Shown here piece after piece: positions 1 through 64,000 of a stretch of DNA of 64,000 bases (position 1 is its first letter; each line of letters opens with the position of its first letter). The DNA comes from Puniceicoccales bacterium (lineage in GTDB: Bacteria; Verrucomicrobiota; Verrucomicrobiia; Opitutales; JAIRKQ01). The notes beneath the pieces were generated by a model, which saw nothing but the letters and a program-made list of their open reading frames with translations, was not told the origin of the DNA and ran no database searches. The position numbers and the translations under genes are program-made. The stretch is taken from NCBI GenBank assembly GCA_031268175.1, contig JAIRXR010000011.1, forward strand, positions 115,659 through 179,658. The letters run 5' to 3'.

Positions 1-54
1 AGCGGCGTAGCCGGAAAATTTTCCAGGGCGCGTAAGGAATACAAACCGGCGTTG

Positions 55-1479
55 ATGGCGGGAAACTCCGACAGAAAGGCAAAAAAATCCGGCGAGGCCG
101 AAATTTCGGAGCACCTGGTCGGTCGTACTCAGCCGCACAGCGTTGATTTTGAGCAGGCACTGCTCGCCTGCTGCATAATGGAGGGCGGACAGGATAGCGT
201 GACGCTGTGCATACAGAGCAAAATATCTCCGGCGTCGTTCTATTTGCCGTCACATAGGACGCTGTGGGAAGCGGTTCTGGGCATCTATAACGACGGAACT
301 CCGGTCAGTGAAATTTTTCTCGCCGATCGGCTGAGGTCGCTTGGGAAATTGGATTCCATAGGAGGCATCGACTTCATTAACAGGGTCTGCGACAGGATCG
401 ATACTCCAGCGCACATTTCGCACTACATCAAGCGCGTGCGCGATTTGGAGCTTGTCAGGCGCGTCGTGGCCGCATCACTGGCGAACATCGAACGTGCCTA
501 TGGCGAGGCGGAAAGCCTCGATGACTTCATAGAAAAAGCAGAAAATGAAATTTTTTCCATAAGTTCCGACCGCGTCTCCGATTGCGCCATCCCCGTAAAA
601 AAAGCCGTGGATTCCGCAGTAAATACGATCCAACTCATGCGAAACAACCGCGGAGAATTGACCGGGTTGGCGTCTGGGTTTGCGGATTTGGACAGAATAA
701 CGTTCGGGTTTAGGCATAGCGAGATGATCGTCGTAGCAGCCAGGCCATCCATGGGAAAAACCAGCTTAGCCATGAACATTGCGGAAAACGCGGTCCTGCC
801 TGGCAGAGGTCGTTCGCCGACGGGAGTCCTGTTTTTTAGTCTTGAAATGACTTCCGAGCAGCTTGCGCTGCGCATGCTATGCGGACGTGCCGGCATCAAC
901 ATGACAAAGCTGCACGACGGATTCATTTCCAGCAGCGGAGAAAATGCCCTCTACGCGGTGGCGAAGGAAATACAATCCGCCCCGCTTTGGATAGATGAGT
1001 CGACGAATCTAACGATCCTCGAATTGCGCGCCAAGTCACGCCGCATGTGCAGTAAGGAAAAAATTGGACTGATAGTAATAGACTACCTGCAGCTCGTCAG
1101 CGGAGACGGCAGAATTCCAAGGGAGCAGCAAATTTCAGAAATTTCGCGCGGCATCAAGGCCATGGCAAAGGAATTAAAAATTCCGGTGATAGTGCTCAGC
1201 CAGTTGAACCGCGATTCTGAGAGGGAGAAGCGTCTGCCAAAGCTGTCCGATCTGCGCGAATCCGGCGCCATCGAACAAGATGCAGACCTGGTTATGCTGT
1301 TGGCGAAGCAGATAATTTCCGACGAAGAAGACGAAGAAAGTAAAACTTTTGGCGACACTATTATCCGCGATTTAATCATTGCAAAACACAGAAACGGCCC
1401 TATTGGTGTTGTGCCCCTGGCGTTCGTGCGTGGCTTGACTAGGTTCGAAAACTACATCGATGAAAAAATTCATGAGTAA
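55..1479 (+). CDS. dnaB: replicative DNA helicase DnaB
   Basis: Full-length ORF (track 52..1479 starts at TTG; ATG at 55). Walker A ARPSMGKTSLAMNIA, Walker B LIVIDYLQL, SQLNR and RESGAIEQDAD motifs. Confidence 0.95.
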   Translation: MAGNSDRKAKKSGEAEISEHLVGRTQPHSVDFEQALLACCIMEGGQDSVTLCIQSKISPASFYLPSHRTLWEAVLGIYNDGTPVSEIFLADRLRSLGKLDSIGGIDFINRVCDRIDTPAHISHYIKRVRDLELVRRVVAASLANIERAYGEAESLDDFIEKAENEIFSISSDRVSDCAIPVKKAVDSAVNTIQLMRNNRGELTGLASGFADLDRITFGFRHSEMIVVAARPSMGKTSLAMNIAENAVLPGRGRSPTGVLFFSLEMTSEQLALRMLCGRAGINMTKLHDGFISSSGENALYAVAKEIQSAPLWIDESTNLTILELRAKSRRMCSKEKIGLIVIDYLQLVSGDGRIPREQQISEISRGIKAMAKELKIPVIVLSQLNRDSEREKRLPKLSDLRESGAIEQDADLVMLLAKQIISDEEDEESKTFGDTIIRDLIIAKHRNGPIGVVPLAFVRGLTRFENYIDEKIHE

Positions 1480-3835
1480 AATATGCACAACTTTTGTGAA
1501 AGTAGTATTAGTTGCGCTGGCATATCTCATCCCCATTCACCGCTGCGCAGAAGCGTCTTCCGATGGTGACGGAAGTAACCGCGGAATCATAAAAAGCATC
1601 GAATATAAATACGAAGGCGACGAATCGCCGGTTCCGCAGGAGGTCGTGGATTCGCGAGTGCAGCTGAAGGTTGGGGCAGAATTTTCCCCGTTTTTGGCAG
1701 ATGCCTCCATAAAATCACTCTATGCCAGCGGAAATTTCGACCACGTATCGGTGAAAGTCGACGAATTAAGTGGAAGCAACGACTACAAGGTGACGTTTTC
1801 CCTCACGCCGAGGGAGCAGATAAAGGCCGTCAATTTTGTCGGCAACGGAAAAATTAAGGAGAAGACACTGCGAAAGAAGTTGGAATCGAAGCCTGGCACA
1901 AACGTGTCTGAAAGCACCATAAAATCCGACGTTGAGACTCTGACCAAATTTTATTACGACAAGGGATATCCCTACGTTAAAATATCGTCCGCCATTTCCA
2001 AAGCGCCAGATTCCGGAGATGTCACGCTAACCTTCAACATCAGTGAAGGGGAAAAACTCCGCGTTGGAAAAATTACCTTCGCAGGCAACGGTGATGTCAA
2101 AAGAGAAAAGCTGCTTGAGGTGATGCGGACGAGGAAGTGGACGCTGTTTTCAATTTTTACAAAATTTGGAGTGTATAGACCCGCTGAGTTCAGCTCAGAC
2201 ATCGACGCTCTCAAAACAGTTTTCAGGAATCATGGGTTTCTGGACGTTGAAATCGACGAAGAAAAAATAACGTACGTGCGGCGCGGAAAATCTCTGCACA
2301 TATGCATACCAGTAGAGCTGGGACATAAGTACTACGTCGGCAGTGTGACCATAAAAGGCAACAAGCTGTATCCGCTGGAGAAGCTTGAAAAAACTGCATC
2401 CATATCCCCAAACGATGTGTTTTCACCGGCCGAACTCGACGACGCCAAATGTCGGATAGCCGATCTCTACGGGCAATCCGGTTACATTAACACGGACGTT
2501 GTCCTGGGCAGAAAACCGGTCATCGAATCGGACAAAATAGACGTTGAGTTTGCAATAGAAGAGACGGAGAGATGCTTCGTTGGGGAAATCGAAATTCGAG
2601 GAAATTCGAAGACAAAGAATAAGGTGATCCTGCGGGAACTGTCGCTTGCGCCTGGCGACCAATTCGACATCGTCAGGATGAAAAACGGTCGAGCGAGGTT
2701 GATGAACACGGGATATTTTTCATCCGTTGATGCGGCGCCAACGGATACGAATGTTCCCGAACGGAAAAATTTGCGCATCGACGTTAGGGAGGCTGACACC
2801 GGAAAAGGCAGCATCGGGGGCGGCATCAGCACGGGCGGTGAAATCGTTGGATTCGTCGAGTTTACACAGAGAAATTTCGATCTGAGCAGTAAAAATAAAA
2901 TGTTTCAGGGCGGCGGGCAGAAGTTTCGCTCGCGCCTCCAAATGGGGAAACATACCACATTCATAGATATAAATTTCGAAGAACCGTGGTGGTATGACCG
3001 CAAGCTTGCCATCGGAACGGATCTATACTTCCACAAAACGGACTACGACGACAAAATGAGGGAGTACTCCGGCGGATACTACAACGAGGATCGCATTGGC
3101 GGAGATGTGTACCTCAAGAAGCACATCTACGAACTCTGGGAGGGTAAACTGTCCTACGGGCTGGAAAATGTAAAAATCTACAAGATTTCCGCAAACTCGC
3201 CGCAGTGCTTCTTCGATAGGGAGGGAAATTCGTCAATTTCGAAGGTAACGCTATCCATCGAACGGGACTCCAGAGACAGTTTCGTGTACCCAACGACTGG
3301 ATCAAGAGTCGGAGTCGACACCGAAGTGGCCGGGGGACCATTTTTTGGCAACACAAAGTACGTAAAGGTCAGCGCAGCGGCTGTGAAACACTGGCTCGTA
3401 TCGGAAACGGCCGAGCAGGTATTTTCACTGATCGGTAGAACTGGAACGATTACGCCCTACGGCGGCCAGACGACACCGTTTTTCGAAAGATTTCACCTGG
3501 GCGGAGCCAACTTTATGAAGGGGTTCAAGAGCCACGACGTTGGGCCAAGGGAACGCAATGTCGGCGTGGGGGGCAATACGTTTGCATATGGATCGGCGGA
3601 ATACTGCGTTCAAGTGGCAGATCCGGTCAGAATCTACTTCTTCGCCGAGGCCGGGTTCGTAAATGAAACCCAGTGGAATTTTTCCACCAAAAGGTACAAC
3701 ACTGACGTCGGCGTCGGTTTGAAAATATCGATAATGGGGATGCCACTGCGGCTGGATTTCGGATTTCCACTGCACGGCGAAGGGGATAACAAGCACGGGA
3801 TGCGCTTCAACTATTCCTTCGGCGTGGCTTTCTAG
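1460..3835 (+). CDS. bamA: outer membrane protein assembly factor BamA (Omp85 family)
   Basis: 791 aa with an N-terminal signal peptide. Repeated POTRA-like units ([36 protein letters not shown]). C-terminal beta-barrel region ends in aromatic ...FNYSFGVAF. Overlaps the dnaB stop by 20 nt. Confidence 0.85.
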
Positions 3836-5264
3836 CGGCGACACTTTTCACCGATTTGCCATTCTTTTTTCGCTTTTTCACGGCGGAATTCCTTTCTCCT
3901 GTGACGAACCGCGGCTCAATTTTTTCCACGGAGGCATCTTTTTCCACCACCACTTCGATAATTTTGCCATTCTTAGGGACTCTGTACATCACGTCGATCA
4001 TCATTCCTTCCATAATGGAGCGCAGCGCCCTGGCGCCGGTTTTCATCTCAACGGCGCGCTTGGCAATCCATGCGATGGCATTTTTTTTGACCGTCAACTT
4101 TACGCCATCCAGGGCCAGTAGTCTTTGATACTGCTTGACGAGTGCGTTTTTCGTACGAACGAGGACGTGGCACAAATCTTTTCCAGTCAACTCATCGAGA
4201 ACCGAAATTGCCGGAAGTCTGCCGATAAACTCCGGGATCAACCCGAATTTTATCAGGTCCTCCGGGTGGACATTTTTGAGAATTTCTTCCGATTTTTCAT
4301 GGCCGCGGACATCCGGCGTTACCCTAAATCCCATAATTGCCTTGCCGATGCGTTCTCTGACTATTTTGTCGAGATCGGCGAATGCCCCACCGCATATGAA
4401 CAGAATATTTTTTGTGTTAACGCACACGTATTCCTGCTCCGGATGCTTGCGGCCGCCCTTTGGTGGAACGTTACAGGTCGTCCCCTCTAAAATCTTCAGC
4501 AGTGCCTGCTGCACGCCCTCTCCGGAAACATCCCGCGATATGGAAACGTTTTCCGTTTTTCTGCCAATTTTATCGATTTCATCGATGTAAATGATGCCGC
4601 ATTCGGCCTTTGGCAGATTGTAGTCCGCCGCTTGCAGCAGGCGCAGTATTATATTTTCCACATCTTCACCGACGTACCCAGCCTCGGTCAGCGTTGTGGC
4701 GTCGGCAATGGCAAACGGCACGTCGAGCGCCCTAGCCAGCGTACTCGCCAGCAGCGTCTTTCCGCATCCCGTTGGGCCGATGAGCAAAATATTACTTTTT
4801 TCTATTTCAACATCCTCGAGATTTTTTGGGATCTTCACCTTTTTTACCACATGTTCTCCGCCAATGGCTCCGCTGGTAATGAGTCTCTTGTAATGATTAT
4901 AGACGGCAACGGCCAGCACCTTTTTTGCATGTTCCTGCCCGACCACGTTAGCACTCATGATCTTCATCAACTTTTTCGGAGAAACGACGCTGAAACTGAA
5001 TGGCGTGTCGCCGCGCTTCACGACGGACAAGGAATCATCCTCTCCGGATTTTTCACATTTTTTTTGGTCGCATTCCCCGGAATTCCCCGAAGTTGCAGCA
5101 CGCTGGAAAAATTCCTGGCCAATGGCGCGGACACATTTGCCGATGCAGACGTCGCAAATGAACAGGCCATCCGGGCCAGCAATCAATTTACCAACTTCGA
5201 ACTGCGATGCTCCGCAAAACGAACATTTGCTTAATTTCGCCATGACCCTATGCATGGCATTCAA
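3807..5264 (-). CDS. clpX: ATP-dependent Clp protease ATP-binding subunit ClpX
   Basis: N-terminal C4 zinc finger (CSFCG...CDVC), Walker [12 protein letters not shown], Walker [10 protein letters not shown], sensor regions. Has an extra Lys/Arg-rich C-terminal tail that overlaps the bamA 3' end convergently by 29 nt. Confidence 0.95.
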
Positions 5265-5350
5265 ATTCGGATTGGGCCGCTGTCAAATCTATCCCGGCAA
5301 AATCGACGCGAAAAAAACTAGCCTGAGCAGCCGCGGCAGAAGAGAAAATT

Positions 5351-7117
5351 TTACCGCTTCGGATTTTTTACGCGAAATCTGCCATCCATTTCGCAGAATG
5401 GCAGCTCGAAATATATGGCGTTGCCGAATGGGCACAGCAGTGGATTTTTGCAGATCAAAAGCGCGTCGCGCAGGGCCTCTATCGCTTTCTGCGTCTCGTA
5501 ATTTTCGATCCCGATGGCCTTCACGGTGCACCGGGCAAACACCTCGTCGCTGCCGGCGAGATCCGCCCCATTCGGAAGATCCACGTCGGAGGAAACCAGC
5601 TCTCGCACAATTATTTCAGCGTTTTCCTGTGACAGCCAGCCTGGGACCGCGTCAATTTTATAGTCGTACTTGCCGAATGCGTAAACGGAAAATCCGTACC
5701 TGGCAAAGACGGGCAAAAGGCGGCGAATGCGCTCCTCTTCGCCCGGCGACAGTGAAATTTCTATGGGAATTAGCTGCTGCTGTCCATTGAAAGTGCCATC
5801 TCCGGAAATAATTTTTTCATAGGTAACGCGCCGCACGGCCAATCTGATATTGAAAATTATTAGTCCGGTGTGGCTCTCAAAGAGCGCGATCTCATCCGAA
5901 AGTTTTCCGATAAAGCGCCACGAATGGCCCCGTTCTCCCTCGAAGGCGCCTAACAAAAGAGTGTCCTGCCTTGCAACCGCCATACTGGACGGCCTGGGGG
6001 TATTGTCTAGCGAGGCCTTCGAATTTACAGTCGGCCGCCGATTGCTGGAAAAATTCTCCGCCGATCGCACGGTCGTAGCAGTCGGCGTAATGGAATCGGC
6101 TGCGGGAATTGGGCAGGCCGCAGAAGCTGTGGTACCTCCGAAAACGCGCGCCATGCAATCTTTGACGCACGCCCTCAAGGACACTTCATTGCGGAAACGC
6201 ACCTCCCTCTTCATGGGATGCACGTTCACGTCAACCGTGGCTGGATCGATTTTTATGAAAATGTAGGCCAAAATTCCCCTGTGATTTGGAAAAATTTGGT
6301 GCAATTCTCCGCAAATCGACGCGACTATGAGATCGCTGCGCACCAACCTACCGTTCACAAACGACACTATATTTTTTTTGCAAATATTTCCAGCCGCCGG
6401 ATCGCAGATGGCGCCGCTAAGCGCAATCTCGTCCGCACTACAGGAAAAGTCGATGAATCTCTCGCCGTGCTTGAAAATTGCATTTATCCTGTCACCAAAA
6501 TTTTGGACACTCGGAGAGGTGAAGATTTCGCTCCCATCTTGGGACAAGGAAAATTCGACGCCAATTTCTGCGAAAGCCATGGCTTTCACAGTCGCAACTA
6601 TGCGTGCACCTTCCGTGTCGTCGGATTTCAAAAACTTTCTCCGGGCAGGAACATTGTAAAATAAATTCTCAACGATTACCTTCGTACCGCGAAATTTTAC
6701 GCAATCCCTAACGTCCACCATCCTTCCGCCGTCGATGACTATTTCCGTTCCGACCTGGTCACTGTCACAGCAGGTCATCAACCTGAATTTTGAAACGGCG
6801 GCAACGGATGGCAGCGCCTCGCCGCGGAAACCAAACGTTGCCAGCGAATTCAAATCGCTGATTTGGCGCAATTTGCTCGTGGCGTGCCGCTTCACGGCGA
6901 GCAGCGCCTCATCTCTGGCCATTCCACTTCCGTCGTCGCCAACGGCGATGGAAAAACGCCCTCCCCTGGAAAAACTAACCGCTATGTGCTTCGCGCCGGC
7001 ATCGAGGCTATTTTCCACCAACTCCTTGACCACGGCAGCTGGGCGTTCAACTATCTCACCGGCCGCTATTCCATCTATGACATTGTCTGACAAAAGCTCT
7101 ATTTTGCTACGAAGCAT
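5351..7117 (-). CDS. mutL: DNA mismatch repair protein MutL
   Basis: GHKL ATPase motifs (VVKELVENSLDAGA, DDGSGM, FGFRGEAL) and a MutL transducer and C-terminal dimerisation region. The C-terminal endonuclease motifs appear absent (see findings). Confidence 0.9.
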   Translation of the reverse strand: MLRSKIELLSDNVIDGIAAGEIVERPAAVVKELVENSLDAGAKHIAVSFSRGGRFSIAVGDDGSGMARDEALLAVKRHATSKLRQISDLNSLATFGFRGEALPSVAAVSKFRLMTCCDSDQVGTEIVIDGGRMVDVRDCVKFRGTKVIVENLFYNVPARRKFLKSDDTEGARIVATVKAMAFAEIGVEFSLSQDGSEIFTSPSVQNFGDRINAIFKHGERFIDFSCSADEIALSGAICDPAAGNICKKNIVSFVNGRLVRSDLIVASICGELHQIFPNHRGILAYIFIKIDPATVDVNVHPMKREVRFRNEVSLRACVKDCMARVFGGTTASAACPIPAADSITPTATTVRSAENFSSNRRPTVNSKASLDNTPRPSSMAVARQDTLLLGAFEGERGHSWRFIGKLSDEIALFESHTGLIIFNIRLAVRRVTYEKIISGDGTFNGQQQLIPIEISLSPGEEERIRRLLPVFARYGFSVYAFGKYDYKIDAVPGWLSQENAEIIVRELVSSDVDLPNGADLAGSDEVFARCTVKAIGIENYETQKAIEALRDALLICKNPLLCPFGNAIYFELPFCEMDGRFRVKNPKR

Positions 7118-7315
7118 CGCGCGAAGCTAGCCATGCAAATTCCAGGCGCAAGCGTTTTTTAATTGGTCAAATTCGCCAATCCACGCGGCGCTCCACGGCG
7201 ACTTCTAGTTGGCAAACCCACATCTAAAAATTGCGCAGACACCTCTGAATCGGCGGTGTGCAGAGATTTTTTATTGACTAGGCAGCTCCAAAAGGCATTT
7301 CCTAGCGTCACGTCC

Positions 7316-7390
7316 GTTTGCGTAGTTCAATGGATAGAACATTGGCCTCCGAAGCCGAAGATTCGGGTTCGAGTCCCGACGCGAGCGCCA
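7316..7390 (+). tRNA. tRNA-Arg (anticodon CCG)
   Basis: Hand-folded cloverleaf. Acceptor GTTTGCG/CGCGAGC (two G-U pairs), D arm GTTC-AATGGATA-GAAC, anticodon arm TTGGC-CTCCGAA-GCCGA, T arm TCGGG-TTCGAGT-CCCGA, encoded CCA. Confidence 0.85.
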
Positions 7391-7411
7391 TCGAACCTCT
7401 GTGCCACGTTT

Positions 7412-8662
7412 TCAGTAGACATCCATCTGGTAATGCCTGCTCCTTCGGAGTGACTTGAAAAATTCACCGGCGCGTGCTTCGTCGAAATTTCCCACCTCCA
7501 TCGCAATTTTTTTCAAAACATTTCCAACGTCGACGGCCATGTTTGAAGCGTTTCCGCAGACGTAGATATAGGCGTCGTCCAAAATCCACGACCACAGCTC
7601 CTCCCGATTTTCCCACATCCTATCCTGCACATATATCTTTTTTTCCTGATCACGGGAAAACGCGAGGTGCAGGTTGGTCAGTATTCCGGAGTCCTTGAAA
7701 TTCAAAAATTCGTCCCTAAAAAAAAAGTCCGTTTCGTAATTCCTATCGCCAAAAAATAGCCAACTGGAGCCGATTCGTTCGCCGCGGTGCTCCAGGCATT
7801 GCCGCTCCTGCAGAAATCCACGGAACGGAGCGACGCCGGTCCCCGGCCCAATCATTATAATCTTCGCACTCACGTCCGTCGGCATGGCAAACATGGAACT
7901 AACTATGAAAACGTTGGCCGTGTCCGCGCCGATATTCATGTCGTTCGCCAGGTACGTCGAAGCGATGCCGTGGCGCGTGTTCCCAATGAAATTCACGTAG
8001 CTGACGACGTTTACGACTATGTGTACCTCGTTGCTATTTGCCAGCGGCGACGAAGCGATGGAGTACAGCCGTGGCATCAATTTGTTCAAATTCGCAACGA
8101 TTTCCTGCGCGTCTACTCTACGCAGCGCCCTGAATTTTTTCAGCATTTCCAACAATGAATGCAACTTTGCCGCAATTTTGCACTCATCATCGGCGCACAG
8201 TATTCTGCCGTCCATGTGCGAAATTTCGTCCGAATCGGTCATGGTAGCGGCGAACCATTCGAGGAATTTACGCGGCAGATTCGTTATGCAAAAGTGCTCG
8301 TACAGTGCGGAAAAAATTGAAATCCTTTTCCTTGCTCCGGGAATTTCAACGGCGGTATCGGGCTGAATTTTCAGCAAATCCAAAATTTCCGCCACATCGA
8401 CAATGCTATTCTTTGGTAATACGGCAATCGAATCCCCGCATTTGTACACCATATCGCTACCGGCTATATCAAACACCAGATGCTGGACATTTTTCTCGCT
8501 CCCAGTCCCGCTTATGCGCACGCGCGACTTCAGCTTGGCCGGAAACGGATTGTCTCTGCTATAAACCATTCCCTTCGTTGAAGAAACTCGAACGGAATAA
8601 AACATCAAGACAATTCTTTGTCCGCGTAGCATCCCGGTCGGCCGGCGAAAAGCGAAGGTCAC
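7412..8662 (-). CDS. FAD/NAD(P)H-binding oxidoreductase, CysJ C-terminal-like (sulfite reductase flavoprotein / FNR family), no flavodoxin domain
   Basis: FAD-binding RLYSIASSP, NADPH-binding MIGPGTGVAPFRGF, C-terminal ...YQMDVY. The GTG start at 8662 overlaps the nusB stop (GTGA). An internal start at MVYSRDNPFPAKL (8569) is also possible. Confidence 0.8.
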   Translation of the reverse strand: MTFAFRRPTGMLRGQRIVLMFYSVRVSSTKGMVYSRDNPFPAKLKSRVRISGTGSEKNVQHLVFDIAGSDMVYKCGDSIAVLPKNSIVDVAEILDLLKIQPDTAVEIPGARKRISIFSALYEHFCITNLPRKFLEWFAATMTDSDEISHMDGRILCADDECKIAAKLHSLLEMLKKFRALRRVDAQEIVANLNKLMPRLYSIASSPLANSNEVHIVVNVVSYVNFIGNTRHGIASTYLANDMNIGADTANVFIVSSMFAMPTDVSAKIIMIGPGTGVAPFRGFLQERQCLEHRGERIGSSWLFFGDRNYETDFFFRDEFLNFKDSGILTNLHLAFSRDQEKKIYVQDRMWENREELWSWILDDAYIYVCGNASNMAVDVGNVLKKIAMEVGNFDEARAGEFFKSLRRSRHYQMDVY

Positions 8663-9114
8663 CTGCTCGCCTCGCGCAGCGGCCTGGTCAATTTCTTTTT
8701 CACGCTGTCCAGGACACCGTTCAAAAATCTGCTAGATTCGTCGGTGGATAGAATTTTGCCGATATCTATGGCCTCATTCATCGCGACTATCGGAGGCACA
8801 TCGCTGCGAAACAGCATCTCGTACACCGCCACCCTTAGAATTGCCAGATCCACCATGGCGATCCTGTCCAGCGACCAGTGCGTTGCATGCTTGCCTATCA
8901 AACCGTCGATGGCCTCAACGTTTTCAATTGCTCCCTTGGCCAGCTCCCTTCCAAAGGCATACTGGTCACTCTCCTCCTTGAAATAAGAACCCACGAAGGC
9001 GTCCACCATTGCCTCGATTTTGCAAGAGCCGCCACCCCCGTTTACCGCCCAGGCATACATAAACTGCACGGCAAAAACCCTATTTTTTCTCCTGCCGGAC
9101 ACATTCCCAAGCAC
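8659..9114 (-). CDS. nusB: transcription antitermination factor NusB
   Basis: 151 aa. NusB-like helices (LDRIAMVDLAILRVAVYEM..., NEAIDIGKILSTDESSRFLNGVLD). Confidence 0.85.
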   Translation of the reverse strand: MLGNVSGRRKNRVFAVQFMYAWAVNGGGGSCKIEAMVDAFVGSYFKEESDQYAFGRELAKGAIENVEAIDGLIGKHATHWSLDRIAMVDLAILRVAVYEMLFRSDVPPIVAMNEAIDIGKILSTDESSRFLNGVLDSVKKKLTRPLREASR

Positions 9115-9183
9115 AGGACATTGCTATGGCGTCCGCGGTGGCGGTCAAGAATAATTGCGGAAAACTTTGACTGTGAAGCTGCC

Positions 9184-9885
9184 TCATGCCGATTTCCAGC
9201 TAAATCTCCACGGTGCCACCACGGCAACGTACTCTCCCATGGGCGAGGATTTCGACACATCCGCGAAAACTTCCCCAACCTTCCCCACGTAAAACTTTTC
9301 GTGGAATTTCGTGACCTCCTTTGCGACGCAGACGACTCTGTCGTCGCCCACCACGCCCCTCAGATCATCAAGAAATTTCAATATTCTGTGGCAGGACTCG
9401 TAGAACACCAGGCTGTAGTCGAAATCGGTATATTTTTTGAATGCGTTGATCCTCGCCGAGGATTTGCTCGGCAAAAAACCCAGGAACAAAAAACCATCGC
9501 TGGGCAATCCGGAAGCCGCCAGGACAGCTGTGGCAGCGCATGGACCCGGTATTACTTCGATCGGAATCCCATGCTGCCTGCACGCGTTTACTATGCGATA
9601 GCCGGGATCGCTAATCGTCGGCGTTCCAGCATCCGTTGTCAGGCAAACGGCGCTTCCACCAAGGAGCAACTTCACTATTTTCGGCACCCGGTACGCTTCG
9701 CCATCGTCGCGATAGACGATCATCTTCTTGCTGATGCCGAAGTGCCCCAGCAGCTTTCCGCACACGCGCGTATCCTCGCAGAGCACGGCATCGCACCGCG
9801 CCAGCGCCTCGATGGCCCTGGCGGAAATGTCGCCCATGTTCCCCAGTGGGGTCGGCACGATTATCAATTTCGCGTCCGCATGCAA
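9184..9885 (-). CDS. rsmI: 16S rRNA (cytidine1402-2'-O)-methyltransferase RsmI
   Basis: Tetrapyrrole-methylase fold motifs: LIIVPTPLGNMGDIS, CEDTR, DAGTPTISDPG, FYESCHR. Confidence 0.85.
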   Translation of the reverse strand: MHADAKLIIVPTPLGNMGDISARAIEALARCDAVLCEDTRVCGKLLGHFGISKKMIVYRDDGEAYRVPKIVKLLLGGSAVCLTTDAGTPTISDPGYRIVNACRQHGIPIEVIPGPCAATAVLAASGLPSDGFLFLGFLPSKSSARINAFKKYTDFDYSLVFYESCHRILKFLDDLRGVVGDDRVVCVAKEVTKFHEKFYVGKVGEVFADVSKSSPMGEYVAVVAPWRFSWKSA

Positions 9886-10061
9886 AATTTAAATTTCCCC
9901 GTGCGCGGCATCACATCCGCTACAAATCTATGTAAAATCCCACGCTTTCCCCATCCAAAATAAGCCTATTTCTTGCCGTGCCGAGGCCGCCCTCATCGCC
10001 AAAATTCGGAGACTGCCAGGCAAAATTCGTTGGCCATCCGCGATGCGAACCGTAAGCCATA

Positions 10062-10418
10062 TCATCCACCGCACGCCATCCACTTTCGAAATTTGGCCAG
10101 CCTCCGCACGCCATCCAACGAGGCCTTTGCTTTGCGCATCGTCCAATTTCTGCCGCGGTTAATTCTGTTTTTCCACGCGACAGTCGAAAGGCGTACGCCA
10201 TCGGCCACTACCTGCGCAGGCGTAACTGTACAATCTTCCGGTTCGCCAATGAAGTCTATCTCTTCCTGTGTAAAATGCCCATCACACTCACTGGAATGCG
10301 CACCGTGGCAGGCGTAGAAATTTTCAATTTCGCTGGCAAATGCGAAAACGGGAAACAGGGACGCAGCAACCGCGCAAACAATTCTTTCCGAAATCCGAGA
10401 CTGCCAGAGCTTTGCCAT
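10062..10418 (-). CDS. hypothetical secreted protein, possibly the 5' part of a frameshifted gene continuing to 9920
   Basis: Signal-peptide-like N-terminus MAKLWQSRISERIVCAVAASLFPVFAFA, taken from an internal Met of ORF 10062..10649. A second open frame (9920..10201) with genome-typical codons continues to within 34 nt of rsmI. Confidence 0.4.
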   Translation of the reverse strand: MAKLWQSRISERIVCAVAASLFPVFAFASEIENFYACHGAHSSECDGHFTQEEIDFIGEPEDCTVTPAQVVADGVRLSTVAWKNRINRGRNWTMRKAKASLDGVRRLAKFRKWMACGG

Positions 10419-10420
10419 GG

Positions 10421-10642
10421 TTACCTTGTGCGGCGCTTGGATTTTCCACCGTTGGTGCTCAGCGATGAAAAATCGTCCATTCTCAGCGTCGGATTTTTTT
10501 CCCATGAAGTCGGTTTTGCCCACGGCAGCTGCGACGACGACGCGGCGTCGGTCGACGATGTTCCGCTGTCTGTGCTGCACGCAGGCACCAGCACCAGTAA
10601 CACTAACAAGCACACAATCATCGACCAGGGAATTTTCTTCAT
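10421..10642 (-). CDS. small putative lipoprotein
   Basis: MKKIPWSMIVCLLVLLVLVPAC gives a signal peptide with a lipobox-like LVPAC, followed by a Ser/Thr-rich mature part. The stop lies 2 nt before the next gene's ATG. Confidence 0.45.
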   Translation of the reverse strand: MKKIPWSMIVCLLVLLVLVPACSTDSGTSSTDAASSSQLPWAKPTSWEKNPTLRMDDFSSLSTNGGKSKRRTR

Positions 10643-10766
10643 AGTGCAAAGCATATGATTTTCGCCAAAAAATTTGTCAAGGGGATTATCAATTTCACTC
10701 TTCCACAAAAAAACTTTCATGTTTTAAGGAAAATGTTAGTATCGTCCCGGTGGAGGTGAATCATAG

Positions 10767-19886: not shown

Positions 19887-22031
19887 ATGAAACGACTCGT
19901 ACCAATTGTGTTGTTTTTTGCCGGTAGTTTTCTAGAAGCAACTCCGATGAATCCCGATTATCATCCATTTTTAGCAGATGATGATCCAATAAAATGGCAC
20001 ACTCTGCTGCCGAAATACATCGAAGGTGACATCAAATACGCAATTGCGCTGGCTCAAAAAAACATCGATGCAATCGCGGCCCTTCCATTGGATAAACTGA
20101 CATTTGAAAATACCATCCTCGCCCTGGAAAGGGCAGGCGCACCTTTGGATCGGGGATGGAAATGCGTAAATCACCTGGATGCAACGTGCAACTGCGAAGA
20201 ACTGCGCGCTGAGCACAACAAAATGCTGCCGCTAGTCGCCGAATTCGGAGCAAATATCCTGCTGAACGACGACCTTTGGCTGCGCATAAAAACGTTTGCT
20301 GAAACAGCGGAAGCGAAAAGTTTGCACGGCGTGGATAGAAAACTTCTGGATGATACGATCGACAGCTTCCGGGACAGTGGCGCAGATTTGCCACGCAATC
20401 GCAGGGAACGGCTAAAGGCAATTCGCATAGAGATATCGCAAAAATCGCAAAAATTCGCCGAAAACGTACTCGATTCCAGGAATGCCTGGGAAAAGTACAT
20501 CGACGACGCATCGGCGCTGGATGGCCTGCCGAAAATAACCGTCGACGTGCTGCGCGAAGACGCCAGGGAGCATGGCCGCGAAGGATTTCGCATCTCACTG
20601 AACCCGAGCAGCTCGGCGAAGTGCATGCAATACCTTGAAAGCGAAGCGCTGCGCGAGGAAATCTTCCGCGCATCACTGACCGTCGGGGAAAAGCGCCCCT
20701 ACGCCAACGGGAAAATCATAGCCGACATACTGAAATTGCGCAGCGAGACGGCAAAAATTCTCGGGCATAAAACCTATGCCGATCTTGTGCTCAAGCGAAG
20801 AATGGCCAAAAACGGAGCGGCGGCTTTGGCATTCGTCGAAAGCTTACACGGAAGGACGGCGAAGTTTTTCGCAAGGGACATCGGCGAGCTGGAAACTTTT
20901 CGGGCAAAATTTTTCAACGAAAAAAAAGCCCGCCTAAAGCCGTGGGAAACCGCCTATTTGGCCGAAAAACTTCGCAGGGAAAAATTCGACTTCGACGAGG
21001 AAGAGTTGCGCCCGTATTTCAAGCTTGAAAATGTAATTTCTGGGTTATTTGAGACGGCCAACGCGCTGTATGGCATAAAATTTGAGGAGCAATCAACGTT
21101 CTTCACGACCGACGAAACCGCCGCCGTGCCCGAAGGGGCGATTCCAGTTTGGCACAGGGATGTCAAATATTTCAAAGCATTTGAGGGAAACGGCGAGTAC
21201 ATAGGCGGGCTCTACTTTGATATCCACCCGCGAGAATCGAAGCACGCCGGAGGGTGGATGAGCGACACCAAAGGCGGCTACTTCGACGGCAATGGCATTT
21301 GGCATCACCCCGTAGCTACCATTTGCACAAACCTGACGCCGTCGACTGAAAATGCACCGTCGCTCCTATCGCACAGGGAAGTGGAAACGCTGTTCCACGA
21401 ATTCGGACACACACTACACCACCTCCTCGGCAAGGTCAAATACGAATCCATGAATGGCGCCAACGTCGCCTGGGACTTCGTGGAATTACCATCCCAGATT
21501 ATGGAAAATTTTTGCTGGGAGCGTGTAAGCCTCGACGCCTTCGCCAGGCACTTCGAAACCGGCGAACCAATCCCGGAGGATCTGTTCAGCAAGATGATCG
21601 CAGCCAAAAACCACCTGTCCGGGACGGGCATGATGGGGCAGCTGTGCTTTGCAAAACTTGACCTCGAGTTACATCAAAAATATGACAACTATGCCGGCGC
21701 AAGCATCGAGAACGGGCTGGGAAAAGTTCTGGAAACGTATCGCATCCCGCTTTCGGAGCACGTTCCAACCATAATTCTGAGCTTTAAGCACATCTTCGGC
21801 GGTGGCTATTCCGCCGGGTATTATTCCTACAAGTGGGCGGAAGTTTTAGACGCGGATGCATTTAACAAATTCAAAGGCGACGGCGTTTTAAGCAGGAAAG
21901 TCGGCGAGGAGTTTCGAGAAAAAATTCTATCCAAGGGCGACAGCGAGGAGGCTGACGTCCTGTACCGCGATTTCATGGGCCGCAATCCCGACATCGAACC
22001 ACTGTTCGTGAGAAGCGGGCTCGTTGATTGA
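19887..22031 (+). CDS. M3 family metallopeptidase (oligopeptidase A / peptidyl-dipeptidase Dcp-like)
   Basis: 714 aa, signal peptide, zinc motif HEFGHTLHH with a downstream E, and M3 C-terminal conservation (YSYKWAEVLDADAF). Confidence 0.85.
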   Translation: MKRLVPIVLFFAGSFLEATPMNPDYHPFLADDDPIKWHTLLPKYIEGDIKYAIALAQKNIDAIAALPLDKLTFENTILALERAGAPLDRGWKCVNHLDATCNCEELRAEHNKMLPLVAEFGANILLNDDLWLRIKTFAETAEAKSLHGVDRKLLDDTIDSFRDSGADLPRNRRERLKAIRIEISQKSQKFAENVLDSRNAWEKYIDDASALDGLPKITVDVLREDAREHGREGFRISLNPSSSAKCMQYLESEALREEIFRASLTVGEKRPYANGKIIADILKLRSETAKILGHKTYADLVLKRRMAKNGAAALAFVESLHGRTAKFFARDIGELETFRAKFFNEKKARLKPWETAYLAEKLRREKFDFDEEELRPYFKLENVISGLFETANALYGIKFEEQSTFFTTDETAAVPEGAIPVWHRDVKYFKAFEGNGEYIGGLYFDIHPRESKHAGGWMSDTKGGYFDGNGIWHHPVATICTNLTPSTENAPSLLSHREVETLFHEFGHTLHHLLGKVKYESMNGANVAWDFVELPSQIMENFCWERVSLDAFARHFETGEPIPEDLFSKMIAAKNHLSGTGMMGQLCFAKLDLELHQKYDNYAGASIENGLGKVLETYRIPLSEHVPTIILSFKHIFGGGYSAGYYSYKWAEVLDADAFNKFKGDGVLSRKVGEEFREKILSKGDSEEADVLYRDFMGRNPDIEPLFVRSGLVD

Positions 22032-22077
22032 TTTCGTGCGCTCGATTTTCGCGGCCGGTGCCTGCTAGGGAATTTCT

Positions 22078-23475
22078 ATGAAACTTTTTAACACACTCAG
22101 TGAAAAAAAAGAGGAGCTGACTCCCGGGCCCAGCGGAAAATTCACGATGTACTTCTGCGGACCAACGGTGTACAGTTATGCCCACATCGGAAATTTTCGC
22201 ACCTACCTGCTGCAGGATGTCCTCGTGCGAACTTTGGAGGCCGATGGGTACAATCCGTGCGTCGCCAGGAACATCACCGACGTTGATGACAAAACAATCG
22301 GAAGGTCCGTGAGAAGCAACGTCTCGCTGAAGAATTTTACCGAAAAATGGACAAGGATCTTTCACAGAGACTGCGACGCTCTGAACATAAAATCGCCGAA
22401 TTTTGAACCCAGGGCAGCGGAACACATCAACGAGCAGATAGACATGGTAAAAACCCTCATTGACAAAGGGTTTGCCTACGCTGCGCACGACGGATCGGTC
22501 TATTTCAAAATTTCTGCATTCGACGGCTACGGCGCGCTGTCGAATTTGAGGGAGCGCACGCTGAAAACACAGGAACTCGACAGCGCCGGCAAAAAAAATT
22601 TAGCGGACGAATACGACAGGGACAGCGTCTCCGACTTCGCCCTTTGGAAATCCGCCAAAGCTGCGGATGGTGAAAATTTTTGGCCGAGTCCATGGGGCAA
22701 CGGCCGCCCGGGATGGCACATAGAGTGCAGCGCAATGGCCAAAAAATATCTCGGCGAGACCATAGATCTGCACTCCGGTGGCGTAGATTTGAAATTTCCA
22801 CACCACGAAAACGAGATCGCCCAATCCGAGTGCGCTAACGGCAAGCGATTCTCACGGTATTGGATGCACATAAATCACCTGCTCGTTGGCGGGGCCAAAA
22901 TGTCGAAAAGTTTGGGAAATTTGTACACGCTGAGTGACATTTTGGCGAAGGGATACTCGGCGCAGTGCCTGCGCTATGCTCTCATAGCTGCACACTACAG
23001 CCAGCAGCTTAACTTCACATTTAACAACCTGGAAGCCGCGAAAAATGCTACCGGTAGGCTGCGGAATTTTTTTAATAAAATTTCAAATGGGGCGCCTGTG
23101 CAAAGATTTGCAATCGCGGAGTGGGAATTTTTCGGCGACGCATTTGCTGCGCTACTCGATGACATAAACACGCCGGCGTGTCTGGGCAGCATTTTCAAAG
23201 TCATCAATGAAAGCACTGTGGAAGCACTCGACGGGATGCAAAAATCAAAGCTCGCCGGAGAATTTTCGACGCTGATGTACTGCCTTGGCCTGCAGTTGGA
23301 TGACGCAGAAGCGAGCATTGAAATTCCAGAGAAAATCCAAAAGGTGGCTGCTGACAGGTGGAATGCGAAGCAATCGAAAAATTTTCAAGAGGCGGACCTC
23401 CTGCGCCGGCAACTACTGGACAGCGGCTGGGTTATCAATGACACAAAAGACAACTATTCCATCGAAAAAATGTGA
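22078..23475 (+). CDS. cysS: cysteine--tRNA ligase
   Basis: Class I motifs HIGN (YAHIGNFR) and KMSKS; WHIECSAM zinc site. Confidence 0.95.
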   Translation: MKLFNTLSEKKEELTPGPSGKFTMYFCGPTVYSYAHIGNFRTYLLQDVLVRTLEADGYNPCVARNITDVDDKTIGRSVRSNVSLKNFTEKWTRIFHRDCDALNIKSPNFEPRAAEHINEQIDMVKTLIDKGFAYAAHDGSVYFKISAFDGYGALSNLRERTLKTQELDSAGKKNLADEYDRDSVSDFALWKSAKAADGENFWPSPWGNGRPGWHIECSAMAKKYLGETIDLHSGGVDLKFPHHENEIAQSECANGKRFSRYWMHINHLLVGGAKMSKSLGNLYTLSDILAKGYSAQCLRYALIAAHYSQQLNFTFNNLEAAKNATGRLRNFFNKISNGAPVQRFAIAEWEFFGDAFAALLDDINTPACLGSIFKVINESTVEALDGMQKSKLAGEFSTLMYCLGLQLDDAEASIEIPEKIQKVAADRWNAKQSKNFQEADLLRRQLLDSGWVINDTKDNYSIEKM

Positions 23476-23486
23476 CGCACTTCGCA

Positions 23487-24116
23487 CTAGTTCTGCGTTT
23501 CCATTTGGTATATTTTCAGGACGGCGGCGAAGTCTTCATCGCGGGATCCGCTCACCACAACGTGGTCGTAGATCTTTGCCATTTTTACTTCGTTTTCCGC
23601 CGTTTTAATGCGCTGCGCGATGGCGGCTTTCGTCTCCGTTCCGCGACCGATGATGCGCTCTCTGAGATCATCCAAACTCTTCGGGGCAACGAAAACAGTG
23701 GCCGTGCGGAAATTATTTTTCCGTGATAAAATTTGTGCAACACCGGCGGTATCGATCAGTAGCAGCGCGTTTGCGCCGGATGACAAAATATTTTCCACGT
23801 CTGTGCGCGGAGAACCGTAGTAGGCCCCACCGTGCACATTGGCATACTCAAGGAATTCCGACTGGCGGATGCCTTCGGCGAATTTTTCCCAGCTTACAAA
23901 GTGGTAATCGATGCCGTCCCTTTCGAAAACTCTCGGAGGTCGCGTGGTAATCGTAACGACCTTTTTCAAATTTTCGGATCCGACTGTGGAGAGCAGCCGA
24001 ACAGCTATGGTATTTTTGCCAACACCGGATGGACCGGACAAAATGAATAGCACTCCAGGCAGGACCACATCACTGTCGCGCCCAACACGATTTTTCCCTC
24101 CAATTTTCGTTTGCAC
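23487..24116 (-). CDS. gmk: guanylate kinase
   Basis: P-loop SGPSGVGKNT and GMP-binding TTRPPR...G.DYHFV motif. Confidence 0.9.
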   Translation of the reverse strand: MQTKIGGKNRVGRDSDVVLPGVLFILSGPSGVGKNTIAVRLLSTVGSENLKKVVTITTRPPRVFERDGIDYHFVSWEKFAEGIRQSEFLEYANVHGGAYYGSPRTDVENILSSGANALLLIDTAGVAQILSRKNNFRTATVFVAPKSLDDLRERIIGRGTETKAAIAQRIKTAENEVKMAKIYDHVVVSGSRDEDFAAVLKIYQMETQN

Positions 24117-24254
24117 TTGCGCTAATTTTCAAACTTTTACGGATGGCTTGGCAATCAAAATTTCGCCTTCGAAATTTTCAAAGCGTAAAATTCGCAAGTA
24201 AGATCTTGACTTGTGGCAACTTTACTTTTTGCTGACTGGCAGTAGGAAGAGGTT

Positions 24255-24401
24255 ATGCATCCGACGTATCATCCATCAAAATTGAAAAGAATCAGAAAAT
24301 GCGGATTTCGGGCCAGGATGGCGACGCGCGGCGGACGCAAAGTGCTGTCATCGCGGAGGCGTGTCGGTCGCAAGCGAATGTGCGTCTGCGTAAGATTCTA
24401 G
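24255..24401 (+). CDS. rpmH: 50S ribosomal protein L34
   Basis: Not in the ORF track (48 aa). Hand translation gives [48 protein letters not shown], matching the L34 core (T.QPS...R....GFR.RM.T..GR.VL..RR.KGRK). Shine-Dalgarno AGGAAGAGG upstream. Immediately precedes rnpA, the conserved order. Confidence 0.85.
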
Positions 24402-24407
24402 CAGCAA

Positions 24408-24818
24408 ATGCACAGGCTTCTGAAGAGCCAACGCGTCCGAAAATCGTCGGATTTCGCGAGATTTCGCTCCGGAGATGCCCGCAGTGTGCGCTCCGAAGTG
24501 TTCATTTTTAAAACCGTTCTCTGCAGAGCGAACGGAGATTGCCACCGCGACTGGTTGCCAAGGATCGGAATCGTAACGGCAAAAAAGGTTGGCAATGCGG
24601 TGAAGAGAAATCGCATTCGCCGCATCGTACGCGAATGGTTTAGGCTAAACCCGGAGGCCTTTGGGAAGGGCCATGATTACCTATTCATCGCGCTCCGAGG
24701 GATCGCTGCCAAATCCAATGGGGAAATATTTCGCGAAATTTCGCATGCGGCAAAGAAGTTGCCGCGTGTCTCAGCGCCGCGCCACGCGGAAGGCGAAGAG
24801 TCTCGGTGCGCGGGGTGA
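24408..24818 (+). CDS. rnpA: ribonuclease P protein component
   Basis: Basic ~136-aa protein with the RNR-like motif (KKVGNAVKRNRIRRIVRE), located directly after rpmH. Confidence 0.8.
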   Translation: MHRLLKSQRVRKSSDFARFRSGDARSVRSEVFIFKTVLCRANGDCHRDWLPRIGIVTAKKVGNAVKRNRIRRIVREWFRLNPEAFGKGHDYLFIALRGIAAKSNGEIFREISHAAKKLPRVSAPRHAEGEESRCAG

Positions 24819-24876
24819 GAAAATTTCGCCACAAAATCTTCTTTCAAAGCTCCTAAAAAAATGCTACGCTGCGCCG

Positions 24877-25356
24877 ATGGTGTCTGAAAAATTCACCGTG
24901 CGTGTGGCAACGCTGTTCGGGCTCGGCTGGTCTTCGGTTATGCCAGGTACTATCGGAGCGCTCTTCGGGACGCTGTTCTACGCCGTCGTCGTACGAAATT
25001 TGCGGCCACTATCTGCAATTTTTACGGTGTGTTTTATGGTCCTGGCAGCCATCATGGTCTGCGACGTTGCCGCAAGGGAAATCGGAGAAGAGGACCCACC
25101 TTGCATAATTTTCGACGAGTTTGTCGCCATGCCAGTCTGCTTTCTGGGCGTTGGCGGATTTGCGCCGCGAAAAATTTCAACGTTTGTTCTACTGCTGACT
25201 GGGTTTGTTATTTTTCGCACATTCGACATCTTGAAGCCGTTTGGCATAAAAAAAATAGAGCGCCTATCCGGCGGCATCGGCATCGTCGCCGACGACATTG
25301 CGGCTGCGATTTACACAAACGCTGCACTGCTGTTGATTTGCTTGACTGTTGCCTAG
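24877..25356 (+). CDS. pgpA: phosphatidylglycerophosphatase A
   Basis: TLFGLGW...PGTIGALFG, DEFVAMP and FDILKPFGIKKIE...GIGIVADDIAAAIYT motifs. Start taken at MVSEKF. Confidence 0.8.
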   Translation: MVSEKFTVRVATLFGLGWSSVMPGTIGALFGTLFYAVVVRNLRPLSAIFTVCFMVLAAIMVCDVAAREIGEEDPPCIIFDEFVAMPVCFLGVGGFAPRKISTFVLLLTGFVIFRTFDILKPFGIKKIERLSGGIGIVADDIAAAIYTNAALLLICLTVA

Positions 25357-25380
25357 GCGGAAGTAGCTTGACCACGTTCG

Positions 25381-27150
25381 ATGAAAACGTTCTTCGCCAA
25401 CCTGCTGCCGGTCGCCTACGTGATCATATTTCTTGGCGGATCCATTCTGGTACACGAACTCGGCCACTACGCCGCGGCGAGGAAATTTGGGCTACTGGTG
25501 CCGAAATTTTCCATAGGGTTTGGGCCAAAGCTCTTTGGGTTCAGGTGCAATGGGACAGAATTCGTTGTTTCCTTGTTTCCGCTCGGTGGCTACGCGGCCG
25601 TTCCACAGTTGGCGGATCTAAAGGCTATCGAAGGCGAATTCGATCTACCTAAGGGCCTGGAAGAAGCTAGCTATCTGGCCAAAATTATCACGGCATTTGC
25701 CGGGCCGCTGGCAAACGTTATACTTGCACTTATTTTGACGGTTATTATCTATTTTATCGGCGTTCCAACGCCGGAAGAAATGCTGGATACGCGCGTTGGC
25801 TACGTGCTGGATGCGTTGGCGCTTTCCGATGGGAAGGAAATTTCATCGCCGGCCAGTAAGGCTGGAATTTTGCCAAACGACAAGATTCTATCCGTTGACG
25901 GCACCGCTGTCAAAAAATTTGACGAAATCGTGCAGCTCATAGCGCTCGGCATCGGAAGAGATGCGGACGGAAAACCTCTCTCATCCTTGGAAATTGAGCG
26001 CGATGGCAGGCAGTTTAAGCTGGCTGTGCGCCCTGAGGTAGTGCCCACGTCCGCACCAAATTGCGACGAATTGCGTATGATAGGCATTTTACCGAAGCAA
26101 ACGCTGAAAATTGGAAAATTTTCCGATGCCATGGCAGCGAAAAATTGCGGACTGCACGGAGGAGATCGCATAGTTTCTGCCAATGGCACACCAATTTTTC
26201 ACGCGGCCGCCTTGCGCAAAATAACCGAGCGAAGCAAAGGTGTTGCACTGGAAATCGAGCGCGGCGGTGAGCGCAAAATTTTCGACATCCCAACCAGGAA
26301 ATTGGCAATCGAAAAGCCATTTTTTACGGTGGCGTTTTCCGGCGGAAATGCAACATTGGACGCCATTCCATCGGACTATGATGCGAATGGTTTCAATGGA
26401 GAAGGGCAAAAATTTTCACAGTTTCAAATTTTCTGCAGCGACAAAAGGTTGCTCAAAAAGAGCGGCGTTGCAAATGGCGATTGCATAGTTTCCGTTGGAG
26501 GAAACCCGGTTACCTCGCTGGAGGAAATCAGGGACGGCATGGCTGGCAGAAACGAAATTTCCGTGGCAGTGGCGACGAAATCCGGCGAAAGAGCTATCGC
26601 CATCGGTGATATCTCGTCCTTTGCGCTGCATCCGACGGCTTTCGTAAAAATTTTGGGAATTCCGCTGATCAACGGCGAAATAGTTGACTATCCGTCTCCG
26701 CTGCAGCAGATCCGCGACACTGTCACCGTAACCTTCAAGACATTGCACAGCCTGTTTCACCGCAGTTCAAACATCTCGGCCAAGCATTTGATGGGGCCGG
26801 TCGGACTAATGGACGTTCTGTACTCCTTTGCCAAAGACAACTTTGCCAGGCTGCTGTGGTTCGTAGTCCTAATAAATGTGAATCTGGCAATTTTGAACCT
26901 ACTGCCGTTTCCCGTCTTCGATGGCGGGATAATAGCCATCTCCACCGCGGAAAAAATCACCGGGTGGAAGTGCATCGGTAAAATTTTTTCAAAGGTTCAG
27001 GTCGTCTTTTTCTCACTGCTCATAGGCCTAATCGCCTACGTGACGTTCTTCGATTTTCGTCGCATCTGGGGGGAAATGCATTCAACTTTTGAGGAGCAGA
27101 GGCATTCGCGGTTGCTCATACGCTATGACAATGGCACGGAGGAAGACTAG
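25381..27150 (+). CDS. rseP: RIP metalloprotease RseP (M50 site-2 protease with PDZ domains)
   Basis: HELGHY zinc motif in TM1, central PDZ-like repeats, C-terminal NLLPFPVFDGG motif. Confidence 0.85.
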   Translation: MKTFFANLLPVAYVIIFLGGSILVHELGHYAAARKFGLLVPKFSIGFGPKLFGFRCNGTEFVVSLFPLGGYAAVPQLADLKAIEGEFDLPKGLEEASYLAKIITAFAGPLANVILALILTVIIYFIGVPTPEEMLDTRVGYVLDALALSDGKEISSPASKAGILPNDKILSVDGTAVKKFDEIVQLIALGIGRDADGKPLSSLEIERDGRQFKLAVRPEVVPTSAPNCDELRMIGILPKQTLKIGKFSDAMAAKNCGLHGGDRIVSANGTPIFHAAALRKITERSKGVALEIERGGERKIFDIPTRKLAIEKPFFTVAFSGGNATLDAIPSDYDANGFNGEGQKFSQFQIFCSDKRLLKKSGVANGDCIVSVGGNPVTSLEEIRDGMAGRNEISVAVATKSGERAIAIGDISSFALHPTAFVKILGIPLINGEIVDYPSPLQQIRDTVTVTFKTLHSLFHRSSNISAKHLMGPVGLMDVLYSFAKDNFARLLWFVVLINVNLAILNLLPFPVFDGGIIAISTAEKITGWKCIGKIFSKVQVVFFSLLIGLIAYVTFFDFRRIWGEMHSTFEEQRHSRLLIRYDNGTEED

Positions 27151-28291
27151 GGAGGTTGCCGTCGGCGGCATTGCCATTGGCGGATCAAGCGCTATAAGCA
27201 TCCAGTCGATGACTAGCATTCCGACCGCGAATATTTTCGGAACCGTCAAGCAAATATGCGGCCTCGCGGAGTGCGGCTGCGAAATCGTCAGATTGGCGGT
27301 ATCCAACGCCGAAGATGTAAAATCGCTGGCGGAAATAAAAAGCACCCTGCGGAGGAAGGGCGTCGCCGTGCCACTCGTTGCCGATGTGCATTTTTCGCCG
27401 CTCATCGCCTCCGATTGCCTCGAAGTCGCCGACAAGGTGCGAATCAATGCCGGGAATTTTTCCGACAAAATTCTCGGACAAAAGGCATTTTCCGATGGCG
27501 AGTTTGCCACTGGCAGGGAAAAGTTGCGGAGCAAGTTAAAAGTATTTTTCAACCGAGCAAAAGATTTGAAAAAGCCGGTGCGCATCGGGATAAATTACGG
27601 GTCGCTGGCGCCGAGAATTGTATACAAATTCGGGCACGGCGAGGAGGCCATGTGGGCAAGCGCCGAGGAATGTCTGCTGGCGGCGGAGGAAGTGAATTTC
27701 GAAGCCATCATTCTGTCGTTCAAAGCCAGCGACGTGCAAAAAATTGTGCGAGCCAACCGGCTGGCGTGTTCGCACATGGACGAACGCGGCTGGAATTTTC
27801 CAGTACACCTCGGAGTCACCGAGGCGGCAAGCGGTGACTATGCGCGCGTGAAATCCGCCGTTGGCATCGGAACCCTACTGCAGGAGGGGATTGGCGACAC
27901 CATCCGCGTGTCACTGACGGAAGACCCAACGGAGGAAATCGCAGTGGCAAAAAACATTCTGCAGGCCTGCGGGCTCCGCCGCTACGGCGTTGAGCTGGTT
28001 GCCTGCCCATCCTGCGGGCGCACCACATACGATATTCAGAAGGTCCTCGGAGAGGTTCGGGATGCGCTCGCGCGCATGGGTGGAGCAAAAAATTTCAAGG
28101 TCGCAGTCATGGGATGCGCAATCAACGGCATCGGCGAAGCGGGGGATGCGGATTTTGCCATAGTCGGTGGTCCCGGCGGCATGTTGGCTATCTACGAAGG
28201 CGGAAAGTGCATCGCAACTCGCATAGCGCCCGATAAAATATGCGAAGAATTTTTACAAAAATGCGCCGGCGGGCGTAGAAATAATCCTTGA
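27125..28291 (+). CDS. ispG: 4-hydroxy-3-methylbut-2-en-1-yl diphosphate synthase (flavodoxin)
   Basis: GGIAIGG..ISIQSMT, VADVHF, RINAGN, RIGINYGSL, and the [4Fe-4S] cysteines CPSCGRT...GCAINGIGE. Confidence 0.9.
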   Translation: MTMARRKTREVAVGGIAIGGSSAISIQSMTSIPTANIFGTVKQICGLAECGCEIVRLAVSNAEDVKSLAEIKSTLRRKGVAVPLVADVHFSPLIASDCLEVADKVRINAGNFSDKILGQKAFSDGEFATGREKLRSKLKVFFNRAKDLKKPVRIGINYGSLAPRIVYKFGHGEEAMWASAEECLLAAEEVNFEAIILSFKASDVQKIVRANRLACSHMDERGWNFPVHLGVTEAASGDYARVKSAVGIGTLLQEGIGDTIRVSLTEDPTEEIAVAKNILQACGLRRYGVELVACPSCGRTTYDIQKVLGEVRDALARMGGAKNFKVAVMGCAINGIGEAGDADFAIVGGPGGMLAIYEGGKCIATRIAPDKICEEFLQKCAGGRRNNP

Positions 28292-28315
28292 CGTGTCACA
28301 TTCTTCGCACACAAT
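28288..28315 (+). promoter_or_regulatory. candidate sigma70-type promoter of pseudopilin gene copy A (-35 TTGACG, 16-nt spacer, -10 CACAAT)
   Basis: The -35 overlaps the ispG stop codon. The same element is conserved in the duplicated copy. The ATG lies ~11 nt after the -10, implying a very short or absent leader. Confidence 0.35.
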
Positions 28316-28325
28316 CCATCCCCCT

Positions 28326-28751
28326 ATGGATGGTTCACACAAGCGTAATCGCGGTTTCACTTTGATAGAAATACTCGTCGTGCTGGCGATTCTCGCCGGT
28401 GTCGTCGTAATGCTGGCGAATGGCACCGGCGAAGGCGCGCAAAAGGCCAAATTAAAGCAGGCGGAAATTGACATGGCGCTGCTTGAAACAAGCATAAAGC
28501 AGGAACTTCTCTCTGGCAAGTACAGAGACGTCGACAAGATTGCAGCGGACTATAATAGCACAAAATCACGCAAGGATCCGTGGGGGAATCCGTACCTTTT
28601 CACTGTAGCTCCAAATGGTACACAGCAGCGCACCATTTTAACAATTGAATTCAGGTATACAACCAAAGGCAAATTAACCAAAGGCAAATTTGACACACTT
28701 CCGGATGTCCTCAAGCCGAGAACGATCGACCTGTCCAAGTACATTATCTAG
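28326..28751 (+). CDS. type II secretion major pseudopilin GspG-like (copy A)
   Basis: Prepilin leader MDGSHKRNRG|FTLIEILVVLAILAGVVV (G-1, E+5) and the GspG hallmark DPWGNPY. Confidence 0.7.
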   Translation: MDGSHKRNRGFTLIEILVVLAILAGVVVMLANGTGEGAQKAKLKQAEIDMALLETSIKQELLSGKYRDVDKIAADYNSTKSRKDPWGNPYLFTVAPNGTQQRTILTIEFRYTTKGKLTKGKFDTLPDVLKPRTIDLSKYII

Positions 28752-28802
28752 TAAGCTAGGAACGGGTTCGGAAACAGGCGGCGCTCGAGACCGCAAAAGT
28801 AA

Positions 28803-28989
28803 CAAAAAATTTCAAGGTCGCGGCTGTGGGATGCGCGATTAGCGGCATCGGCGAAGCGGGGATGCGGATTTTGCCATAGTCGGTGATTCCGGCGGCATGC
28901 TGGCTATCTGCGGAGGCGGAAAGTGCGTCGCAACTCGCCTAGCGCCCGATAAAGTCGGCAAAGAATTTTTAAAAAATACGCAAATGTGA
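28803..28989 (+). pseudogene. relic of the ispG 3' end (duplicated, frameshifted)
   Basis: Translates KNFKVAAVGCAISGIGEAG, then a 1-nt deletion (gcgggg vs gcggggg in the intact copy) shifts the frame to a stop. The remainder (DADFAIVGDSGGMLAICGGGKCVATRLAPDK...) reads in another frame. There is no 5' part. Confidence 0.75.
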
Positions 28990-28999
28990 AAAATAATCC

Positions 29000-29027
29000 T
29001 TGACGTGTCACATTCTTCGCATACAAT
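29000..29027 (+). promoter_or_regulatory. candidate sigma70-type promoter of pseudopilin gene copy B (-35 TTGACG, 16-nt spacer, -10 TACAAT)
   Basis: Duplicate of the 28288-28315 element, with a better -10. ATG at 29038. Confidence 0.35.
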
Positions 29028-29037
29028 TCGATACGCT

Positions 29038-29442
29038 ATGGATAATTCACACAAACGTAATCGCGGTTTCACTTTGATAGAAATACTCGTCGTGCTGGCG
29101 ATTCTCGCCGGCGTCGTCGTAATGCTGGCGAAGGGCACCGGCGAAGGCGCGGAAAAGGCCAAAATAAGGCAGACGGAAACGTCAATGGGCCTGCTCGAAA
29201 CCTCCATAAAGGAGGACCTTCTCGCTGGTACGTACGCCAACACCGTAGCCGCAGTAACGGCCTACAATACAAATGGACCAAAACAAATGACAGATGCGTG
29301 GAAGAATGCATTCAGCGTCACTCTTAACGGAAACGAAATAACGATTGCTGTCGACCGAAATACTTCAGGAAAATTTGGTAATGCTTTACCGGCGAGTTTA
29401 GCCTCACACAAATTCAAAGTGTCCGACTATACTATCAATTGA
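29038..29442 (+). CDS. GspG-like pseudopilin paralog (copy B, divergent C-terminus)
   Basis: Leader MDNSHKRNRG|FTLIEILVVLAILAGVVVMLAKGTGEGAEKAK is nearly identical to copy A. The C-terminal half diverges, with DAWKNAF in place of DPWGNPY. Confidence 0.65.
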   Translation: MDNSHKRNRGFTLIEILVVLAILAGVVVMLAKGTGEGAEKAKIRQTETSMGLLETSIKEDLLAGTYANTVAAVTAYNTNGPKQMTDAWKNAFSVTLNGNEITIAVDRNTSGKFGNALPASLASHKFKVSDYTIN

Positions 29443-29510
29443 GCTAAAAAGATTTTTACTAGCGGTGGCGCTCGAAAATATCGGGCGCCATTTGCCATCG
29501 GAAAACAGCC

Positions 29511-29948
29511 GTGAAACGTAGAACACATCGCCGCGGATTTACCATCTTGGAAATGATTCTCGTCCTGTGTGTGATGGCCGCGGCGGCGGCGTGTTTCGCA
29601 TCCTATAACCCGACGAAAAGGGGGCTGAGGGAGCTGGAGCAGTTCAGGCACAATTTTTCCGAGGCCGTCTTCGCGTGCAGACACATGGCTATGAAATCCG
29701 AGTACATAATCTATTTGCGCTATGACGCACAGCGTTCACGGTTTGTCATATCGGATAACCACAATGAAACGTTCATTCCGTTCGGGACAAGTGGAGTAAC
29801 GAATTGCAAATTTTTAGGGGAAGTGAGTGCGCAGGGTGTTGTTAAATTCTACTCAAAATTCCATCAGCCCTTTCGCCTACAATTTTCATTCTACGGGCAA
29901 CCGAAAACATTTGTCGTCAACGAGTATTCAGTGGTAAAGAAGCTATGA
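29511..29948 (+). CDS. minor pseudopilin (prepilin-type N-terminal cleavage/methylation domain; GspH-like by position)
   Basis: GTG start. MKRRTHRRG|FTILEMILVLCVMAAAAA with G-1 and E+5. Confidence 0.55.
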   Translation: MKRRTHRRGFTILEMILVLCVMAAAAACFASYNPTKRGLRELEQFRHNFSEAVFACRHMAMKSEYIIYLRYDAQRSRFVISDNHNETFIPFGTSGVTNCKFLGEVSAQGVVKFYSKFHQPFRLQFSFYGQPKTFVVNEYSVVKKL

Positions 29949-30367
29949 AAGCGAAAAAAAAAGCATTTACGCTGCTCGAAGTTCTCTTCGCAATTATGAT
30001 TTTCGCCGTCGCCATGCCTGTGATAGTAAATTGCTTCCTTTCTGGCATAGCAATGCCGAAAGCCGGCGGCGAAGCTGCACTGATGGCCGACATCGACAAC
30101 TGCATAACGAACGTTAGCAACATAAAGGATTCTGATGCAGCACATCTGCCAGCTGGAATAAGTACCGTCGGGACGCGGGCAAACCCACAGCCAACACATG
30201 GCTACATTTCAACCGTGCATTCCATGTTTGACAAAAACAATACGTTTAAAGTTTCGAAGACCAGCTGGCATATCACCGCGGCATTGGACTATTCAATAGT
30301 TACCATTTCCGATTACCCCGGGCTTAGAAAAAAAATCTACATCGTATCCTACGAAGTGGTAAACTAG
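29945..30367 (+). CDS. minor pseudopilin (prepilin-type N-terminal domain; GspI/J-like by position)
   Basis: MKAKKKA|FTLLEVLFAIMIFAVAMPVIV (E+5). ATGA overlap with the upstream gene. Confidence 0.55.
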   Translation: MKAKKKAFTLLEVLFAIMIFAVAMPVIVNCFLSGIAMPKAGGEAALMADIDNCITNVSNIKDSDAAHLPAGISTVGTRANPQPTHGYISTVHSMFDKNNTFKVSKTSWHITAALDYSIVTISDYPGLRKKIYIVSYEVVN

Positions 30368-31944
30368 AGCGGCCCTACCCTCACCTGGGTTGGCGAACCA
30401 TCTGCACAATTCACATCACCCTCGGCATTTCTCCGCGTCTGCATGATTTCCGTGGCCAGCAACGTCCCATCCTCAAACTCCGCCACGTATCCCTCGCGAA
30501 TGAGCCAAAGCAAATTTTTCAAAAATTCCTGCGCCTCGGCGCTTTCAGCCCCGCTCTCCTGAGCTGTCCCAGAACTTTCCACTGGCACTTCGGCAGAAGG
30601 TGTCGCACCCTCTACAGCCCCGATTTTGCCGGCAGCGGAACCATCCCGCGGCAGGCACTGCAGGCGCAATGAGGCGATGGAAATCTTCCGATTGGCATCT
30701 ATGCAGGAAATTATCCTCTGCACGCCGTCGGCGAAAACATCCCCGACATTCCTAAATTTGCGCCTGATGGCGGAAATGTAACTAATCCCCGATTTGCCTC
30801 CAATTTTGTAGATCGTGAACCCGGCACGGCGTAACCGTCCGCGGAGATTGTTCGAAAATTTTAGGGGGAATGTCTTCTCTCTCTCGATGGACACGAATAT
30901 GGACTTGCTCAGCAAATTTCTCGGCATCTTGGAAAACGTCGCTCCGGAAATGCGCACGGAATTGTACGGTGTGATGGCCCGCTCCTTCAAGTTTTCGCAG
31001 AAAAACCTCCGGACCTCGCTCTCCGATTTCAGTTCCACGGCCTTTCCGGAGTCCGACTGTTCCTTCGGCGTAAAAACACGCATTTTCGCCGAGGCGATCC
31101 TCCAATTTTCTATTTCCTGTGGGTCGGTGGTTTTTTCCACGCCGTCCATGAACTTCCTAAGCGGGACATTTGGCAAAAACTTTTCGTGGTGGTTGGCCAA
31201 AATTTCCTGGTACCTGTGGTAATTCGGCGGGCACAGGATCTTTCCGGTCAGGCCGCACTTGCACAGGCAGGTGAAACTGCCGGTTGGCGGCGTCATTTCC
31301 CTCTCCTCCACTGTGAAATATTTTTCAATGTGCTGCTCCAAAACATGGGCAATAGCCTCATTTTCCGTTTCAAAGACAAAACCATCGTCATTCACAAGGT
31401 ATAAATTTCTATCGGCCGGCGTGCCATTTTTTTTGACTACGACGGCAAAGCGCTCCGGCTTTTCCAAAAACAGCCGGGCGGTGGCAAACAGTTCGTAGGT
31501 ATTGCACTTGGCTTTTAGTGCGGAAATCACCGCACCAAACACTTCGTCATTCGGGTAAAATTCGACGTCAACCATCGGCTCGAAGCGCTGAAAATTAGCA
31601 GCCTGCCCACGAAAATCGCGGCGTCCACGGAAGTCGCTGCCATCGCGCTTCGCACTGCGATCGTCGAAATTTTGCCGCCCCCTTTCGCCAATTCGGTTGA
31701 CATTCGCCCCTTTTGTGCCGCCACGGCCATCGAAATTCCTCGAAAATCCACCGCGCGCGGCGTTGCTCCTCGGCTCTTCGAATCGGCGATCCCTTCTCCC
31801 AGTTCGCTCTCCACCGGAAAATTGGCGGCTACGACTCGCGCCGTGAAAACTCGCGCCGTGAAAATCAGCGTGAAAGGAAAAATTTTTCAACTCACTCAGA
31901 TCGACGGTCACACCGCCACTAGTTTCTTCCGCGCTGTTAGACAT
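30364..31944 (-). CDS. hypothetical protein with an RG/RGG-rich N-terminal region and a Cys cluster
   Basis: 526-aa ORF with genome-typical codon usage. The N-terminal ~120 aa are rich in R, G, F and D (…GGERTGRRDRRFEE…RGGFSRNFDGRGG…FRGRRDFRG…). Central CLCKCGLTGKILCPPNYH. No family recognised. Confidence 0.6.
   Translation of the reverse strand: MSNSAEETSGGVTVDLSELKNFSFHADFHGASFHGASRSRQFSGGERTGRRDRRFEEPRSNAARGGFSRNFDGRGGTKGANVNRIGERGRQNFDDRSAKRDGSDFRGRRDFRGQAANFQRFEPMVDVEFYPNDEVFGAVISALKAKCNTYELFATARLFLEKPERFAVVVKKNGTPADRNLYLVNDDGFVFETENEAIAHVLEQHIEKYFTVEEREMTPPTGSFTCLCKCGLTGKILCPPNYHRYQEILANHHEKFLPNVPLRKFMDGVEKTTDPQEIENWRIASAKMRVFTPKEQSDSGKAVELKSESEVRRFFCENLKERAITPYNSVRISGATFSKMPRNLLSKSIFVSIEREKTFPLKFSNNLRGRLRRAGFTIYKIGGKSGISYISAIRRKFRNVGDVFADGVQRIISCIDANRKISIASLRLQCLPRDGSAAGKIGAVEGATPSAEVPVESSGTAQESGAESAEAQEFLKNLLWLIREGYVAEFEDGTLLATEIMQTRRNAEGDVNCADGSPTQVRVGPL
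31835..31864. repeat. perfect 15-bp x2 tandem repeat (ctcgcgccgtgaaaa) inside the RG-rich gene
   Basis: Read directly. Encodes FHGAS-FHGAS on the minus strand, in frame. Confidence 0.9.
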
Positions 31945-31968
31945 AATTTTTTCTAGGTTGAAGTGGCA

Positions 31969-32343
31969 TCAGTCGTTGCGGCGTTTCTGCCTTTCAATTT
32001 CCAATCTTTCCCTCTCCAGGTCCAACCTTTGCCGCTCCAAATCTCTCCTCTGCCGCTCAAGTTCCGCCTCCGCACTCCTCGAATTGCCAGTCGGCCGGTA
32101 GTCATCGTAGTCATCCCGCTCTTTTTTTTCGGCGATGCTGTTGCCGACGGCGCCGCCGGCCAATCCGCCAATCACACCTCCAGCAATTGCTCCGCCCCTG
32201 CCACCTAGAGCGTAGCCCAATCCGGCACCGGCCCCAGTCCCAACGGCCGCACCACCCAAAGTTCCAGCTGTTTCCGAACAGCCCGAGACAAGAGTAAGCA
32301 GCGAAAGCATGAGAAGCATGAGAAAACAGCGCAACGGATTCAT
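31969..32343 (-). CDS. glycine-zipper lipoprotein with a charged ER-repeat C-terminus
   Basis: Lipobox LLTLVSGC. Gly-zipper stretch GAAVGTGAGAGLGYALGGRGGAIAGGVIGGLAGGAVG. C-terminal AELERQRRDLERQRLDLERERLEIERQKRR. Confidence 0.6.
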   Translation of the reverse strand: MNPLRCFLMLLMLSLLTLVSGCSETAGTLGGAAVGTGAGAGLGYALGGRGGAIAGGVIGGLAGGAVGNSIAEKKERDDYDDYRPTGNSRSAEAELERQRRDLERQRLDLERERLEIERQKRRND

Positions 32344-32409
32344 ACTCTCCTCTTTCCTCTTCATAATTTGATTATTAAAATTCAATTTTCTTCGCAAAGG
32401 CAAGTAAAT

Positions 32410-33300
32410 TTATCCGCGAAAATACGCTAGCGCCACCCATTCACCGTCTTCAATAAAATTTTCCATCGCGGATTCCCATTTTTTTTTCACCAATTTACCG
32501 AAGATAGACACCACTTCGGCCTTCTCTTTTTTCAAAATTCCGCTCAGGCACAGCAAACCACCGGACCGTACAGAACTCACCAGCAAATCCGCATTTTGAA
32601 CCAGCACATCGGTCAAAATATTAGCCACCAATAGGTCAGTTTGTCGCCCCAGAATAGATATTCTCAGATCCCCAGCGGCAAAATCCATCTGATCAGGGAA
32701 AAGGCCGTTTTGCTCAGCGTTTTCGCGGCTGATTCTCAGCGCACTTTCATCGATGTCGATGAATGTGACGTGCGCCAGACCGAGCTTGATTGCGGAAATT
32801 CCCAGTATGCCGGAGCCGCACCCGACGTCGATGCAATCCTTTATGCCCAAATCTCCAGTTTTTTCGTACAAATTTTTGAACATAACCATTGCCTTCGCGC
32901 ACAGACGCGTCGTTTCATGGGACCCCGAGCCAAAGGCCATGCCGGGATCTATGCATACGGCCACATCCCCATCGGGTATATCAACTTCACCTTCCATGAA
33001 CGCCGGGATCCAGTGGAGATTTTCGCAGCGCCACGGCTTGGCAAATCTTTTGTAGGCATTTTCCCAATCAGTGGCGTCAATCGATGCCACGCTTGGCTCT
33101 TCGCCGCCGCCGCATTCCTCTTTTATGCGCACAAAATCTGATTTGCCAGAGGCTTCGTCCTCCACGTAGCCGCACAAGTAACATTCGCCGCTTGCCGCGT
33201 CCGCTTCGATGGTCCAACGAATTAGGCACTTTTCGCTCAAAAATTCGCCGATGGCGTTCGCACGCTCCCGCGACGAAATTTTTGACGAAAACTTCAGCAT
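32410..33300 (-). CDS. prmA: ribosomal protein L11 methyltransferase
   Basis: PrmA motifs IDPGMAFGSGSHETT and SAM-binding DVGCGSGILGISA. Start at MLKFSS (the ORF extends to 33339). Confidence 0.85.
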   Translation of the reverse strand: MLKFSSKISSRERANAIGEFLSEKCLIRWTIEADAASGECYLCGYVEDEASGKSDFVRIKEECGGGEEPSVASIDATDWENAYKRFAKPWRCENLHWIPAFMEGEVDIPDGDVAVCIDPGMAFGSGSHETTRLCAKAMVMFKNLYEKTGDLGIKDCIDVGCGSGILGISAIKLGLAHVTFIDIDESALRISRENAEQNGLFPDQMDFAAGDLRISILGRQTDLLVANILTDVLVQNADLLVSSVRSGGLLCLSGILKKEKAEVVSIFGKLVKKKWESAMENFIEDGEWVALAYFRG

Positions 33301-33529
33301 ATCCAATCGCAAGGAAACGTTATGCGCGCCACATGGCAATAATAAAAATCGCCGAAAACTTTCCGGAGGCTATCCGTGCAAAAGCGACAATTTGCCATGC
33401 GGTGGAAAGCTCGGAATGTCTTTCGCTGACATTTTTCGAAAATCACACCGCTAGCTTCGCGCGCGCCTTCGCCAGTTCGGGTGCACAGAAACACTTTGTT
33501 CGGGCACACCCGCAAAACGCAGCACACAC

Positions 33530-34630
33530 TCAGTGCACCGGAATTGTCAGCATTGGCGCAACATCCGCCGCCGATGCTTCGCCGGCTTGCAAATTGAACA
33601 GCGTCGAGATGAACATGAACGTTGACTTGGAGTGCAAATCGCTGTCATCTATGTAGAACCAGTGTCCGCGGTGGCATGTGGAAACAAACGCGTTATCCGG
33701 CTTCGACTTTGAACAGTGCACACGCAGCAGCGTACCGCTGGCATTTTCTGACCAGTTGAAGGTCGATCCGTCGTCGCCAACGGTCGTCTGCACGACACCG
33801 CGCTCTATGTCTTCCTGTGGCACTTCAACGGCGTGCGACAGGTAAAACAGAACGCCCATCAGCGATCTGGTGCGAACGACGAGACCATCCGTGGATGACT
33901 TCAAAAAATTTCCCTCGAAGCGAAATTCATTTTTATTCAAATTCAGGCCGAGAATTTTCTTAAATTCGATGACGTCCCTGGCATCGGCGGCATCCGCTCT
34001 GATGCGCATGAGGAGCTGATGATCGTTCTCTGGGTCTATGCCGACGGTGACGCAATTGGCATCCTCCAGCTTCTTCAGTAACTCGGTCATAGCATAGAAC
34101 TTTTCATAGTTCGGCTTCTGCCATGGCGTCGGACCCGAGGCACTTGGAGCATTTTCAACGTCGTTTATTTTTTCAATGCACGCATTGAACACGCGCTGCA
34201 ACTTCCACCCGGATGACGACATGCCAAGCGCTACACCCAGCGGGATCGGCGTCATCATGTGCTTTATGAATTCCTTGCCCTTCACAGGACGGTAGGAGAT
34301 CGTCGGCGATTGTGCCACTCCGAGCATGGCCTTAGGCCCATACCAGGAAGAGCGCACATTACGCATGTCATTCGTCAAAAGCTCCGATCTGTCTAGGCCA
34401 ACGTCGAATCCGAGGCGCCAATTTTCCGTAACATTGCTGATCTCCAAGAAGGTCGGATTCTCCCGGTACTTCAATCGCACAATATTCGCAAGCAACTGAC
34501 GATCGATCGTACTCATCAGCACATCGTTGTAGCTCGGATGCGACTTCTCTATTACCTTCGGCCCAACGGATTGGCATCCGGAACACGCAACCGCCGCCAC
34601 CAAACATGACATTTTAAGTAAATTTTGCAT
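33530..34630 (-). CDS. hypothetical lipoprotein
   Basis: MQNLLKMSCLVAAVACSGC lipobox. 366 aa. C-terminal ...HRGHWFYIDDSDLHSKSTFMFISTLFNLQ. Family not recognised. Confidence 0.6.
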   Translation of the reverse strand: MQNLLKMSCLVAAVACSGCQSVGPKVIEKSHPSYNDVLMSTIDRQLLANIVRLKYRENPTFLEISNVTENWRLGFDVGLDRSELLTNDMRNVRSSWYGPKAMLGVAQSPTISYRPVKGKEFIKHMMTPIPLGVALGMSSSGWKLQRVFNACIEKINDVENAPSASGPTPWQKPNYEKFYAMTELLKKLEDANCVTVGIDPENDHQLLMRIRADAADARDVIEFKKILGLNLNKNEFRFEGNFLKSSTDGLVVRTRSLMGVLFYLSHAVEVPQEDIERGVVQTTVGDDGSTFNWSENASGTLLRVHCSKSKPDNAFVSTCHRGHWFYIDDSDLHSKSTFMFISTLFNLQAGEASAADVAPMLTIPVH

Positions 34631-34772
34631 CTCCACGCGCAAGATGCACGCTCCAATTAAAAGTCAACAAAAATCAACTCCGGCGAAGATTTTTGATTTC
34701 CGCCACTTTGGGCTTTTCTAGCGCGGCCCATTCCCTAGACTAATCCAGTTCGTTGTGGCGTGCGAGGCTTCT

Positions 34773-35177
34773 ATGCATGAAATTAAAAAATTATCATCGG
34801 GCAATGTGGTGGCAATGACGCTCTCCGGAAAATTGACGCACGGCGACTACGGTGAAATAGTTCCCTTTCTCTCCAAACTTATCAAAAAATACAAAAAAAT
34901 TCGCATCCTGATCGAGTTGGACAACTTTGAGGGGTGGGCCGGCGTGGCGACCCTCGACGACATAGCGTTCGTGTTCAGGTACTCCGTCCACATAGAGCGC
35001 ATGGCGTTTCTCGTGCACGTGCAGCAGGACAAACTGGCAATTTTAGTCGATCGACCGTTCGGCCGGGCACTCGGAAGCAACGTTAAGTATTTTCACGAAA
35101 AATACCGCAGCGACGCTTGGAAGTGGGTATGCAGCGGGGCAAAGGACGTCGATGCCGGTGATTTTCCAGCCGATTGA
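34773..35177 (+). CDS. STAS/SpoIIAA-like domain protein (DUF3478-like)
   Basis: ~134 aa. Pattern ...VVAMTLSGKLTHGDYGEIVPFLSKLIKKYKKIRILIELDNFEGW...IERMAFLV... resembles SpoIIAA-like STAS/SEC14-type proteins. Confidence 0.55.
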   Translation: MHEIKKLSSGNVVAMTLSGKLTHGDYGEIVPFLSKLIKKYKKIRILIELDNFEGWAGVATLDDIAFVFRYSVHIERMAFLVHVQQDKLAILVDRPFGRALGSNVKYFHEKYRSDAWKWVCSGAKDVDAGDFPAD

Positions 35178-35231
35178 CAAAGTTGCAAATTTTCTTGCAA
35201 ACCGCCGCAAAACGACTACAATGCTTCCGCT

Positions 35232-36152
35232 ATGGAAAACAATCACAGTAGAATTAGCGAGGGACCGGGCGGCGGCGTGAATAAAAGCCAAAGCAAAGTT
35301 GGTTCGTTTTTCAGCTACATCATAGGGTGTATAACGAAGCCGTTCAAGTTCATATACGAACGACTCTCGGGGAAAAAACTGAAAGAACGCGGGGCGAAAC
35401 AGACGAAGCTGGAACAACATGAGCAGCTAGACAACAAAGCAACTATCCAAGGGAAATTGAACGCAGGAAGTGAATCCGCGAGTAGTGTAGAGCAAGAAGT
35501 TGCCAGCCAACAAACCCCAATTGAACAAAATTCTAGCTCAACCGACTCGGTATCGACAGATATCTCACGAGAAAATGAAACGCCTGGTGCTATAACCGAC
35601 ACGCATCTCCCACTCCAAGGTGTACAGGAACAAATTGCATCGGCAGACGTACATGCGCCACTCAAAAATGTACAAACGCTGATTTCAGGCGAACCGGTAT
35701 CGACAGATATCTTACGAGGAACTGAACCGCTCGATACGATGATCGAAATGATACAAAATCAAATCGATAATACAAAAAATATGCGTTATACGTGTGGCGA
35801 TGGCGTCAACGCCGCATCCAATATGCGCAATTCACTGTTGGCAAAGGCAGAAAAAAACCTTCGTACATTGCATGATACGCTAAAGGAACTGAATAAAGGA
35901 ACCAGCATCGAAATTTCCAAGGAAAAAATTTTGGAAAACACTGCCAGTATTAAAAAACTTGAAAAAACCGTGGGAAAAATGAAAATCGCGAAAGGTACGC
36001 AAGAAACTCTTTTAGGTTTGATCCATGACGCAGAAAAAATACTGCTAGAATTACTGAACAAGACAAAAGAAAAGCAGGCAGAGAAAAAGCGACAAGAAAT
36101 GTTCGACCGCATGCGAAGCCTGAAGACCCAGACAGGTAATAGTTGGAAGTAA
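35232..36152 (+). CDS. hypothetical protein with an internal ~49-aa repeat and a coiled-coil-like C-terminus
   Basis: 306 aa, no signal peptide. A DNA repeat cggtatcgacagatatct[c/t]acga occurs at 35548-35570 and 35695-35717 (VSTDISRE / VSTDILRG). The C-terminus is K/E-rich and helical-looking. Confidence 0.5.
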   Translation: MENNHSRISEGPGGGVNKSQSKVGSFFSYIIGCITKPFKFIYERLSGKKLKERGAKQTKLEQHEQLDNKATIQGKLNAGSESASSVEQEVASQQTPIEQNSSSTDSVSTDISRENETPGAITDTHLPLQGVQEQIASADVHAPLKNVQTLISGEPVSTDILRGTEPLDTMIEMIQNQIDNTKNMRYTCGDGVNAASNMRNSLLAKAEKNLRTLHDTLKELNKGTSIEISKEKILENTASIKKLEKTVGKMKIAKGTQETLLGLIHDAEKILLELLNKTKEKQAEKKRQEMFDRMRSLKTQTGNSWK

Positions 36153-36243
36153 AAAAATCGATTAATTAATCATTCTCCACAGCATCCTTGCATTTGTGGT
36201 AATTTTGGCTAGACTCCGCGGGGAGTGTTGCTAGAAGGGTGCA

Positions 36244-36855
36244 ATGGGAAGTTATTTACCGCTACCGTACATATACGAAAAGGATGGCCGCAACGAACGG
36301 TCGTGGGACATTTACAGCAGGTTGCTGAAGGATAGAATCGTCTTCATAGGCACGCAGATCGATGATTTCGTTGCAAATGCCGTGGTCGCGCAGCTGCTGT
36401 TCCTGCAGATGGAGGACCCGAAAAAGGACATCCACGTCTACGTGAATTCCCCGGGCGGCAGTGTAACGTCCGGCATGGCAATCTACGATACCATGCAGTT
36501 CATGCGCTGCGACGTCGTCACCTACTGCATTGGGCAAGCGGCAAGCATGGGCACAATTTTACTCGCCGCCGGCACGAGGGGCAAGCGCTACGCTCTGCCG
36601 AATAGCAGAATCATGATACACCAGCCCACCGGAGGGGCCAGTGGACAGGCCTCGGACATATCCATTGCCGCAAAAGAGATTTTGCGCTGGCGCAAGGTGA
36701 TAAACGAAATTCTCGCCAAGCATAGCTCGCGCAGCATCGAGCAAATCGAAAGGGATTCCGACCGCGACTTCTTTATGACGGCCGCCGAGGCAAAGGAGTA
36801 CGGAATAGTGGATGCCGTGATAGAAAATAAGGCCGACATCCCGGAATCAAAGTAA
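36244..36855 (+). CDS. clpP: ATP-dependent Clp protease proteolytic subunit
   Basis: ClpP catalytic context GQAASMG (Ser), MIHQP (His), and an Asp further downstream. Confidence 0.95.
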
Positions 36856-36860
36856 TTTCT

Positions 36861-37598
36861 ATGCCTAACTATACCAAAGAAACCATCGGCGTCATCGGCG
36901 GATGCGGAGTGGCTGCCGCCAACGAGCTGATGTGCCGCATCGAAAGAAAATTAACGGGATTGGGATGCACCGATGACAGCCAGCAGCCGGAGATAATACT
37001 GTTTCAGGCAACACTCGCACCGAACAGAATCGCCTTCGCAGCCGGCAAAAGCACCGTCTCCTTCGTCCCACGCTTCATCGAAGTCGGAAAAAAATTGAAG
37101 GCGTGCGGTGCGACGATCTGCTGCATTCCGTGCAACACCGCCCACTGCTCCATTGGCGAAATTGAGCGAGGTGTTGGGCTGCCATTCGTAAACATCATAG
37201 GCGAAACCATGGCGTTCATCGTAGCGGAGTATCCAGCAGCAAGGAAGATCGGCATACTGGGCAGCTCCGGGACGAAATTTTCAAAAATTTACCAAACGCA
37301 CGCCGCAGAGATGAAACTTACCCACGAATTTCTGTTTCCAAGTGAGGAATTGCAGCGAACAGTCGATGGAGGAATAGCCGCGGTGAAAAGTGGACTACCC
37401 TACGCTTCACCTGCGAAGGCACGGGCATTTTTCACGGGAGCTGCCGACGATCTCACCGCGCAGGGTGCAGACGTCATCGTGCTTGGGTGCACGGAAATTC
37501 CACTGGCCATGAGGGACAAAACCCACACGGGGAAGCCGATAATCGACACTCTATCCGTCCTCGCTGGAGCATGCATAGCCAGGTGCAAGCGCGCCTAG
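36861..37598 (+). CDS. aspartate/glutamate racemase family protein (aspartate racemase-like)
   Basis: GVIGGCG, CIPCNTAH and LGCTEIPL motifs with two catalytic Cys contexts. Confidence 0.75.
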   Translation: MPNYTKETIGVIGGCGVAAANELMCRIERKLTGLGCTDDSQQPEIILFQATLAPNRIAFAAGKSTVSFVPRFIEVGKKLKACGATICCIPCNTAHCSIGEIERGVGLPFVNIIGETMAFIVAEYPAARKIGILGSSGTKFSKIYQTHAAEMKLTHEFLFPSEELQRTVDGGIAAVKSGLPYASPAKARAFFTGAADDLTAQGADVIVLGCTEIPLAMRDKTHTGKPIIDTLSVLAGACIARCKRA

Positions 37599-37616
37599 TA
37601 GCCCACTGGCCGGCGG

Positions 37617-37937
37617 TCACAGTGCATTTATGGATGCGATGATGTCCGCCTTTGCCACCATCCCGACGGAGCGACTAACTTCGACGCCGTTGCGGAAATA
37701 TATGATCGTCGGAATTGATTGTATGCCGAATTTTTCGGCAAGCTCCGGACATTCGTCGATGTTGACCTTTGCGACCACTGCGAAACCTCTAACTTCATCG
37801 GAAACTTGTTCGATAAGCTGGGCCATAGCCCGGCATGGCCCGCACCACGGCGCCCAAAAATCGACAACGGCAGCATCGCCACTATTCACGGTTTCAAAGA
37901 AATTTGTCGCATCAAGCTCTTTCATGGTTACTGTCAC
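37617..37937 (-). CDS. trxA: thioredoxin
   Basis: 106 aa with active site WAPWCGPC. Confidence 0.9.
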   Translation of the reverse strand: MTVTMKELDATNFFETVNSGDAAVVDFWAPWCGPCRAMAQLIEQVSDEVRGFAVVAKVNIDECPELAEKFGIQSIPTIIYFRNGVEVSRSVGMVAKADIIASINAL

Positions 37938-38085
37938 AGAGCGATAGGATTATTCATGACTGGCGCAACTATTTTGTGCGGCGCCTCCAAATGGCCTTCG
38001 ATACCGTGCGCGTCGCTTGGCCAACTTTCCCAAGCTTCGCGAAAATTTTGGCGATAGTTTTCGGCGGAGATTGTGCGCGAATTCG

Positions 38086-38799
38086 CTAGCTATCGAGTTC
38101 GGCAGAAAGAATTTCCAACTTTGTACGACGGTGATTAATTATATCGGAAATTTCTATTATTTTTGGAATCCAGACACCGTCAAAATTTTTGAACGAGCCG
38201 ATGGAGATTCGCCTGCCTACCTGCCGCCTGTCCACCATTAAATCCACCCGCAAAATGATCATTAATTTTTCATCGATGAAAATCTTCATACTGGAAAATT
38301 TCACGCCTCCGATGCGAAGGTCTATCTGCCTGGAGAATTGCTGCATCGATCGACTGGCTACCTTCATCGGTCCGACATAGGAATATTGCTCATCGTCGGC
38401 AAAGATGAACAACAGGTCGCGGGGCGACAGGATCAAATTTTCGAAAAATGGTTCATCGACTTCGAAGGCACTTGGCTCAATATTTTCCAGCTCTCCATCG
38501 CTCATGATGCAGCGTGCACCACCAAAATTTATGGAGAAAGTTTTTTGACCTTTGGTTGGGGCGAAAATCAGTTCGCCAAATTTTTTGCTACTTGCATTCA
38601 GCGGATCATACAACTTAACCTTGCACCTCCACTGCGAACTGATCTGGGCGGAATTCTTGCGCACATTTTCCAAAAATTCCTGCGCGCGCGCGTCGGACAT
38701 GTAGCTCAGAACATGCAGGTCGCGTCCACACACCGGAGAGCAGATCAGCGCAAAGCACGCAGTGGCTATGGCAAAACGTGCTGACCTCGGCGCTTTCAT
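38086..38799 (-). CDS. hypothetical exported protein (LolA-like lipoprotein-sorting fold suspected)
   Basis: Signal peptide MKAPRSARFAIATACFALICSPVCG. Size and loose pattern are similar to LolA-like outer-membrane lipoprotein-sorting proteins, but this is unverified. Confidence 0.35.
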   Translation of the reverse strand: MKAPRSARFAIATACFALICSPVCGRDLHVLSYMSDARAQEFLENVRKNSAQISSQWRCKVKLYDPLNASSKKFGELIFAPTKGQKTFSINFGGARCIMSDGELENIEPSAFEVDEPFFENLILSPRDLLFIFADDEQYSYVGPMKVASRSMQQFSRQIDLRIGGVKFSSMKIFIDEKLMIILRVDLMVDRRQVGRRISIGSFKNFDGVWIPKIIEISDIINHRRTKLEILSAELDS

Positions 38800-39104
38800 T
38801 TATCAGGAGCTTTCGCGTCTGGAACAATGTTCTCAAGGTTTATGCCCTCGGCATAGCTCTGCCTGTGCGCATTTGCACGGATGTGCAGCATGGACAGCAC
38901 GAATGCTACGATAAAAAACGTGGCGATGCCGCTCACGGTCCACTTCGTCAACACCTTCGCCGTATCGCTGCCAAAGGCGAATTCAGCAGCCCCGCCTCCC
39001 AGGGAAAAACCCATTCCGGCATTGGCCGACGGCTTTTGCATAAGGATGACCAAGACGGTGAAAACACTCGTGCAAACCAGGAAAAAGGTCAAAAATATCA
39101 CCAT
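38796..39104 (-). CDS. secG: preprotein translocase subunit SecG
   Basis: TM1 followed by VILMQKPSANAGMGFSLGGGAAEFAFG and a second TM. Start taken at MVIFLTFF (the ORF extends to 39170). Confidence 0.75.
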   Translation of the reverse strand: MVIFLTFFLVCTSVFTVLVILMQKPSANAGMGFSLGGGAAEFAFGSDTAKVLTKWTVSGIATFFIVAFVLSMLHIRANAHRQSYAEGINLENIVPDAKAPDK

Positions 39105-39508
39105 GGCGAACGCATTTTCGAGCCAAAATGGCCATAAACGCCCGCTTGGCAAGAAAAAATTTCCCGGCAATTGGAAATCCGCCCCGCGGATCCTTTCTGG
39201 AAAATCATCGGGCTAGGCTTTCTGCTTGTCCTTTGCGCTCATAACCTCGCCCTTGGCAAAGGTCTTATTCCCTTTTCCCTGTCCAATTTCCCTATCCAAG
39301 AACCTTACACGCTTGCTCTGCTCGCCTGCTCCACTTGGCCCATCCAACGACTTCTTCTCTTTAACTTCCATAGCTTGGGCAATTCTACAAAAAAAATGGC
39401 ACAAGCAAAGAACAAAAGTACCGGCGGCGTTTTTTCACGGGCGAAAGTAGGCAAATGGCGCACGCCGAGACCTAAAAAGCACCGGAGCACAGAATTTGCG
39501 GGCTAAAA

Positions 39509-40111
39509 TCACCAAATTTGGTAGCGCACAAACTGCTTTACCTTGATGTTTTCGCCGATTTTTGCGATCATTTGTGCTATGTGTGCCCCAACTGAGTGCT
39601 GCTGATCCTTCACGAATGGCTGGTCGAGCAAGCAAACCTCGCTATGCCATTTGACCAATTTTCCTGCGACGATCTTCTCGACGACATCTTCTGGCTTGCC
39701 GACACACTGGGCAGCCGCTATGGCACGCTCACTACCCACAACCTCCGGTGGAATCTCGTCGGCGGAAACGTATGCCGGAGACATTGCGGCTATGTGCATG
39801 CAAATGTCTTTTGCAAGCCGTTGAAATTCTTCGTTTCTCGCTACGAAATCCGTTTCGCAATTGAGCTCCAAAAGGACTCCGATGCGGCCACCACCGTGGA
39901 TGTAGGATTGTATCGTACCCTTCGAAACGTCGCGGCCGGCCTTCTTCGCAGCGCTGGCAACGCCCTTTTTCCTCAAAATCACAATGGCCTCTTCCATGTC
40001 GCCGCCAGCCTCAACCAAGGCCTTTTTGCACTCCATCATGCCGGCACCGGAGCGTTGCCGCAGGTCGTTGACAATCTTTGCGCTAATCTCTACCATGACA
40101 ACCTCCATCAA
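39509..40111 (-). CDS. tsf: translation elongation factor Ts (short form)
   Basis: N-terminal UBA-like LRQRSGAGMMECKKALVEAGGDMEEAI, then GRIGVLLELNCETDFVARNEEF. ATGA overlap with rpsB. Confidence 0.9.
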   Translation of the reverse strand: MMEVVMVEISAKIVNDLRQRSGAGMMECKKALVEAGGDMEEAIVILRKKGVASAAKKAGRDVSKGTIQSYIHGGGRIGVLLELNCETDFVARNEEFQRLAKDICMHIAAMSPAYVSADEIPPEVVGSERAIAAAQCVGKPEDVVEKIVAGKLVKWHSEVCLLDQPFVKDQQHSVGAHIAQMIAKIGENIKVKQFVRYQIW

Positions 40112-40944
40112 TTTGCGCCGTCCGCCGCGCTGGCAGCAGCCACGCCCACGTCAGCAATTACAGACATTTCATCCACGATCTCGCGCGACATTGAGACATC
40201 TGGGACGACCGTTATCAAATCATCGGCTGACAGTAGTTTTTTGCGCGATGACTTGCGCTCACCCCTGATGGCTATGCCCTCCTGGACGCCTTCCAAAAAC
40301 AACCCAACTATCATCCTTATGGCCTTGGCGGAGTCGTCGTTGCACATAATCGGATGATTCACCTGCGTCGGATCGGAATTGGTATCAACGATGCCCACAA
40401 CCGGAATTCCAATCTTTTTCGCCTCGGCGACTGCTATGCCCTCGTGCATCACGTCGACAACGAACAGCGCATCGGGCAATCCTTCGATCTGCATCAATCC
40501 TTCAAATCCGTTGCGCATGCGGTTCATTTCGCGGCGAACGGATGCGCCCTCCTTCTTGTGCATCTTGGCGATCTCACCATCCTCATCCATTTTTAAAAAT
40601 TTTCTGTACTTGTTCAGGCTGCGCTCGATCGTTTGAAAATTCGTCAGTGTGCCGCCCAACCAGCGGTTTACGCAAAATGGCATTTCCACCGAAATCGCCC
40701 CCTCTTTCACAACGTCCTTCGCCTGTTTTTTCGTTCCAACGAACCAAACATTGCCACCGCCGGCAACTGCATTTTTTGCCATTTCGCACGCCCCTTCGAC
40801 CTGTTCGCACGTCTTCGCAAGGTCGATGATTGTTATGCCATTGCGATGATCAAAAATATAGGGCCGCGTTTTTGGGTTCCAACGCTTCTTCTGGTGTCCG
40901 ATATGGACACCCGCCTCGAACAATTCCTGCGGCGAGGTTCTCAT
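40108..40944 (-). CDS. rpsB: 30S ribosomal protein S2
   Basis: LFEAGVHIGHQKKRWNPK..., FVGTKKQA, and the conserved rpsB-tsf order. Confidence 0.95.
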   Translation of the reverse strand: MRTSPQELFEAGVHIGHQKKRWNPKTRPYIFDHRNGITIIDLAKTCEQVEGACEMAKNAVAGGGNVWFVGTKKQAKDVVKEGAISVEMPFCVNRWLGGTLTNFQTIERSLNKYRKFLKMDEDGEIAKMHKKEGASVRREMNRMRNGFEGLMQIEGLPDALFVVDVMHEGIAVAEAKKIGIPVVGIVDTNSDPTQVNHPIMCNDDSAKAIRMIVGLFLEGVQEGIAIRGERKSSRKKLLSADDLITVVPDVSMSREIVDEMSVIADVGVAAASAADGAN

Positions 40945-41087
40945 AGTGCCTTTCTCCGTTCAGCGGGGCCGCGAACCATTCGCCGCACGAGCATCCTTGG
41001 ATTTTCTAGTAAAACTAATAATTAGTTTGGACGCTGCATATAAAATCGACATTGACAAGATTTTTTTGAAAATTTTTCACAGAGTAC

Positions 41088-42083
41088 ATGATAGTCGGCA
41101 TAGAAAGCTCCTGCGATGAATCCGCCGTCGCTCTGTTCGATGGAGCGCTCGGCATCATCCACGAGGAAATCGCCTCCCAAATTGATTTGCACGGTGCATA
41201 CGGCGGCGTCGTACCGGAATTAGCTGCCAGGGAGCATGTGAAAAATTTCATACCCCTATTCGAAAATTTGAAAAATTTCGACGTCGGTGGTGTTAGGCTG
41301 GTTGCCGTCACCGGAAGCCCCGGATTGCCGGGATGCGTAAACATCGGGATCGCAGCGGCAAAGGCGCTGGCGCTCATTTTTGGCACACCGGTCGTCGGAA
41401 TCAATCACCTGCATGGCCACCTGTTCTCGCCGTTCATAGGCATCCACGAGGACGATCCGGGACACTTTTTTGCAAATTTAACTTCCCACCTGCCGCACAT
41501 CGGACTGCTCGCTTCCGGTGGCAATACGATTCTGTTCAAAATATCCGAAGGCATGGAAATTACGACCGTCGCAGAAACGCAGGACGACGCTGCGGGGGAA
41601 GCTTTCGACAAGGGTGCAAAATTGCTTGGATTGCCATACCCCGGTGGCGCGCTGGTGGAAAAATTCGCCGAGCTTGGAAATGGAGAAAAATACCCGTTTC
41701 CCAGGGCGTTCGCCGACCCAGATACCATGAAATTCAGCTTCTCCGGCCTGAAAACCAGCCTGCGCTACTTTTTGGAAAAATTTGACGGAGACGTGCGGGA
41801 ACACATGGGCGATATTTGCGCGTCCTACCAGGCTGCAATCGTCGGCGCGCTCGCGACGAAGGTCGGACACGCCATCGTCAAATTTCCGGATTGCAAAAGC
41901 CTAGGCATCAGCGGTGGCGTCTCTAACAACGGCTTTCTGCGCAATGCAATTCGTGCGCTAGCGGAAAAATTCGGCAAAAAATTTCTATCACCGCTTCGCC
42001 GGCACAGCGGTGACAACGCTGCGATGATAGCCTTCGCCGCCCACATCGCAAATGCCTTCCCTGGCATGGCCCAGCCGCTTTGA
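41088..42083 (+). CDS. tsaD: tRNA N6-adenosine threonylcarbamoyltransferase TsaD
   Basis: IVGIESSCDESAVALFD, metal-binding NHLHGH, SGGNT, and GGVSNN motifs. Confidence 0.9.
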   Translation: MIVGIESSCDESAVALFDGALGIIHEEIASQIDLHGAYGGVVPELAAREHVKNFIPLFENLKNFDVGGVRLVAVTGSPGLPGCVNIGIAAAKALALIFGTPVVGINHLHGHLFSPFIGIHEDDPGHFFANLTSHLPHIGLLASGGNTILFKISEGMEITTVAETQDDAAGEAFDKGAKLLGLPYPGGALVEKFAELGNGEKYPFPRAFADPDTMKFSFSGLKTSLRYFLEKFDGDVREHMGDICASYQAAIVGALATKVGHAIVKFPDCKSLGISGGVSNNGFLRNAIRALAEKFGKKFLSPLRRHSGDNAAMIAFAAHIANAFPGMAQPL

Positions 42084-42085
42084 TG

Positions 42086-43255
42086 TCACTTCATCTGTGA
42101 AAAGCTCGGCACGCCACCCTCGTAGTAACATCTAACTTCGCCGATGATTAGCGGAGAGGCGTATTTGAAAAATGGAACGTCAAGTGACATGGTCTCGGCG
42201 GAATACCACGCATCCGGAAATTCCTTCCTATTGTTCGAAACATTGGCAAGGTCCACGCAGCTCACTTCCGAGGTGTACTTGCTGCTATCGGTGCGCAGCA
42301 GCGTAACCATTTTGCCGCTCGCACCAACGGAAACGGCAAGCTCCAGTGCCTTCTGCGAGCACAATTCCGCCTCGGCTACGTCGGTCCCGGACAGAGTCAT
42401 GCAGGACGTCACTTCCCAGTCGCACAGCGCTATTTTGTCTATCTGCACGTCAAAATTTGCCCTGGCAATGAATTCAACGTGCTCCGCAGCGCTCCGCTGG
42501 GAAGCCAAATTTTCCCCCTTCACATTTACCAGCCTATCCCCAACGACAATCACGCAATTTCCCACATCCTTTACCGTTTGGTGCGTATTTTTTACGAACA
42601 TCCCTTCGTCGAATTTCGATAGAATCGTCAAATGTGGAGCCTCGGAACTGTCCCTGCGAAGCCGTGCCAGCGTCGGACCGCTGATCAGCCACTCGTTGGT
42701 GCATCCCCTGAGTTCGAGGATCGTTATCGCTCCATTCGGCTGGATCGACTGAAGGTCCGCCACAACACTCTTCGCCATCACCGCCAGATGCTTCGCCATG
42801 GAGCCGTACCCAAGGCAGTGGTCCGTAAGCTGCATCGCGTTTGTGGCGGACGTTGGTATAAGCATTACGCGCACCTCATAGCCGATCCTTTTTGCAGCCT
42901 CGTCCAAATTTTTACACTGACCAACGACGGAACTGTCGCCTATGGCAAACAGGTAGCGGATGTCGTATTTTCGTAAAATTTCCGAAACCTTGGCCATCTC
43001 GACGGCATCGTGCGGCAGGACTTTCAGCGCCGCTCCAGGGGTTCCGATCAAATTTGCTATGCTTTTCTGCGGTTGCCCAGCCAAATCAATTAGTTGCCCA
43101 CTCAGCAGGTTCTGAAGACCTCCGACGCAACCATAAACCTCCCCGATGCAATCGTAATTCAAGGCTCTTCTGATCAGCGCCGCTAAAATTACATTCGTAA
43201 CCGCCGCCGGCCTCCCCATTTGTAAGATTAAAACATTCCCGCTCAACTCTTTCAT
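42086..43255 (-). CDS. phosphofructokinase-family protein with degenerate catalytic motifs (probable pseudoenzyme)
   Basis: Collinear over its full length with ~400-aa PFKs (…TDHCLGYGS…, C-terminal …PLIIGE…GVPSF). The key motifs are replaced: SGG(D/P) becomes QMGRPAAV, IGG(D/N)(G/D)S becomes IGDSSV, P(K/G)TIDND becomes PTSATNA, EVMGR becomes ELRGC. Confidence 0.6.
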   Translation of the reverse strand: MKELSGNVLILQMGRPAAVTNVILAALIRRALNYDCIGEVYGCVGGLQNLLSGQLIDLAGQPQKSIANLIGTPGAALKVLPHDAVEMAKVSEILRKYDIRYLFAIGDSSVVGQCKNLDEAAKRIGYEVRVMLIPTSATNAMQLTDHCLGYGSMAKHLAVMAKSVVADLQSIQPNGAITILELRGCTNEWLISGPTLARLRRDSSEAPHLTILSKFDEGMFVKNTHQTVKDVGNCVIVVGDRLVNVKGENLASQRSAAEHVEFIARANFDVQIDKIALCDWEVTSCMTLSGTDVAEAELCSQKALELAVSVGASGKMVTLLRTDSSKYTSEVSCVDLANVSNNRKEFPDAWYSAETMSLDVPFFKYASPLIIGEVRCYYEGGVPSFSQMK

Positions 43256-43401
43256 AGAACCTAACTTTATCGGAAACCTGTTTTTAAAACCAAAATAAGC
43301 AACAATTTTTTAAATTTTTCAAATGCTAAAGACCGCTGGCGGCGCCTTAAATTCTTTACGGCACTTTCACTGCGAAAGCCGTCCGCCGTGCGGCTTTGCG
43401 C

Positions 43402-43429
43402 GTGCAAATTTCGTGAGTGCAATTTGCAC
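43402..43429. promoter_or_regulatory. perfect 9-bp inverted repeat GTGCAAATT-N10-AATTTGCAC upstream of the BamE-like gene (candidate operator)
   Basis: Read directly. Sits 13 nt upstream of a TTGACA hexamer (43442-43447) and ~50 nt upstream of the ATG at 43478. Confidence 0.3.
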
Positions 43430-43477
43430 AAAGAAATCTACTTGACAATCACCATGGCATTTACATGTGTTCCCACT

Positions 43478-43963
43478 ATGAGGCGGTTCGTCAGATGTTT
43501 TGCGGTTCTCGCGGTTTCGACTGTGATTCTTTTCGGTGCTACAACGCAATCCGACGCCAGGGCGAGGTCTAGATCTGCAAGAAGACAGGAGCCAGTCGAG
43601 GAACCGGAGCGCATCTCCGCTGGAACTGTGCAGCGCTTCATCAGGAAGGGCATGTACTCCTACGAGGTTGTGGAAGCGCTCGGGTCGCCAAATATGGTGA
43701 CGAAGAATGCCGAAGGAAACGAGACCTGGGTCTACGATAAGATTCGATCGGAGTATGTTGTTAAGCAGTCCGACGGAGGTATTTCCCTTGGAATCGGCGG
43801 CGTCGGGCTAATCGGAACGGGACTCCTCGGTGGTGGTGTGGGCGTCGGCGGGCATTCGTCGAAGGGATCCGGCTCATCGAGCGAGCGCACCCTGACCATA
43901 GTCATACACTTCGACTCCGAGGCCAAAGTTGTTGACTTTTCATACAGAACTACATCTTTCTGA
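43478..43963 (+). CDS. exported protein with a BamE/SmpA-OmlA-like domain and a Gly-rich segment
   Basis: Signal peptide MRRFVRCFAVLAVSTVILFGATTQSDA. KGMYSYEVVEALGSPNMV...ETWVYD resembles SmpA/OmlA. Gly-rich GIGGVGLIGTGLLGGGVGVGG. Confidence 0.4.
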   Translation: MRRFVRCFAVLAVSTVILFGATTQSDARARSRSARRQEPVEEPERISAGTVQRFIRKGMYSYEVVEALGSPNMVTKNAEGNETWVYDKIRSEYVVKQSDGGISLGIGGVGLIGTGLLGGGVGVGGHSSKGSGSSSERTLTIVIHFDSEAKVVDFSYRTTSF

Positions 43964-43974
43964 CCTGGAGGCGT

Positions 43975-44514
43975 ATGCTCAAAATTAGGCTTGAAAAGTT
44001 TTTTGCGTTGTCGATGCTGTCGGCGCTGTGTTGCCTCGGCGGATGCTATTCCGATGGAGATGACAGCGCGAACCGTCAACAGCGTACCAGCGTGGACATA
44101 CAGGCGCTGCAAACGCGCCAGTTCGAATGCTCGTACAAAGTGGCGTTTGCCGCCGTTGTCGATGTATTCCAGGATTTGGGATTTGTCATACAATCCTCTG
44201 ATTTTACAACCGGGTTAGTCATAGCGAAAAGCAACGTGCAAAGTCGCGAGTCGCTCGGATTTTCGACATTCAAACCGGAAACTAAGGCAACGTGGGACGT
44301 CGGGACGGCGCATGTCGAAGAAGTCGGACATAATATCGTGTCGGTGCGCGTTAGCTTCGTCAGGCACAAAAAAGCTTCCTACGAGTATGGGTCTTCGAGC
44401 GAAAGTAGCTTTGCCATAACTGACGGGAGGTTTTATACGAATTTCTTCGAAAAGGTGGACAAGTCGATCTTCATTAGGCACAACCTGAAAGCGACTGCTA
44501 ACGACCCGTTTTGA
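43975..44514 (+). CDS. hypothetical lipoprotein
   Basis: Lipobox LCCLGGC after a hydrophobic signal. 179 aa. No recognised family. Confidence 0.5.
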   Translation: MLKIRLEKFFALSMLSALCCLGGCYSDGDDSANRQQRTSVDIQALQTRQFECSYKVAFAAVVDVFQDLGFVIQSSDFTTGLVIAKSNVQSRESLGFSTFKPETKATWDVGTAHVEEVGHNIVSVRVSFVRHKKASYEYGSSSESSFAITDGRFYTNFFEKVDKSIFIRHNLKATANDPF

Positions 44515-44738
44515 TCTAAAGGGATTGTTTCGCTGTAAATTACGTCTCTCTGTGACGAATGTCATGCACCATGGTGTGCGTTTTAGCGTGCGCCGATCAG
44601 TCCCAGCGGAAAAATGCAGCGGCGGTTTCGCCAGGCGATACGCTCCGCGCGCCAGAACTTTTAGCTTTCATTCGAGTTGTATCACCGCACGCATGCGGAC
44701 GGCAGGGCATTGCCAGGGACGAATTTTTGCTTTTTCCC

Positions 44739-46676
44739 CTACTCAACGACGAGCATGTCGTTGTTCCGAATGCTCTTGCTGTACCGCTGCAGAAATACCT
44801 TCATAAATTCCTCGAGCTGTTCCATGCATACCCTGCGAGATTCGCTATTGGCCAAGTTGTTTTTCAAAAGGAAATCCGATCTCTCGTAAAATCCAACGAC
44901 TTTCATCCCGTCAAACCTTAGTACAAAATCCTTCACTATCAACTGGTAGATGCCATCGACGTAACTCACTGCAAACCGAGGGGCGTCCACATCGAACAAA
45001 CTTGAGCCGAACGAAAAGTAGTCGTGCGAAATTCCTATGAGATCCAAAATTGATGGCATAAGGTCTATTTGCTGTGCGACTTCATCGGATTTTCCGACCA
45101 GCTTCCCGCTCGGATCGAAGAACATCAGAGGAATCGAATAGCCTCCCAGTGTGTTTTTGTAGTACCCTTGCTGCGGACAGGATATGTGGTCTGCGACCAA
45201 CACGAATATGGTATTTTTATACCAGTCCATTTTTTCGGCGGTTTCGAAAAATCTCCGCAGCGAATAGTCAGTGTACGCGATCAGCTCCTGCATCGGTTCC
45301 TTCCCACTACCTTTCGGAAATTTGCCGTGCAATCTTTTGGGATATAGAAATGGATGGTGCGACGACAGCGTGAACAAGACCGAGAAAAATGGTTTTTTGG
45401 CCTCATTAACTTTCTTCGCCACGAATTGGAAAAATTCTTCGTCGTAAACGCCCCAGCCGCTAATGTCCAAAGGAGAGCCATCGTAGTCGCATTCGCAATA
45501 GTATTCCTCGATTTGGGCCTTGGTGCGCAGGCTATCAAAGTTGCACGAATTTCTTTTTCCTCCGTAAAAAAACATGGTCTTGTACCCATCTCTTTGCAGG
45601 AGCAAAGGCAAAGATACGATTGCATTCTCGCCGTAAGCGCTGGTTATGTAGGACGAATTGAACAGTCTCGGAACGCCCAACATGACGGAAGTTAACCCAT
45701 CTATGGACGTTGCCCCATTGGCAAAGCCGTCAAAAACGTAACTCCTTTCGATCAGCGAATCTAAAAATGGAGTAAAATGCCCATCTGGGAGCTCCTTAAA
45801 CTGCCTATCGAGGGCGCCCACGTGCTCCGCCGAAAAACTTTCCAAGATTATTATGAATACGTTTTTTCCCTTGAAATGCTCACTCAAGGCGCATGGTTTC
45901 GCACTTGCGTGTCTCGGAGAAAATTTCACCAATCGGATATCATCCGCTGCAAAGTATCCGCGACGTGGCATGTTTGCCTTTTTTCTCGTGTGGAAAACGT
46001 CAAACGCCGTGTTTTTCACAAGGCACACAGTGCCGCTGGTCGGCGCATAGATGTTTACATCAACGGGCTTTAGCGGTTTGCCCTGCAACCCACCGCGAAT
46101 GCCAATTACCAAAGCAACCATAGACACTAAAAAGTACGCAAAATCACGCCTTCCAATGTTTGCAAATTTTCCCGTTTGCCTAAATTTAAGCATGCACATG
46201 GCGAGCGCACAGATCAAAAATACGCCCACCAACGCAACGTACCAGTAGCGCGTAAGCATGTTAATGTACACCGACGAATCTTCAATCAGCATGGCCGCTT
46301 GGGCAAATATTTCGCCGCCCATGCGCTTGAACGTGAACGAAAACAACTTGGCGTCAACGACGTTTACCAGGATGATTAAGAAATTGACAGCAAAAAACCA
46401 CGTCTGCGCCAGTGCATTAAAAAATTTCCACGACCGTAATTTGGAAGGCAAAGACCAAAATACCCAGATCGGCGCGTTGAAAATCGCAATCGTTGACGCA
46501 TCAAACCTCAGGCCGACGAGAAATGCCAGCGCGACGCTGGCAGAGGTTTCGCCTGACAAAAATTCACGATTGCACAGGAAAAACAGCAAACGTGCGGCCG
46601 AAAAAATAGCCATTAGCGCGGCGAATTTGCACAGCAAAATCACCCAATAATTTTTCTCTTGTCTTTGTTCCAACAT
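44739..46676 (-). CDS. LTA synthase / phosphoglycerol-transferase family protein (membrane-anchored sulfatase-fold enzyme)
   Basis: N-terminal ~5 TM helices followed by an alkaline-phosphatase/sulfatase-like domain (…FIIILESFSAEH…, …LFTLSSHHPF…, …VLVADH…). Confidence 0.75.
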   Translation of the reverse strand: MLEQRQEKNYWVILLCKFAALMAIFSAARLLFFLCNREFLSGETSASVALAFLVGLRFDASTIAIFNAPIWVFWSLPSKLRSWKFFNALAQTWFFAVNFLIILVNVVDAKLFSFTFKRMGGEIFAQAAMLIEDSSVYINMLTRYWYVALVGVFLICALAMCMLKFRQTGKFANIGRRDFAYFLVSMVALVIGIRGGLQGKPLKPVDVNIYAPTSGTVCLVKNTAFDVFHTRKKANMPRRGYFAADDIRLVKFSPRHASAKPCALSEHFKGKNVFIIILESFSAEHVGALDRQFKELPDGHFTPFLDSLIERSYVFDGFANGATSIDGLTSVMLGVPRLFNSSYITSAYGENAIVSLPLLLQRDGYKTMFFYGGKRNSCNFDSLRTKAQIEEYYCECDYDGSPLDISGWGVYDEEFFQFVAKKVNEAKKPFFSVLFTLSSHHPFLYPKRLHGKFPKGSGKEPMQELIAYTDYSLRRFFETAEKMDWYKNTIFVLVADHISCPQQGYYKNTLGGYSIPLMFFDPSGKLVGKSDEVAQQIDLMPSILDLIGISHDYFSFGSSLFDVDAPRFAVSYVDGIYQLIVKDFVLRFDGMKVVGFYERSDFLLKNNLANSESRRVCMEQLEEFMKVFLQRYSKSIRNNDMLVVE

Positions 46677-46678
46677 GT

Positions 46679-47119
46679 GTGATCTTCGCAGATGGGTTAC
46701 GCGAAGAGCTAATGAAAATTTTATACGCGCAAAGGAAAATCTGCAGGAAATTGCTCAAAATGTCCATAATTCTGGCGCTGAGGTACGTAATCAACCCGCT
46801 GAGCTATTCGATCAGCGGCATACGTTTCATGCGCCACGAACGGCCATTTCGCGTGGAATTGGTTTGCGGCATAGTGGTTCTTCCCGTGTGCTTTTGGTTC
46901 TTTGGGTGGAGTTGGAAGCTTTGGTTGCTCGTACTCAATTTTTTCGTGTTGCTAATCGCGGAATGCCTGAACACTGCCATCGAGTCCGTAGTGAATCTCT
47001 CCGCTCAAAACAAAAAACTTCCGCTCGCAAAAAAGGCGAAGGACACGGCCAGCGCTGCGGTCTACATCGCACTGTGGAACATAGCGATTTTCGGAATTTT
47101 CATGCTCACTCTGCGCTAA
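46679..47119 (+). CDS. dgkA: diacylglycerol kinase
   Basis: DgkA core LIAECLNTAIESVVNLS...AKDTASAAV with three TM helices. The true start is probably internal (46712 or 46760). Confidence 0.75.
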   Translation: MIFADGLREELMKILYAQRKICRKLLKMSIILALRYVINPLSYSISGIRFMRHERPFRVELVCGIVVLPVCFWFFGWSWKLWLLVLNFFVLLIAECLNTAIESVVNLSAQNKKLPLAKKAKDTASAAVYIALWNIAIFGIFMLTLR

Positions 47120-47126
47120 ATTCTCG

Positions 47127-47819
47127 CTATTTTTTTAGCAAAAACTCGTCGATTTTTGACGAAATTATTGCAATAACCGAGTCCAGTCCGTTGGCCACCG
47201 TATCTATTTTGCAAACGCCTTCGCCGCAAATGGTTCTCTTGCCGTCCATTTTGTCGCGTTTGCCGATTGAATCGTCCTCATTGTCCTTCTCTCGGCGTAG
47301 GAAACGCTTGCCGGCATCAGCTTCTAGGAAAATCTTTAGGTCGGCACCTGGAAGTACGACGCTTGCTATGTCCCGCCCCTCCATCACTACGCCGTTGAAT
47401 CCGCGAGTGCGGGCGATTTCCACCTGCAATCTCTGATACGGCAGCAGAAATTTCCTCACCTCATCTACAGATGAATACGCCGAGACTGAGTCGTTGACTT
47501 CGCGAGCCCGCAGCTCTTTGTCGCCAAAGGTCTCGCCGCTAATCGTAACGCAGGCAACGTTTTTTGAAATTTCGGAACCGACGGTGGTTTTGGCCAAAAA
47601 ATTTCGGATGCCATCCATGTCGCCGCTTCCAATGCCTGCGCGCATTAGTCCTAGCGTGATGGCTCGGTAGTGAGCTCCCGTAGACACGGCGAGCAGGTTA
47701 TATTTTTCCGCCAGGCGCAGTGACGTCGACGTCTTGCCGGACGCCGCCGTACCGTCGATCGCTATGACCACAAAATTTTCTCCCACGCGGTCCGTGGTAA
47801 ATTTCACCATTTCGCCCAT
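47127..47819 (-). CDS. cmk: (d)CMP kinase
   Basis: P-loop AIDGTAASGKTSTS, YRAITL, GRDIASVVLP. Start taken at MGEMVKF. Confidence 0.85.
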   Translation of the reverse strand: MGEMVKFTTDRVGENFVVIAIDGTAASGKTSTSLRLAEKYNLLAVSTGAHYRAITLGLMRAGIGSGDMDGIRNFLAKTTVGSEISKNVACVTISGETFGDKELRAREVNDSVSAYSSVDEVRKFLLPYQRLQVEIARTRGFNGVVMEGRDIASVVLPGADLKIFLEADAGKRFLRREKDNEDDSIGKRDKMDGKRTICGEGVCKIDTVANGLDSVIAIISSKIDEFLLKK

Positions 47820-47994
47820 TGCTGTGTCCTGAGAATTAAAAGTTTCGGAAAGATCAAATAAAGAGTTAGAAAATTTGCCAATATTTTTAATTGCACCTGC
47901 ACGCGCTAACCTCGCATGCGCACACGACAAACGCCATCGACGTTGGCGAAAATTTTCTCGCAAAAAACTATTTCCCGATAAGTATGGGCCGGTC

Positions 47995-49839
47995 ATGTGC
48001 AGCATAGTAGGGTATGTCGGGGACAGGGATGTGGCTCAAATTCTGCTCGATGGGTTGGAACGTATGGAATACAGAGGCTACGATTCCGCCGGCATCGCCG
48101 GCATCCAGGGCGACGATTTCACAATCGTCAAGCGCCTGGGAAGGGTCAAAAATTTGTCCGATGCCATCGATCCATCTATTCACTTTGAAGGCATCGGCAT
48201 CGGGCATACGCGGTGGTCGACGCACGGCAAGGTTTCAGTAAAAAACGCCCATCCACACGTGAGCTTCGGCGGTCTTTTCACCATCGTGCACAACGGTGTC
48301 ATAGAAAACTACGAATCCATAAAAAATTTTCTCAGCGATAGCGGCTACAAATTTTACTCGGAGACGGACACGGAAGTCTTGGTAAACCTCATAGAATACC
48401 ACTTCAACAAAGAGAAAGACTCTGGCAACAAATTTTTGAGGAGCGTGCAAAAGGCATTGCTGCACGTGAGAGGAACCTACGGCATCGCCGTTCTCTGCAA
48501 GCGCAATCCGAAGGAGATGGTGGTGGCTAGAAAAAGCTCTCCGCTGCTGCTCGGCATAGGGGACAATGAAATGTTCGTGGCAAGCGACGCCTGCGCCATA
48601 GTCGCATACACAAAAAATGTCGTCTACCTGAATGACGGGGAACTGGCCCACATCGCACATTCCGACTTCTCCATAATCACGATGAGAAACGAGAAAATTG
48701 ACGCCGTGAAATGCCAACTCGACTGGGAAATCGAAGATGTGTCGCGGGGCGCATACGAGCACTTCATGCTGAAGGAAATTTGCGAACAGCCGATGGCCTT
48801 GCAAAACGCCATGCGCGGGAGATTTTCCGATGACCTCAGCACGGCAAAATTTGGCGGACTGCGCCTGTCGCCCATGGAACTGCGCCAAGTCGATAGAATT
48901 CTGTTTTGCGCCTGTGGCACGGCCTGGCACGCATGCCTAGTCGCCGAATATCTGATGAAAAAGTATGCGAGAATACCGACGGAAGTGGAATACGCCTCCG
49001 AATTTCGCTACGGCAACATCCCCCTCGAAAAAAACACCCTCGTCTTCGTCATCAGCCAATCCGGAGAAACGCTCGATTCCTTTGCGGCCATGCAGGAAGC
49101 CAAGCGCAAAGGCTACCGAACCCTGGCGATAACCAACGCCGTTGGATCGACCATAGCAAGGGAATCCGATGGTGGAATCTACCAGCATTCTGGGCCGGAA
49201 ATCGGCGTCGCATCGACGAAAGCATTTACGGCACAGGTTTGCGTGGCGGCAATGCTAGCCCTGCTCTTCGGCCGGCTACGGGACATGGGATTCGACGAGG
49301 GGTTCGCATTTGTGCAGGCGCTGCACGAATTGCCGGCAAAAGTCGCCCAAATCGTTGAAAGCAGGGAGGAAATTCGGCTAATCGCTGAAAAATACGCCCA
49401 CTGCGAGGACATGCTGTTTCTCGGGCGCCAATCCATGTTTCCCGTCGCCCTCGAAGGCGCGCTAAAACTAAAGGAAATTTCCTACATTCACGCCGAAGGG
49501 TACCCGGCCGCGGAGATGAAGCACGGGCCAATCGCGCTGGTCTCCGAAAAATGCCCGTGCGTGTTTTTGGCAACGCAGAATGACATTCTGCAGAAAACGA
49601 TGTCCAACATCCAAGAGGTAAAGGCGCGGAACGCCAGAGTCGTCGCCGTAGTGTCCGAAGGCAGCGACCTTTCCAGTGGATTCGTCGATGACCTAATACA
49701 AATTCCACGCACGCACGATGCCCTGAAACCGATCCTCGCGACGGTGCCGTTGCAACTGTTCGCCTACTACATCGCCAGGGCACGTGGCTGCGACATAGAC
49801 AAGCCGAGGAACCTTGCCAAATCGGTGACCGTGGAATAA
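47995..49839 (+). CDS. glmS: glutamine--fructose-6-phosphate transaminase (isomerizing)
   Basis: Ntn start MCSIVGY, two SIS domains, C-terminal ...DKPRNLAKSVTVE. Confidence 0.95.
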   Translation: MCSIVGYVGDRDVAQILLDGLERMEYRGYDSAGIAGIQGDDFTIVKRLGRVKNLSDAIDPSIHFEGIGIGHTRWSTHGKVSVKNAHPHVSFGGLFTIVHNGVIENYESIKNFLSDSGYKFYSETDTEVLVNLIEYHFNKEKDSGNKFLRSVQKALLHVRGTYGIAVLCKRNPKEMVVARKSSPLLLGIGDNEMFVASDACAIVAYTKNVVYLNDGELAHIAHSDFSIITMRNEKIDAVKCQLDWEIEDVSRGAYEHFMLKEICEQPMALQNAMRGRFSDDLSTAKFGGLRLSPMELRQVDRILFCACGTAWHACLVAEYLMKKYARIPTEVEYASEFRYGNIPLEKNTLVFVISQSGETLDSFAAMQEAKRKGYRTLAITNAVGSTIARESDGGIYQHSGPEIGVASTKAFTAQVCVAAMLALLFGRLRDMGFDEGFAFVQALHELPAKVAQIVESREEIRLIAEKYAHCEDMLFLGRQSMFPVALEGALKLKEISYIHAEGYPAAEMKHGPIALVSEKCPCVFLATQNDILQKTMSNIQEVKARNARVVAVVSEGSDLSSGFVDDLIQIPRTHDALKPILATVPLQLFAYYIARARGCDIDKPRNLAKSVTVE

Positions 49840-49843
49840 GTAA

Positions 49844-52429
49844 ATGAAGGATTTTCACAGGCAAATTCTACTGCTTGCACTAATTTTTGGTGGCGCGCAG
49901 TGTTTCGCCGGTCCCGATGAGGCGCAAAATTTCGCCATCGATGGTGATCTTGTTGCCGTCGAAAATTTGGCAAGCGGAAAATTTGCGTCCCTGTTAAACA
50001 GCGGCAATGGGGCGTATAAAGTTGGATTCTTTTCCCTGGCGAAAAAATTTTTCACCGATGCACTGGCCATAAAACCGCTGTCCAATGAGCAAAGGTGCAT
50101 GGCCTTTTCCGGGCTAATCGAATCATGCCTTGCAACCGGAGATTTTTCCGAGATGGCGAACAAATTTGACGCAATTTCGAAGTTGGCAAATGCCGAGGTG
50201 CACCCGAAGGCACACGGCCGATTTTTGGTGGACGCAGCCATTGCCGCGTGCCTAAAGAACGATTTCTCGATGGCGAACAGGATTTTGTTAAAATCGGACA
50301 TAAAAAGCTTCGGCGATTTCGAGCTCGCCTGGTACTATGCCGCCAGGAGCGCCATTTTCGCCGCGGCCATGAACTTTGAAGAAATGGGGCACAATTTGGA
50401 AGAGGCTGAAAAGCACTCCACCTCAACTGATCAAATCGCTCAAATTCAAGCATTTGCCGTCCAATTCATGCTGCAAACACCGGCGAAATCCAGTGAATTC
50501 AGCGGCGTACTGAGCGCGCTCAATGCCCTGTGTAAAAAATACGGATGGCAAAAAAATGGATACCCATTTGTGCGAGCCTACGCGCTTCTGCTAATCCGTT
50601 CCGGAAACGGCAAGGGGGCAAAGGCCGTGCTTGCAGAACACGCGGCGCACGTGGGCGATTCCGATGTGCAGAATTTGCAATCATTCCGCCTGTGTGAGGC
50701 AATTGCCGGTGGTATCCACTCTCCCGATGGCTACGCCATAGTAGGCAATCTACTGCTGTCAGAGGCCAGCGACGAACTGAAGCAGCAGGCTCTGAAATTA
50801 TTGACTATGGCGGCGGAAAACAAAAATCAGCGGCTGGAAGCCATAGGCATGCTGTCAGACCAAAGATTTCAAAAATTGCCGCAGCGCATTAGCCGGCAGA
50901 TAATGCTGACCAAGATGAGCCTCGCCGTCGACGCTGGCGACATGGCTACGGCGCAGAAGGCATGCGAAGAGTTCACATCCCAGTTTCCCGGGGATACTTT
51001 GGTGAAAAATGCATGGGAAGCCATCGCATACCTGGCGTGGCAGCGAGACCCGAAGGACTACCGCATGGCGGCGCATTACTTCGGCAAAGTGCGTGACCTT
51101 GCGCAGAGCGAGGAGGAAAAAATCCCGACCACCATACAAATGGGCAACGCTTTTTACCTCAGCGAGGCCTATGATATCGCTGCCCAGGCCTATGAAGAGG
51201 TCCTCAAAACACATTTGAAACTGGACGGCGTGCAACTTGACAGATTGCTGTGCCTACTTATCCAAGCTGACATCAAATCGGAAAATTTGGCCGCCGCGGA
51301 ACGGCATCTGCAAGCTTTCAAAAAAAATCACAACCTACTCACGGAATACCGATGGCACGCCGAATTATCCTACATAAATGCGCTAATTCACGCAGGTGAA
51401 GCCGACAAAGCCACTGACTATCTGTCGCTGCTGTTGGATTCGTACTCGCCCAGCATTCAGCCATTCTATCTTGTAAAATTCTATTTGCTACAGGCGCATT
51501 CGATGTTTTCAAATGGAAAATACCAGCAAGCGCACATCATGGCCTCGCGCATTTGCGAACACTTCCCCCACAGGAGCAATTCAGCCGAAATCGCCGAAAT
51601 CGTCGCCAGGGCGCTGTTCATCAAGGGGACCTGCGAATTGAAGCTTAGGAATGAACGCGATGGCCTGCAAACCTTCGCGCTGCTCAGAAAAACCTATGCA
51701 AAATTGGATCCGGCGATGCTGTCACACTTCGAAGAGGCGGAATATTTTTATCGCGGCGGTGATGTTTCGGGAGCATGCCAAACTCTACTTGAATGCGCGA
51801 AGGCCGAATGCAAATATTCGCCATTCGCCTACTACAAGTGCGCCGAGTATTACAAATCCCTCGGACTGCAGAGCTACGGCGATGCGATGGCGTGCCTGTC
51901 GGACTTGATCGCGAAATATGGCGACCACGAAATTGCCTATGCAGCGCGGTTGGACATCGCGGATTTACTGCGCATGAGCGGCAGATTCGGTGACGCGGAG
52001 CTGGTATACGAGGAGCTGCTGAAGGATTTTCCGTTCGACCAGAGATACCACTTCACGGAATTTTGCCTCGCAAAAACGATCTTCGCCCAGAAGGCACGCG
52101 GAGAAATTTTCGCCGAACGGGCCCAGGTAGCGCTCGAGCGGCTGTATGCAACGGCCACATTCGACAGATCGCTGCACATGGAAATTGCCGCGACCTACTG
52201 CTTTGTCCTGGATGAAAATTCCAAAGTCGAAGAAATGAAAAGGATCGCCTGGGAAACCTTGCTGGCGACGGTTTCCAGCGAAAGGGAACTGAGCCACAAC
52301 GACATCTACTGGCTGTTGCAAATTGCAAATTTGCTCGCCCAATACGAAGCCTGGGCAACCGGCGACGAGACCGTTGCTCTGCGCAAAATCGTGGAAAAGC
52401 TATGCGCAATCTCCGGAAAGGCGAATTAG
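49844..52429 (+). CDS. large exported helical-repeat (TPR-like) protein
   Basis: 861 aa. Signal peptide MKDFHRQILLLALIFGGAQCFA. Ala/Leu-rich helical repeats throughout, with many A..Y/F..A...L patterns. No catalytic motif seen. Confidence 0.55.
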   Translation: MKDFHRQILLLALIFGGAQCFAGPDEAQNFAIDGDLVAVENLASGKFASLLNSGNGAYKVGFFSLAKKFFTDALAIKPLSNEQRCMAFSGLIESCLATGDFSEMANKFDAISKLANAEVHPKAHGRFLVDAAIAACLKNDFSMANRILLKSDIKSFGDFELAWYYAARSAIFAAAMNFEEMGHNLEEAEKHSTSTDQIAQIQAFAVQFMLQTPAKSSEFSGVLSALNALCKKYGWQKNGYPFVRAYALLLIRSGNGKGAKAVLAEHAAHVGDSDVQNLQSFRLCEAIAGGIHSPDGYAIVGNLLLSEASDELKQQALKLLTMAAENKNQRLEAIGMLSDQRFQKLPQRISRQIMLTKMSLAVDAGDMATAQKACEEFTSQFPGDTLVKNAWEAIAYLAWQRDPKDYRMAAHYFGKVRDLAQSEEEKIPTTIQMGNAFYLSEAYDIAAQAYEEVLKTHLKLDGVQLDRLLCLLIQADIKSENLAAAERHLQAFKKNHNLLTEYRWHAELSYINALIHAGEADKATDYLSLLLDSYSPSIQPFYLVKFYLLQAHSMFSNGKYQQAHIMASRICEHFPHRSNSAEIAEIVARALFIKGTCELKLRNERDGLQTFALLRKTYAKLDPAMLSHFEEAEYFYRGGDVSGACQTLLECAKAECKYSPFAYYKCAEYYKSLGLQSYGDAMACLSDLIAKYGDHEIAYAARLDIADLLRMSGRFGDAELVYEELLKDFPFDQRYHFTEFCLAKTIFAQKARGEIFAERAQVALERLYATATFDRSLHMEIAATYCFVLDENSKVEEMKRIAWETLLATVSSERELSHNDIYWLLQIANLLAQYEAWATGDETVALRKIVEKLCAISGKAN

Positions 52430-52445
52430 CGTGAAAATATTTTCC

Positions 52446-53357
52446 ATGGCCATTTGCATCCTTTCAATTTCCTGCGCGAACGCCAGTGGCGGCGACATTT
52501 TTACGGCCGGCGAGGCCGTCGCGCTGGGTATCACCCAGGGAGCGACGGAATTTCTGCCAATTTCGTCCACGGGACATTTGATACTGGTGGATAAGTTTTT
52601 ACTTAACCATCGGCTGGAAGAATTCGGCGATGGAGAAGATGTGGCGGCGTCCGCACTGAGGGCGCGGGGCAAAAGTTCCTATTTCTGCATAATTCAGTGC
52701 GGGTCAATTTTGGCAGTATTGCTTCTGTACAGGAACCGCTTCCTCCAAATGGCCCTCAGCGTGCTCGGTAAAGATTGCCGCGGGCGCAAGCTAGCAATCA
52801 ATTTGATCGTTTCGTTTTTGCCAGCCGCACTGGTTGGCCTCGCCGCCGACGGATGGATCCAGAAAAAGCTGTACGGCGAAATTGCCATTTCAATGGCACT
52901 GCTGATCGGTAGCGCGATCATGCTCCTCGCAGAGATGGCACACAATAAAAAATCCGAAGCGAACTTTGTTTCCATCGAGGATCTGACCGCACGGAAGAGC
53001 TTCGCCATAGGCTGCTGGCAATGCCTGGCCCTCATCCCTGGGATGAGCAGATCCATGGCGACAATCGTCGGTGGCTACGGATGCGGACTGCGCAGATCCG
53101 ACGCCGTGGAATACAGTTTCCTACTGGGCGCATTGACGCTGGCTGCAACGGTTATGTACAAGTGCGCCAGAGACTTCGACGCAATATTCCTCTGCCTGGG
53201 CGCTGGAACATTTTTCATGGGAATTGCAATAGCCTTCGCCGTATCGGCCGCCACAATCAAAATTTTCACCGCATTCGTCGCGCGCCACGGCACCTACGTT
53301 TTTGCCGCATATAGAATAGTTTTAGCGATCGCAATTCTGTGCAATGCGCTGGCATAA
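52446..53357 (+). CDS. uppP: undecaprenyl-diphosphate phosphatase
   Basis: GITQGATEFLPISSTGHL motif, PGMSRS motif, polytopic. Alternative GTG start at 52431. Confidence 0.85.
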   Translation: MAICILSISCANASGGDIFTAGEAVALGITQGATEFLPISSTGHLILVDKFLLNHRLEEFGDGEDVAASALRARGKSSYFCIIQCGSILAVLLLYRNRFLQMALSVLGKDCRGRKLAINLIVSFLPAALVGLAADGWIQKKLYGEIAISMALLIGSAIMLLAEMAHNKKSEANFVSIEDLTARKSFAIGCWQCLALIPGMSRSMATIVGGYGCGLRRSDAVEYSFLLGALTLAATVMYKCARDFDAIFLCLGAGTFFMGIAIAFAVSAATIKIFTAFVARHGTYVFAAYRIVLAIAILCNALA

Positions 53358-53472
53358 ATTTATCCAAAGCTGCGAATCCAAGCGCATGGAATTCGCAGTG
53401 GAGCAGTATGTGTAAAATTTCTTGGGAAAATTCTTGATTTTTACCGCTCACATCCTATCTCCTGAAATGGTC

Positions 53473-53709
53473 ATGGCCAGAATTTGCATAGTGACCGGAA
53501 AGGTCCGATCGGTGGGTTGCCGCATAATAAGGAAGGGGCAATCCAAGAAAAGTGGCGGCATAGGAACGCACGTCGTAAAGCGGACGAAGCGCCTATTTAA
53601 GCCAAATTTACAGCGCATACGCGTGATGCTTCCCAGCGGGCAGGTCAAGCGCGTTTGGGTTTCCGTGAAGGCAATCAAGGCGGGACTGGTCCAAAAAGTT
53701 GTGTCCTAG
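53473..53709 (+). CDS. rpmB: 50S ribosomal protein L28
   Basis: MARICIVTGK...G..VSHA-type core (here GCRIIRKG...), KRLFKPNLQ motif. Confidence 0.85.
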   Translation: MARICIVTGKVRSVGCRIIRKGQSKKSGGIGTHVVKRTKRLFKPNLQRIRVMLPSGQVKRVWVSVKAIKAGLVQKVVS

Positions 53710-53765
53710 GATAGCCTAGCGGGTGGATAGCTGTTCGTTGCCTGTTCAACACTCGAGAGGAATGC

Positions 53766-55043
53766 ATGCTATCACTTGAAGATCTGCGCAGTAACACCGA
53801 TGCCATAAAGAACGGCGTCCAAAGGAAAAAGTTTCGGTGTGACATCGACGGCTTCCTAGCAGTCGACTCAAGGCGCAGAGGTTGTATCGCGGAGTTTGAG
53901 GAATTGCGTGCGAAGCAAAACGCTGCCAGCGGCGGCGTGGCATCCTTTCCAAAGGGTTCTCCGGAGTTTTTGCGCGCCACTTCCGAGTTAGGGGAGCTGT
54001 CCGCAAAGGTGAAGGATGCGGAAGCAAAAGTCAGGGCAATCGGAGACGAATGGCAGGCGCTCTACTTGACAATTCCCAATGTCCCACACGAATCCGTACC
54101 TGACGGTAGAACGGAAAAGGACAACGTTACCGTTTCGGAATGGAATCCGAGCGGAGAAATTTCCAAATTCGCGGTGGCACACTATGACATCCCGTGGTTT
54201 TCCAATGCCATAGATTTTCAACGCGGCACAAAGGTATCCGGCGCCGGGTTTCCTTTCTACGTCGGAAACATGGCACGCTTCGTGCGTGCACTACTGAATT
54301 TTTTTCTCGACGAGGCGAAAAGCAACGGCTACGTCGAATGCCTGTGCCCGATTCTCGTGAATCCGGCGAGCGCCACGGCCACTGGTCAGCTGCCGGACAA
54401 GGAAGGCATGATGTACCGCGCCGCGCTCGACGATTTGTACTGCATCCCAACCGCCGAAGTTCCGCTGACGAACTTCTTTCGCGGTGAAATTTTCGATGAA
54501 AAAGATTTGCCTATTTTCCGCTGCGGCTACACGCCGTGTTTCCGCCGCGAAGCAGGAAGTTGGGGAAGGGATGTTCGCGGATTAAATCGCCTGCACCAGT
54601 TCGACAAGGTCGAGCTGGTGAAGTTTGTCCATCCGGACGAAAGCTTAGGAGAACTGGAAAAATTGAGGGCGGACGCGGAAAGGATTCTTCAAAAGCTCGA
54701 AATTCCATACCGCGTGCTATCCATTTGCGCTGGTGACATCGGATTCGCACACTCGAAGCAATACGACATAGAGGCCTGGGCCGGCGGGCAAAAACGCTGG
54801 CTCGAAGTTTCCAGCTGCAGCAATTTTACCGATTTTCAGGCACGCCGCGGTGGAATAAAATTTCGATCAAAGGCTGGTGGTAAAGTCCGCCACGTGCACA
54901 CGCTGAATGGATCCGGGTTAGCCATTCCCCGCGTATTGGCGGCGATTTTGGAAAATAACCTACAAAGCGATCTTTCAGTCGCCGTGCCCTCCGCCCTCCG
55001 CCCCTACGTCGGCAAAGAATTTTTAAAATTCGCGGCACTATGA
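53766..55043 (+). CDS. serS: serine--tRNA ligase
   Basis: N-terminal coiled-coil arm and class II motifs (…FRREAGS…, …GSGLAIPRVLAAILENN…). Confidence 0.95.
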   Translation: MLSLEDLRSNTDAIKNGVQRKKFRCDIDGFLAVDSRRRGCIAEFEELRAKQNAASGGVASFPKGSPEFLRATSELGELSAKVKDAEAKVRAIGDEWQALYLTIPNVPHESVPDGRTEKDNVTVSEWNPSGEISKFAVAHYDIPWFSNAIDFQRGTKVSGAGFPFYVGNMARFVRALLNFFLDEAKSNGYVECLCPILVNPASATATGQLPDKEGMMYRAALDDLYCIPTAEVPLTNFFRGEIFDEKDLPIFRCGYTPCFRREAGSWGRDVRGLNRLHQFDKVELVKFVHPDESLGELEKLRADAERILQKLEIPYRVLSICAGDIGFAHSKQYDIEAWAGGQKRWLEVSSCSNFTDFQARRGGIKFRSKAGGKVRHVHTLNGSGLAIPRVLAAILENNLQSDLSVAVPSALRPYVGKEFLKFAAL

Positions 55044-55246
55044 CCACCGCAGCACCAGGTAAAAATTCACAGCCTCGCAATATTTTTTCGACTATTTTCC
55101 AGTGCATCTTCATAGGAATATTCATTGCAGTCTTCGTGGCCTTGTTTGTTGGCGGATACAAAGAAGATCGCCGAAAAAAGGGCGACGCGGATGCCATTGA
55201 AATGTTTTTTCAACAATCGGAGAACACTCTCCGGCCTATTTCGTGA
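55040..55246 (+). CDS. small single-pass membrane protein (hypothetical)
   Basis: ATGA overlap with the serS stop. One clear TM helix (IFSTIFQCIFIGIFIAVFVALFVGG) followed by a basic patch. Confidence 0.35.
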   Translation: MTTAAPGKNSQPRNIFSTIFQCIFIGIFIAVFVALFVGGYKEDRRKKGDADAIEMFFQQSENTLRPIS

Positions 55247-55592
55247 AAAACCATGATTTGCAGGAAAAATTGGAATACGCGAAATTCGCCGCTGATTTGA
55301 TCATCAGGGGTTCCGCACACAGTGGCTTGAACCGGCACAGAATAAAGTATGAAGTTCCGCTACGCATCGTCCCAACGCGTACTTTGAAAATTGACCGATA
55401 AGGACCTAAAATCTCCGACGGAAGATATTTAGAGCTCCGGCGGACAGAGGACATCGTTCTCGCCCACATCGCATCCGACGGGAACGCGAATTGTTCAGCG
55501 GACAACGGGCAAGGATTAATTCGCAGATGAAGATGAGAGCCCCAAAAACAAAAAGGCAGGCAGCCTTGTTACACTTCTTTCGAAAGTCGCCA

Positions 55593-57347
55593 TCAGCCGA
55601 TGTAGGGCCAGCACACCTCCAAAATTCTCGTCAGTGCAGCTCCAACCGCTATGGAGAGAATGAATGTCCCGCACCACAGCGAAAGCGCTACCTTCCATCC
55701 CATTTCCTTTAGGATGACAATTATGGCGTTGATGCAGGGAACGAATAGGCTCACAACGACAGTCGCAGTTACGATTTGAACATTTGTTAAAACTTCCTTC
55801 GCCATGTTCAGAACCCCAACGGATGCGAAATCCCTCCTTATGATGCCCATCACGAAAACATCGGCGAATTCCTTCGGTAAGTGCAAAAGATTTTCCACAA
55901 TCGGAGCGAGTGCCGATTGCAATCGTCCGAGCATCCCGATCCTATGCAAAACGGCGATGACAATGGAACTTACAGCAAATATGGGCAGTGACTCCAGCAG
56001 AAAATGCTTCGCCTTATGGAACGTCTTTCTGCAGCAATTTTTTAGCGAAGGGATGCGAAGCGGGGGCAAACTTTCAACGAACTTCGAGGGACTGCCCTTG
56101 AAAAAATAGCCCAATATTTTTCCACTGGCCACCATCAAAGTCAGCATCGTCCCGAGGTAGATGAACCACACAGCGACGTTTCCCACGGATGCCAACATGG
56201 CAACGATAATTCCCTGCTGCGCCGCGCATGGAACGCATATTCCTATCATCGCCGTCACGATGATTCTCTCCTTTCGCGAGCCCAAAATCCTCGTCGCCAT
56301 GGTCCCCATGGCCCCGCATCCAAATCCGAGCAGCGTTGGAATTATCGCCGAGCCATTTAGTCCAAGAAAATTGTAGCCCTTGTTGGCCAAAGTGGCCAAT
56401 CGCGGGATATATCCGGAGTCCTCCAGCGCGGACATGAATACGTAAAATCCCACGATCAGAGGGAACAATATGCCGAACACCATCTGCACGACCATAGTCA
56501 GCACGCCGAACTCACCAACGAGTATTTCTGAAATCATACCATCGCCGAAACCGGCCATTACAATCTTTGAAACAAACGGCACGTACCACCTGTCGATGGA
56601 CGCAAGCAGGTGGTCGACGACAACACCGGAAATGAATACGCCCAATATCTTGAACAGCGCGAACAGGATCATGATCGCGATGGGCCATCCCACAATCGGG
56701 TTTATCAGAAGCCTGTCTATTTTTTGATACGGAGGCGGCACGACTACATTCGACGACATGCATCTGGCGGTGATGTCCTCCACCCTAGCGGCGCTGCAGC
56801 AATTCGCAAGCAGTGGGCAATGGCAGTGCCTGTGCACGGCGGAAATAATCGCGCGCATGATTTCATACCTGCCGATATTTTTGACCGCCACTGCCTCCAC
56901 AACGTCGAGATTGAGCGACCTGGTAAGCTCTTCGAGGTCGATGGAAATTCCGCGTTTTTTTGCCTCATCAACCTGGTTAACGACGAAGACCATTTTCTTG
57001 CGCGTGTTCAATAGTTGCAGCGTAAGAGTCAAGTCCCTGTCCAACGTCAAGGCATTGACGACGTTCACTATCACATCCGCCTCTTCTATGCATTCTTTTG
57101 TTATTTTAGCGGCCGGAGAATCTTCGGAGATGTCGTAGATTCCAGGGCTATCTATGAGTTCCCCGAAATGCAGCTTGGTGCTCGCGAAGGCAACGCTCGT
57201 CCCAGGATAATTGCTGATTTCCGCGTATTTCCTGGAAAACATGTTAAAAATTGAAGTTTTTCCAACATTTGGGTTGCCGACGAGCACTATTTTGTACCTT
57301 TTTTTCAGCGCACAGCTGCCGCATGCCATGTGTGTCTTCGGGTCCAA
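55593..57347 (-). CDS. feoB: ferrous iron transport protein B
   Basis: N-terminal G-domain (GNPNVGKTS, DSPG) and a C-terminal polytopic gate domain. No feoA is visible nearby. Confidence 0.9.
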   Translation of the reverse strand: MDPKTHMACGSCALKKRYKIVLVGNPNVGKTSIFNMFSRKYAEISNYPGTSVAFASTKLHFGELIDSPGIYDISEDSPAAKITKECIEEADVIVNVVNALTLDRDLTLTLQLLNTRKKMVFVVNQVDEAKKRGISIDLEELTRSLNLDVVEAVAVKNIGRYEIMRAIISAVHRHCHCPLLANCCSAARVEDITARCMSSNVVVPPPYQKIDRLLINPIVGWPIAIMILFALFKILGVFISGVVVDHLLASIDRWYVPFVSKIVMAGFGDGMISEILVGEFGVLTMVVQMVFGILFPLIVGFYVFMSALEDSGYIPRLATLANKGYNFLGLNGSAIIPTLLGFGCGAMGTMATRILGSRKERIIVTAMIGICVPCAAQQGIIVAMLASVGNVAVWFIYLGTMLTLMVASGKILGYFFKGSPSKFVESLPPLRIPSLKNCCRKTFHKAKHFLLESLPIFAVSSIVIAVLHRIGMLGRLQSALAPIVENLLHLPKEFADVFVMGIIRRDFASVGVLNMAKEVLTNVQIVTATVVVSLFVPCINAIIVILKEMGWKVALSLWCGTFILSIAVGAALTRILEVCWPYIG

Positions 57348-57396
57348 AGTGATGATTAAAAGGAATGAGTGTGGAGGGCTAAGGCAATGATAAATT

Positions 57397-57438
57397 CGAA
57401 AATTTTCGCTCCGAAATTTTCGAGATTTTTAAAATTTT
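57397..57438. promoter_or_regulatory. cluster of A/T palindromes in the divergent feoB/proS intergenic region (candidate operator sites)
   Basis: cgaaaattttcg (57397-57408), cgaaattttcg (57412-57422) and aaaatttt (57431-57438), all read directly. Confidence 0.3.
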
Positions 57439-57488
57439 ATTTTTCCATTGAAATTTCGCGCCGTTCCCTCATAAATACCGCCGTTTCA

Positions 57489-59009
57489 ATGGCCACGAGT
57501 CAACAGGCATCGGCAAATGCGTCAAAAAAAAACGCCATCTCTCCGGCCCGCGCGGAGAATTTTCCCGAGTGGTATCAGCAAGTAATCAAAGCCGCTGACC
57601 TGGCAGACAATAGCCCGGTGCGCGGATGCATGGTCATTCGCCCCTGGGGGTACGCCATCTGGGAGCTGGTGCAAAAGCGCCTCGACGCAATGTTCAAGGC
57701 AATGGGGCACCAAAACGCCTATTTTCCACTGTTCATACCGCTTGGGTACTTCGAAAGGGAAGCAAGGCACGTGGAAGGATTTGCCAAGGAATGCGCCATC
57801 GTTACCCATACGCGCTTGCAGCCAGACGGCAAAGGTGGCTTGAAGCCAGCCGCAGCGCTGGAAGAACCGCTGATCGTTCGCCCGACTTCCGAAACCATAA
57901 TCGGAGAAATGTTTTCAAAGTGGGTGCACTCGTACCGCGATCTGCCGCTGAAAATTAACCAATGGGCGAACGTCGTGCGCTGGGAAATGCGCCCGCGAAT
58001 GTTTTTGCGCACCACAGAATTTCTATGGCAGGAGGGGCATACTGTGCATGCAATCGGCGAAGAAGCCCAAAAGGAGGCGCTGGACATGCTCGAATGCTAT
58101 AGAACTTTCGCGGAGAATTACATGGCGATGCCAGTGATCTGCGGGCAAAAATCGGAATCGGAAAAGTTTCCCGGAGCTGTCTCAACGTTCACGATCGAAG
58201 CAATGATGCAGGATGGCAAAGCTTTGCAGGCTGGCACTTCCCACTTTTTGGGGCAAAATTTTGCCAAATCTTCTGGCATAAAATTTGTCAGCGAAAGTGG
58301 ACGCGAGGAATTCGGATGGACGACGTCCTGGGGCGTTACAACGCGCCTGATCGGTGGTCTGATTATGACGCACTCCGATGACGACGGCCTAGTACTTCCG
58401 CCGCAGCTGGCGCCGCTGCAGATTGTGATCTTGCCCATTTACAGGGAAGACTCCAAAGCGGAGGTCCTGGATTACTGCAAAAATCTATTCTCTGAGCTAT
58501 CGGAAATCGCATTCGGCGGCGAAAAACTACGTGTGAAAATCGACGATCGCGACATCCGCGGCGGTGAAAAATCATGGGAATTCATAAAAAAGGGCGTTCC
58601 CATGCGCATCGAAATCGGCCCACGCGACATTCAAAGCGGGACGCTCTGCGTGTGTAGGCGCGATAGATCTCCGAGCGAAAAGGAATTCGTCGGCAGGAAG
58701 GAGTTTGCAAATTCCATCGGCGAAGTGTTGGGCGCCATGCAAAGTACGCTGTTCCAGCGCGCAAAAAAATACCGCGATGAAAATTCGCAGCGCGTGAACT
58801 CCGCGGATGAATTATTTGAATTTTTCAATGGCTGTAATCCGGGCTTTGCCTACGCGCACTTGCACTGCGACGGCGCCACCGAGGAACGCGTGAAGAAGGA
58901 TTTTGGAGCGACCATTCGCTGCCTACCGTTCGAAGAAACGGAATCCGGCACTTGCATTTTCACCGGAAAGTCGAGTGAGCAAAGGGTCATCCTGGCAAGG
59001 AGCTACTAG
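57489..59009 (+). CDS. proS: proline--tRNA ligase (archaeal/eukaryote-like type, no INS editing domain)
   Basis: Starts ...ENFPEWYQQVIKAADL... Class II motifs. ~506 aa without the bacterial insertion domain. C-terminal domain ends in ...ARSY (terminal Tyr). Confidence 0.9.
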   Translation: MATSQQASANASKKNAISPARAENFPEWYQQVIKAADLADNSPVRGCMVIRPWGYAIWELVQKRLDAMFKAMGHQNAYFPLFIPLGYFEREARHVEGFAKECAIVTHTRLQPDGKGGLKPAAALEEPLIVRPTSETIIGEMFSKWVHSYRDLPLKINQWANVVRWEMRPRMFLRTTEFLWQEGHTVHAIGEEAQKEALDMLECYRTFAENYMAMPVICGQKSESEKFPGAVSTFTIEAMMQDGKALQAGTSHFLGQNFAKSSGIKFVSESGREEFGWTTSWGVTTRLIGGLIMTHSDDDGLVLPPQLAPLQIVILPIYREDSKAEVLDYCKNLFSELSEIAFGGEKLRVKIDDRDIRGGEKSWEFIKKGVPMRIEIGPRDIQSGTLCVCRRDRSPSEKEFVGRKEFANSIGEVLGAMQSTLFQRAKKYRDENSQRVNSADELFEFFNGCNPGFAYAHLHCDGATEERVKKDFGATIRCLPFEETESGTCIFTGKSSEQRVILARSY

Positions 59010-59100
59010 ATTTCGGCCACCGCTCTTCGCCACACACGTCTAAAATCGGCTTGCAATGTGTGAAATTTTCAATCCGATCTACCCCGTGGCGATGGCCATT

Positions 59101-59177
59101 CGGGGCGTAGCTTAGCCTGGCAGAGCGTTACGTTAGGGACGTAAAGGTCGCTGGTTCAAATCCAGTCGCCCCGACCA
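59101..59177 (+). tRNA. tRNA-Pro with anticodon AGG (A34)
   Basis: Cloverleaf: acceptor CGGGGCG/CGCCCCG, D arm GCTT-AGCCTGGCA-GAGC, perfect 5-bp anticodon stem TTACG/CGTAA with loop TTAGGGA (anticodon 59135-59137), T arm GCTGG-TTCAAAT-CCAGT, discriminator A, encoded CCA. The acceptor is Pro-like. Confidence 0.8.
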
Positions 59178-59243
59178 TCGGGTTTTGGAGCGTTCTCGCC
59201 GGCGTCGGATCACTTTGGCGTTGAAAATTTTGCCCTTTGGTCC

Positions 59244-60557
59244 ATGAGTTTACCCATGTCCACATTTCAGACACTGCCGGGATTTAGAGAGTTCTATCCA
59301 GGAGACTGTGCCGTCAGAAATTTCATCTTCGACCACTTTCGGCGAACGGCGAAATCGTTTGCCTTCGAGGAATACGATGCCCCCATCATCGAGCCCATGG
59401 AACTGTTCACCGCAAAATCCGGCGATGAAATCGTCTCCCAGCTGTTCAATTTCGAGGACAGGGGCGGGCGACAAATTTCAATGCGGCCGGAGCTGACGCC
59501 GTCGCTTGTCAAAATGATCGGCAATAGGGCGAATGCTATGAAAAAGCCGATAAAATGGTTCAACATCGGAGAACAATTCCGCTACGAGCGGCCGCAGAAG
59601 GGAAGGCTCCGCTCATTTTACCAATTTAATGCCGATATCATAGGAGACGATTCGCCGGGCGCGGACGCTGAAATCGTCGCCCTTGCCATTCAAACGCTGC
59701 GAAATTTTGCGCTGACGCGGAGCGATTTTCGCGTACGCCTTAGCGATCGCAAGCTATGGGCGGCATTTTTCGAGTCTCACGGCTTAGATGGCACCGATAC
59801 CCAGGCCGCGCTGGTCGCAATTGACAAAAGCGAACGCGAAGGCGAGGCAAAGACGCTGGAAGCCGTGGAAAAAATTTGCCCATCCAACGCCGGGAAAATT
59901 TTCGAAGGAATTCAAAGGCTCAAAAATGTGCATTCGCCGCGGGACCTGGAAAAATTCTGCGCAACTTGTGAAAATTTAGCCGACGCTGCCAGCGGATGCG
60001 CCGAGTTTTTTGCACTGCTGAAGCGCATGGATGAGTTTGGCCTGTCGGACTTTGTGACCATTGATTTCGGCGTAGTCCGCGGCCTGGCGTATTACACGGG
60101 GTTCGTCTTCGAAATATTCGAAAATTCCGGCCAATCGCGCGCGCTGGCCGGAGGTGGAAGATACGACAATCTGTTTGGGAAGCTCGGCTATTCCGGCCTG
60201 CCTGCCGTTGGATTTGCAATCGGTGATGTCACCCTGGGCAACCTCCTAGGCGAAAAAAATCTCATCCCGCCACTGCCAAGGGAAGTACGCTGCTTCATAG
60301 TCTACACCGAGCAGACGGAAAAAATTGCCATGGCGAAAGTGATTGCTCTCCGCGAACGCAACGTTGACGTTGACTATTGCCTAAGCCCCACAAGCTTTGG
60401 CAAACAGCTGAAAGCCGCTTCCCAAGTCGGTGCGAAATTTGCCATAATTTTCGGAGACGAAGAGGTGAAGGCCAACGGCGTAAAGATCAAAAACATGCTA
60501 AGCGGCGAAGAGAAGCCCGTTGAAATCAGCAAACTCGCGGAAGTGATTTCCCAATGA
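59244..60557 (+). CDS. hisS: histidine--tRNA ligase
   Basis: Class II motifs (…MRPELTPS…, FQFNADIIG, GGGRYDNL) and an anticodon-binding C-terminus. Confidence 0.95.
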   Translation: MSLPMSTFQTLPGFREFYPGDCAVRNFIFDHFRRTAKSFAFEEYDAPIIEPMELFTAKSGDEIVSQLFNFEDRGGRQISMRPELTPSLVKMIGNRANAMKKPIKWFNIGEQFRYERPQKGRLRSFYQFNADIIGDDSPGADAEIVALAIQTLRNFALTRSDFRVRLSDRKLWAAFFESHGLDGTDTQAALVAIDKSEREGEAKTLEAVEKICPSNAGKIFEGIQRLKNVHSPRDLEKFCATCENLADAASGCAEFFALLKRMDEFGLSDFVTIDFGVVRGLAYYTGFVFEIFENSGQSRALAGGGRYDNLFGKLGYSGLPAVGFAIGDVTLGNLLGEKNLIPPLPREVRCFIVYTEQTEKIAMAKVIALRERNVDVDYCLSPTSFGKQLKAASQVGAKFAIIFGDEEVKANGVKIKNMLSGEEKPVEISKLAEVISQ

Positions 60558-60892
60558 CAGACTCCGAAGGCAGCATCGCGTGCGCCACTGAATATTTTTG
60601 GGATATTCTAAAGGGTGTCTACGATCCGGAAATCGGCGTAAACATAGTAGACTTGGGGATGGTTTACGCCGTGGATTTGAAGAGTGCTGACGGCGAAAAA
60701 TTCGACGTGACCATCGAAATGACGCTGACTTCACCATGGTGCCCACTTGCAGACACCATAGCGGACGAGGTAAAAGCCGCGATTGGGAACACGGGAAAAT
60801 GTTCAAATGTGGCCGTAAGCTTTGTCTTCGACCCTCCCTGGCACATCGACATGATAACAACCGAAGGAAAAATGCAGTTGGGCATATTTTAA
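60554..60892 (+). CDS. DUF59/MIP18-family Fe-S cluster assembly protein (SufT/PaaD-like)
   Basis: YDPEIGVNIVDLGMVY...TLTSPWCPLAD motif. ATGA overlap with hisS. Confidence 0.75.
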   Translation: MTDSEGSIACATEYFWDILKGVYDPEIGVNIVDLGMVYAVDLKSADGEKFDVTIEMTLTSPWCPLADTIADEVKAAIGNTGKCSNVAVSFVFDPPWHIDMITTEGKMQLGIF

Positions 60893-60975
60893 TCCTTGCA
60901 TAGGCATAAGTTTTTTGCTATTTTTTACAGAAATTTATAGATTAGTTGGAGCAGTTTAATAATTTAAGGACGTAA

Positions 60976-61461
60976 ATGAGCAGCAGTAAAACAAAAGTTG
61001 AAGATGCGTTGAGCAATCTGGCGTTGCGGTTGAAGCTGGAGTCGTTGAAACTCAACGATCGCGACGAAACCTATTTGCTATTTGATCAAAAATTTCACGT
61101 GACGTGTGTGTTTGACGAAGAAAAGGACGAATTCATTCTCACATCCATCGTCGGAGATTTGGCAAAAAACTCGATTGAGGCCTACAAAAAGCTACTCAAT
61201 GACAATTTTTTCTGGGCTGGCACGGCGGGGTCGCGCCTGTTCCTCGATCCCGGGAGCGGCGACGAACCGGACACAATCACAATAAAGGAAACCATTCCCG
61301 TCGCAATGTTCGACGAGGAGCGGCTCTACGAGCGCATGGAAGATTTTGTGAACGCGGTCGAATATTGGAGCACTGAATATCCAAAATTGAGCCAGGGCGG
61401 TGGTGTGGCGGTGGCAGCTCCGCAGGTGAGCATCTCTGACTTCGGCATGATGAGCGCATAG
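60976..61461 (+). CDS. type III secretion class I chaperone-like protein (CesT/SycE family pattern)
   Basis: 161 aa, acidic. The layout follows the class I chaperone pattern: N-terminal helix (LSNLALRLKLESL), L.DRDETYLLFDQKFHVTCVFDEE.DEFILTSIVGDL, LL..NFFWAGTAG.RLFLDP, then ...ERMEDFVNAVEYW. Confidence 0.55.
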   Translation: MSSSKTKVEDALSNLALRLKLESLKLNDRDETYLLFDQKFHVTCVFDEEKDEFILTSIVGDLAKNSIEAYKKLLNDNFFWAGTAGSRLFLDPGSGDEPDTITIKETIPVAMFDEERLYERMEDFVNAVEYWSTEYPKLSQGGGVAVAAPQVSISDFGMMSA

Positions 61462-61475
61462 GCGTCCAAATTTTC

Positions 61476-62075
61476 ATGTGTGCGTTGGTTGATTCGTGGT
61501 TGGTCGGCTTGAAGAGGGCTCCTATCTTGCATTCCGCGCGGCTGTTGCTACGCCCGGTGTGCGTCGGCGACGTTGTGCACATTCAGAGCAGCATAGACGA
61601 CAAGCGCGTGTGCGACAATCTGTCCTATGTGCCACACCCATACACAGTGGAAATGGCGGAAACCTGGACGCGCAACGTAAACTTCGGGATGGCCAATGGG
61701 TCCTGCTGCTACTGGACGATATGCGACCAAAAAACCGAAGAATTCATTGGATCGATGGGTCTGAGCATACACAATGAACAGGACGGTTGCGAAATGCACT
61801 ACTGGGTGAACGCCGACCAGTGGAACAAGGGCTATTGCACTGAGGCCGCCAAGCGCACAATCGTGCACGCCTTTGAAGATATCGGAATGCACAGGGTATT
61901 CATTACGCACCGCGAAAACGGCCTGGCGTCGAAGACGGTGATTAAAAAATGTGGATTTGTCCTAGAGGGTATCCTGCGGGACTCGCTGAAGCGCTTCGGC
62001 AAATTTGAAAACGTTGCAACATATAGCATGCTGCACGACGAATATCTTGCCATGAAAAAAAATGGTCTATACTAG
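61476..62075 (+). CDS. GNAT family N-acetyltransferase (RimJ/RimL-like)
   Basis: …ARLLLRPV…, …WNKGYCTEAAKRTIVHAFEDIGMHRVF…N..S..V..K.GF..EG (acetyl-CoA binding region). Confidence 0.8.
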   Translation: MCALVDSWLVGLKRAPILHSARLLLRPVCVGDVVHIQSSIDDKRVCDNLSYVPHPYTVEMAETWTRNVNFGMANGSCCYWTICDQKTEEFIGSMGLSIHNEQDGCEMHYWVNADQWNKGYCTEAAKRTIVHAFEDIGMHRVFITHRENGLASKTVIKKCGFVLEGILRDSLKRFGKFENVATYSMLHDEYLAMKKNGLY

Positions 62076-62081
62076 CGGCCG

Positions 62082-63167
62082 ATGAGACTGCTGCACCGAT
62101 ACGTGCTGCGACAGTGGCTGGCTACGTTTCTGTGTACGCACGCCGTGTTGACATGCCTCCTGCTGCTGGAGGATGTGTACAAAAATCTCGAATACTTTCT
62201 GAAAGCCAAGGTAACACTGGCGGCACTGGCGACGTACCATGCGTTTCTGGCGGCGTCGTTTTTTCCACTGATTACTCCAGTGGCAATCTTCGTGTCAGTT
62301 CTGTTGTCCCTCGGCCAGCTGTATGGAAGGAATGAAATTACGGCGATGAAATCCGTCGGCATACACATTCTAGAAGTGTGCAAACCGCTTGCCGTGAGCA
62401 CCGCGGTGCTCGCGGCGATCAATTTAATTTTCGAAGCCGCTGTGATGCCAGCAGCCACCGACTACGTAGCGGCATTTAGAACACGCACCGACGCAAAAAT
62501 CGGCTACGCAACGGTTGCCAAGAAAATTGGGTTCTACAATCACCGGGACAACCGAATATGGTGTATGAAAAGCTTGGACAAACTGTCCTACGAAGCAAAG
62601 GATGTCCTCATCAGCTGCTACAACGAAAGCGGCCAAGAGGAGTTGCGCATACATGCGCAGGCGGCAAAGTTTCTTCCCGTGGAAAACTTTTGGCACTTTC
62701 AAAATTGCAGCCTAACGGCGTTCGACACTGGAACAGGATCGCCAAAAAGCGTTGACCTATTTACGGAAAAGGATTTCGAAAATTTCCGCGAACACCCAAA
62801 AATGATCATATCATCGCTGAAAAAAACGAGGGACCTGTCCTTTCACGATGTGAAAACTCTGCTGGAATACGCCGGAACGGATTCCGTGGCGAACGCCTTC
62901 CGCGTGAGATTCCACGGCACATTCGCCAATGCTGCAAACTGCATAATCGTTATGTTTTTGGCAATTCCATTCGCCGTAACCGGTGCAAAAATCAAACCAC
63001 TCATCCGTACGGCAAAGGCGTGCGTGTTTTTGCTGCTGTTCCTCGTGCTGGACACGCTATTCGCGCTGCTTGGCAACGGAGGCGTATTGTCCCCAGCGGT
63101 TGCCGCCTGGGCGGCGAACGCCGTGATCCTACTTCCCATCGCGGGATTACTCCGCACAGCCATGTAA
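62082..63167 (+). CDS. LptF/LptG family LPS export permease
   Basis: N-terminal MRLLHRYVLRQWL..., six TM segments with a central periplasmic beta-jellyroll-sized insert, 361 aa. Confidence 0.8.
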   Translation: MRLLHRYVLRQWLATFLCTHAVLTCLLLLEDVYKNLEYFLKAKVTLAALATYHAFLAASFFPLITPVAIFVSVLLSLGQLYGRNEITAMKSVGIHILEVCKPLAVSTAVLAAINLIFEAAVMPAATDYVAAFRTRTDAKIGYATVAKKIGFYNHRDNRIWCMKSLDKLSYEAKDVLISCYNESGQEELRIHAQAAKFLPVENFWHFQNCSLTAFDTGTGSPKSVDLFTEKDFENFREHPKMIISSLKKTRDLSFHDVKTLLEYAGTDSVANAFRVRFHGTFANAANCIIVMFLAIPFAVTGAKIKPLIRTAKACVFLLLFLVLDTLFALLGNGGVLSPAVAAWAANAVILLPIAGLLRTAM

Positions 63168-63180
63168 AACCGCCGCAAAA

Positions 63181-63714
63181 ATGCACAGCATCAGCGTCAT
63201 AGATTTCGAGGGAAACAAGGGGCTGGGAATTTTCGAATTTGGCGTGGTGACGCTGCTGGATTTTGAAATAATTTCCACGCGTACGGAATTTTGCCAGGGC
63301 ACTTTTCACGAGCATTTGGAATATTTTCTTTCACTGCGTAGAACCGGCCTGCTGGGCGCACACTCCGCCCAGACGGAGGATGGTTTGCTGCGCCATTACT
63401 GGGCATCTCCCGGGCTGGTTCCAACTTTTGCCGGCGGCCAAATGGTGCCGTCATGGGGGCCGTGGGCGGACACGAAATTGATCCATAGAAAGCTATTTCC
63501 GCAGCTACAATCCTACGAATTGGAGGATTTGGTAGCCTCATTTGCGCTGTTCCCGGAATTGGAAAAATTGGCAAAAAAATACTGCTGCCCAGGCGGCACG
63601 AAATTTCACAGTGCCCTATTCGATGCCCTCGCAACTTCATTGCTGCTTCAAAACTTACAAAAGAATTTCGCCAATGTTTCCCTGGAAACGCTGCTGGCAA
63701 TTTGCGAAAAATAA
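63181..63714 (+). CDS. DEDDh 3'-5' exonuclease domain protein (DnaQ-like, stand-alone)
   Basis: Exo I VIDFEGN (D..E) and Exo III HSALFDALATSLL (H....D). 177 aa. Confidence 0.6.
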   Translation: MHSISVIDFEGNKGLGIFEFGVVTLLDFEIISTRTEFCQGTFHEHLEYFLSLRRTGLLGAHSAQTEDGLLRHYWASPGLVPTFAGGQMVPSWGPWADTKLIHRKLFPQLQSYELEDLVASFALFPELEKLAKKYCCPGGTKFHSALFDALATSLLLQNLQKNFANVSLETLLAICEK

Positions 63715-64000
63715 TGGCAAAAACTAGTTTTCATTGCCAAGAACCGACCATCGCACTGCATGCGTCGCATGGTCGCCAGTGTAACAACAAATTTATCTAA
63801 CAATTGGAAACGCAAATAGCGCTGTGAGCACATGTCGTGGCGAACCGGTACGTGTTTCCAATTTTACATGCTAAACGGCGTTGCATATTGCAAAAATCTT
63901 AGCTTCGCAGTTGTTCCAAGCAAAAGAAATACCGTTGAGCTTTTATCGTATATAAAAAACAAAACTTATTTTTTATTGACAATTTAATTTTGACGATGTT

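Follow-up and report, generated by a model that had tools for sequence, protein, structure and literature searches.

The 64,000-nt stretch of Puniceicoccales DNA analysed here, referred to as a whole as the window, carries a genuine bacterial gene for tRNA-Pro with the anticodon AGG, which lies in a lineage-specific insertion between the genes for prolyl-tRNA synthetase (proS) and histidyl-tRNA synthetase (hisS). The gene and its fold, the conservation of A34, the insertion, a backbone resembling that of CGG isoacceptors and the absence of a codon-usage shift were all seen directly. The reading favoured for this gene, at a probability of just under 0.6, is that it specifies a functional and selectively maintained tRNA whose A34 would remain unmodified and which would serve as a minor reader of CCY codons.

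Bacteria almost never keep A34 outside tRNA-Arg(ACG), and the reason for this is a standing puzzle. In a survey of GtRNAdb, tRNAs with A34 other than those for Arg made up 695 of 246,393 bacterial tRNAs, which bears out the rarity that the initial annotation had asserted; all ANN anticodons were encountered at least sporadically, and genus-wide retention was seen only for Leu-AAG and Thr-AGU (bioRxiv 10.64898/2026.05.15.725136). What has been known so far is a rare class of bacterial non-Arg A34 tRNAs, and what the window adds is a phylogenetically independent member of this class in the Puniceicoccales (Verrucomicrobiota).

Structure and identity of the tRNA

The 77-nt gene at 59101-59177 on the forward strand (CGGGGCGTAGCTTAGCCTGGCAGAGCGTTACGTTAGGGACGTAAAGGTCGCTGGTTCAAATCCAGTCGCCCCGACCA) was called as tRNA-Pro(agg) by ARAGORN run on the window. 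It matches the Rfam tRNA model RF00005 end to end (model positions 1-71) with 62.3 bits, well above the gathering score of 29 (E = 4e-11). In the covariance-model alignment the anticodon loop is the 7-nt UUAGGGA, closed by a perfect 5-bp stem (UUACG/CGUAA). The loop therefore reads U32 U33 A34 G35 G36 G37 A38, an NGG anticodon preceded by U33, which places A34 at 59135, G35 and G36 at 59136-59137, and G37 at 59138. The fold offers no other triplet for positions 34-36. The gene, cloverleaf, A34, G37 and location relative to proS had all been described correctly from the letters of the sequence.

In bacteria the proline identity features of a tRNA are G35, G36, A73 and G72 paired with C1, and the G36-G37 dinucleotide marks the tRNA for m1G37 formation by TrmD. 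All of these are present in the gene at 59101-59177: the acceptor stem is CGGGGCG/CGCCCCG with C1-G72, the discriminator base is A73, and the CCA end is encoded, as it is in all three tRNA genes of the window.

Table 1. Features of the proS-hisS region, with positions in the window (L255, closest relative; A1, alignment with related loci)
Feature	Position	Strand	Basis
feoB (context, no part in tRNA function)	55593..57347	-	Pfam FeoB_N, Gate, FeoB_C
proS, archaeal/eukaryote-like prolyl-tRNA synthetase, 506 aa	57489..59009	+	Pfam; 100% match to P0001
Lineage-specific insertion of ~207 nt bearing the tRNA, from proS stop to hisS upstream block	59010..59217	+	Alignment A1
Conserved block 5' of tRNA (TTGCAA ... 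GATCTA), candidate promoter and short leader	59048..59100	+	46/53 vs L255
tRNA-Pro gene, anticodon AGG, CCA encoded	59101..59177	+	ARAGORN; Rfam RF00005; L255 orthologue
Anticodon A34 G35 G36, followed by G37 at 59138	59135..59137	+	Covariance-model alignment; A34 kept in L255
hisS upstream block TTGAAA-N17-ATnnnT, right edge of insertion	59218..59255	+	Alignment A1
hisS, histidyl-tRNA synthetase, ATG chosen by alignment with relatives	59256..60557	+	Pfam tRNA-synt_His; alignment A1

Gene organization and the insertion

The proS stop codon ends at 59009, and the tRNA starts 91 nt downstream. The encoded ProRS comprises a class II core (tRNA-synt_2b), HGTP_anticodon and ProRS-C_1 (PF09180), and the Pfam search gave no match to an editing domain at E <= 0.001; this domain set is the archaeal/eukaryote-like architecture that had been proposed for the enzyme encoded 91 nt 5' of the tRNA. 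The window ProRS is 100% identical to the database protein P0001, 'MAG: proline--tRNA ligase [Puniceicoccales bacterium]', and the next relatives are 73-81% identical. P0001 has 540 aa and starts 34 codons 5' of the start common to the relatives (506 aa, MATSQQ...; window 57369-57488), an N-terminal extension that is probably a gene-calling artefact. In a neighbour-joining tree of ProRS, P0001 and P0009 are sisters, and the ProRS of L255 is sister to that of the window.

Eight related proS loci were compared with the window. The closest, L255 (ENA ERZ28642372, an independent metagenome assembly from another study), encodes a ProRS that is 81% identical, and its proS and hisS flank a tRNA-Pro(AGG) in the corresponding position (L255 2471-2547). 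In three relatives more distant than L255 (L001, L242 and L258) proS and hisS are separated by 43-45 nt with neither tRNA nor insertion (45 nt in L258). In four others (L243, L244, L256 and L257) different genes without a tRNA-Pro follow proS, and the L259 locus ends just past proS. Alignment A1 resolves a clean insertion of ~207 nt, from 59010 to about 59217, which is shared by the window and L255, is missing from L001 and L242, and is located between the proS stop codon and a conserved block upstream of hisS.

The initial annotation had considered the adjacency of the tRNA to proS noteworthy. It appears incidental, because all relatives have the archaeal-type ProRS whether or not the tRNA is present, because the tRNA lies in an insertion that is absent from three relatives in which proS and hisS are adjacent, and because no proS was found near the other AGG loci among the matches listed in the scan of bacterial genomes described below. 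A functional link between proS and the tRNA was rejected on the same observations, the tRNA being absent beside proS in six relatives.

Several further features of the region were recorded. In the window and L255 only, feoB separates serS from proS (75% identical; in L255 a partial gene at 2-904), and it is absent from this position in L001, L244, L256 and L257; it is a second gene-order difference common to the tRNA-bearing sub-clade. The hisS upstream block TTGAAA-N17-ATnnnT is kept in all four aligned genomes (window 59218-59255; L001 11522-11564), and the hisS start codon follows it by only ~6 nt, which suggests a nearly leaderless hisS transcript.

A consensus scan of the forward strand upstream of 59101-59177 found no sigma-70 promoter, and a promoter role for the conserved block at 59048-59100 is made plausible by its conservation. 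Upstream of the two remaining tRNA genes in the window, Arg(CCG) at 7316-7390 and Leu(TAG) at 16558-16642, there is a AGATTTTTT ... TTGACT motif. This motif is lacking upstream of tRNA-Pro(AGG), which fits a different origin of its promoter region, and no motif was evident in common between the upstream sequence of tRNA-Pro(AGG) and those of the other two genes.

Conservation of A34

Between the window and L255 the tRNA is identical at 76 of 77 positions, A34 included, and the 53-nt block immediately 5' of it (59048-59100) at 46 of 53. By comparison, identity falls to 54% over the 357 four-fold degenerate sites in proS, hisS and the gene that follows, and to 42-45% in the rest of the insertion. 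This contrast indicates that the tRNA is under strong purifying selection, as judged from the two sequences. It also rules out an assembly error at 59135. A consensus error in place of a true C or G could be entertained since the source is a metagenome-assembled genome, and such assemblies do have single-base errors of this kind, yet A34 recurs in an independently assembled lineage with diverged flanks and an error is hardly conceivable.

The single difference in the tRNA is a C68-to-A change in L255, which creates a G5-A68 mismatch in the acceptor stem. The L255 tRNA does not form a cloverleaf by minimum free energy but still scores 57.1 bits in Rfam. Either a loosened constraint on the L255 lineage or an error of assembly could account for the mismatch, which is a caveat for the L255 copy, not for the window copy.

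The same comparison bears on another reading, in which the gene would be a duplicated CGG-type tRNA-Pro gene that is neutral or in decay, its anticodon mutation being tolerated and its role in translation small or nil. Decay would accommodate the L255 mismatch, the fact that CCU is the rarest proline codon with a codon usage the same as in relatives without the gene, and published work in which the fitness effects of A34 tRNAs in four-fold boxes were often neutral. A neutral gene would, however, have decayed along with its surroundings, whereas the tRNA and its upstream block are conserved where neutral sites and the adjacent insertion have diverged, and the cloverleaf, G37, A73 and CCA are all intact. 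Decay is accordingly judged improbable, and a selectively maintained tRNA is preferred.

Origin of the tRNA backbone

The backbone was compared with 92 tRNA-Pro genes listed from metagenomes, all with the T-arm and acceptor half of the window tRNA. Among these matches the nearest backbones are all CGG isoacceptors, with 7-13 mismatches, while GGG isoacceptors differ at 13 positions or more and UGG isoacceptors at 15 or more. A position-specific classifier that ignores position 34 gave log-likelihoods of -33.2 for CGG, -47.2 for GGG and -50.0 for UGG; its training set had been narrowed beforehand to tRNAs with this T-arm and acceptor half, and its leave-one-out accuracy was only 37/45. The combination of U32 and A38 seen in the window tRNA is present in 14 of 14 CGG tRNAs, and A38 is present in none of 25 GGG tRNAs. 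The best match among those listed is a tRNA-Pro(CGG) on contig L219, identical at 67 of 74 positions, with four of the seven differences making up two compensated anticodon-stem pairs. This contig is Opitutae-class, its MetF being ~60% identical to proteins of Coraliomargarita, Lentimonas and Opitutales. The nearest backbones, the classifier and the U32/A38 pair together suggest that tRNA-Pro(AGG) is a native Opitutae-class paralogue of the CGG type with a C34-to-A change. Derivation from a GGG isoacceptor by a G34-to-A change was ruled against by the CGG-like backbone and by the absence of A38 from the 25 GGG tRNAs.

Alternatively, the gene could have been gained horizontally, the donor being a eukaryote, a phage or some distant phylum with tRNA-Pro(AGG). 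The tRNA does lie within an insertion, tRNA-Pro(AGG) is the eukaryotic norm, and other bacterial lineages have such tRNAs too. The identity set is nevertheless bacterial (C1-G72, A73, with encoded CCA), unlike that of the eukaryote-type copies on contig L012, and the closest backbone is a bacterial tRNA-Pro(CGG): the closest bacterial AGG tRNAs reach at most 61/74 among the matches listed, against 67/74 for the Opitutae-class tRNA-Pro(CGG). No viral contig had the anticodon arm of the window tRNA, and only two of the 10 viral matches to a loose pattern were tRNA-Pro(AGG), so that a phage origin was rejected. Transfer from any of these sources is considered very improbable, and descent from a native CGG-type gene is retained. 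The two viral genes, called as tRNA-Pro(AGG) by ARAGORN on IMG/VR contigs L247 (12743-12815) and L249 (4149-4216), are unrelated to the window's tRNA, and one of them sits inside a 21-tRNA array that also holds Arg(ACG).

Occurrence in other bacteria

A loose tRNA-Pro(AGG) pattern was used to scan one genome per species. Among the 120 matches listed (L002-L121), at least 96 loci are called tRNA-Pro(agg) by ARAGORN, mostly in gut and rumen Clostridia, Bacteroidales and Cytophagales; examples are L004 6761-6838, L026 1586-1659 and L017 7260-7333, and records of the isolates Ruthenibacterium lactatiformans and Lachnospiraceae with this tRNA were met in L031 and L075. Nine AGG loci were compared with Rfam, of which eight scored 58-68 bits and one, the Nonomuraea call L083, fell below threshold. 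Among the matches listed, one and the same AGG tRNA sequence can recur in as many as 13 species representatives; copies without any difference occur in 13 Bacteroidales and in 8 Clostridiales. Many of the listed AGG genes lie ~100 nt from a near-identical tRNA-Pro(CGG), and the pair at L017 is identical at 76 of 77 positions, one base apart.

The AGG anticodon is thus unusual but recurrent in bacteria, and the earlier description of tRNA-Pro(AGG) as the eukaryotic solution does not hold as an exclusive statement, given these bacterial loci and the bacterial backbone in the window. By its sequence the Verrucomicrobia gene is of independent origin. Since the same type recurs in many bacterial genomes, the gene adds a further case to an oddity already on record and does not define a system of a new kind.

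Two of the matches, L012 and L096 (CBDHHR010000275.1, labelled as a Metamycoplasmataceae MAG), hold repeated eukaryote-type tRNA-Pro(AGG), tRNA-Pro(GGG) and tRNA-Leu(CAG) genes. This contig appears to be eukaryotic host DNA contaminating the bin.

Codon usage

In 44 window ORFs the proline codons are distributed as CCG 45%, CCA 32%, CCC 15% and CCU 8%. In relatives without the tRNA, whose GC is similar or lower, CCU makes up 6-9%, and no shift of codon usage toward an AGG or IGG tRNA was seen between the window and these relatives. The window has 51% GC and 60% GC3; neither AT-richness nor frequent U-ending codons, the setting of the Lactobacillales A34 tRNAs, is found. If functional, tRNA-Pro(AGG) would serve a minor codon class.

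A side observation concerns CCC, which is under-used in the window relative to other C-ending four-fold codons (15% in the proline box, compared with 37% for Ala, 42% each for Ser and Gly, and 55% for Arg). In genomes without the AGG tRNA this under-use is weaker and less consistent: L001 has Pro 23%, Ala 30%, Gly 27%, Ser 39% and Arg 54%, and L242 shows little of it.

Decoding, charging and editing

Expression, charging and modification state are inferred as follows. In the common ancestor of the two Puniceicoccales lineages the tRNA gene would have arisen by insertion, between proS and hisS, of a piece consisting of a native CGG-type tRNA-Pro paralogue and ~90 nt of upstream sequence; the C34-to-A change may have been acquired after the insertion or may already have been there. 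Transcription would proceed from the gene's own conserved upstream block. ProRS, which recognises G35/G36 together with the acceptor end and has to take all proline isoacceptors, would charge the tRNA via G35/G36 and A73/G72, and A34 should for this reason not impair charging. As G36-G37 is a TrmD substrate, G37 would be methylated by TrmD. The tRNA would then act as a minor isoacceptor for the rare CCY codons, its unmodified A34 reading CCU and CCC by two-out-of-three pairing.

Support for unmodified decoding comes from the laboratory. An orthogonal tRNA(AGG) in E. coli read CCU at 12.9%, CCC at 10.3%, CCA at 0.9% and CCG at 1.0%, with inosine undetected (PMC11066159), and a Salmonella proL A34 mutant decoded similarly, as far as that study is summarised there (Chen et al. 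2002, via PMC11066159). In E. coli with a chromosomal proL G34A change the tRNA was unmodified and at wild-type level (bioRxiv 10.64898/2026.05.15.725136). Because A34 stays unmodified in these tRNAs and CCU is read about as well as CCC, an unmodified minor CCY reader is favoured for the window. The initial annotation had expected an unedited tRNA to read only CCU, which conflicts with the published decoding of CCU and CCC at similar levels, and of CCA and CCG weakly, by unmodified A34 tRNA-Pro (PMC11066159).

A possible but less likely outcome is that TadA deaminates A34 to give tRNA-Pro(IGG), which would read CCU, CCC and CCA and extend bacterial I34 beyond Arg and Leu. TadA enzymes of Streptococcus pyogenes and Oenococcus oeni edit tRNA-Leu(AAG) (PMC11472039; PMC8072771), and in the structure of Staphylococcus aureus TadA with RNA positions 35 and 37 are described as splayed out and solvent-exposed, so that the enzyme may accommodate another base at position 35 (PMC11472039). 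The window tRNA has an encoded A34 after U33 in an anticodon stem-loop, its loop keeps U33, A34, G36, G37 and A38 and may differ from TadA substrates of the Arg(ACG) type mainly at position 35, and A34 is strictly conserved across the two lineages. Against editing, position 35 is G in place of the C35 of the canonical U33-A34-C35-G36 motif, for which the known relaxation is A35, in Leu(AAG) (PMC11472039). E. coli TadA moreover leaves Pro-tRNA(AGG) unedited on both the native proL backbone and the orthogonal tRNA (PMC11066159; bioRxiv 10.64898/2026.05.15.725136), and the Thr and Ser A34 tRNAs of O. oeni stay unmodified (PMC8072771).

Codon usage also speaks against editing. Most bacteria use an I34 tRNA for the Arg CGN box, and in the window CGU, CGC and CGA make up 81% of that box, compared with 23% of the proline box for CCU and CCC; the codons best read by IGG are not favoured. 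It is tentatively conceivable, though rather doubtful, that the TadA of this sub-clade has broadened its specificity and deaminates AGG to IGG at an early stage in which codon usage has not yet adapted. A motif search for tadA found no deaminase motif in the window or in the proS loci of the relatives. If editing by a broadened TadA were true, the tRNA would be the first I34 tRNA-Pro in bacteria and would mark, outside the Firmicutes, an independent step toward a eukaryote-like multi-substrate I34 system.

Comparison with known systems and implications

Among the closest parallels are the laboratory tRNA-Pro(A34) variants, Salmonella proL G34A and E. coli proL G34A, which are likewise bacterial, with an AGG anticodon, G37 and C1-G72/A73. 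The same decoding would be expected here, with CCU about equal to CCC and some reading of the whole box. The laboratory variants differ in being G34-to-A changes in a GGG isoacceptor, whereas the window tRNA is natural, is conserved across two lineages and is built on a backbone of the CGG type (U32, A38). The tRNA-Leu(AAG) of Lactobacillales, which TadA converts to the I34 form in O. oeni and S. pyogenes, and their tRNA-Thr(AGU) also have an encoded A34, serve four-fold boxes and are maintained within a clade. These tRNAs, however, serve other amino acids in another phylum, occur in genomes of 60-70% AT in which U-ending codons are frequent, and replace the GNN isoacceptor, in contrast to a window of 51% GC where CCU is the rarest proline codon.

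Other bacterial tRNA-Pro(AGG) genes share the anticodon, and 89 of 99 among the matches listed have the loop UUAGGGA; they often look like C34-to-A derivatives of a neighbouring CGG gene. They differ from the window gene, among these matches, in sequence (at most 61/74 identity), in phylum, in that none is beside proS, and in that many are in tandem with a CGG gene. The eukaryotic cytosolic tRNA-Pro(AGG) has the same genomic anticodon on a different backbone and identity set (compare L012), is edited by the heterodimeric ADAT2/3, and is the major proline isoacceptor with a matched codon usage, points on which the window tRNA differs throughout.

The practical impact of the finding is modest, since it concerns an uncultured organism and tRNA databases already record such genes; a demonstration of I34, or of AGG displacing GGG, would raise its significance. 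Recent experiments have found A34 tRNAs in four-fold boxes to be neutral or even beneficial. With respect to the puzzle of why bacteria rarely keep such tRNAs, a natural gene under evident purifying selection in a GC-neutral genome in which CCU is the rarest proline codon shows that A34 can be retained where neither AT-richness nor a bias toward U-ending codons exists. The Puniceicoccales gene and the cases in Clostridia and Bacteroidales jointly offer natural tests of whether A34 in the proline box is read unmodified and of whether I34 expansion starts from unmodified A34 tRNAs, as has been proposed for O. oeni (PMC8072771).
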